DNA from: a virus
Direction: 5' to 3' (one strand)
Length of the DNA stretch: 20,187 nt
IMG/VR virus record: IMGVR_UViG_3300014348_000112
Location: 80,820-101,006 of that record
Numbering within the stretch: position 1 is the stretch's first letter; each line of letters opens with the position of its first letter. Position numbers and translations under genes: made by a program. Below, piece after piece: positions 1 through 20,187 of this stretch. Below the pieces are notes generated by a model. The model saw nothing but the letters and a program-made list of their open reading frames with translations. It did not search any database and was not told where the DNA came from.

Positions 1-2684
1 GAAACCCGCACCTGGTGGGGGGATTTCCAGCCTAGGTCAATGGGTTCGCCTATTGCGTTCCAAATTCGGTCGTTGTACTCCCAGTCTATCTCTCTCAGGC
101 CATTCTTTTGGGTAAAGACCTTGTAGTCGAAACTCTCCAGAACCACCTCGCCCGTGGCTCCCTTAACCAAAGTAAAGCGCGCGCTGCCGGGATAGAAGTC
201 CGGGTTGAAGTCCGGCATCTCAGGGTCGGTCCACGTCACCATAATGTCAACGGTCGTTCTGGGGAACTGACCCTCGCGGGTGATCTCTCGCTCAGTGATG
301 GCCATGCTGACGTTGGTCGTAAGCCCCGGCCGGCTCATCAGACGCATGAAGGTGTCGGCGTCGGTGAACTCATCCAGCCGCGCGGGCGCGCCGGCGATCT
401 GCGGCTGCCCACCCTCTGGTCGCCACTGCCCGCCGCGCTCGTCGCCGGCCGGCCAACGAGGCTGCGAGGGGTCGTAAGTTTTTTCGATGCCGAACAGCTC
501 AGCAAAGCGCCGGCGGTCGTCCTCTCTGGCGCCGCTGCCCACAACCCTGGGGCGGTAGCCCTGTTGAGCTGCGGCGGTGATCTGGTAGGGGCCGAAGACC
601 CGTACCATCATCCCGTCGTCGCGCTCCATCAGGCTGGTCTCTTCAGCTTTTAGCCCGCGCCCGCCCAGGTCCCGGAACTTACGGTTGACCTGCTGGATGT
701 CATTGCTGGCGCGCGCCGTAACCTTTTCGTGGGCCTCCTCCAGGTTCAGTTGCCAGGCGTTCTGCTCGGCGACCAACTGGTTGCGCAACTTGTTGACTTG
801 GCGGGTGTCCATCCACTGGTCGTCACGGTAGCCCAGCGCCTGCCAGAGGTGCTCAGAGCCGTAGGTGGCAATCTTGCCGTCGGCGTGCTCCACGAAATAG
901 ACGTGAACGATCTTGCGTCCACAGGTGGCGCACTTGCCGGCGTTGTCCCAGTCGCTGACCTGTTTGCTGTAGTAGCCCTCGTGTTCGTTGTAGGCCAGGT
1001 CCTCGACCGTCTTGTGTTCGTAGGCGACCAGTTTGCTGCCGTTGGGGCCGGTAAAGGGCCGGTTCGACCGCATGTAGAGCTTGGCGTTGCGCGGCATCAC
1101 CGTGCCGCCGCCGTCCTCGGACCACTGACCGCCCTCTGGCTGCCCCGCCGGCACGCGCGGCTGGTCGGGGTTAAACTTCTTCTCTCCCATCGCGAACACG
1201 CGCCGGCTGGACCACAGCGTCACCACGTCGCCAGCGCCGTTGATGGCCACGAAGTCCTCGCCGGGTTCCAGCCGGGCGCGCCGGGCCTTCTCCGCCACGG
1301 CCTGGTCAACGGCCGGCGGGGTGGCCTGCTCGGCGGCCGGCGGGGTGGCCTGCTCAGCCGGCGGCGGCTCCTCGCGCTCGACCACCTCCGGCGCCTCTTC
1401 GTCGGTGTTGGCGTTGCCGTGGACGGTGGTCATGTTGGTCTCGGCCAGCCACTCCGGCGCCATCTCCAGCTCGACCAGCCAGCGCCGGGCCTCGTCGGGC
1501 GAAATGAGCTGCCCGCCGGCCAGGGTGGCGATGTTGGCGATGACCTTCTCCCGGATCGTCTCGCGCAGCAGGTCGTCTTCCGAGTCCTTCTGGTCGAAGA
1601 CGAACTCCAGCCCCTCCGGCAGGATGTCCCAGTTGACCATGCGCTCGACGCTGGACAGCGCGCGCCCAAAGCCCTTGCCCTTGGCCTTCTGGGCCTGCAC
1701 CTCGGCCTCGGCCTTGGTGGCGCCGGTCTGCGAGGCCGGCCAGAACTCCCGCACATCCACGCCAAAGTCGAGGGCCAGCGTGTAGACGTACAGCTCGATG
1801 GTGGTCTTCTTGTCGAAGCCCTCCGGCAGGCTGGAGAAGCTGGTCAGGTTGACGCCAATGGGGTTGATGGGTGACGACTGCGCCGCCAGCCACAGCACCC
1901 CCTTGAACGTCGTCTGCTGCTTGTCCTCTCGGTGGGCTTTGTACAGCTCAAAGGCCGACCTGACCTCGCTCTGCGTCATGCCGGTGATGGCGGCGATGCC
2001 GGGCAGCGGCATGTCGGACAGGCGCTCCTCTTCGTAGTTGTACAGCGCCATCAGCACCTGGGCGACCTTCAGCGCGCGGCTGGTGGCGCAGAAGCCCAGG
2101 CCGGCCTTGCTCTCGTCCGGCGTCGGCATGTCCACGATGCGGGTGTAGTCGCTCGGCTCCAGAGGGATGCGCTTGCCGCTAACCGCGCCGGTGATCAGGC
2201 GGGGATAGTAGGCCGCCGGCGTCTTGGGCGACGCGAGCAGTTGCATCGTGCCGGCATCCAGGTTGTAGACGCCCAGCACTGGCCCATTCTTGCCGTGCCG
2301 GCCCAGTTCGACAAAGCCGCCCTGGTCGGCCTGCCAGTAGTCCTGGAGCAGGCGGTCGAGGAAGAAGCTCCAGCCGGCGCCGGCGTCAGCCTCGGCCAGT
2401 ATCTCCTGGTAGCGGGTGACGCGGTTGCGGCCGCCGGTGATTTGCCAGTCCAGCGAGACGGCCTTGCTGGTCATGCTGGACAGCGCGCCCACCAGGATCG
2501 GCTCCTGGCGGGCAAACTCGCGCAGCTTGTCCACCCGGCTCGGATTGCCCCATTCTGGTATCGTGTTCTCGGACGTGAAGCGGTCGAAGAAGGTCCACAA
2601 ATACGCAGACGCGTCGGTCATCTGCCTGGCGTCGAAGCGGGGTTGTACCGAGAGTTTGCCGTTGGTGGCGGTCGTGGTTGGCAT
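1..2684 (-). CDS. Phage portal protein (HK97-like) with long C-terminal extension; 3' end outside window (>=894 aa)
   Basis: Manual translation from ATG at 2684 (MPTTTATNGKLSVQPRF...) stays open to base 1. The first ~430 aa show portal-like segments (GLGFCATSRAL...LYNYEEE...PGI; TLALDFGVDVREFW; VERMVNWDILPEGLEFVF; GQLISPDEARRWL), followed by a Pro/Glu linker and extra domains. Confidence 0.8.
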   Translation of the reverse strand, partial: MPTTTATNGKLSVQPRFDARQMTDASAYLWTFFDRFTSENTIPEWGNPSRVDKLREFARQEPILVGALSSMTSKAVSLDWQITGGRNRVTRYQEILAEADAGAGWSFFLDRLLQDYWQADQGGFVELGRHGKNGPVLGVYNLDAGTMQLLASPKTPAAYYPRLITGAVSGKRIPLEPSDYTRIVDMPTPDESKAGLGFCATSRALKVAQVLMALYNYEEERLSDMPLPGIAAITGMTQSEVRSAFELYKAHREDKQQTTFKGVLWLAAQSSPINPIGVNLTSFSSLPEGFDKKTTIELYVYTLALDFGVDVREFWPASQTGATKAEAEVQAQKAKGKGFGRALSSVERMVNWDILPEGLEFVFDQKDSEDDLLRETIREKVIANIATLAGGQLISPDEARRWLVELEMAPEWLAETNMTTVHGNANTDEEAPEVVEREEPPPAEQATPPAAEQATPPAVDQAVAEKARRARLEPGEDFVAINGAGDVVTLWSSRRVFAMGEKKFNPDQPRVPAGQPEGGQWSEDGGGTVMPRNAKLYMRSNRPFTGPNGSKLVAYEHKTVEDLAYNEHEGYYSKQVSDWDNAGKCATCGRKIVHVYFVEHADGKIATYGSEHLWQALGYRDDQWMDTRQVNKLRNQLVAEQNAWQLNLEEAHEKVTARASNDIQQVNRKFRDLGGRGLKAEETSLMERDDGMMVRVFGPYQITAAAQQGYRPRVVGSGAREDDRRRFAELFGIEKTYDPSQPRWPAGDERGGQWRPEGGQPQIAGAPARLDEFTDADTFMRLMSRPGLTTNVSMAITEREITREGQFPRTTVDIMVTWTDPEMPDFNPDFYPGSARFTLVKGATGEVVLESFDYKVFTQKNGLREIDWEYNDRIWNAIGEPIDLGWKSPHQVRV
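1310..1355 (-). repeat. 24-bp-period tandem repeat encoding EQATPPA(A/V) linker in portal
   Basis: cggccggcggggtggcctgctc at 1310-1331 and 1334-1355. Confidence 0.85.
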
Positions 2685-2700
2685 GGCCGGCCCGAATACG

Positions 2701-2736
2701 AAAAACGCCCCGCGAGAAGAAGGCTCTCGCGGGGCG
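2701..2736 (-). terminator. Intrinsic terminator/attenuator in portal leader
   Basis: 12-bp perfect stem CGCCCCGCGAGA/TCTCGCGGGGCG with 7-nt loop, followed by TTTTT on the minus strand, 16 nt before the portal ATG. Confidence 0.8.
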
Positions 2737-2758
2737 CAGGGTTAGCGGTGGGTGTAGC

Positions 2759-2776
2759 GGCGCTCAAGGCGCTCAA
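2759..2776 (-). promoter_or_regulatory. TTGAGCGCC x2 tandem repeat in leader (candidate Com-family protein binding site)
   Basis: ggcgctcaa-ggcgctcaa on plus; lies between the promoter and the terminator. Confidence 0.55.
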
Positions 2777-2799
2777 CGTTGTTCGTCGGCTACTCAGCC

Positions 2800-2829
2800 A
2801 GTATAGCACGCGACAGGACGGGTTGTCAA
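2800..2829 (-). promoter_or_regulatory. Leftward sigma70-type promoter for portal operon
   Basis: TTGACA (2829-2824), 18 bp spacer, TGc-TATACT (2805-2800) extended -10. Confidence 0.75.
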
Positions 2830-2860
2830 GACCCAAGTTTGAGTTACTCGAACTCGATAC

Positions 2861-2889
2861 TTGACAGATTTTGGTTATAGGTGTATAAT
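2861..2889 (+). promoter_or_regulatory. Early promoter P1
   Basis: TTGACA-17 bp-TATAAT consensus; related to promoters at 5034, 8839 and 11419. Confidence 0.9.
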
Positions 2890-2942
2890 TCCTTTGACGG
2901 TAGAGAGAGGCCGCAGGGCCAACAGCCAAGGAGCGCACCCCC

Positions 2943-3128
2943 ATGAAACGCATCGCCACCGCAACGGCCAAAGCCTGGCCCCACACCTACACCTACCGGC
3001 TCTACCAGTTTGGCCCCCGGACCTTCGCCTGGATGGCCGGCAGCTTCCGGGTGAGCGGCCTGCCCAACTACCGCAACGCCGAAGCTGCGCTGGCTGCGGC
3101 CAAGGAGCTGGGCTGGACGATTGTCTAG
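2943..3128 (+). CDS. hypothetical protein (61 aa)
   Basis: AAGGAG RBS, GC3-rich codons, first gene after P1. Confidence 0.75.
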   Translation: MKRIATATAKAWPHTYTYRLYQFGPRTFAWMAGSFRVSGLPNYRNAEAALAAAKELGWTIV

Positions 3129-3144
3129 CCGGCCGGCCGGCCCG

Positions 3145-3165
3145 AATCCGCAAAATTTGCGGATT
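3145..3165. promoter_or_regulatory. Palindrome AATCCGCAAA-A-TTTGCGGATT
   Basis: 10-bp arms; second copy at 8890-8914; both lie just before a CAACAAGGAGA RBS. Confidence 0.7.
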
Positions 3166-3188
3166 TGCCCAACAAGGAGACCTGACCC

Positions 3189-3377
3189 ATGACCGCAGAC
3201 GAGCTACAGAAAGGCTATCTCTACCGCATCAAGGCCGACGTGGCGCTCAAGGTTTGCGCCGGCCCCATGTTCTACATAGGCGTGACGACGTACCGGGGCG
3301 TCGCCTACCACGACTTCTGGGATTCCAAGCTGCGCCTGCATCACTGGATCGCCCCAGAGGAGGTAGAACTGGTATGA
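3189..3377 (+). CDS. hypothetical protein (62 aa)
   Basis: CAAGGAGACC RBS. Confidence 0.75.
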   Translation: MTADELQKGYLYRIKADVALKVCAGPMFYIGVTTYRGVAYHDFWDSKLRLHHWIAPEEVELV

Positions 3378-3514
3378 CCCGTATCAAGCTACGCAGGACG
3401 GCGACTTGCCCGGTGTGCAAGCGTAAGATTACCCTGATCAAGCACAGCGGCACGCTCCGTCGGCACATGAGCAGCCCCGGCGTTGTTTGCGCTGGCGCGT
3501 GGAGGAAGCCATGA
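3374..3514 (+). CDS. small zinc-finger-like protein (46 aa, CPVC...H...C)
   Basis: ATGA overlaps at both ends, GGAGG RBS; MTRIKLRRTATCPVCKRK... Confidence 0.65.
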   Translation: MTRIKLRRTATCPVCKRKITLIKHSGTLRRHMSSPGVVCAGAWRKP

Positions 3515-3717
3515 CCACCGCTACCCTGATCTGCGCCGACGGGACCCCCGTCACCATCGTCAACGTCCCGGCCTGGGTGATGGCCTACGCCAAGCACAAG
3601 GCCGGCGGCGGGCGCCTCGGCTTGGCCGCGTGGCTGGGCGAGCACGACCTGGCGACCCTGGCCGCGTTGGAGGCGGACGGCGCGCTGAGCGACCCGCTAC
3701 TGGAGGGCGCCCGATGA
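3511..3717 (+). CDS. hypothetical protein (68 aa)
   Basis: GGAGG RBS, ATGA coupling. Confidence 0.7.
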   Translation: MTTATLICADGTPVTIVNVPAWVMAYAKHKAGGGRLGLAAWLGEHDLATLAALEADGALSDPLLEGAR

Positions 3718-3902
3718 CCGACCTAAAGATCGGCGATAAAGTCATTTGGCAGGAGACAAGGAAGTGGGGAGGCAAACAGAACTGTCCTGCCACTTTTCTC
3801 GGCTATGTCGGCAAGAAGAGCATCAGCGCGCAAATCGACGTAGCCGGCCAGCGCAAGACTGTGCGCGTCGCCAACCTTAGCAAAGAGGAGACTACCCCAT
3901 GA
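3714..3902 (+). CDS. small SH3/KOW-like beta-barrel protein (62 aa)
   Basis: MTDLKIGDKVIW...VRVANL pattern; ATGA coupling. Confidence 0.65.
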   Translation: MTDLKIGDKVIWQETRKWGGKQNCPATFLGYVGKKSISAQIDVAGQRKTVRVANLSKEETTP

Positions 3903-4255
3903 CCATCCCCACCTTCGACGAGCAAGCCACCGCCGACCTGCTGGCCACCATCGAAAACGCCAAGACCCGCCAGGACGTGGTGCCGGCCTACGCCGCTGGC
4001 ATCATGCACAAGCCCGGCCCCCGCTTCCTGCCGGCCAACGAGGCCATCACCGCCAAGTGGTCGAAGGCCGGCCTGCGCTGGATCAAGCAGCAGGCGTGGA
4101 AGATCGTGGACGCGGAGACGCTCAAGCAGTCGCGCGCCGATGCCGGCACGATCTGGGCCATCCAAGAAAACGGCCTGATCCTGGTCGAGCTGGCGGAGTG
4201 CCTGTGGCCGGTCAACGCAGAGGACATCCAGCCGGCAAAGGAGGCAACCCCATGA
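3899..4255 (+). CDS. hypothetical protein (118 aa)
   Basis: GAGGAG RBS, ATGA coupling. Confidence 0.75.
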   Translation: MTIPTFDEQATADLLATIENAKTRQDVVPAYAAGIMHKPGPRFLPANEAITAKWSKAGLRWIKQQAWKIVDAETLKQSRADAGTIWAIQENGLILVELAECLWPVNAEDIQPAKEATP

Positions 4256-4485
4256 CCGCATCAACTGGCTACCGCAAGCTGACGACCCAGTATCTGGAAA
4301 CCGTAGACGGGCACGGCCACGCCAGCGCCGTTAGACTGCTCAGTGATGCCGAAGCGCTGCTGCGTGACGCGCTGGACTTGTTCAGCGGCACCCACGAACT
4401 TTGCGATGAAGTCGAGTCGCCTGAGTGGATTTGGCGCTGGCGCGTGTTGGAGTTGCTAGATGACGCCCAGGAGGTGCAGATATGA
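4252..4485 (+). CDS. hypothetical protein (77 aa)
   Basis: AAGGAGG RBS, ATGA coupling; MTASTGYRKL... Confidence 0.7.
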   Translation: MTASTGYRKLTTQYLETVDGHGHASAVRLLSDAEALLRDALDLFSGTHELCDEVESPEWIWRWRVLELLDDAQEVQI

Positions 4486-4730
4486 CCCACCCGACCGACC
4501 CCCGCGACGCCGCGATTGACGCTATACTCGCCAATCGCGGCTTGCCGTTCACAACGTACACTGATCCGTCAAGCGCCAGCCTGCAACGGCGGCTCGGTAT
4601 CTCCCAGCGCGCCATCGTCAACGCCTGTAAGCGCAACGGCTGGCCCTGGCGCAAGGTCTACGGCCGCATCTGGGTGTGCGCCGACTTCGAGCAGCGCTGG
4701 GCGGAGATCACCGGAAAGGACAGCATTTAA
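4482..4730 (+). CDS. excisionase/MerR-like HTH DNA-binding protein (82 aa)
   Basis: SLQRRLGISQRAIVNACKRNGWPWRKVYGRIWV resembles an HTH plus wing; AGGAGG RBS. Confidence 0.6.
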   Translation: MTHPTDPRDAAIDAILANRGLPFTTYTDPSSASLQRRLGISQRAIVNACKRNGWPWRKVYGRIWVCADFEQRWAEITGKDSI

Positions 4731-5011
4731 TGCGTACCCTACCCCATAACGCCCTAGAGCTAGGCCCCCTGGCCGGCCCTTGGATCGACGCGACCGCCTT
4801 CGACGAACACCACGTGACGCTGGCCGAATTAGATGCAGCCGCCGCTTTCCCGGCTGACTGGAGCAGGATTCTAGATGCGCGTCCTTTTACTGGCGTAACG
4901 GCTATAATTCACGATTTCGTCCGGCCCCATGTGCGCGGCGAGGGCGACGTAATCGAGCACCAAACCATCGTCCACGCCAAGGGACTGGCCACGATCATGG
5001 CGTTCGCCTGA
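4730..5011 (+). CDS. hypothetical protein (93 aa)
   Basis: TAATG coupling, AAGGA RBS. Confidence 0.6.
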   Translation: MRTLPHNALELGPLAGPWIDATAFDEHHVTLAELDAAAAFPADWSRILDARPFTGVTAIIHDFVRPHVRGEGDVIEHQTIVHAKGLATIMAFA

Positions 5012-5033
5012 TGCGCGCGGTCGTAATTGATAC

Positions 5034-5062
5034 TTGACAGTTTTTGCTTTTGGGTGTATAAT
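5034..5062 (+). promoter_or_regulatory. Early promoter P2
   Basis: TTGACA-17 bp-TATAAT; near-identical to P3. Confidence 0.9.
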
Positions 5063-5120
5063 ACTCTTGACGGCACAGAGAGGCCACACCGGCCATCACC
5101 CACAGCAAGGAGACCAGACG

Positions 5121-5501
5121 ATGAGCAACACCAGCCGCAGCCTACGCCAAGAGGAAATCGACAGCTACAACCGCCAGCGCTTCATCGACCAGGTGCTGGC
5201 GGCCATCGCCAACGGGCGCAAGGTACGCTTCCTGATCCACAAGCGCAACTACAGCCTGGTCGAGGTGCAGAAACGCACCACTGGAGAGTACGAGTTTCAG
5301 GTAGCCGACCGCTCCCGCTACACCTACCGCATGAGTGACTTCATCCAGTTTCTGGAGACCATCTACGACAGCGGCGCCGAGATCATCAGCCTGACCGGCG
5401 AGGCCGAGATCACCGCCGAACGACAGACCGCCAACGCCGACGCCGAGCCGGATCACGACTACGAGATCGCCAAGCGCCAGGAGGCGCAGAAAGGAGAGTA
5501 A
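5121..5501 (+). CDS. hypothetical protein (126 aa)
   Basis: CAAGGAGACC RBS; MSNTSRSLRQEE... Confidence 0.8.
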   Translation: MSNTSRSLRQEEIDSYNRQRFIDQVLAAIANGRKVRFLIHKRNYSLVEVQKRTTGEYEFQVADRSRYTYRMSDFIQFLETIYDSGAEIISLTGEAEITAERQTANADAEPDHDYEIAKRQEAQKGE

Positions 5502-5589
5502 GCCCTGAACACAAACCCCGGTCCCGGACAGCCCCGCCGCTCAAACGTAGCCAATCGTGCGACGCGGCGGGGCAGTGGACCGAGACACC

Positions 5590-5638
5590 GCCGTCGCTGG
5601 GTGTGTGCCCAGCCCGATGAAGCGAAAGCAGAAACGGC
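5590..5638 (+). ncRNA. Type III hammerhead-like ribozyme (variant core)
   Basis: GCCGU-C / GCUGGG(U)..(G)CCCAGC / CCGAUGA / AGC-GAAA-GCA / GAAA-CGGC; deviates at U4->C and has a weak stem II. Confidence 0.45.
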
Positions 5639-5738
5639 ACCTTACCACCAGAATGAAGCGGCTGAATAACGAGGCGTCGGGACGCCTACACGTTGATTGA
5701 TCCCAACGTGAGACTGCGCACCACTTGGAAATGACCAA

Positions 5739-5874
5739 GCCCGTGTAGCTCAAACGGCAGAGCAGCCACCAGCACTTACAGCCGGGCGATGATCCCTCCC
5801 GGACTAAGTAGAAGGCAAGCTGATCACTTGCTGGCTGAAATGGAAGGTTGGAAGTTCAAGTCCTCCCACGGGCA
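5739..5874 (+). ncRNA. tRNA-like RNA with ~60-nt structured insertion in the anticodon arm (136 nt)
   Basis: Acceptor GCCCGTG/CACGGGC+A, TA-GCTC-AAACGGCA-GAGC D arm, GGAAG-TTCAAGT-CCTCC T arm; no encoded CCA; anticodon not assignable. Confidence 0.65.
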
Positions 5875-6115
5875 GCGCGCAGTGTAGGCCGCAAAAACAG
5901 CAATCAATACGACAGTACCTTACCAACCTCACAACGCACCCGTCGCCCATCAACGGCGACGCCCCAGGCAGGAGCGCTGTCAGCGGGAAAACCGCTGAAG
6001 CTGCGGCGAAGCCGAAAGCCCGCCGGCCCAGCGCTCCGGGCCGAACCCCGATACCACGGTGGGCGCCGGGTTTGCCGGCGAGTGAGCGTGAGGACCAGCA
6101 CAAGGAGACCGCCCC

Positions 6116-6409
6116 ATGAACTGCCCCTGCTGCGGCAAGCCCATCAGTCAGAAAGACCTCAACACGCCCTACATCGACCGCCACGGGCACGCCATCAGAG
6201 GCGTCTACGAGCACAGCCGCTGCGGCGCCGTGCTGGGCCAGTGCTACAAGGGCGACGCCTACGGCATCTACATCCCCCAGTGGGCGCCGGCCGACACGCC
6301 AGCCGAGAACCAGCGCTACTTTGACCTGACCGTGCTGGGCAGCGCCGGCATCGAGCGGGTCCACGGCTGGTTCGATATCGAGACCCGCAAGCTGACCCGG
6401 GTCGGCTGA
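6116..6409 (+). CDS. hypothetical protein, Cys/His-rich N-terminus (97 aa)
   Basis: CAAGGAGACC RBS; CPCC...HxxC. Confidence 0.8.
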   Translation: MNCPCCGKPISQKDLNTPYIDRHGHAIRGVYEHSRCGAVLGQCYKGDAYGIYIPQWAPADTPAENQRYFDLTVLGSAGIERVHGWFDIETRKLTRVG

Positions 6410-6456
6410 GCACAAGGGCCGGGGACCGCAACCCGGCCCGAAGGAGGAACTACCCC

Positions 6457-6675
6457 ATGCACGACGAACAGACCTTCCCTGCCGGCACCATAGCGGAGTG
6501 CAACCGCTGCAAGCAGTTCAGCCCGTTGCCCAAGCCGTGCCTGGGCCATCTGGAGGCGCCGACATCCGAGTTTCTCTCCGCCGTCTACCGCCTGGACACC
6601 ATGTGCCTGCTGGGCTGCGGCCACATGGACGCCCACTGGGTGCTCGTTACGCCGGAGAAGGAGGCAAGCTCGTGA
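6457..6675 (+). CDS. putative zinc-binding small protein (72 aa)
   Basis: AAGGAGG RBS; CNRC...CLLGCGH. Confidence 0.7.
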   Translation: MHDEQTFPAGTIAECNRCKQFSPLPKPCLGHLEAPTSEFLSAVYRLDTMCLLGCGHMDAHWVLVTPEKEASS

Positions 6676-7007
6676 CCGACAAGGAATACATCAGCGAGAT
6701 CACCGCCGCCCTTCGGGACTGGGCGGGCAGGTGCGCCGGCGACCTGAGCGACAAGGACGCCCACGCCAGCCAGTGGCGCCAGCGCTTCCGGGAGTTCGGC
6801 TACGGCCTGGGCGACCTGCTGGCGCGCGGCAAGACGAGCGGCGCCGCCATCCGCAGCACCACCGGCTCGGCCTACTCGACCCTATACGTGGTCAACGCCT
6901 TCAACCGCCGGCCCGGCGTGGTGCTCAGCGCCGGCGACGTGGTGGGCGAGATCAACACCGGCATCGCCCAGGCCCAGGCCGACCGCACCGCCATCAAGGA
7001 GACCTGA
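6672..7007 (+). CDS. hypothetical protein (111 aa)
   Basis: GTGA coupling, AAGGAGG RBS. Confidence 0.7.
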   Translation: MTDKEYISEITAALRDWAGRCAGDLSDKDAHASQWRQRFREFGYGLGDLLARGKTSGAAIRSTTGSAYSTLYVVNAFNRRPGVVLSAGDVVGEINTGIAQAQADRTAIKET

Positions 7008-7010
7008 CCC

Positions 7011-7307
7011 ATGCCCCGCAAGCAGACCGTCCACGGCAAGCCCATCGTCCGCAAGTCCACCCACGTCCGCTACTTCTCGCAGCACCGCATCTGCCTGGAG
7101 TACCGCCCCCTGTCCAGGCCAAAGCACGAGTACGTCGCCTGGTTCATCGGCGACGACGGCAAGGAGGCCGGCTACGACGTGACCAAGAAGGTCTATGACG
7201 GCTTGCGCGTGCCTGAGACCGTCCACAACAGCGCCAGCGACCGCCTGGAGTGGGAGCGCCTACAAAAGCGCCGGCAGCCCAGCTACAGCGGCTTTGTAAG
7301 ACCTTGA
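7011..7307 (+). CDS. hypothetical protein (98 aa)
   Basis: CAAGGAGACC RBS. Confidence 0.75.
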   Translation: MPRKQTVHGKPIVRKSTHVRYFSQHRICLEYRPLSRPKHEYVAWFIGDDGKEAGYDVTKKVYDGLRVPETVHNSASDRLEWERLQKRRQPSYSGFVRP

Positions 7308-7319
7308 AGGAGACCACCC

Positions 7320-7553
7320 ATGCGCTGCACCCAACGCATCCCACCGCCCGGAGCGAACGACCTGCACCCCGCCGCCAAGCCATGCACGCGGGAGGCAACC
7401 CACAAGTTGATCGCCCCTAACGGCACCCTGATCCCCGGCGGGCTGTGCCTTGAACACGGCCAGGCCGTGGTCGAGGAGTACGCCGCCAAGCTGGGCGAGA
7501 CCTGGACCTTGCGGCCGGTCGATGAGCACGGCCGGCTGGTGATCGAGGAATAA
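7320..7553 (+). CDS. hypothetical protein (77 aa)
   Basis: AAGGAGACC RBS; Cys/His residues. Confidence 0.7.
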   Translation: MRCTQRIPPPGANDLHPAAKPCTREATHKLIAPNGTLIPGGLCLEHGQAVVEEYAAKLGETWTLRPVDEHGRLVIEE

Positions 7554-8671
7554 TGGCAAAGAAGACCGGCCCCAACCTCGACAGCCGCGACCCAGCCGGC
7601 GAGATCATCAAGCACCTGCTGCGGGTCCAGTCCTGGACGGGCAACAATATATCCCGCATCTTCGAGGACTGGTTGCAGCTCGTGGAGTCGGAGCTTGACA
7701 ACCTGCCGGCCCACCTGGAGAGCGCCGTCAAGAGCGGCAAGCTGGCCGAAGGCTCGCCGGAGACCCAGGCGCTGTGGCAGCGGATGCGCAGCGTCTACAA
7801 GCGGCCGGAGTGCTGGGAGCAGTTCAGCATGGCCTTTGCCATCCTGCTCGACCAGTCCGAGCGCTTCTGGCAACGCGACCCGGCGCCGACCTCCTACGGC
7901 TATGACCTGGTGGGCCGGGTCTACTCCGAGTTTTCCTACAAGCAAGGCAGCGGCCAGTATTTCACCCCCTGGCCCATTGCCGAGATGATGAGCCAAATCA
8001 CGATGGCCGGCATGGACGGCCCCGACATCACCCAGGAAGTGATCGACCGCCTGAACGCGGCCGGCCGCGCGGTGCTGGCCGACGACAGCGACCCCCTCCA
8101 GGCGCTGCTGATGGCCACCACCCTGGCCGGCCTGATGCTGGACAGCCCCAGCGTCAGCGACGAAGACCGCTTCGAGTACCTGACGACCCGGCTGCTGCCC
8201 TTGGTGGCCCACAAGTATAAGCCCATCAAGATCAGTGACCCTTCCTGCGGGTCCGGCATCATGTTCGTGGCGGCCGCGTTCCATATCCCCGCTTGGATCG
8301 TCCAGAACGGCCTGGTCCAGTTCTACGGCATGGACATCGACGCCGTTTGCGTCCGCATGGCCCGGATCAACGTCATGCTCTACGGCCTCAACGGCGCCTA
8401 CGTCAAGTCAGCCCTGGCCCTTTCCGCCGGGGAGCTGGCCGCCCTGCCCCAGCCCTACGTCGCAGCCTACGAAGCCGCCCAGGCCGCCAACGGCGCCGGC
8501 GACCAGGAGACCGTCCAGGCCCTGGCCGAGGCGGTGCGCCAGCAGCAGGCCCTGTTCGACATCGACGCCTTCCAGGCCAGCCGACCGGCCACCAGCGCCA
8601 GCAAGCGCCGGCCGGCGGCCTCACCCAAAGCGCCGGCCCTCACCGAGGCGCTGTTCGAGATCGGAGAGTAA
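7553..8671 (+). CDS. N-6 DNA methylase (HsdM-like) family protein lacking a recognisable NPPY motif
   Basis: GQYFTP, DPSCGSG (SAM-binding motif I) and FYGMDID...MARIN; no (N/D/S)PP(Y/F). Confidence 0.85.
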   Translation: MAKKTGPNLDSRDPAGEIIKHLLRVQSWTGNNISRIFEDWLQLVESELDNLPAHLESAVKSGKLAEGSPETQALWQRMRSVYKRPECWEQFSMAFAILLDQSERFWQRDPAPTSYGYDLVGRVYSEFSYKQGSGQYFTPWPIAEMMSQITMAGMDGPDITQEVIDRLNAAGRAVLADDSDPLQALLMATTLAGLMLDSPSVSDEDRFEYLTTRLLPLVAHKYKPIKISDPSCGSGIMFVAAAFHIPAWIVQNGLVQFYGMDIDAVCVRMARINVMLYGLNGAYVKSALALSAGELAALPQPYVAAYEAAQAANGAGDQETVQALAEAVRQQQALFDIDAFQASRPATSASKRRPAASPKAPALTEALFEIGE

Positions 8672-8673
8672 CC

Positions 8674-8832
8674 ATGAGCAAGGTGCAAAAGACGCCCCCT
8701 CCCGCTTGTCCACACCCGCCGGTCCGCCAGTACGCTTGGTTCGCCCGCGACGACACCGCCCCCGCCAGCCAGGTGCTCTGCACCGCCTGCTGCGACTGCG
8801 GCGCCGTCCTGGCCGGCCGCGCGACCCTGTAG
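8674..8832 (+). CDS. small Cys-rich protein (52 aa)
   Basis: GGAG RBS; CPH...CTACCDCG. Confidence 0.65.
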   Translation: MSKVQKTPPPACPHPPVRQYAWFARDDTAPASQVLCTACCDCGAVLAGRATL

Positions 8833-8838
8833 CCAGAT

Positions 8839-8867
8839 TTGACAACTTTTGCTTTTGGGTGTATAAT
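8839..8867 (+). promoter_or_regulatory. Early promoter P3
   Basis: TTGACA-17 bp-TATAAT. Confidence 0.9.
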
Positions 8868-8889
8868 ACTCTTGACGGTAAAGAGAAAC

Positions 8890-8914
8890 CAAATCCGCAA
8901 ATTTTGCGGATTTG
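8890..8914. promoter_or_regulatory. Palindrome CAAATCCGCAAA-T-TTTGCGGATTTG
   Basis: 12-bp perfect arms; matches 3145-3165. Confidence 0.7.
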
Positions 8915-8938
8915 ACCACCCAACAAGGAGATGCAACC

Positions 8939-9874
8939 ATGCCGCTGACCTACCACGACAAGCAACGAGCCGCTGTGAACGTCGGCCACGCCCTGGCCGA
9001 GCGAGGCTGGAAGCTGTGGGGCTACCACGAGGACCAGTCCGACAGCATGACTGACTACTATGCCCCCGCCTCTTGGGATGGCATCGCCACCCATACCGAC
9101 CTGGCCGGCTTTGTGGTCTGCGTCAACGTCAGCGAGTACGACGCACGTAAGTCCGGCCAACCCGACAGCAAGGGCGTGTCCGTGCCGGCTGAGACCTGCC
9201 CTCGCTGCAACGGCGACCGCATCGACCCCTCTGGCTGGACGCTGGAGCAGGCCCGCCAGAAACCCCGCGAGTGGCACCGGGCCTATGCTGAGCTGGAGGG
9301 CATGGGCGAGGGCGTGCGGGCGCTCTTCCCCGATGTGGTCTCACCGATCCCCTTCTTCGACAGCGGCGAACTCAAGTGCCGCAAGTGCCACGGCGCCGGC
9401 CACTTGACCCGCATCGAGACCGTGGCCCTGCCCACCTGGCCGACCTTCCAGGCTACGCCGCGCGGCAAGATGTGGCACGTCGAGCACGACGGCCAGATCA
9501 TCGCCTCTGGCACCGGTTTCAACCAGTGCTACCACATCACGGAGCGACAGAACAAGGCCGGCGTCGAGGCCGTGGTCAACGCCATCCTGGCCGCCATCGC
9601 CAAAGCCACTGCCGCCGCCATCGCCGAGGGCGTCGAGGAGATCAACGCCTACCTAACCGAGACCGGCAAAGAGAAGCCGGAGCCGGGCACTACGGTCTAC
9701 GAGGTGGCGCAGGAGCGAGACTGGACCTGGATCAAGTTCGCCAGCCGGCCGGCCAACAGCATCCTGGAGGCCCTGCACGACCGGCTGGACGCCCACTGGT
9801 CCAAGAAGCGCAGCGCTTGGTACATCACCCGCTCCCTGAGCGCCGCCGAGGTGGCCGCCGCCCTGAGCGCCTGA
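8939..9874 (+). CDS. multi-domain early protein with split DnaJ-type Zn finger; polyvalent-protein-like domains (311 aa)
   Basis: CAAGGAG RBS; SDSMTDYY motif, CPRCNG...CRKCHGAG, C-terminal WIKFASRP...L...WSKKRSAWY. Confidence 0.75.
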   Translation: MPLTYHDKQRAAVNVGHALAERGWKLWGYHEDQSDSMTDYYAPASWDGIATHTDLAGFVVCVNVSEYDARKSGQPDSKGVSVPAETCPRCNGDRIDPSGWTLEQARQKPREWHRAYAELEGMGEGVRALFPDVVSPIPFFDSGELKCRKCHGAGHLTRIETVALPTWPTFQATPRGKMWHVEHDGQIIASGTGFNQCYHITERQNKAGVEAVVNAILAAIAKATAAAIAEGVEEINAYLTETGKEKPEPGTTVYEVAQERDWTWIKFASRPANSILEALHDRLDAHWSKKRSAWYITRSLSAAEVAAALSA

Positions 9875-9941
9875 GACGACCTTTCCGCCGGCCGGGCCGC
9901 TCGTGAGCCTGGCCGGCAAAGCAAGCAAGGAGACCCGACCC

Positions 9942-10301
9942 ATGACACAGCGCTGGCCTGAACCAACAGAAGACGAGCACATCCCCGGCCCGTGGGAAGT
10001 GCGCCATGTCACAGTGAAATGGAACGCAATCTGCCCCGTAGGGTATGTGACGCGGATAGCCGAGCAGTACCAGGACGAAAGACTTACGCCCAGAGACCAT
10101 GCCAACGCGCGCCTGTTGGCTGCTGCGCCGGACTTGCTGGAAGCGCTAAGCGCGCTAGGAAGCGCTATCTATGCGGCTCGCACCATTAGCGCAAGTTCGG
10201 ACGGAATAGACAACGACGTGTACTACAACGGCGCCGATTTCGGCCCTGCCCTTGACATCGCTCGCGCTGCCATCGCCAAGGCCACAGGAGGCGCCGAATG
10301 A
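9942..10301 (+). CDS. conserved phage hypothetical protein (HxPGPW...ANARLxAAAPDLLEAL type, 119 aa)
   Basis: CAAGGAGACC RBS; recognisable widespread phage motif. Confidence 0.8.
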   Translation: MTQRWPEPTEDEHIPGPWEVRHVTVKWNAICPVGYVTRIAEQYQDERLTPRDHANARLLAAAPDLLEALSALGSAIYAARTISASSDGIDNDVYYNGADFGPALDIARAAIAKATGGAE

Positions 10302-10639
10302 TCCCGCCCGTGGCCATCCAACTCGATGACCTGCTCTCCCTCCAGCAGACCGGACGCGTGCCGTTCGGTATGCTGATGGCCGACTTCATCTCTGCCAACA
10401 GCCCGCTGGCCAGGGTGGACAAAGACAACTTCGACGGCAGCGCCGTGGTGGTGGATGGGCCGGCGGCCAGCGACGACGAGCACGTCGCCGGCTTGGTGGA
10501 CCTGCTGATGACCGTGCTGGGGCCGCGCAAGCTCAAGCGCCGCGTGCGCGTCTACCAGCAAGGCAGCCAGGGCGGCTGGCGCCCGATCCGCAAGATGGAA
10601 GACCTGCGCCGGCCTGAGCCGGAGGAGGTGATCGCTTAA
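10298..10639 (+). CDS. hypothetical protein (113 aa)
   Basis: AGGAGG RBS, ATGA coupling. Confidence 0.75.
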   Translation: MIPPVAIQLDDLLSLQQTGRVPFGMLMADFISANSPLARVDKDNFDGSAVVVDGPAASDDEHVAGLVDLLMTVLGPRKLKRRVRVYQQGSQGGWRPIRKMEDLRRPEPEEVIA

Positions 10640-11043
10640 TGGGCGCCCGCAAGGAACACCGCGACGCACAAGCCAGCCGGCGCTACTTCGACCGGATACT
10701 GGAAGACCACCGCCGGGCCGGCAACGCCGACCAGCGCGCGCTGAACGAGTCCCACCAGCGCCTACTGGACGGCTACGCGGCCCAGGTGGACACCTTGCAA
10801 GCCCAGGCCGATACCCTGCGCGGCGACGTGGGCCGGCTGGAGGCCGAGAAGGCCGGCCTGGCCGAAGCCCTGGAGACCGAGCGCCGGCGCGCTGACCGCA
10901 TGGCTGGCTGGGCGGCCCAAATGAAGGACAACTGGTTGGCCGAGAAGGCCAATCGCCAAGAGTTGAGCCAAATCGTCAGCCTGGCCCTGACGCCTGAGCA
11001 GTACCACAACTACCGACAGATCGTGAAGGAGACAACCCAATGA
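10639..11043 (+). CDS. coiled-coil hypothetical protein (134 aa)
   Basis: GGAGGTG RBS; heptad-like L/A/E/Q pattern. Confidence 0.75.
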   Translation: MGARKEHRDAQASRRYFDRILEDHRRAGNADQRALNESHQRLLDGYAAQVDTLQAQADTLRGDVGRLEAEKAGLAEALETERRRADRMAGWAAQMKDNWLAEKANRQELSQIVSLALTPEQYHNYRQIVKETTQ

Positions 11044-11231
11044 CCGACTTGACCGACAGCGAGAAGCGCCGCCTGGCCCTGGCCCGGCCGGCCGACCGCA
11101 GCCTGGAAGCCTACAAGGCTTGGATACAGAAGATGGTGCGCGCGATGGGCGGCCCAACTGGCGACACCACCGATGAGGAGTGGGCCGAGCTGCACGCTGA
11201 GTTCTGGGCCGGCGCGGACAAAGCTCAGTGA
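11040..11231 (+). CDS. hypothetical protein (63 aa)
   Basis: AAGGAG RBS, ATGA coupling. Confidence 0.7.
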   Translation: MTDLTDSEKRRLALARPADRSLEAYKAWIQKMVRAMGGPTGDTTDEEWAELHAEFWAGADKAQ

Positions 11232-11422
11232 CCCGCACCCGCTGCCCTGCCTGCGCCGGCAAGCTGACCCCGGTCGGCCCGCCGGCCAGGCACGGCGCCT
11301 TCCTCGACCAACTGCTCGACTGCCCGGCCTGCGGCTGGTGCAGCGTGGACTCGGAGATCGCCGACCCCGCCGCGCCGGCCCAGCCGGAGCAACTGGCCTT
11401 AAGGCTGGAAGTTGCATCTTGA
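11228..11422 (+). CDS. zinc-ribbon protein (64 aa)
   Basis: CPAC...CPACG; GTGA coupling. Confidence 0.65.
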   Translation: MTRTRCPACAGKLTPVGPPARHGAFLDQLLDCPACGWCSVDSEIADPAAPAQPEQLALRLEVAS

Positions 11423-11468
11423 CATGATTTGTTTTCGGTTGTAAACTGGTACAAACACCCAAAAGCAA
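11419..11468 (+). promoter_or_regulatory. Early promoter P4 with inverted copy of the promoter box at its start site
   Basis: TTGACA-17 bp-TAAACT (11442-11447); ACACCCAAAAGCAA at 11455-11468. Confidence 0.8.
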
Positions 11469-11482
11469 CAAGGAGACCAAGC

Positions 11483-11677
11483 ATGAGACCGCACATCCGA
11501 CCCACTGTTGAACACCTGTTGGCCAGCGTCAGAGAGAATACCCTGGCGGCTATGTACCAGGATGTGACCGACAAAGACGACATCTATTCCGACGACCTGG
11601 CCCAAGCCATCTTCGACAAGTTGGCCGAACGCGTGGGCCACGACGAAGCCAGTCGCCGGCTGGACTTGATCACGTAA
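11483..11677 (+). CDS. hypothetical protein (64 aa)
   Basis: CAAGGAGACC RBS. Confidence 0.75.
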   Translation: MRPHIRPTVEHLLASVRENTLAAMYQDVTDKDDIYSDDLAQAIFDKLAERVGHDEASRRLDLIT

Positions 11678-11689
11678 GGAGACCACACC

Positions 11690-11962
11690 ATGCCCGACAC
11701 CACCTTCGCCGTCGGTGACAAAGTGACCTGGACGCACGTCTCTCCTGGCAGAAACGTGATGAGTATGCGCCTGCGAGAAGGCACCATCACTGCCCTGGAG
11801 GGCGCCGTAGCCACGGTCCAGCCGCCATCCAAGAAGACACGCCCAATCCAGATCAACGTCGCTCGCCTGCGCCGGCCTGGCCAGCGCTCACAAATCACCG
11901 AGTTCATCGAGGCCGTCCGCACCGCCAACGCGCCGGCCCAACAGGAGACCACCAGCTTATGA
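11690..11962 (+). CDS. SH3/KOW-like small protein (90 aa)
   Basis: FAVGDKVTW...GTIT...ATV...INVARL. Confidence 0.7.
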   Translation: MPDTTFAVGDKVTWTHVSPGRNVMSMRLREGTITALEGAVATVQPPSKKTRPIQINVARLRRPGQRSQITEFIEAVRTANAPAQQETTSL

Positions 11963-12384
11963 CACCAGCGAATCCCGACCACCCGTCCTGGGGCGGCAAG
12001 CGCAAGCCCCGCCAAGGCAAGAAGATCGGCCGGCCCCGGATGCACCCGTCCGGCCTGAACCGCTTCTACATCAACCTGTCACCAGACGACCTGGCCTGGC
12101 TGGACGAGCACACCGGCGAGATGGGCACGCGCGCCAGCGTGGTGCGCCGGCTGATCGACGAGGCGCGCCAGGCTGAGGCCGACCCGACAGCCGGCCCGGT
12201 CGGCCAGATCAACCTGCTGGCAGGCGTGCTGCTGGACGAGTTCGGCGGCCCGGTCGAGGGCGACGGCGGCGCCGGCAGCATGGCCGTCCGGCTGCTGCGC
12301 GAGCAGCAAGCGGAGATCGAACGCCTGCGCCGTATGCTGACCTGGCACGAGGACGCGCCCAACCGAAAAGGTTTCGCCGCATGA
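11959..12384 (+). CDS. ribbon-helix-helix (CopG-like) DNA-binding protein with basic GRP arm (141 aa)
   Basis: WGGKRKPRQGKKIGRPR then RFYINLSPDDLAWLDE...TRASVVRRLIDE. Confidence 0.7.
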   Translation: MTPANPDHPSWGGKRKPRQGKKIGRPRMHPSGLNRFYINLSPDDLAWLDEHTGEMGTRASVVRRLIDEARQAEADPTAGPVGQINLLAGVLLDEFGGPVEGDGGAGSMAVRLLREQQAEIERLRRMLTWHEDAPNRKGFAA

Positions 12385-12875
12385 TCCACACCATCTACCC
12401 CCACATCAACGCCGCCGGCCTCCTGGTCTTCGACGCGCCTGAGCACGGCCTGATCGAGGAGCCGTTCGTCAACGGCGCCGACGCCATCATCCTGCGCGCG
12501 GTCGAGGAGGCCGGCATCCCCGACCCCGGCGCCGGCTTCGAGCTGCGCTTCAGCGCCGACCCGGACGCCGGCCTGGACTACCCCTTAGACTGGGTGGGCG
12601 GCGAGACCATCGGCGGGCTGGCCGGCAACTGGTACTACTCGCCGGACATCGCTGCCGCCGGCTGGCTTTGCCCGGCCCTGCTGTGCTACTACGAGACGCC
12701 GCCGAGGCAGCTCTACTTCCAGGTAGCGCCGCTGCCGGATCACCACAAGCAGACCGACCGGCTGCGGATCAACCGCATGACCGACGGCGAGTTCCGGGCC
12801 TACTGTGGCCGATTGGACATCGGCGGAATGCTGGAGCTGCTGGCGCGGGTGAAACCCATTAAGGCCGACCCATGA
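12381..12875 (+). CDS. DUF6717-like protein (164 aa)
   Basis: IYP...VFD..E.GL..EPFV.GAD.II...GF.L.FS...GNWYYS...GWLCPAL..Y...P pattern recalled for this family. Confidence 0.7.
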   Translation: MIHTIYPHINAAGLLVFDAPEHGLIEEPFVNGADAIILRAVEEAGIPDPGAGFELRFSADPDAGLDYPLDWVGGETIGGLAGNWYYSPDIAAAGWLCPALLCYYETPPRQLYFQVAPLPDHHKQTDRLRINRMTDGEFRAYCGRLDIGGMLELLARVKPIKADP

Positions 12876-13156
12876 CCGACAAAGCCGCCGCCCAGCAAGA
12901 ACTCGAAATGGGCGACAAATACCCCTACGACGCGCCTGACTCCTGGCACGACGCCTACCCTAACGAGCCGGCGCCGCCTGCGGTCGATTGGGCGCACCGT
13001 GCGGCGCGCGGCGTCATCAGCGACCTGACAGACCGGCGCGACATCAAGCGTGGCTTCGAGAACGTAGACGAGGGCACGCGTATAGAAATCGTTGCCGCCC
13101 TGGCCGACATTATCCGAACAGCGCACGACGCGGTTGAAATCGAGGTCATCCTGTGA
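12872..13156 (+). CDS. phage hypothetical protein (94 aa)
   Basis: ATGA coupling, typical codon usage. Confidence 0.7.
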   Translation: MTDKAAAQQELEMGDKYPYDAPDSWHDAYPNEPAPPAVDWAHRAARGVISDLTDRRDIKRGFENVDEGTRIEIVAALADIIRTAHDAVEIEVIL

Positions 13157-13377
13157 TCGTTCAACTCTCCCCCATTACCTACCAACTTTGCTGTGACTAC
13201 TGCCGCCAGCCCGTCTCATCGCGTTTCAACGACACGAAGTGGCCCACCGTGCGCGGCGGCGTAGAGTGCCCGGAATGCCTAGAACTGGTGGACGAAGCCA
13301 TCGCCAACGCCTACATCGGCGCGATGCAAGAAGCCGGCAAGACGCGTCGCCGGCAACTGGCCCAGGAGGCCCCATGA
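13153..13377 (+). CDS. zinc-finger small protein (74 aa)
   Basis: CDYC...CPEC; GAGG RBS. Confidence 0.65.
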   Translation: MIVQLSPITYQLCCDYCRQPVSSRFNDTKWPTVRGGVECPECLELVDEAIANAYIGAMQEAGKTRRRQLAQEAP

Positions 13378-13826
13378 AAAAAACACTACTGCTGATCTTG
13401 CTGCTTGCCCTGCTGGCCGGCTGCGCGCCGGCCGCGCCGACCGCCACGCCTGAGCCGCGCCTGTCAAGCTGCGAGTACCTGGAGCGCTGGACGCCCTGGT
13501 TCAAGATGATGACGGATCGCGCCGCTGCCGCCTTCGAGGACTACAGCAACGAGAACTTCAACAACGAACCGCTGGAGGCGCACATTTTCTTCCTGGAAAC
13601 GCTGCGCGACGAAGTTGAGGAGACCCAAGTCGAAGCCGCCGGCGCGGAGATGCACCGGCAAACCCTGAACGTCATCGACCTGGGCCTGACCGTCTTCGAG
13701 ACCCTGCGCGACGAGGGGCCGGCCGAGATGAGCCGGCCGCGCTTCAAAGAGCTATTCGAGCAATATACCGATGACCTTTGGGAGTTGATGCGGGTCAGCA
13801 ACGAACTGCGCAAGGGCTGCCCATGA
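13374..13826 (+). CDS. lipoprotein (150 aa)
   Basis: MKKTLLLILLLALLAG-C lipobox, PTATP linker, helical body. Confidence 0.8.
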   Translation: MKKTLLLILLLALLAGCAPAAPTATPEPRLSSCEYLERWTPWFKMMTDRAAAAFEDYSNENFNNEPLEAHIFFLETLRDEVEETQVEAAGAEMHRQTLNVIDLGLTVFETLRDEGPAEMSRPRFKELFEQYTDDLWELMRVSNELRKGCP

Positions 13827-14083
13827 TCAGCGAAAACATCTGGGGCATCCCCATCGCTCCCGGTCTGCTGGCCGCGCTCAAGCCGGGCGCCCGCCTACGC
13901 CGCACCATCGGCAGCCTGACCCCTACGCCGTACACCGAGCTATGGCACGTCCGGGCCATCGTAGACGGTGAATACATCGTTTACCGGGTCTGGAGCCGGA
14001 GCCGGCGGCGCTGGCAGTACCGCATCAAAGACCTGATCTTCTTTCACCTGTGCTGGCAAGACGGCACCCTGGAGGCCCAGTGA
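13823..14083 (+). CDS. hypothetical protein (86 aa)
   Basis: ATGA coupling; MISENIWG... Confidence 0.65.
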   Translation: MISENIWGIPIAPGLLAALKPGARLRRTIGSLTPTPYTELWHVRAIVDGEYIVYRVWSRSRRRWQYRIKDLIFFHLCWQDGTLEAQ

Positions 14084-14436
14084 GACAACCCGACGAACTC
14101 CGCACCTACCTGGCCGGCCAGCCCGACACTGAGACCGCCGCGCGCAACGCCATCGCGGTCTACCGGGAGGCCCGCCTGCACGCCAAAACCGCCGCCCAGG
14201 AGTGGGACGCCGTGGCCGACGAAGCCAAGGCCCTGCTGGGCGAGATCATCGTCGAGACTGGGCGCACGTCCTGGAAGTTCGACGAGGGCAGCGCCTACCT
14301 GCCGGCGCCGGGCGTGACGGTCGCTTACGACGCCAAGGCCCTGGACGTCCTCTGCGCCAGCGACGACGGGCTGAAGCGCCTGCTCTGGCCGCACCGCCAG
14401 GAGCGCGAGCGGGCCGGCAGTTTGACGATACGGTGA
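14080..14436 (+). CDS. hypothetical protein (118 aa), helical N-half (possibly Gam/Gp157-like)
   Basis: GGAGG RBS, GTGA coupling; fold guess is weak. Confidence 0.65.
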   Translation: MRQPDELRTYLAGQPDTETAARNAIAVYREARLHAKTAAQEWDAVADEAKALLGEIIVETGRTSWKFDEGSAYLPAPGVTVAYDAKALDVLCASDDGLKRLLWPHRQERERAGSLTIR

Positions 14437-14443
14437 GGCTCCC

Positions 14444-14689
14444 ATGACCAAGAAATACGACGAGACCTCCGACCCCCTCTCCGACCTACCCCAACACCCG
14501 CGCGGCATCATCGGCGCGATGTGCGCCAACCGGCTGCTAGGCGCCGGCTGGCAGGAGTACGATCACCCCCACCCCGCCTTTGGTACGCTGTGGATGACTC
14601 CAGGCGCCACTACCGACGCCTGCTCTCTATTTGACCTGGAGACCGCCTACAAGATCGCCTTCGACGCCTGGACCGGGCTGGAAGCCTGA
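14444..14689 (+). CDS. hypothetical protein (81 aa)
   Basis: GAGG RBS. Confidence 0.65.
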   Translation: MTKKYDETSDPLSDLPQHPRGIIGAMCANRLLGAGWQEYDHPHPAFGTLWMTPGATTDACSLFDLETAYKIAFDAWTGLEA

Positions 14690-14704
14690 CCGAGGAGACC
14701 CACC

Positions 14705-15544
14705 GTGAAACTTGCAAGCATCTTTAGGCAGGCGATAGAAAGCGCTGAAGAGTGGTATTACGACACCGGCGAGGCGGGCACGGCGAGGCGCGAAGCAGAA
14801 GCGAGGCGCAATATGGATCAGGCCAGCCGCTTGCTTAATGTTCTCGCTAAACAGCATGGACTAGGCCAATCGCCTGCTCGCGACTATGTACCCCCTTCGC
14901 CTATCCGAGACTTTTTGCCCTATGGCCGCGTGTTAGTAAGGGCAATCGAGATGCTGAACGCCCGTCCCTGTGGCCAGTGGACTGTGCAGTGGAAACCAGG
15001 CAGTATCATTGTCACCCCTCCGGCCGGCACAGAGATCGTGTATCCGTCTGATAACCTCAGCGGATACTTTGGCGATCCCAACGATGAAGACGACCTAAAC
15101 CGGAGAGCGGAGGCAATGGCAGTGGGATTGGTGAGGGGCACCAGGTTCGGGATCAACGCGGATACGAGTCGCGACACGATGCACTTCGAGCCTCTGTATT
15201 CGTCTCTCATCAAGAAGGACATCTGGGCATTGGTGAACAGCGGCGACATCATCCACATGGAGCCTGACGACCCATTTGCCATCGAGACAGTGCGCTTCGT
15301 GGTCTACTACATAGACCCACATTCGCTGTTTCTGGTCAGACAAGACGGCGAGATGCTGTCTCTGAATCTCCCGCTGGACACGGACGAGTGGCGCCCAGCA
15401 TGGAAGGAACTACCCTCTATCAGCGTCGGCTGTATCAACGACGATTGCCAGGAATACCGAACCGTCCGGTGTCCTGTCTGCAAGGCATTCATGGATGCAG
15501 ACCAGCTTCTGGCGCACACTCACTGGGAGCATGTTCGTTCTTAA
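14705..15544 (+). CDS. hypothetical protein (279 aa), visibly lower GC, C-terminal Cys/His finger
   Basis: GAGGAGACC RBS, long ORF; CINDDC...CPVC...H.H. Confidence 0.7.
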   Translation: MKLASIFRQAIESAEEWYYDTGEAGTARREAEARRNMDQASRLLNVLAKQHGLGQSPARDYVPPSPIRDFLPYGRVLVRAIEMLNARPCGQWTVQWKPGSIIVTPPAGTEIVYPSDNLSGYFGDPNDEDDLNRRAEAMAVGLVRGTRFGINADTSRDTMHFEPLYSSLIKKDIWALVNSGDIIHMEPDDPFAIETVRFVVYYIDPHSLFLVRQDGEMLSLNLPLDTDEWRPAWKELPSISVGCINDDCQEYRTVRCPVCKAFMDADQLLAHTHWEHVRS

Positions 15545-15573
15545 CCCGCCCCCCACATCCCCCAGGATCGCCC

Positions 15574-15609
15574 CACAGCCCCCGCAACACGCCGGGGCTG
15601 TGTCTTTTT
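15574..15609 (+). terminator. Intrinsic terminator ending early array
   Basis: CACAGCCCC...GGGGCTGTG followed by TCTTTTT, between convergent genes. Confidence 0.7.
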
Positions 15610-15652
15610 ACGCCCCCACCGCACACAAGCCGCCCTGGCCCGTCCTGGCGTC

Positions 15653-16630
15653 TCACGCGGCCCGGTAGTAGGCAATAACCTGGCGCAGCGTCGCGTCCAG
15701 CCCGTGCTCAGGCCGCCAGCCGATGGCCGCCTCGATCTTGGTCGTGTCCGGCACCCGGCGCTGCATGTCCTCGAAGCCGGCGTCAGCAAACGCCTCCCCG
15801 TAGGGCACCAGCTCAATCGGGCTGTTGGAGCCGGCCAGAGCGCGCACCCAGTGGGCCAGGTCCAGGATCGTGATCTCCTCGGTCGAGCCGATGTTGAAGA
15901 CCTGGCCCACGGCTCCCGGCGCATAGGCCAGGCCGGCGATGGCGCGCGCCGCGTCCAGCACATTGCAGAAGCAGCGCGACTGCATCCCGTCGCCGTAAAC
16001 CGTCAACGGCTGGCCGGCCAGCGCCTGCTGCACAAAGCGCGGCACCACCATGCCGTACTGGCCGCTTTGGCGCGGGCCGACGGTGTTGAACAGGCGGAAG
16101 ACTACCGCCGGCAGGCCGTACTCCCGGTGATAGGCCAGCGCCAGGAACTCGTCCACCATCTTGGACGCAGCGTAGGCCCAGCGGCTGCGCGCCGTAGGCC
16201 CCAGCAGCGCGTCGTCGTCCTCGCTGTAGGGCACGCGCGCGCTCTTGCCGTAGACCTCCGACGTGGAGGCCACCAGCACCTTGGCCCGGTAGCGCAGGGC
16301 GGCCTTCAGCACCGCCTCCGTGCCCATGACGTTGTTCTCGATGGTGTGGACCGGGCGCTGGAGGATCAACTGCACGCCGACCGAGGCGGCCAGGTGGAAG
16401 ATCACGTCGCACTGGCTGGCCAGCCGGTCCAGCACCGCCGCGTTGGCGATGGTCTCGACCACCACCTGAAACTGCTCACGGCCGGCCAGGTCGACCAGGT
16501 GCTGGACGTTGGCCAGGCTGCCGGTGGACAGGTCGTCGATGGCCGTGACGCGCCAGCCGCGGTCGAGCAGCAGGCCGGCCAGGTGGGAGCCGATGAAGCC
16601 GGCGCCGCCGGTGATGAGGGCGTGTTGCAT
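15653..16630 (-). CDS. NAD-dependent epimerase/dehydratase (extended SDR, NDP-sugar modifying)
   Basis: ITGGAGFIG, FHLAA, STSEVYG, YAASK, RLFNTVGPRQ, GDGMQSRCF. Confidence 0.95.
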   Translation of the reverse strand: MQHALITGGAGFIGSHLAGLLLDRGWRVTAIDDLSTGSLANVQHLVDLAGREQFQVVVETIANAAVLDRLASQCDVIFHLAASVGVQLILQRPVHTIENNVMGTEAVLKAALRYRAKVLVASTSEVYGKSARVPYSEDDDALLGPTARSRWAYAASKMVDEFLALAYHREYGLPAVVFRLFNTVGPRQSGQYGMVVPRFVQQALAGQPLTVYGDGMQSRCFCNVLDAARAIAGLAYAPGAVGQVFNIGSTEEITILDLAHWVRALAGSNSPIELVPYGEAFADAGFEDMQRRVPDTTKIEAAIGWRPEHGLDATLRQVIAYYRAA

Positions 16631-16633
16631 GGA

Positions 16634-16999
16634 CTAGTGCTCCTCCGCGCCGTTGCTGTGGTCCCACGGCGCGTAGACCAGCCGCCGGCCGCCGCCCTTG
16701 ATCGTCTCCTGGCGCACCTGCACCAGCAGGCCCAGGCGCTCCAATTCGGCCAGCCGGTTGCAGAGCGCGGCCGCGCTGGTGGTGGGGTAGAGCGGTCGCA
16801 GGTCGGCGCTGCCCACCGTCCCCCCGGCGCGCGCCAGCCGCATCGCCTCGGCCAGCGCCGGCGACAGCCGCGCCTCCTGGAGGCCCAGCCACACGAAGCG
16901 CGGGTCGTTGCCGGCGTCCAGTCCCCGCACAGCGTCCACCACCGGCTGCCCGCCGACGGCGAACACCAACAGCTCAGCGTAGTCGGGTTGTTCTGTCAT
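16634..16999 (-). CDS. winged-helix DNA-binding protein (121 aa)
   Basis: GGAG RBS before ATG at 16999; SAAALCNRLAELERLGLL...GGGRRLVY. Confidence 0.65.
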   Translation of the reverse strand: MTEQPDYAELLVFAVGGQPVVDAVRGLDAGNDPRFVWLGLQEARLSPALAEAMRLARAGGTVGSADLRPLYPTTSAAALCNRLAELERLGLLVQVRQETIKGGGRRLVYAPWDHSNGAEEH

Positions 17000-17114
17000 A
17001 GTTACTCTCCAATCGCCCCGCAACGTGCGGACTTGAACGCTGCGCTCCCGGCCGGCCAGCAGGATGACCGCCTTCCAGTCGCTCAGGAAGCGCAACAGCA
17101 GGGCCGGCTTGGGG

Positions 17115-17321
17115 TCACAGCATAAACCCTTTCCCGCTGGCCTCTGCCTTGGCCTCGACCTCGCACAGGTAGGCTTGCAGCTCAGCCACCAGCGCCAGGA
17201 CGCTCACCTGCTTGGGCCGGCCGCAGCGGGGACAAACGATGGTGATCGTCGCCCCGTCGCACTTGGCCAGCAGCTTGCCGCAGCCGTTGCCGGCGCTGTC
17301 CTGGCAGCGGATGTCGGACAC
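17115..17321 (-). CDS. com: Mu Com-like zinc-finger regulator (68 aa)
   Basis: DIRC.......CGKLLAK......I.CPRCG signature. Confidence 0.75.
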   Translation of the reverse strand: MSDIRCQDSAGNGCGKLLAKCDGATITIVCPRCGRPKQVSVLALVAELQAYLCEVEAKAEASGKGFML

Positions 17322-17322
17322 A

Positions 17323-17523
17323 TTACAACCTGGTCGCCCAGAGCGCCGGGCGCGCGCCAGCCAACTCCGCGCGGATGCCGGCCAGGGCGGTCGTCGTAGC
17401 CTGTACCGCCGGCAGCGGGATGCCGTCGTCCAGGGCCTGCTGGCGGTAGTAGTCCAACAGCCAAAGCACGCAGCGCTCGGCGTCGGCCCGGTTGGGTTCG
17501 CGGGCGGTGATGAGGATGGTCAT
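17323..17523 (-). CDS. hypothetical protein (66 aa)
   Basis: Stop abuts the com start; no homology recognised. Confidence 0.5.
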   Translation of the reverse strand: MTILITAREPNRADAERCVLWLLDYYRQQALDDGIPLPAVQATTTALAGIRAELAGARPALWATRL

Positions 17524-17643
17524 AGGTTAATGTGCATCCCGTGGAACTGGTTTGATGTATTTCGCCATACCCTTTGTGTCTATAATAGGTGAAACAGCTT
17601 CTGCGACGAATTTAGTGTACAATTGGCGCTCCACCCGTCCCGC

Positions 17644-18381
17644 CTATTTGCGTACCACGTAACGCACGTTGTTCCAGTCGTCGCTGCGCACGTAGTAGAC
17701 CCGCACTTCGCCGCTGCTCAAGTGCTCAGCGCGCTGAGCCGTGTAGTCCTGCCCAGTCCACTGCACCTTGAACTCGCCAGAGTTGGGCACGAACCCATCG
17801 GCGAAGATGCGTTTCTGCAGGGCAGCGCCCGGGTTGAATTCGATCACCTGCTTGCGTTGGCCGTGCCAAACGAGGGCATCATCCAACTTGCCAAAGATCG
17901 GCTCCACATCCTCTAGCTGCCAGACGCCATGCAATGGGCCTCGGTGATTGGTGCCACCCTTCATGCCAGTACCAGACAAACAATCAGACGGAGCGCTGGA
18001 CAACACCCAAAGGTGATACCACGGTCCATAGGCGCTGCCTAGGCCAAGGCCGTGCATTCCATCCGAGGCCGTGCGCTTGACAACGCCACGATCTGCCCAG
18101 CGATTATCATAGCCCGTCAGGTTGTCGAAAGTTGGCTCGTTGCCTGGACTGTCCAGACTCGGCCAAGTCATCACCACCGGTTGATTATCCACCGGCATGT
18201 TGTTCTTGCCGCGAACTTCAGCCTTGACCAACGCAGGGCCTTCCGTGCAGAAGATTGCTTGCAAGCGCCAAACTTCCTTGGCATTGCCAATCTTGGCCGG
18301 CAATACGACGCAGCCATCATATGTTTGCGCCAGCCAAGTCAGGCTGCGCTCGGTTCCGTCAACATCAAATACACGTGTCAT
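17644..18381 (-). CDS. hypothetical cell-envelope/lysis-associated protein sharing C-terminal domain with endolysin (245 aa)
   Basis: AGGAG RBS before ATG at 18381; C-terminal QVIEFNPGAAL...GFVPNSGE. Confidence 0.75.
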   Translation of the reverse strand: MTRVFDVDGTERSLTWLAQTYDGCVVLPAKIGNAKEVWRLQAIFCTEGPALVKAEVRGKNNMPVDNQPVVMTWPSLDSPGNEPTFDNLTGYDNRWADRGVVKRTASDGMHGLGLGSAYGPWYHLWVLSSAPSDCLSGTGMKGGTNHRGPLHGVWQLEDVEPIFGKLDDALVWHGQRKQVIEFNPGAALQKRIFADGFVPNSGEFKVQWTGQDYTAQRAEHLSSGEVRVYYVRSDDWNNVRYVVRK

Positions 18382-18391
18382 CGTTTGTCTC

Positions 18392-20041
18392 CTATGGTTT
18401 GTTGACTTGCCTGACGACCCACTGTCCGTCAGGAGTAAGGTTGGTGGCAAAGAAGGCGACCTCATGGCCGTCAGCGGGGCGATATCCCAGCTGAGTTACC
18501 CCCTGCCACGTGCTTCCCGCGCGTACATCCGTCTCGTTGCCGATGGGTGTGTAGCCCGCCTGACGCATGGCAATCTCGATGGCTGAGACAGGGTTGGGCG
18601 AGATGACCTGTGCAGTCTTGGCGACTGCCCAGATCAGCGAACTGCTGGCGTCGGGACTGTTCAACCAAGGCAGGACAGCGGCCAGTTTGTCGCCAGGGCA
18701 CGAGGTCTGGTTGCCCGGCACATCGCGGTGGCCCGCCACCGGCAAGGGCGCAGCAGTCCAAGTGGCCCAGCGCCGTGCTGTCTGAAGGACCCGGCGCAGC
18801 ACGTCCACTTCCTCGACGGTCGGTTCTTCACGGACGAAGCTGCCGGCCAGGCAGACGGCGAGGCCGCGGTCGTTGCCAATCGTGTGGGCGTGATAGCTGC
18901 GCGTCCGCGGGTCGTTGAGCAGTGAGACCATCACCTTGCCACCAAATGAGCGCACGCCGATGTGATAGCCGATCCCCGGCCAGCCGTTGCTGTTGACGTG
19001 GTATTGCGCCACGCTCTGCCACGTTGCCGCCTTCGATGCCTCGGTGTGGTGCAGAACAATGCGGTCGATGGCTGAAAGCGCCCGCTCGTGATAGACCAGT
19101 GTCGCATGGCGAGGCAGCGACCTGGATAGGTCCTCGTAGTCGGCGCCGAACTCTGCCCTGAGCAGTTCTCCCAGCGGGGGCGGCGCGCTGGGTGCGGTCG
19201 GCTCATACGAGCCACCCCGCGCTTGAATGTGTGCATTGATCATGTCGTTCATCTCCCTGTCCACTTCGAAGTCCTCCCAGCCCATGGGGCCGGCCGTGAA
19301 GATGGTGGCCGTCAACACGTAGGGGTCTTTTGCCAACTCGGCATCGAACATGGCCAACTGCTCCATGTAGTGCGCCCGATCTCGGCAGAACGTCCTCCAG
19401 CCCCTCTTGGGCATATCGATCACTCCGCCATCCACACCACATTCGGTGATCAGCAGTGGGGGCAGCACGATGCCCGCTTCAATGGCATAGCGCGCGTTCA
19501 GGCGATAGCGAAAAGCGTGCCATTCGGTCATGCCACTTTCCAAATGCGGATAGTCCAACACCCAGTAGCAGTGCTGAGACCAGTAGTCGCAGGCCGCCAA
19601 CCCACGGGCGATTTCCTGAAAACAGGCTCTGCGCTGCGCCTCGTCGCCGCCCGGATTGCCCTCGCTCAGGTTGCCGCCCACAAGCTGCAACCCGGCGCCG
19701 TGCATCAGCTCGGCCAGGCGGATCGTGAACTCGCTCAGCTGGCGGCAAAACGCCAGATCGGCTACCGGCTGCGGCTCGTTGGGCGCCTCCCAAATGCGGA
19801 TGTATGGCGCGCGGGCGAATGTGGGCTGGCAGAAGCCGAACCATGCCTCAGCGCCGGCCGCCCCGCGCCTAACCAAGTCATTGCTGTCATTGTCGGGCAT
19901 GTACACCCGCCCAATGATCTGCTTTCCCGGCCAACGATTCTCGCTGGGCGGATCCATGACCTTGATCCAGCGCGCTGCGCTGCTGTTACCATCGGCCCAG
20001 TTGGGGTGGGCCTGTAAGTGCAACGACAGTTTACTTGTCAT
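18392..20041 (-). CDS. endolysin: GH-A-like TIM barrel + N-acetylmuramoyl-L-alanine amidase (Amidase_2) + C-terminal domain
   Basis: WEAPNEP and LITECG (acid/base and nucleophile pattern); IVLHHT...GWPGIGYH...YHA...GHRD...TSCPG. Confidence 0.85.
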   Translation of the reverse strand: MTSKLSLHLQAHPNWADGNSSAARWIKVMDPPSENRWPGKQIIGRVYMPDNDSNDLVRRGAAGAEAWFGFCQPTFARAPYIRIWEAPNEPQPVADLAFCRQLSEFTIRLAELMHGAGLQLVGGNLSEGNPGGDEAQRRACFQEIARGLAACDYWSQHCYWVLDYPHLESGMTEWHAFRYRLNARYAIEAGIVLPPLLITECGVDGGVIDMPKRGWRTFCRDRAHYMEQLAMFDAELAKDPYVLTATIFTAGPMGWEDFEVDREMNDMINAHIQARGGSYEPTAPSAPPPLGELLRAEFGADYEDLSRSLPRHATLVYHERALSAIDRIVLHHTEASKAATWQSVAQYHVNSNGWPGIGYHIGVRSFGGKVMVSLLNDPRTRSYHAHTIGNDRGLAVCLAGSFVREEPTVEEVDVLRRVLQTARRWATWTAAPLPVAGHRDVPGNQTSCPGDKLAAVLPWLNSPDASSSLIWAVAKTAQVISPNPVSAIEIAMRQAGYTPIGNETDVRAGSTWQGVTQLGYRPADGHEVAFFATNLTPDGQWVVRQVNKP

Positions 20042-20059
20042 GCTGTTTCTTCTCCTTCT

Positions 20060-20187
20060 TCATATCCAACTCAGCTTGCACTCAGCACTGAACCTGCGTC
20101 GTTTGGCCTTCGGCACGACTTCCGGGTTTGACTGTACTACCAGTGAGTGGCCGTTCAGTGATCCTTGACCGGTTGCTTGTGTGACAT
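20060..20187 (-). pseudogene. IS3-family transposase orfA N-terminal remnant
   Basis: Frame reads ...SNPEVVPKAKRRRFSAECKL-SWI*, matching the PEV...KRRRF(S/T)AEYKL start of IS3-type OrfA, then truncated. Confidence 0.6.

Follow-up and report, generated by a model that had tools for sequence, protein, structure and literature searches.

A phage portal fused to a chain of cargo cassettes, each opened by a 21-residue motif that may address and release in-head proteins

A phage portal gene that continues past the end of its plain relatives into a chain of unrelated domains raises the question of what the short peptide heading each of these domains is for. The window analysed here, 20,187 nucleotides of viral DNA, is part of a circular phage genome of ~101 kb and contains such a gene. 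An earlier note had proposed that a portal and a chain of cargo domains share one frame, and that the motif delimiting them, with Glu-Lys in front of it, is a prohead-protease cleavage site or packaging tag by which effectors are loaded into the head for injection. The single-frame fusion and the unrelated domains behind the motifs are borne out, while the Glu-Lys clue is weaker than had been claimed. The reading favoured here, with a probability of roughly 45%, is that the gene encodes a portal-cargo polyprotein in which the motif acts as a combined addressing and release signal for in-head proteins. Fusions of effectors to portal and MuF domains (‘polyvalent proteins’) are already known; no description of the 21-residue motif was found in the literature.

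The frame had been expected to run more than 390 aa beyond the portal core. With the contig that extends the window it comes to 1,639 aa and includes two further motif copies (Table 1). A portal is followed by four cassettes with one motif copy heading each: a CxxC/His domain, an N-domain with an ART-like domain, a short helix, and a PI3/PI4-kinase-like domain. In this ORF the motif reads x-E-K-[FY]-[ND]-P-x-Q-P-R-x-P-x-G-x3-G-G-Q-W, and both copies previously placed in the window are found at their positions. Searches of Pfam and PHROGs with the whole ORF and with each domain gave no match above threshold. Pfam likewise detected no MuF domain in the ORF; MuF sits on a separate gene.

Table 1. 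Positions of the portal-fusion gene, its parts and two other head-module features; aa numbers are those of the portal-fusion ORF unless another protein is named.
Feature	Position	Strand	Description
Portal-fusion ORF	window 2684 down past base 1	minus	continues in contig C111 to base 18989
Portal core	window 1185..2684	minus	aa 1-500; ends in conserved ...LWSSRRVFAMG
AEQATPP x2 tandem linker	window 1311..1358	minus	aa 443-458; disordered, between portal body and C-terminal hairpin; low pLDDT
Motif copy 1, EKKFNPDQPRVPAGQPEGGQW	window 1122-1184	minus	aa 501-521; directly after last conserved portal residues (fusion point); 53 bits
Cassette 1 domain	window 486..1121	minus	aa 522-733; CxxC...H...H segment, then helical region
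Motif copy 2, EKTYDPSQPRWPAGDERGGQW	window 423-485	minus	aa 734-754; 53 bits
Cassette 2, start	window 1..422	minus	aa 755-894 within window
Cassette 2, rest	outside window, to ~aa 1229	minus	N-domain, ART-like domain, NANWL peptide
Motif copy 3	outside window, contig C111	minus	aa 1230-1250
Motif copy 4	outside window, contig C111	minus	aa 1305-1325
Distal chain	outside window, to C111 base 18989	minus	motif 3, helix spacer, motif 4, PI3/PI4-kinase-like domain
MuF gene	contig C111 16228..14324	minus	Pfam PF04233; neighbour of portal gene; MuF domain, motif, C-terminal HELGHH zincin-like domain
Prohead protease domain	aa 350-525 of the 726-aa protease-scaffold protein P0257	minus	~10 kb downstream of portal

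The first 500 residues are identified by structure prediction as a phage portal with the clip, stem, wing and crown fold. An AF2 model built from a 32-sequence alignment (pLDDT 75) was compared with the PDB using Foldseek, and the top 50 matches are all phage, GTA or archaeal-virus portals, including those of phage 812, the Rhodobacter GTA, HK97, G20c, T5 and T4 (E 5e-12 to 1e-6, probability 1.00). No curated portal family of Pfam or PHROG matches the ORF, and a profile of the 32 portal homologues found no match among PDB sequences; by sequence the portal represents a divergent lineage. No relatives of the portal were found in IMG/VR. The 102 homologues recovered are mostly plain portals of 480-530 aa. 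At the fusion point the unfused relatives have a ~40-aa tail (NWP...PFG...YP) and then a stop, and the fusion starts exactly where their conserved sequence ends. The EQATPPA linker reported earlier is present as two tandem AEQATPP units, and a related wastewater contig is without exactly 21 nt, one such unit, at window 1336. In solved portals the C-terminus points into the head.

The cassettes contain different kinds of domain, and the claim that each motif precedes an unrelated domain holds for the cargo chain. Cassette 1 includes the stretch CATCGRKIVHVYFVEH...GSEH (aa 585-612), previously noted as a candidate Zn site. Its only Pfam match, DUF5830, lies below threshold (E 3.7e-4), and its protein-atlas matches are phage hypotheticals only (score 0.80) and uninformative. 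Residues 734-1169, at the second motif and beyond, share ~30% identity with two solo genes of this phage, both headed by the motif at the N-terminus. LYRG, PLSS[FW]S and E-x-E (the R-S-E signature) are invariant in all three ART-like paralogues; an ART profile had no match among PDB sequences. The kinase-like domain reaches a protein-atlas score of 0.95 to PI3_PI4_kinase clusters, together with sub-threshold matches to Pfam and PI4K2 structures. The polypeptide thus carries at least two unrelated biochemical domains, as polyvalent proteins do, with enzyme assignments that fall below curated HMM thresholds.

Sequences from other assemblies bear on whether the fusion is genuine. The same portal-motif junction is present in three separate assemblies and in one wastewater contig, so the fusion is not an assembly artefact; the X1 contigs have the same sequence as the window, though they may stem from the source sample, and the parts of the window without contig cover are uninformative. 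Nor is the extension an invariant, structural part of the portal, since about 100 related portals are unfused and without the motif and close relatives carry other cassettes. Cassettes are exchanged at the motif copies. The wastewater relative has a different insert, of 478 nt, exactly between copies 1 and 2, and cassette 1 is 69% identical to aa 1028-1331 of the relative P0003, where it is the fourth cassette instead of the first.

These swaps are what would be expected if the motif were mainly a recombination handle, its coding DNA giving homology for exchange and its peptide being a tolerated flexible linker. The orientation and similarity of the copies agree with this: they lie on one strand both here and in each of 116 IMG/VR loci (116/116), and within the genome they are 73-92% identical as DNA. 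However, the amino acids are invariant where the codons vary. Codons at invariant motif residues differ synonymously between copies, with three Gly and four Pro codons used at fixed positions, and the peptide itself is therefore under selection. It has also been kept over 4,357 clusters of many lineages, beyond the persistence of DNA homology, and a pure linker would not hold R, P, G, GG and two aromatics in fixed register. A role mainly in recombination is thus improbable. In the favoured reading of an addressing and release signal, the motif-coding DNA would still supply homology for cassette exchange.

Where the motif occurs in the genome points to the head. A motif profile run on the six-frame translation of the 3.9-Mb assembly found 12 canonical copies (51-60 bits) and two variants (26-30 bits), all 14 on the minus strand of this phage contig; the next-best match in the assembly scores 11 bits, and the repeats are therefore not due to chance. 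All carriers belong to a long minus-strand module that also holds the head genes: the portal with four copies, MuF, the protease-scaffold, and seven genes with a motif near the N-terminus. The major capsid protein has no copy. The motif also follows the MuF domain in the neighbouring gene. On the same strand the portal is followed by MuF, a Neck1/gp10-like gene, the gp21-type protease-scaffold and a conserved ~470-aa protein. This order is identical in six related loci, and the portal stands at the head of the morphogenesis module.

The motif is widespread in public data. Searched against 1.84 billion cluster representatives, the profile retrieved 4,357 proteins at E<=1e-3, of which 287 pass E<=1e-10; a single protein can carry as many as 11 copies, and the median spacing is 237 aa. 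Written more broadly, the motif is K-[FYW]-[DN]-P-x-[QH]-P-R-x-P-x-G-x3-G-G-[QER]-[WF], ~21 aa. A sample of 150 inter-motif cassettes contained ART-PolyVal (11), ADPrib_exo_Tox (7), GNAT (6) and Acb1 (4), as well as PARP, zeta toxin, topoisomerase IB and 2H. Among 53 N-terminal anchors are MuF (7) and at least three portal families (Portal_Mu 8, Phage_portal_3 4, Phage_portal 1, P23-45 portal barrel 1). The motif goes with the domain behind it: such a domain is present in 144 of 148 representative proteins, fewer than 60 residues remain after the last copy in only 4 of 160 ORFs from IMG/VR loci, and 95 of the 148 have their first copy in the initial 120 aa. All ten top motif proteins are metagenomic sequences by cluster look-up. 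When motif regions were compared by tblastn with 50,697 phage records from GenBank, nothing matched, though the low-complexity filter may have hidden the motif. Two motif-bearing Portal_Mu fusions from metagenomes resemble cultured Rhizobium and Roseobacter phages, with matches confined to the portal part, and the scanned 50 kb of Rhizobium phage RHph_TM3_3_9 contain no motif; no cultured carrier has therefore been found.

A protease that may release the cargo is encoded in the same module. According to an AF2 model of its protease domain (pLDDT 82), the protease-scaffold protein is of the T4-gp21 type: the model superposes on T4 gp21 (5jbl) with a VIA Z of 12.2 and an rmsd of 2.5 A over 132 aa, and on herpesvirus proteases with Z 7-8.6. 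The protease His and Ser are invariant in 57 homologues, and a protease profile had no match among PDB sequences. Proteases of this type in T4, phiKZ, 201phi2-1 and SPN3US cut after Glu and strip N-terminal targeting propeptides (PMC5694885). Glu does precede the motif Lys in 12 of the 14 copies of this phage, a position matching the Glu-Lys noted before. The agreement is lineage-specific, however: Glu occurs in 19 of 28 copies in the clade (being absent from nine) and in 7% of 485 copies from other lineages, and the portal-adjacent copy of both nearest relatives reads GAK. Outside this lineage, each protein keeps its own conserved residues ahead of the motif, and these differ from one protein to the next, as in AAA or AAG before WDES..HPR, or V-x before K. 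This pattern would fit a resident-protease site abutting a universal tag, and it could also stem from duplication or gene conversion. The predicted complex of protease domain and motif peptide scored 0.23, where the mark is 0.32, and counts neither for nor against cleavage.

A cut site is unlikely to be the whole role. At 21 aa with invariant R, G and GG, compared with the three-residue sites of gp21-type proteases, the motif must do more than mark a cut. Nor does the protease need the motif: in relatives where it is orthologous (42-55% identity) and the capsid protein is 57-75% identical, no motif is present and Pro/Lys-rich linkers connect MuF to its cargo. An alternative is that the motif is a loading peptide that stays uncleaved and binds the procapsid interior (the inner face of the capsid, the scaffold or the portal crown), its copies stapling chains to the shell and the cargo being released by another route or not at all. 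Encapsulin cargo-loading peptides and the C-terminus of the P22 scaffold are models for binding of this kind. Such a role would explain why the motif stands at the front of solo genes, whose products need no release by cleavage, why it exceeds a protease site so clearly in length and conservation, and why it is multivalent. A copy is present in only 4 of 58 protease-scaffold homologues, those four coming from the clade with tagged cargo, as if the scaffold had gained its copy when the cargo did; the favoured reading draws on this distribution as well. On the other hand, a chain tethered to the portal has to be cut before it can leave the head. The binding partner would also have to be conserved across unrelated portal families and very divergent capsids, and the close relatives just mentioned have a similar capsid protein and lack the motif. 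Uncleaved loading is judged rather unlikely.

The motif might instead act in the infected cell, either as a cleavage site for a host protease or for a peptidase injected alongside the cargo, or by recruiting a host factor that refolds or places the injected domains. Zincin-like metallopeptidases have been predicted to process polyvalent proteins (Iyer et al. 2017, PMC5512222), and the MuF protein of this phage consists of its anchor, the motif and a HELGHH domain; this domain and two JAMM-like proteins of the phage are the candidate peptidases. HExxH occurs in 37 of 151 motif-bearing proteins against an estimated ~6 by chance, and the motif is Pro-rich, with the core [YF]xPxQPRxP. Yet the MuF C-terminal domain is not recognised by Pfam and has a homologue only in locus L012, with none among the 148 top motif proteins, which leaves the HELGHH domain a minor candidate as the processing enzyme. 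No host partner can be named either, and action in the cell is very improbable. AT-hook-like DNA binding was rejected because the motif lacks basic character and an acidic residue stands beside the invariant Arg in 23% of copies. Self-cleavage at Asp-Pro and 2A-like skipping were set aside as unsupported, and a homotypic ‘sticker’ interaction was put aside as well.

The favoured reading can be put together as follows. The motif would be the N-terminal boundary element of a type of cassette used by many phage lineages, attaching effector enzymes to proteins that enter the procapsid (portal, MuF, protease-scaffold) or heading free-standing genes of the head module. It would keep the cargo in the assembling procapsid and mark a cut site for the phage's own T4-gp21-type prohead protease; in this lineage the cut would most probably fall between the preceding Glu and the motif Lys (x-x-E, then K). 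Once cut, the twelve chains tethered to the portal would become separate enzymes able to leave with the DNA. The packaging-tag role and cleavage by this protease are both plausible. The analysis establishes the portal fold, the distribution of the motif, the contents of the cassettes, their exchange at motif copies and the protease fold; packaging, cleavage with its exact position, and injection are inferred.

A wider proposal is that the motif is a portable, cross-lineage head-loading and release signal, such that any domain behind it is carried into the procapsid, either alone or tethered to portal, MuF or scaffold, freed at the N-terminal edge of the motif by the resident maturation protease, and injected. 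This extension is tentative and rather doubtful, but its consequences would be considerable. Injected proteins such as anti-restriction factors, anti-CBASS enzymes like Acb1 and host-reprogramming ARTs are hard to recognise from sequence, and a short peptide opening each module would give a direct handle on them. Scanning for the motif would by itself be enough to catalogue the effectors and anti-defence proteins that thousands of uncultured phages and GTA-like particles inject, and foreign proteins could be loaded into phage heads by means of the tag. The 4,357 clusters hold known anti-defence and toxin families along with many domains of no known family. Motif plus domain forms the unit in which phages exchange this arsenal between portal, MuF, scaffold and solo genes.

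Among the closest known systems are the polyvalent proteins of phages and conjugative elements, which join unrelated effector domains (ART, GNAT, 2H, kinases, peptidases) and for which packaging and injection are predicted (Iyer, Burroughs, Anand, de Souza, Aravind 2017, PMC5512222). Effector fusions to portal and MuF domains are explicitly noted there (PMC5512222). The present protein is similarly a multi-effector polypeptide encoded among the head genes of portal-terminase phages, and the cassettes include ART-PolyVal. The text of that account mentions no recurring inter-domain motif and proposes zincin metallopeptidases as processors (PMC5512222). Here, in contrast, a 21-aa element opens each cassette and the only fold-verified protease is the gp21-type prohead protease.

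MuF polymorphic toxins also combine a head-associated N-terminal anchor with a variable, exchanged C-terminal enzyme or toxin (Zhang et al. 2012, PMC3482391; Jamet et al. 2017, PMC5576092). Their layout recurs exactly in the gene next to the portal fusion, with a MuF domain, the motif and a C-terminal domain. The portal fusion differs in having the portal as anchor and a chain of four cassettes instead of one toxin. A demarcating motif for the MuF route is not mentioned in the text of either report (PMC3482391, PMC5576092).

In T4, the capsid targeting sequence of IPI-III and Alt, like the propeptides of the phiKZ/SPN3US type, is a short N-terminal signal that brings non-structural proteins into the prohead core and is removed after Glu (PMC5694885). 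The likeness lies in the presence of a gp21-fold protease and in the x-x-E that precedes most motif copies of this phage. The T4 signals are 10-20 aa long, poorly conserved and lineage-specific, whereas the present motif is conserved over lineages that differ in portal family and occurs within chains and on the C-terminus of a portal. Should it prove to be a cross-lineage sorting and cleavage signal, it would play in phages generally the part that the capsid targeting sequence plays in T4.

Pre-toxin demarcation motifs offer another parallel, for example PT-VENN in CdiA, PT-TG and the DPxGL region in Rhs proteins. The concept is set out for polymorphic toxins in PMC3482391. In both cases a short conserved element lies directly N-terminal to a hypervariable module; the pre-toxin motif marks the recombination boundary and, in some families, the processing site. 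Those systems differ in their delivery by T5SS or T6SS, in their sequences and in having one motif per toxin instead of a chain. Encapsulin cargo-loading peptides bind the shell and stay uncleaved. They share with the present motif the form of a short, conserved cargo peptide, and the task of the encapsulin peptide, directing cargo into an HK97-fold shell, is a candidate role for the motif described here.

The portal-cargo ORF P0002 is a real feature and a member of the polyvalent-protein class, anchored by its portal. The window lies at bases 21225-41411 of contig C111, which measures 101,061 bp and is part of a 3.9-Mb metagenome-assembled genome. The first 55 bases of the contig are repeated as its last 55, so the assembly is circular and the phage genome comprises about 101 kb. 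G+C content is 64%, versus 60% in the remaining bin, and the phage genes include those for a portal, a MuF protein, a Neck1-like protein and a prohead protease-scaffold, among others. The conclusion is that contig C111 represents a complete phage genome which ended up in a bacterial bin. Its circular junction (bases 1-839 and 100086-101061) is crossed by two overlapping minus-strand frames.

Coordinates and properties of the portal-cargo ORF, its cassettes, its fused relatives and other genes of the phage
Feature	Position	Strand	Size or identity	Remarks
Portal-cargo ORF (P0002)	starts window 2684; ends contig C111 base 18989	minus	1,639 aa	894 aa open within window
Cassette 1	P0002 aa 522-733			CxxC...H...H segment
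Cassette 2	P0002 aa 755 to ~1229		~30% identity with two solo genes of same phage across 450 aa	
Cassette 3			~50 aa	helix alone
Cassette 4	P0002 aa 1326-1639			DRHxxN and IDNG signatures
P0003, fused portal relative			1,698 aa; 83% identity over portal part	five clear motif copies
P0004, fused portal relative			903 aa; 73% identity	one motif copy
MuF protein	contig C111 16228..14324		634 aa	MuF domain, then motif, then HELGHH-containing domain
Protease-scaffold protein	contig C111 13492..11312 (L009:6316-8493)	minus	726 aa	outside window
JAMM/MPN-like paralogues	contig C111 18978..18103 and 97170..96337		291 and 277 aa	outside window
Glycosyltransferase/methyltransferase/aminotransferase genes	contig C111 5415..653 and 98360..97155			outside window
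Frame at circular junction	contig C111 base 839 to contig start	minus	279 aa	open frame
Motif-bearing frame at circular junction	contig C111 base 303 across junction to 100086	minus		open frame

The N-terminal part of P0002 gave no match in any sequence library tried. With an AF2 model (pLDDT 75) based on 32 homologues, solved portals make up the top of the Foldseek list (E 5e-12 to 1e-6), and this predicted fold identifies the region as a portal. The earlier note's description of a portal fused to cargo domains is borne out by this fold and by four motif-headed cassettes; its two motif copies were both recovered where it had placed them, while copies 3 and 4 lie beyond the window (aa 1230-1250 and 1305-1325). 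The 102 portal homologues found span 242-770 aa, the majority being plain portals of 480-530 aa. In plain portals, a conserved ...GEDxVxINxxGDxxTLWSSRRVFAV is followed by some 40 further residues (NWP...PFG...YP), a tail that ends the protein. Motif copy 1 of P0002 adjoins ...RRVFAMG without a gap, and the fusion has therefore replaced this tail. Among the unfused relatives P0005-P0066, the conserved tail reads NWP(x)REV...PFGxLTTEYP, the final two residues often being YP. Two fused relatives were found, P0003 and P0004, with 11 and 5 copies of the motif at their respective loci, counting the variant in their protease-scaffold proteins. Four other loci, whose portals are unfused (59-68% identity), lack the motif altogether, and cargo is attached to MuF proteins of 1,086-1,585 aa via Pro/Lys-rich linkers.

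A 15-kb wastewater contig from another study aligns to window 1144-2700, across the junction, with 68 substitutions; where the window has 649 bases separating motif copies 1 and 2, this contig has 478 different ones. The fusion is therefore genuine DNA rather than a product of assembly, and cassette swapping happens at motif copies; a motif serving purely as a recombination handle is kept as a rival reading. The 7-aa unit AEQATPP occurs in two copies at window 1311-1358. In the wastewater contig one of these units is missing (21 nt deleted at window 1336), and linker length therefore differs among strains. Nor is the extension invariant: the fourth cassette of P0003 corresponds to cassette 1 of P0002 (69% identity), the remaining P0003 cassettes are unlike those of P0002, and plain portals prevail among the homologues.

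Both solo paralogues of cassette 2 carry the motif near the N-terminus, and LYRG, PLSS[FW]S and E-x-E are kept in the C-terminal half of cassette 2 and in both paralogues (3/3). These residues correspond to the R-S-E signature of ADP-ribosyltransferases; HMM support for this ART-like assignment is below threshold (DRAT, E 0.16). Cassette 4 has a protein atlas score of 0.95 to PI3_PI4_kinase clusters, and PI4K2 structures match it weakly.

Across six frames of the whole assembly, the motif profile gave 12 canonical matches (51-60 bits) and two variants (26-30 bits). All 14 lie on the minus strand of contig C111, and the next best match in the assembly scores 11 bits. Synonymous codons at invariant motif residues vary from copy to copy, and selection is therefore on the peptide. 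In the MuF protein, the HELGHH domain has a sole match, phrog_33618, a family without assigned function; within this post-motif domain (aa 347-634), HELGHH resembles a zincin-type metallopeptidase site. Seven more genes of the same minus-strand module carry the motif 10-90 residues from the start, behind short, hydrophobic leaders (e.g. MTTLRVVKVSVAEKK...). The solo cargo gene at 93896..93192 of contig C111, outside the window, ends in ...ARRPTVRLVVK followed by a stop, the same leader (RRPVVRLVVEK) that precedes its own N-terminal motif, and this end looks like a stump left by a lost downstream cassette. The variant (W/F)DES..RHPxGDPRGGQF is found in two proteins, the 726-aa one upstream of the capsid gene and a 277-aa one. 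Both the latter and its 291-aa paralogue carry a JAMM/MPN-like signature, which in the 277-aa protein is HNHPQYDSSLSPAD and reads HxHx7Sx2D. Neither is recognized by Pfam or PHROGs, and the two are possibly metallopeptidases or RadC-like cargo. The virion gene module also encodes family 1 and family 2 glycosyltransferases (a multi-domain protein of 911 aa and another protein of 316 aa), together with a SAM methyltransferase and a DegT-type aminotransferase. Virion proteins or DNA may therefore be modified with sugars.

The motif extends well beyond this phage. In a profile search of 1.84 billion cluster representatives, the number of matching proteins was 4,357 at E<=1e-3, falling to 287 at E<=1e-10 and to 26 at E<=1e-30; a single protein has as many as 11 copies, and the largest measures 4,009 aa. 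In 485 copies from 148 proteins, where Arg is invariant through the way copies were selected, P-R-x-P-x-G is kept in 90-97%, GG is present in every copy fitting the fuller pattern, and the motif closes with Trp in 63% and with Phe in 36%. Median spacing between copies is 237 aa. Among 150 sampled inter-motif cassettes were ART-PolyVal (11), ADPrib_exo_Tox (7), GNAT (6), Acb1 (4) and DUF3626 (3), as well as PARP, zeta toxin, topoisomerase IB, glutamine deamidase and 2H families. N-terminal anchors longer than 120 aa (n=53) included Portal_Mu (8), MuF (7), Phage_portal_3 (4), Phage_portal (1) and a P23-45 portal barrel (1). In 95 of the 148 proteins the first copy falls in the N-terminal 120 residues, and a domain follows the last copy in 144. 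At 116 IMG/VR loci, copies within any one locus are all on the same strand, and only 4 of 160 IMG/VR ORFs stop less than 60 residues after their last copy. The unit is motif plus domain, the motif belonging with the domain downstream of it.

Residues 350-525 of the protease-scaffold protein (AF2 pLDDT 82) have the fold of gp21, the capsid assembly protease of T4: VIA matches them to 5jbl at Z 12.2 (rmsd 2.5 A, 132 aa), and herpesvirus proteases come next (Z 7-8.6). Its His and Ser are invariant across 57 homologues. Given this fold, the motif variant and a ChaB-like N-terminus, the 726-aa protein is a fusion laid out as ChaB-like domain, motif variant, protease and acidic coiled-coil scaffold tail. 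Only 4 of 58 homologues contain the motif, all four in the tagged clade. Some homologues (P0288, P0298 and P0294) have a DNA ligase or a 2H phosphoesterase at the N-terminus instead, and the scaffold N-terminus is therefore a third cargo anchoring point.

Sequence added to the C-terminus of a portal points into the head, and the portal would thus tether twelve chains there, each about 1,140 aa long. Release by cutting would be needed for them to act in the host, and the gp21-type protease is the obvious candidate. The gp21-type proteases of T4, phiKZ, 201phi2-1 and SPN3US cleave at x-x-E, behind the Glu, and take off targeting propeptides at the N-terminus (PMC5694885). The earlier note took the motif, both times preceded by 'EK', for a prohead-protease cleavage or packaging tag. 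That reading is plausible, but 'EK' is a weaker clue than assumed: x-x-E followed by K precedes 12 of the 14 copies in this phage, but Glu occupies that position in only 7% of the 485 copies from other lineages. In those lineages the residues right before the motif are conserved inside one protein and different between proteins (e.g. AAA or AAG before WDES..HPR; V-x before K). Such a pattern would be expected of a resident-protease site abutting a universal tag, but gene conversion or common ancestry could produce it as well. A pure cleavage site is argued against, as the 21-aa motif is much longer than a gp21-type site, heads solo genes with nothing to release from, is not preceded by Glu where it joins the portal in either of the nearest relatives and is absent altogether from relatives having an orthologous protease. 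An uncleaved loading peptide is kept as a rival, as is a motif that works on the host side. With moderate confidence, a composite role of the motif is favoured, combining addressing, release and a recombination boundary.

Effector fusions to portal and MuF proteins, and injected multi-domain 'polyvalent proteins', have been described (Iyer et al., 2017, PMC5512222; Zhang et al., 2012, PMC3482391; Jamet et al., 2017, PMC5576092). The texts of these three papers do not mention the motif, and a full-text literature search for GGQW brought up no relevant paper. Cassettes delimited in this way are a widespread architecture, of which no published description was found. In function, the motif may be likened to the T4 capsid targeting sequence and to the motifs that mark the pre-toxin boundary in CdiA and Rhs toxins.

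Follow-up and report, generated by a model that had tools for sequence, protein, structure and literature searches.

Background

In phage lambda, the constitutive late promoter PR' gives a short leader terminated at tR' (the 6S RNA), and the long late operon behind it is opened by the phage factor Q. Proteins of the BglG/LicT/SacY, HutP and GlpP type bind a nascent leader and stabilise an antiterminator hairpin that overlaps the terminator.

To our knowledge, the only function assigned to the phage protein Com over decades is to activate translation, either of mom or of a methyltransferase that replaces it. In phage Mu, Com activates translation of mom, and its motifs partly overlie an inhibitory hairpin that Com opens (PMC6483171); FluMu-type prophages carry Com-methyltransferase pairs (PMC3299994). 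SELEX with the Com zinc-finger domain returned the core GAG(N)2CC, the proteins behind the SELEX and EMSA experiments being those of H. sputorum and Mu (PMC6483171). Most of the selected RNAs held two motif copies arranged as NGAGNNCC(N)2-3GAGNNCCNN, with a 3-4-bp stem of variable sequence in which the loop-closing pair was always C-G (PMC6483171). Com recognises 5'-CC(N)2-3GAG-3' in the hairpin loop, a lone GAGNNCC half-site binds poorly in assays, and the authors draw an analogy to HIV Tat-TAR, with its promoter-proximal hairpin and CC(N)2-3GAG loop (PMC6483171).

Here we analyse a 20,187-nucleotide stretch of viral DNA (the window; positions 80,820 to 101,006 of IMG/VR record IMGVR_UViG_3300014348_000112) in which a leader with Com-type motifs and a strong terminator precedes a portal gene and a Com-like protein is encoded. 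On balance, we favour a late-gene switch made of RNA and protein, in which the Com-like protein would bind the nascent leader, block folding of the terminator and open the late operon. The Com family would then probably switch on late genes in this phage, a role not previously described for Com; a literature search found no paper linking Com to antitermination.

The locus shares with Mu Com/mom and the FluMu pairs a small four-Cys zinc ribbon with the (I/V)RC...CPRC signature. As in Mu, the proposed target is a hairpin with a CC(N)2-3GAG loop, further motif copies overlap an adjacent inhibitory hairpin and, in relatives, com lies directly upstream of that target. It differs from Mu in that the inhibitory hairpin is an intrinsic terminator, the ATG lying unmasked 16 nt further on. 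No start-masking structure of a DNA-modification gene directly follows com, and the unit proposed to be controlled is a virion operon of ~49 kb rather than such a gene. In the window the proposed action in trans would bridge 14.4 kb, and the protein itself departs from Mu Com in a CX7C first knuckle and a TerL-like G-x-G-F-M-L tail. Promoter, short leader and long operon follow the layout of lambda PR'-tR', but no PF06530 or PF03589 match accompanies them, recognition is apparently of RNA and not of a promoter DNA site, and the effect is probably not processive but confined to a single terminator. A leader-bound protein would prevent the terminator, as in systems of the BglG type; here, however, there is no conserved alternative helix, the protein would occupy the 5' arm itself, and the folds are unrelated. 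Like Tat at TAR, a small trans-activator would restore elongation, whereas Tat-TAR is eukaryotic, recruits an elongation factor and has no homology to the present pair.

Results

A leader with an intrinsic terminator at the head of the virion operon

The window is part of contig C111, which lies within a 3.9-Mb assembly. The final 55 bases of C111 are the same as its first 55, so C111 is a circular element of ~101,006 bp; its G+C content is 64%, against 60% in the remaining assembly, and its phage genes include those for portal, MuF, terminase and amidase. In a GC3-based gene map, minus-strand genes run from 23,908 across the contig origin to ~76,138, and this ~49-kb virion operon (portal, head, tail) has a bidirectional terminator at its far end. 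An intrinsic-terminator scan found none inside the operon as strong as the one in the leader. The features of the locus are collected in Table 1.

Table 1 Features of the leader locus and their counterparts in related phages
Feature	Record	Coordinates	Strand	Details
5' part of portal-cargo fusion gene	window	3..2684	-	first gene of the ~49-kb leftward virion operon
Intrinsic terminator	window	2700..2737	-	14-bp stem, 5-nt loop, U5 tract
Site 2, GCGCCCC-GC-GAGAGCC	window	2722..2737	-	Com-like bipartite motif, one mismatch; terminator 5' arm and loop
Structured leader 5' element	window	2754..2793	-	P1 (GUAGC/GCUAC) enclosing hairpins P2 and P3; RNAalifold
Site 1, GAGCGCC-UU-GAGCGCC	window	2759..2774	-	exact match to the Com SELEX consensus; forms P3
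Late (portal) operon promoter, sigma-70-type	window	2800..2829	-	TTGACA 2829-2824, 18-nt spacer, TATACT 2805-2800
Divergent early promoter, perfect TTGACA-17-TATAAT	window	2861..2889	+	back-to-back with the leader promoter; drives early genes
Com-like zinc-ribbon gene, 68 aa	window	17115..17321	-	GTG start coupled to upstream stop; proposed trans-acting factor; leader strand, 14.4 kb upstream
Leader	L004	9829-9943		portal identity 83%; site 1 GAGCGCC-UCU-GAGCGCC
Leader	L005	9873-10000		portal identity 74%; site 1 GAGCGCA-UA-GAGCGCC
Leader	L060	9891-10000		portal identity 68%; site 1 GAGGGCC-UU-GAGCCCC
Leader	L079	3708-3832		portal identity 67%; site 1 GAGCGCC-ACC-GAGCGCC
Leader	L063	9887-10000		portal identity 66%; site 1 GAGCGCC-GCC-GAGCGCC
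com	L063	9631-9837	leader strand	overlaps TerL stop; own stop 20 nt before leader -35
com	L079	3227-3436	leader strand	one small ORF separates com from leader
com	L060	8919-9122	leader strand	0.9 kb upstream, after methyltransferase
com	L005	7789-7995	leader strand	2 kb upstream

The portal fusion gene encodes 1639 aa and extends past the window. Pfam and PHROG gave no match for the 1639-aa protein, and PDB sequence searches with it and with the Com-like protein gave no significant match. Residues 1-440, modelled with 38 homologues (AF2 mean pLDDT 73.6), have a portal fold: all 50 of the 50 Foldseek PDB matches listed for this 440-residue model are portal, neck or connector proteins (best E 4e-12). 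The start at ATG 2684 is backed by an MP...QPRF N-terminus that relatives keep.

The leader region is a 258-nt gap separating divergent genes, with the element on the minus strand. Between promoter and portal gene lie a GC-rich hairpin and a U-tract with no intervening ORF, a layout kept in six phages. A first-pass annotation, made from the sequence alone, had described here a near-consensus promoter, a leader of ~110 nt with two GAGCGCC repeats, and a strong terminator ending 16 nt before a portal ATG that has no clear SD; all of these were located. The promoter has 11 of 12 consensus matches and an extended -10 TG (2808-2807), and the 1-kb region holds two promoter-like sites against 0.1 expected. 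From the -10 hexamer to the ATG the leader measures 115 nt (2799-2685, minus strand), and its two repeats are exact (2776-2759). The terminator stem-loop (2737-2705; 10 of 14 pairs G-C, loop CCUUC, -28 kcal/mol) carries GAGAGCC across the top of its 5' arm and the loop (2728-2722), as described, and is followed by U5 and a C at 2700, from which 16 nt lead to the ATG; it is the strongest intrinsic terminator of the whole 101-kb phage. No SD precedes 2684, and the portal ATG is without one in all six leader-bearing phages; an SD-like motif is present in 13 of the 18 predicted genes of this operon arm.

The divergent early promoter is kept in L004 and L005. Perfect TTGACA-17-TATAAT promoters occur eight times on the plus strand of the phage (window 2861-2889, 5034-5062 and 8839-8867; C111 46,149, 53,771, 60,835, 72,420 and 74,017) and share extended sequence, six of the eight having a common spacer TTTTGnTTTTGGGTG and a conserved initial transcribed box ACTCTTGACGGTAGAGA. 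Together they look like an early-promoter family.

Com-type sites in the leader

Exact copies of TTGAGCGCC occupy 2776-2768 and 2767-2759 (minus strand). Site 1 folds into P3, a GCGC/GCGC stem with the loop C-UU-GA and a C-G closing pair; a bipartite motif displayed in a CC(N)2-3GAG loop above a C-G closing pair is thus present at 2774-2759, and it is kept in five relatives. The first-pass link between GAGCGCC repeats and com homologues has a published basis in the SELEX consensus GAGNNCC(N)2-3GAGNNCC (PMC6483171).

Numerically the motif does not stand out. The 9-mer TTGAGCGCC, allowing up to one mismatch, has 13 matches in the window against 9.3 expected, which is no enrichment, and for the bipartite motif the phage has two occurrences where 1.1 are expected, the second of them inside a gene. 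A scan of the whole phage for this motif found no intergenic copy besides that of the leader, and the leader terminator is the only carrier of GAGNNCC among the intrinsic terminators found in the phage. As these counts are near expectation, the significance of the motif rests on position and conservation.

Site 2 lies in the terminator itself. Across the six known leaders it reads G[A/C/U]GNNCC-GC-GAGNNCC, which makes the bipartite motif perfect in L060 and L079 and leaves it with a single mismatch in the remaining four; the CCGCGAG core (columns 87-93), which has the CC(N)2-3GAG form bound by Com, is invariant. Compensatory changes among the six leaders fall in the lower stem of the terminator; the upper stem has two one-sided changes, both to G-U and both on the 3' arm, which suggests that more than pairing constrains the sequence of the 5' arm. 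Com binding at site 2 is uncertain, since the half-site bound poorly in the published assays and four of the six leaders have a mismatch.

Conservation of the leader

Relatives were reached through portal homologues, which gave five further distinct leaders and six in total. The five relatives keep TTGACA, a 17-18-nt spacer with TG, a TAnnnT -10, the 5' element, a U-tailed terminator and the SD-less ATG; across all six the -35 does not vary, and the -10 has A2 and T6 in 6/6. The repeats, on whose conservation the first-pass annotation had made its reading depend, are likewise kept in the five relatives, with a single exception at a specified position (L005). Within site 1, one of 10 specified columns varies, compared with five of seven free columns (Fisher p=0.03). 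L060 has a GG/CC compensatory change that leaves the P3 stem paired, a pattern that favours an RNA hairpin over direct-repeat DNA sites.

For the six leaders RNAalifold gives four helices: P1 of 5 bp (GUAGC/GCUAC, with variants GCAGC/GCUGC and GUAAC/GUUAC), P2 and P3 of 4 bp each, and the terminator. Each leader folded singly also yields P3. In the alignment of six, 97.8% of cells are paired, compared with 27-48% once the pairing partners are shifted by 1-3 columns; changes on both sides are seen in six pairs and 0/500 shuffles match the covariation score, a result that, coming from six related sequences, is supportive and not proof. Identity to the leader of the window is 0.71-0.87 per aligned column, against 0.58-0.70 at portal third codon positions, so constraint acts on the non-coding leader.

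Pattern scans for the leader in viral contigs and species genomes returned only chance matches in coding sequence, plus L067, a duplicate of L063. A covariance model run over all loci examined found no further copy and a weak match (18 bits) in L080. At the more distant portals L057, L058, L059 and L081 (54-62% identical), TerL lies directly upstream with no leader. In two other distant portal relatives (L066:6070-6275 and L080:1-126; 58-62% identical) the portal block is likewise preceded by promoter, structured leader and terminator, with no Com motif. The promoter-leader-terminator layout may be older than the Com site, or may use another factor.

Rfam, searched with the whole window at E<=1, gave no match to the leader, its only match being a tRNA-like one elsewhere (5739-5874, plus strand; 38.6 bits, E 4e-5). 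That match spans 136 nt and ARAGORN calls no tRNA there; it may be an interrupted tRNA or a tRNA-like RNA, in a large non-coding gap of the early region.

A Com homologue that accompanies the leader

The Com-like zinc finger noticed at first pass at 17115-17321 is a real ORF (GC3 0.90), whose product hhalign aligns with Mu Com at 95.2% probability (E 2.6e-8, 52% identity over 31 columns). Equally, no mom-like gene follows it, as had been remarked: the next ORF encodes 153 aa without a family match and the one after it an NAD-dependent epimerase. Against PF10122 (Zn_ribbon_Com; gathering threshold 22.9 bits) the protein scores 20.2-20.3 bits as an ORF and 24 bits in a six-frame genome search, where it is the only match in the assembly, and eight of nine Com-like homologues match the family at E<0.01. 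The ribbon has the N-terminal (I/V)RC knuckle and the I-x-CPRC knuckle of the family, and its cysteines C6, C14, C30 and C33 are invariant in the nine homologues. The first zinc knuckle is CX7C and not CXXC, a 5-residue insertion relative to Mu Com. Because of this expanded knuckle, and of a score around the Pfam cut-off, the RNA specificity of the protein may differ from that of H. sputorum and Mu Com.

Co-occurrence of com with the leader, a check that the first-pass annotation had proposed, was seen by tblastn in 5/5 leader-bearing phages with enough sequence (L004, with 10 kb of upstream sequence only, is outside the count), a figure to be read as one homologous family of leaders and not as independent events. 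In four of the five phages com lies upstream of the leader on the same strand, at 0.03-2.2 kb. In the window com still belongs to the nearest same-strand upstream block, since the 12.7-kb early region in between is on the other strand. No gene other than com is a conserved neighbour of the leader, and in L063 com alone separates the leader from TerL.

The subfamily is small. tblastn with the Com-like protein against 50,697 cultured phage records gave no match, a word-indexed homologue search returned four close relatives only, on short contigs, and a set of 1.84 billion proteins contains 32 representatives at E<=1e-3. Not every more distant Com-like gene is accompanied by the motif. In L084, joined to L080, TerL is present together with a divergent com, leader, terminator and portal, with no GAGNNCC; L083, which has a distant Com-like protein, has an integrase after com and no motif. 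In L085 (1600-1700, minus strand), five to six tandem copies of TTGAGCACC or TTGAACACC lie 1.8 kb from a distant Com-like gene, on the opposite strand. Despite its likeness to TTGAGCGCC, this array cannot form the Com hairpin; it may represent DNA iterons or a multi-site RNA.

The C-terminal tails of Com and TerL are alike. A six-frame scan of the window phage, L005 and L063 for ORFs ending in G-x-G-F-[MVLI]-[LMI]-stop found only TerL and the Com-like gene (Com C-terminus at window 17115-17133, TerL C-terminus at C111 41574-41594). The same scan found only Com in L060 and L079 and only TerL in L081; in these three phages the TerL tail, where the scan found none, is a related A-I-G-F-V/M-L. Most of the more distant Com-like representatives retrieved have GGF(M/L)L as their last residues too. 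As the terminase tail docks on the portal in other phages, the ending common to both proteins may have a function. A complex prediction for two portal copies and Com, made without controls, scored 0.00, which has no bearing on binding either way. The 624-aa TerL of the window phage also has an insertion of ~350 nt (C111 42,518-42,870) near position 172 relative to the 485-aa TerL of L005, which could be an intein or an inserted domain.

Discussion

A candidate late-gene switch

The link between Com and the leader, first proposed by the first-pass annotation, is supported by three independent lines of evidence: the SELEX match of the motif, the variation of the leader (at N positions and as a compensatory change) and the co-occurrence of com in 5/5 phages. 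In the switch that we favour, the strong host-type promoter would fire continuously, and the transcript would end ~95-100 nt on, at the stable terminator before the portal gene. The terminated leader would display two Com-type motifs, site 1 in the P3 loop and site 2 as the 5' arm of the terminator. Once the Com-like protein had accumulated, it would bind nascent site 1 and site 2 before the 3' arm is synthesised. By direct occlusion, Com captured by the P3 loop would sit on the CCGCGAG of the emerging 5' arm; the terminator could then not nucleate, and RNA polymerase would enter the ~49-kb portal/head/tail operon. Mu offers a parallel, as Com there opens a hairpin adjacent to the site that it binds. 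No terminator inside the operon is of comparable strength, so a local block of a single hairpin would suffice without being processive. We infer Com binding, termination at 2701 and readthrough; we also infer the antitermination step, which fits the presence of a Com-like site 2 with invariant CCGCGAG in the terminator 5' arm.

A different route had been noted at first pass, in which GAGCGCC pairs with the 3' arm of the terminator. This pairing is thermodynamically possible, because site 1 resembles the 5' arm. As an antiterminator mechanism it was rejected: the duplex is weak (-13 to -15 kcal/mol, about half the stability of the terminator) and shows no covariation. RNAalifold gives only P1-P3 and the terminator, with no conserved antiterminator helix, and the best upstream pairing with the 5' arm reaches -10 to -14 kcal/mol, where the terminator itself has -22 to -28. 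The Q-type families PF06530 and PF03589 had no match in the whole assembly, with control genomes responding.

Com might bind the leader and act otherwise, by activating portal translation, stabilising the mRNA or enforcing termination, or the ~95-nt leader might be a decoy that titrates Com. We consider this unlikely, if the most serious of the competing explanations. Mu Com is a translational activator and none of the six phages has an SD before its portal ATG, yet that ATG lies outside every conserved helix and it is the terminator arm, not the start codon, that the conserved motif overlaps. A decoy would profit from a short transcript with two Com-type sites; the phage, however, has no other intergenic bipartite site, and so no obvious target to compete for. 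Somewhat less probable still is control of the leader by a factor other than Com, such as a put-like cis RNA, a small riboswitch or a so far unrecognised factor of phage or host, the motif and the com linkage being coincidence or shared ancestry. Neither an Rfam match at E<=1 nor a Q-type family points to such a factor, the variation of the motif tracks the SELEX consensus position by position, and com is the one conserved neighbour; what keeps this explanation in play is that conservation extends beyond the Com motif, to P1, P2 and invariant loop bases, that L066 and L080 have the layout without the motif, and that the six leaders are one lineage.

We give very little credence to a reading in which the two TTGAGCGCC copies, spaced by one helical turn at ~+18 to +35, serve as direct-repeat DNA sites from which a bound regulator blocks RNA polymerase or loads it. 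The L060 copies (GAGGGCC, GAGCCCC) have changed complementarily, not in parallel, the spacer is 2 or 3 nt, and P1 covaries around the repeats. These observations speak against DNA sites; in favour of them are the 9-bp period of the repeats and the tandem TTGAGCACC/TTGAACACC array of L085, hairpin-incapable and on the strand opposite com.

If the antitermination switch exists, late genes would be controlled in a new way, by a very small, well-defined protein-RNA pair that differs from Q, N, put, late sigma factors and Ogr/Delta activators. With a 68-aa protein, a leader of ~100 nt and a consensus sigma-70 promoter, the system is compact and would be a candidate orthogonal regulatory part. It could also aid annotation, as many uncultured phages have small zinc ribbons by their terminase or portal genes that are called 'hypothetical' or 'Com'. 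A bolder extension, which we regard as improbable, is that Com-type zinc ribbons form a general, undescribed class of late-gene antiterminators that occupy the 5' arm of a terminator, and that portal or procapsid assembly could titrate Com via its TerL-like tail and so feed back on late transcription.

Other loci of the phage

At C111 52,989-53,300 (L002:11690-11958), four direct repeats of ~38 nt (GTTTCACCCACGCCTGTGCGGGTTGTCTAGACTGAGAG) lie after a strong minus-strand promoter, TTGACA-18-TGgTACAAT; their start-to-start spacings are 74, 74 and 64 nt, and they look like a mini CRISPR array. Directly 3' of the repeats (C111 51,448-52,725; L002:10149-11426, minus strand) is the gene for a 425-aa RRXRR+HNH protein (PF14239, 6e-75), an IscB-like or compact Cas9-like nuclease. 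Elsewhere, at C111 67,135-67,273, two face-to-face promoters overlap a common hairpin; downstream of the minus-strand promoter, TTGACA-17-TAGACT with TG, come first a terminator-like hairpin and next a 133-aa HTH repressor-like gene (66,805-67,206). This locus may be an antisense or attenuated switch of an immunity region.

Follow-up and report, generated by a model that had tools for sequence, protein, structure and literature searches.

What fills a gap of 614 bases in an otherwise gene-dense array of phage genes, and is it one thing or several? An earlier note on this DNA, made from its letters alone, had read the gap between genes A and B (5502-6115 of the window, the 20,187-nucleotide stretch of the IMG/VR virus record IMGVR_UViG_3300014348_000112 analyzed here) as a series of consecutive structured RNAs forming a polycistronic precursor, transcribed from promoter P2 and processed into small RNAs that serve as decoys, antitoxin mimics or regulators. 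On direct reading, the elements that it listed, from a long hairpin and a hammerhead-like fold to a multi-stem element, a tRNA-like RNA and a junction, are all where it placed them (Table 1). The gap is genuine non-coding, folded RNA on the plus strand. Judging from its relatives, it is a mosaic of three separable modules and most likely not a purpose-built train of small RNAs.

The window occupies positions 21225-41411 of the matching contig C111 (bin G000), which is 101,061 bp long and whose ends overlap by about 55 nt, indicating a circular, phage-like contig. The GC content is 64% for the contig versus 60% for the whole bin. A portal gene is encoded on the minus strand of the contig, and family matches in Pfam or PHROG are absent for nearly all genes of the plus-strand array. 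Upstream of the gap lies the sigma-70-type promoter P2, the spacer of which carries the box TTGCTTTTGGGTGT; an identical box is found in the promoter that precedes the leader module in two relatives, L216 and L217, described below. Since the TTG at 5034 that opens a longer open reading frame (5034-5501) is the -35 box of P2, the true start of gene A is the ATG at 5121. The product of gene A has no match in Pfam or PHROG, and its gene has a GC content of 0.87 at codon position 3. A scan of the plus strand from 5000 to 6600 detected no terminators and thus none between genes A and B. Together with the full promoter match, the lack of any terminator-like site on this strand bears out the placement of the island downstream of P2.

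The codon-position pattern of the neighboring genes is missing from the gap, which is accordingly non-coding, as the earlier note had held: the GC content at positions 1, 2 and 3 is 0.65, 0.63 and 0.59, whereas the flanking genes show 0.87-0.94 at position 3 and 0.38-0.47 at position 2. None of the open reading frames within the gap has a Pfam match. The plus strand of the whole gap folds with a z-score of -3.1 (none of 20 shuffles folds equally well) and, relative to shuffles, folds better than the minus strand. The Rfam scan that the earlier note had called for matched a single family in the whole window, a tRNA in the middle of the gap; hits to the hya and STnc450 families at a permissive threshold were at chance level. 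The 101-kb contig contains only two exact copies of ACCTTACCA, both in the gap and 278 nt apart; when extended, this repeat spans 14 nt with 2 mismatches.

Table 1. Features of the gap and its surroundings (window coordinates)
Feature	Position	Strand	Description
Promoter P2	5034..5062	+	TTGACA, 17 nt, TATAAT; sigma-70-type; 12/12 matches
Gene A	5121..5501	+	126 aa, hypothetical; ATG 5121 behind AAGGAGA
Hairpin H1	5519..5582	+	64 nt, GC-rich; outer CGGTCC/GGACCG, 6 bp; inner GCCCCGCCGC/GCGGCGGGGC, 10-12 bp
Type III hammerhead variant (predicted)	5590..5638	+	adjoins H1; minimum free energy (MFE) structure is a three-way junction
Hammerhead stem III	5590-5594 with 5634-5638	+	GCCGU/ACGGC
Hammerhead GUC triplet		+	predicted cut after C5595
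Hammerhead stem I	5596-5601 with 5608-5613	+	GCUGGG/CCCAGC, loop UGUGUG
Hammerhead core	5614-5620	+	CCGAUGA; C replaces U4
Hammerhead stem II	5621-5630	+	A-GC-GAAA-GC-A
Hammerhead GAA	5631-5633	+	
ACCTTACCA, left copy	5639..5647	+	left edge of the segment absent in L014
Lineage-specific block	5648..5916	+	269 nt; flanked by the ACCTTACCA repeat
Block closing helices	5658-5663 with 5887-5892; 5713-5719 with 5877-5883	+	predicted
Block hairpins	5672-5687; 5689-5710; 5724-5739	+	the last one small
tRNA-shaped RNA	5739..5874	+	Rfam RF00005, 38.6 bits (gathering score 29)
ACCTTACCA, right copy	5917..5925	+	opens the conserved leader module; equivalent position in L039 and L216
Hairpin H5	5941-5961	+	CGTCGCC/GGCGACG; 6 bp and 7-nt loop at 5942-5960
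Three-way junction	5971..6037	+	closed by GGAGCGCTG/CAGCGCTCC
Junction stem P1	5971-5979 with 6029-6037	+	two pairs changed on both sides
Junction stem P2	5980-5986 with 5992-5998	+	one pair changed on both sides
Junction stem P3	6000-6008 with 6021-6027, tip 6011-6019	+	three pairs changed on both sides
Hairpin	6055..6090	+	outer CACG/CGUG, inner CGCCGG/CCGGCG
Shine-Dalgarno and gene B start	6102..6118	+	AAGGAGA 6102-6108, ATG 6116
Gene B	6116-6409	+	97 aa; N-terminus MNCPCCGK with a CxxC motif

Relatives of the island come from metagenomes only, and four were used for the division into modules. At the nucleotide level, none was detected in the phage collection, in plasmids, or among genomes related to the host and of its class, first 61 and later 401 of them; for the portal, gene A and gene B, IMG/VR yielded no relatives. 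In L014, an 818-nt contig encoding a gene A that is 71% identical to that of the window, the alignment covers 5469-5643 and continues straight into 5937-6030; L014 thus lacks ~5644-5936, the alignment breaking off at the ACCTTACCA repeat, and its hammerhead is joined directly to the leader, the middle block being absent. L039 (2.8 kb), which was retrieved by a pattern scan of metagenomes, displays the order gene A, hairpin, hammerhead-like fold, an unrelated closed fold of ~140 nt, ACCTTACCA and leader, the latter running up to the ATG of a gene different from gene B. Through that different downstream gene, L216 and L217 were retrieved. In these, the stretch that starts at ACCTTACCA and runs to the ATG lies ~155 nt behind a promoter carrying the TTGCTTTTGGGTGT box, two tandem hairpin repeats of ~45 nt stand between promoter and ACCTTACCA, and gene A, H1 and the hammerhead are all absent. 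Relatives of genes A and B at 50-89% identity have no gap whatsoever, so that the island is tied to neither gene.

Across these relatives, the plus-strand structures are conserved and covary, in alignments of four to five sequences from two to three lineages, and the region is modular, with presence/absence polymorphism. The consecutive plus-strand RNA structures proposed in the earlier note thus gain the backing of compensatory or G-U changes in H1, the hammerhead, H5 and the junction. Its precursor fares less well. The position behind P2 stands, but one dedicated polycistronic non-coding RNA does not sit with three separable modules: H1 and the hammerhead travel with gene A, the 3' part is a leader, and the middle is missing in L014. 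Roles as decoys, antitoxin mimics or regulators are not supported either: repeats of the type III antitoxin kind and a Ro60 gene were looked for and not found.

The first module opens with H1, which folds with a z-score of -4.5. In L014 both stems are kept, the loop is 17 nt longer and one C-to-U change yields a G-U pair; in L039 the inner stem differs in sequence and still forms a hairpin (z = -5.0). At the equivalent position, the AT-rich phages introduced below have a GC hairpin of 7-8 bp. An intrinsic terminator was considered for H1 and rejected, given that this GC-rich hairpin has no U tract after 5582, nor does its counterpart in the AT-rich relatives, and that the terminator scan of the plus strand was empty. 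We propose that H1 is a stabilizer of the 3' end of the gene A mRNA.

Directly downstream of H1, the parts of a type III hammerhead follow in the expected order: 5' strand of stem III, H17, hairpin I, a core in the position of CUGANGA, hairpin II, GAA and 3' strand of stem III. The MFE structure is the hammerhead junction both in the window and in L046, one of the AT-rich relatives. G12, A13 and A14, the A15.1-U16.1 pair (A5634-U5594) and an H17 that is C (C5595) are all present. Two positions depart from the consensus. The core C3 U4 G5 A6 N7 G8 A9 carries C4 in all five type III relatives, a universality that is partly ascertainment, as the search pattern demanded C4, and the place of the Watson-Crick pair 10.1-11.1 is taken by A5621 opposite A5630. 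The Rfam hammerhead models do not match 5450-6150 at E-values up to 10. Both departures have parallels, in that 10.1-11.1 mismatches have been reported, with a U-U mismatch there being active, and a natural U4C viroid variant has lowered activity in vitro and sufficient activity in vivo (PMC3088659). Stems II of 2 bp have been reported among hammerheads as well (PMC3088659).

The metagenome pattern, which combined CCGANGA with the stem II sequence behind it, also retrieved three contigs of unrelated, AT-rich phages (L043, L046 and L047), in which the entire intergenic spacer of ~95 nt consists of a GC hairpin and then the hammerhead fold. The alignment comprises five sequences and two strongly differing phage backgrounds, and 100% of its cells pair. 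Five of the six pairs of stem I are changed on both sides (slid controls: 0), GCUGGG/CCCAGC in the window being fully replaced by AUAUGG/CCAUAU in the AT-rich contigs; no change is seen in the loops or in stems II and III, and N7 is the only core position that varies. On these grounds we infer that 5590-5638 is a U4C variant of the type III hammerhead, with self-cleavage predicted. Hammerheads flanking phage genes have been described by Perreault et al. 2011 (PMC3088659), and the one in the window, too, sits between small co-directional phage genes. With the type III hammerheads of phages and prophages (RF00008; PMC3088659) it shares the helix order, GUC, the short stem II, G5 A6 N7 G8 A9, G12 A13 A14 and A15.1-U16.1. 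Unlike them, it has C for U4, A-A at 10.1-11.1 and no Rfam score, is always preceded by a GC hairpin, and retains an invariant loop I and stem II across distant phages. Another C4 candidate on the contig, away from the gap, falls in coding sequence, and a second, degenerate hammerhead at the right end of the block was rejected because its alignment is no better than those of shuffles (p = 0.46).

At the other end of the gap lies the module that adjoins gene B. It was aligned between the window, L039 and L216, with L014 covering a part, and over H5, the junction stems P1-P3 and the hairpin at 6055-6090, 98% of cells pair. Eight pairs are changed on both sides in this alignment compared to 3.6 +/- 1.2 in shuffles, none of 500 reaching eight. 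In H5, 100% of cells pair and two pairs are changed on both sides and one further pair is changed to G-U; in the three-way junction the fraction is 94-100%, and slid controls give 0-2 changed pairs. The hairpin at 6055-6090 is kept in L039 and L216 with loop variation and one outer A-U replaced by G-U, and, showing no covariation, is merely consistent with structure. The G-U replacements in H1, H5, P1 and P2 fit only an RNA of the plus strand. In L039 and L216 the module, which closes with the ribosome-binding site, stays conserved as far as the start codon even though the downstream gene differs, and in L216 it forms the 5' leader of an operon; for these two reasons we read it as a cis-acting leader. 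It has no match to an Rfam family, and a pattern scan for the junction came back empty. This combination of a hairpin and a three-way junction is apparently a small, undescribed covarying motif.

Between the two conserved modules, the 269-nt block is an insertion in a recombination slot that holds a different RNA in each lineage: the slot is empty in L014, contains an unrelated closed fold of ~140 nt in L039 and, behind the promoter of L216, tandem hairpin repeats. Homologs of the block were found neither in the phage collection, in plasmids and in the 61 and 401 genomes nor among 116 tRNA loci bearing inserts, and pattern scans for the T arm of the tRNA-like RNA and for the tRNA-like gene with its insert retrieved no relatives. 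As homologs were not found, the fold of the block (z = -1.7) rests on energy, and both this fold and any function of the block are putative.

The only Rfam match of the window lies within this block and has the framework of a tRNA. Its acceptor stem is a perfect 7 bp (GCCCGUG/CACGGGC), U8, a D arm with G18G19, a T arm with UUCAAGU and G53-C61 are present, the T stem has one A-C mismatch, and the discriminator is A, with no CCA encoded; the z-score of folding is -1.0. The anticodon arm is replaced by a branched insert of ~70 nt (72 nt where the Rfam alignment expects 9), and in the canonical register the anticodon stem has only three of five pairs. The insert can form a hairpin with an 11-nt loop and also a 5-bp hairpin with a 7-nt loop, GCAAG-CUGAUCA-CUUGC, which mimics the arm of a GAU anticodon with C at position 37. 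ARAGORN in default mode finds no tRNA at this place, and in intron mode alone it reports a tRNA-like gene, with an implausible model; run over all deletion variants, it was too permissive to inform. None of the possible single deletions creates an arm of 5 bp and a 7-nt loop that has U33 and a purine at position 37, as was also checked by hand. From sequence and predicted structure, this RNA cannot be an ordinary tRNA and should be unable to decode.

For comparison, IMG/VR was searched by pattern for tRNAs whose D and T arms lie 70-100 nt apart, and more than 116 loci with tRNAs bearing inserts of 40-70 nt between these arms were found. In 56 of these loci the acceptor stems are perfect and the genes are located in tRNA arrays, and 34 of the 56 tRNAs become canonical after one deletion, which mostly falls on the 5' side of the anticodon stem. 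Lak phages were the first in which introns of phage tRNAs were noted (Devoto et al. 2019, PMC6784885). Like the enigmatic-intron tRNAs of large phages (PMC6784885) and like YrlA (RF02553), the RNA in the window is phage-encoded and combines an intact acceptor, D and T framework with an enlarged anticodon region. Unlike the insert-bearing tRNAs of large phages, it has no decodable arm that a deletion would restore, its insert is unrelated in sequence to those from IMG/VR, and it is single, being the only gene of its kind on the contig and lying outside any tRNA array. It also differs from YrlA systems: a Ro60 (TROVE) gene was absent from the 96%-complete genome, while control genomes were detected, and the window has no RF02553 match, so that the reading as a Y RNA with Ro60 fails. 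Several other candidates were rejected, namely a copy of an attachment site, as the assembled host tRNAs, which do not include tRNA-Ile(GAU), are not near-identical; a tmRNA, for which ARAGORN made no call; a group I intron, for which the insert is far too short; and a bulge-helix-bulge intron, the motif of which was absent, by eye, at every candidate junction.

How these modules could work together is best described, in our view, by taking the island as the mRNA-processing and leader region of an early operon, a reading to which we give about an even chance; we infer the cleavage, the recruitment of enzymes and every functional role within it. P2 would transcribe gene A, the gap and gene B together as an early operon, and the hammerhead RNA would cut itself after C5595. 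The message of gene A would be left ending in H1, which would shield it against 3' exonucleases, and the downstream RNA would begin with a 5'-hydroxyl on the folded body of the hammerhead. The tRNA-like upper body might be a handle for RNase P and 3' trimming, which would provide either another processing point or a stable mimic of a tRNA, and the leader would affect in cis how stable the downstream message is or how well it is translated. The ribozyme would thus separate the message of gene A from the one downstream, with the slot behind it having gained a differing RNA in each lineage.

The alternatives differ mainly in what they make of the middle block. Decay of a tRNA gene is one possibility, and the reading of the whole block as a neutral recombination scar, made of a decaying tRNA gene and functionless hairpins that merely keep an untranslated stretch from Rho loading or nuclease attack, is unlikely but the most serious of the competitors. 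The block is dispensable, being missing from L014, it has no homolog that we could find, it folds weakly, the T stem has an A-C mismatch and the anticodon stem is degenerate, and a short direct repeat flanks it as after illegitimate recombination; against this reading, the acceptor stem is perfect and the identity residues of the D and T loops are intact, the ends of the block are predicted to pair, and in relatives the slot is filled with other closed folds, not with random sequence. Those same folds look like exchangeable cargo and, with several closed, independent domains between A/C-rich single-stranded linkers and the elbow-forming residues that the tRNA-like RNA retains, they favor the original proposal of a dedicated precursor cut into discrete, trans-acting small RNAs (decoys of tRNA-targeting defenses, antitoxin mimics or regulators). 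We consider this proposal unlikely as well, since the neighbors account for two of the three modules, as the 3' module of one mRNA and the leader of another, tandem repeats of the ToxI type are absent from the island, a Ro60 gene was not found in the 96%-complete genome, and homologs of the cargo were not found in the searched collections. Somewhat more doubtful is a narrower version, in which the slot between the hairpin-hammerhead pair and the ACCTTACCA leader is a cargo bay where related phages swap closed non-coding RNAs, in this case a non-decoding, trans-acting tRNA mimic released by the ribozyme together with tRNA-processing enzymes, which might, for instance, soak up a tRNA-targeting defense nuclease or a tRNA-modifying enzyme.

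Improbable, in comparison, is a functional tRNA whose unusual intron is spliced out before decoding. The introns of Lak phage tRNAs (PMC6784885), the IMG/VR loci with their 34 of 56 cases restored by one deletion, RtcB in the host genome and the GAU-like hairpin would all suit it. Against it stand the failure of every single deletion to produce a proper arm, the C37 of the GAU hairpin, which would in addition leave an unpaired variable region of 18 nt, the three of five canonical anticodon-stem pairs along with the implausible intron model, and the isolation of a gene that is the sole one of its kind on the contig and has an unrelated insert. Finally, dense inverted repeats in a gene-free region could act as DNA, in a replication origin, a packaging site or an operator array. 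We regard this as very improbable, because the other strand, or a DNA cruciform, would have A-C mismatches wherever H1, H5, P1 and P2 show G-U replacements, the plus strand folds better against shuffles than the minus strand, iterons are absent from the region, and the elements sit inside an operon.

Processing signals between early genes and tRNA-like RNase P substrates have precedents in phage transcripts, among them the RNase III hairpins of the T7 early region, the tRNA cluster of T4 with its stable RNAs, and the C4 RNA of P1 and P7. The proposed processing and leader region resembles these in placing a structured spacer that defines mRNA ends in an early polycistronic transcript and in the use of a tRNA shape as a processing handle, and differs from them in that the cut here would be made by the RNA itself. 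It offers a testable model of why phages place ribozymes between genes, namely to uncouple the fate of neighboring messages. The island further adds a new structured leader motif, a hairpin plus three-way junction defined with covariation, a recombination slot whose non-coding RNA differs from phage to phage and is tRNA-shaped in this one, and a conserved cross-lineage U4C hammerhead tied to a hairpin proposed as 3' stabilizer.

The stem II of this hammerhead, AGCGAAAGCA, also occurs in type I hammerheads with a canonical CUGAUGA core, on IMG/VR contigs and in Rhizobiales metagenome-assembled genomes (MAGs), which are likewise unscored by Rfam; the sharp division into type III hammerheads with C4 and type I hammerheads with U4 is partly ascertainment, owing to the metagenome pattern that required C4. 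In these type I relatives, stems I and III differ in sequence and pair nonetheless, i.e., they covary, and the A-A opposition at 10.1-11.1 is shared.

Transfer RNAs of 115-140 nt whose acceptor stem is perfect and that carry an insert of 43-73 nt are numerous in the tRNA arrays of phages (IMG/VR loci L096-L211; for example, L205, L208, L121 and L188). A single deletion restores a perfect anticodon arm in 34 of 56 such IMG/VR tRNAs, and the deletion point in the restorable ones is usually 28/29 or 29/30. Inserts of one frequent type consist of a closing helix followed by a YCA-UGUNYG-UGR hairpin and then NN-ACAGCAA; those of a second type end 3' in GUUAC, immediately 5' of the anticodon stem.

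Type I hammerheads in IMG/VR (L015, L017/18/20/22, L021) and in Rhizobiales MAGs (L056, L082, L087) form a family that combines the canonical CUGAUGA core and a AGCGAAAGCA stem II, but carries an A-A pair at 10.1-11.1. Pairing in stems I and III is retained despite sequence differences among the members, and Rfam made no call on the type I hammerheads at these loci. In the L082 MAG locus, a T-arm-like GGTTCAAGTC lies immediately 5' of the ribozyme.

Two loci that share the gene B leader module, L216 and L217, each contain a tandem pair of ~45-nt hairpin-forming repeats, CTCGTCTATGAC.GCAGGC.CAGC.GCCACACAG, flanked by a promoter on one side and the ACCTTACCA leader on the other. The window phage and L216, where it occurs in at least two copies, have in common a promoter with a TTGCTTTTGGGTGT spacer box, which indicates that promoter cassettes travel with leader modules.

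Coordinates of promoters, repeats, genes and the YrlA match
Feature	Locus	Position
TTGCTTTTGGGTGT-box promoter	window	5034-5120
TTGCTTTTGGGTGT-box promoter	L216	30-70; 2173-2216
Tandem hairpin repeats	L216	70-223 (same in L217)
Gene B	window	6116-6409
Gene B relative	L035	599-877
Mom-family gene (PF25680)	L035	1763-2383
YrlA (RF02553) match	G000:C63	26636-26749

In L035, a relative of gene B, also encoding a small CxxC protein, precedes a Mom-family gene by ~900 nt; this arrangement hints that gene B could encode a Com-like zinc-finger RNA-binding regulator.

On a host contig of the bin, the YrlA match scored 35.8 bits, below the gathering score of 69, and is probably a tRNA-like chance match given that no Ro60 gene was found in the bin. 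The final 50 bases of the phage-like contig (C111) recur from position 5 of its start, which makes it a circular assembly. Binning placed this contig in a bacterial MAG whose GC is lower, and its host assignment is uncertain.
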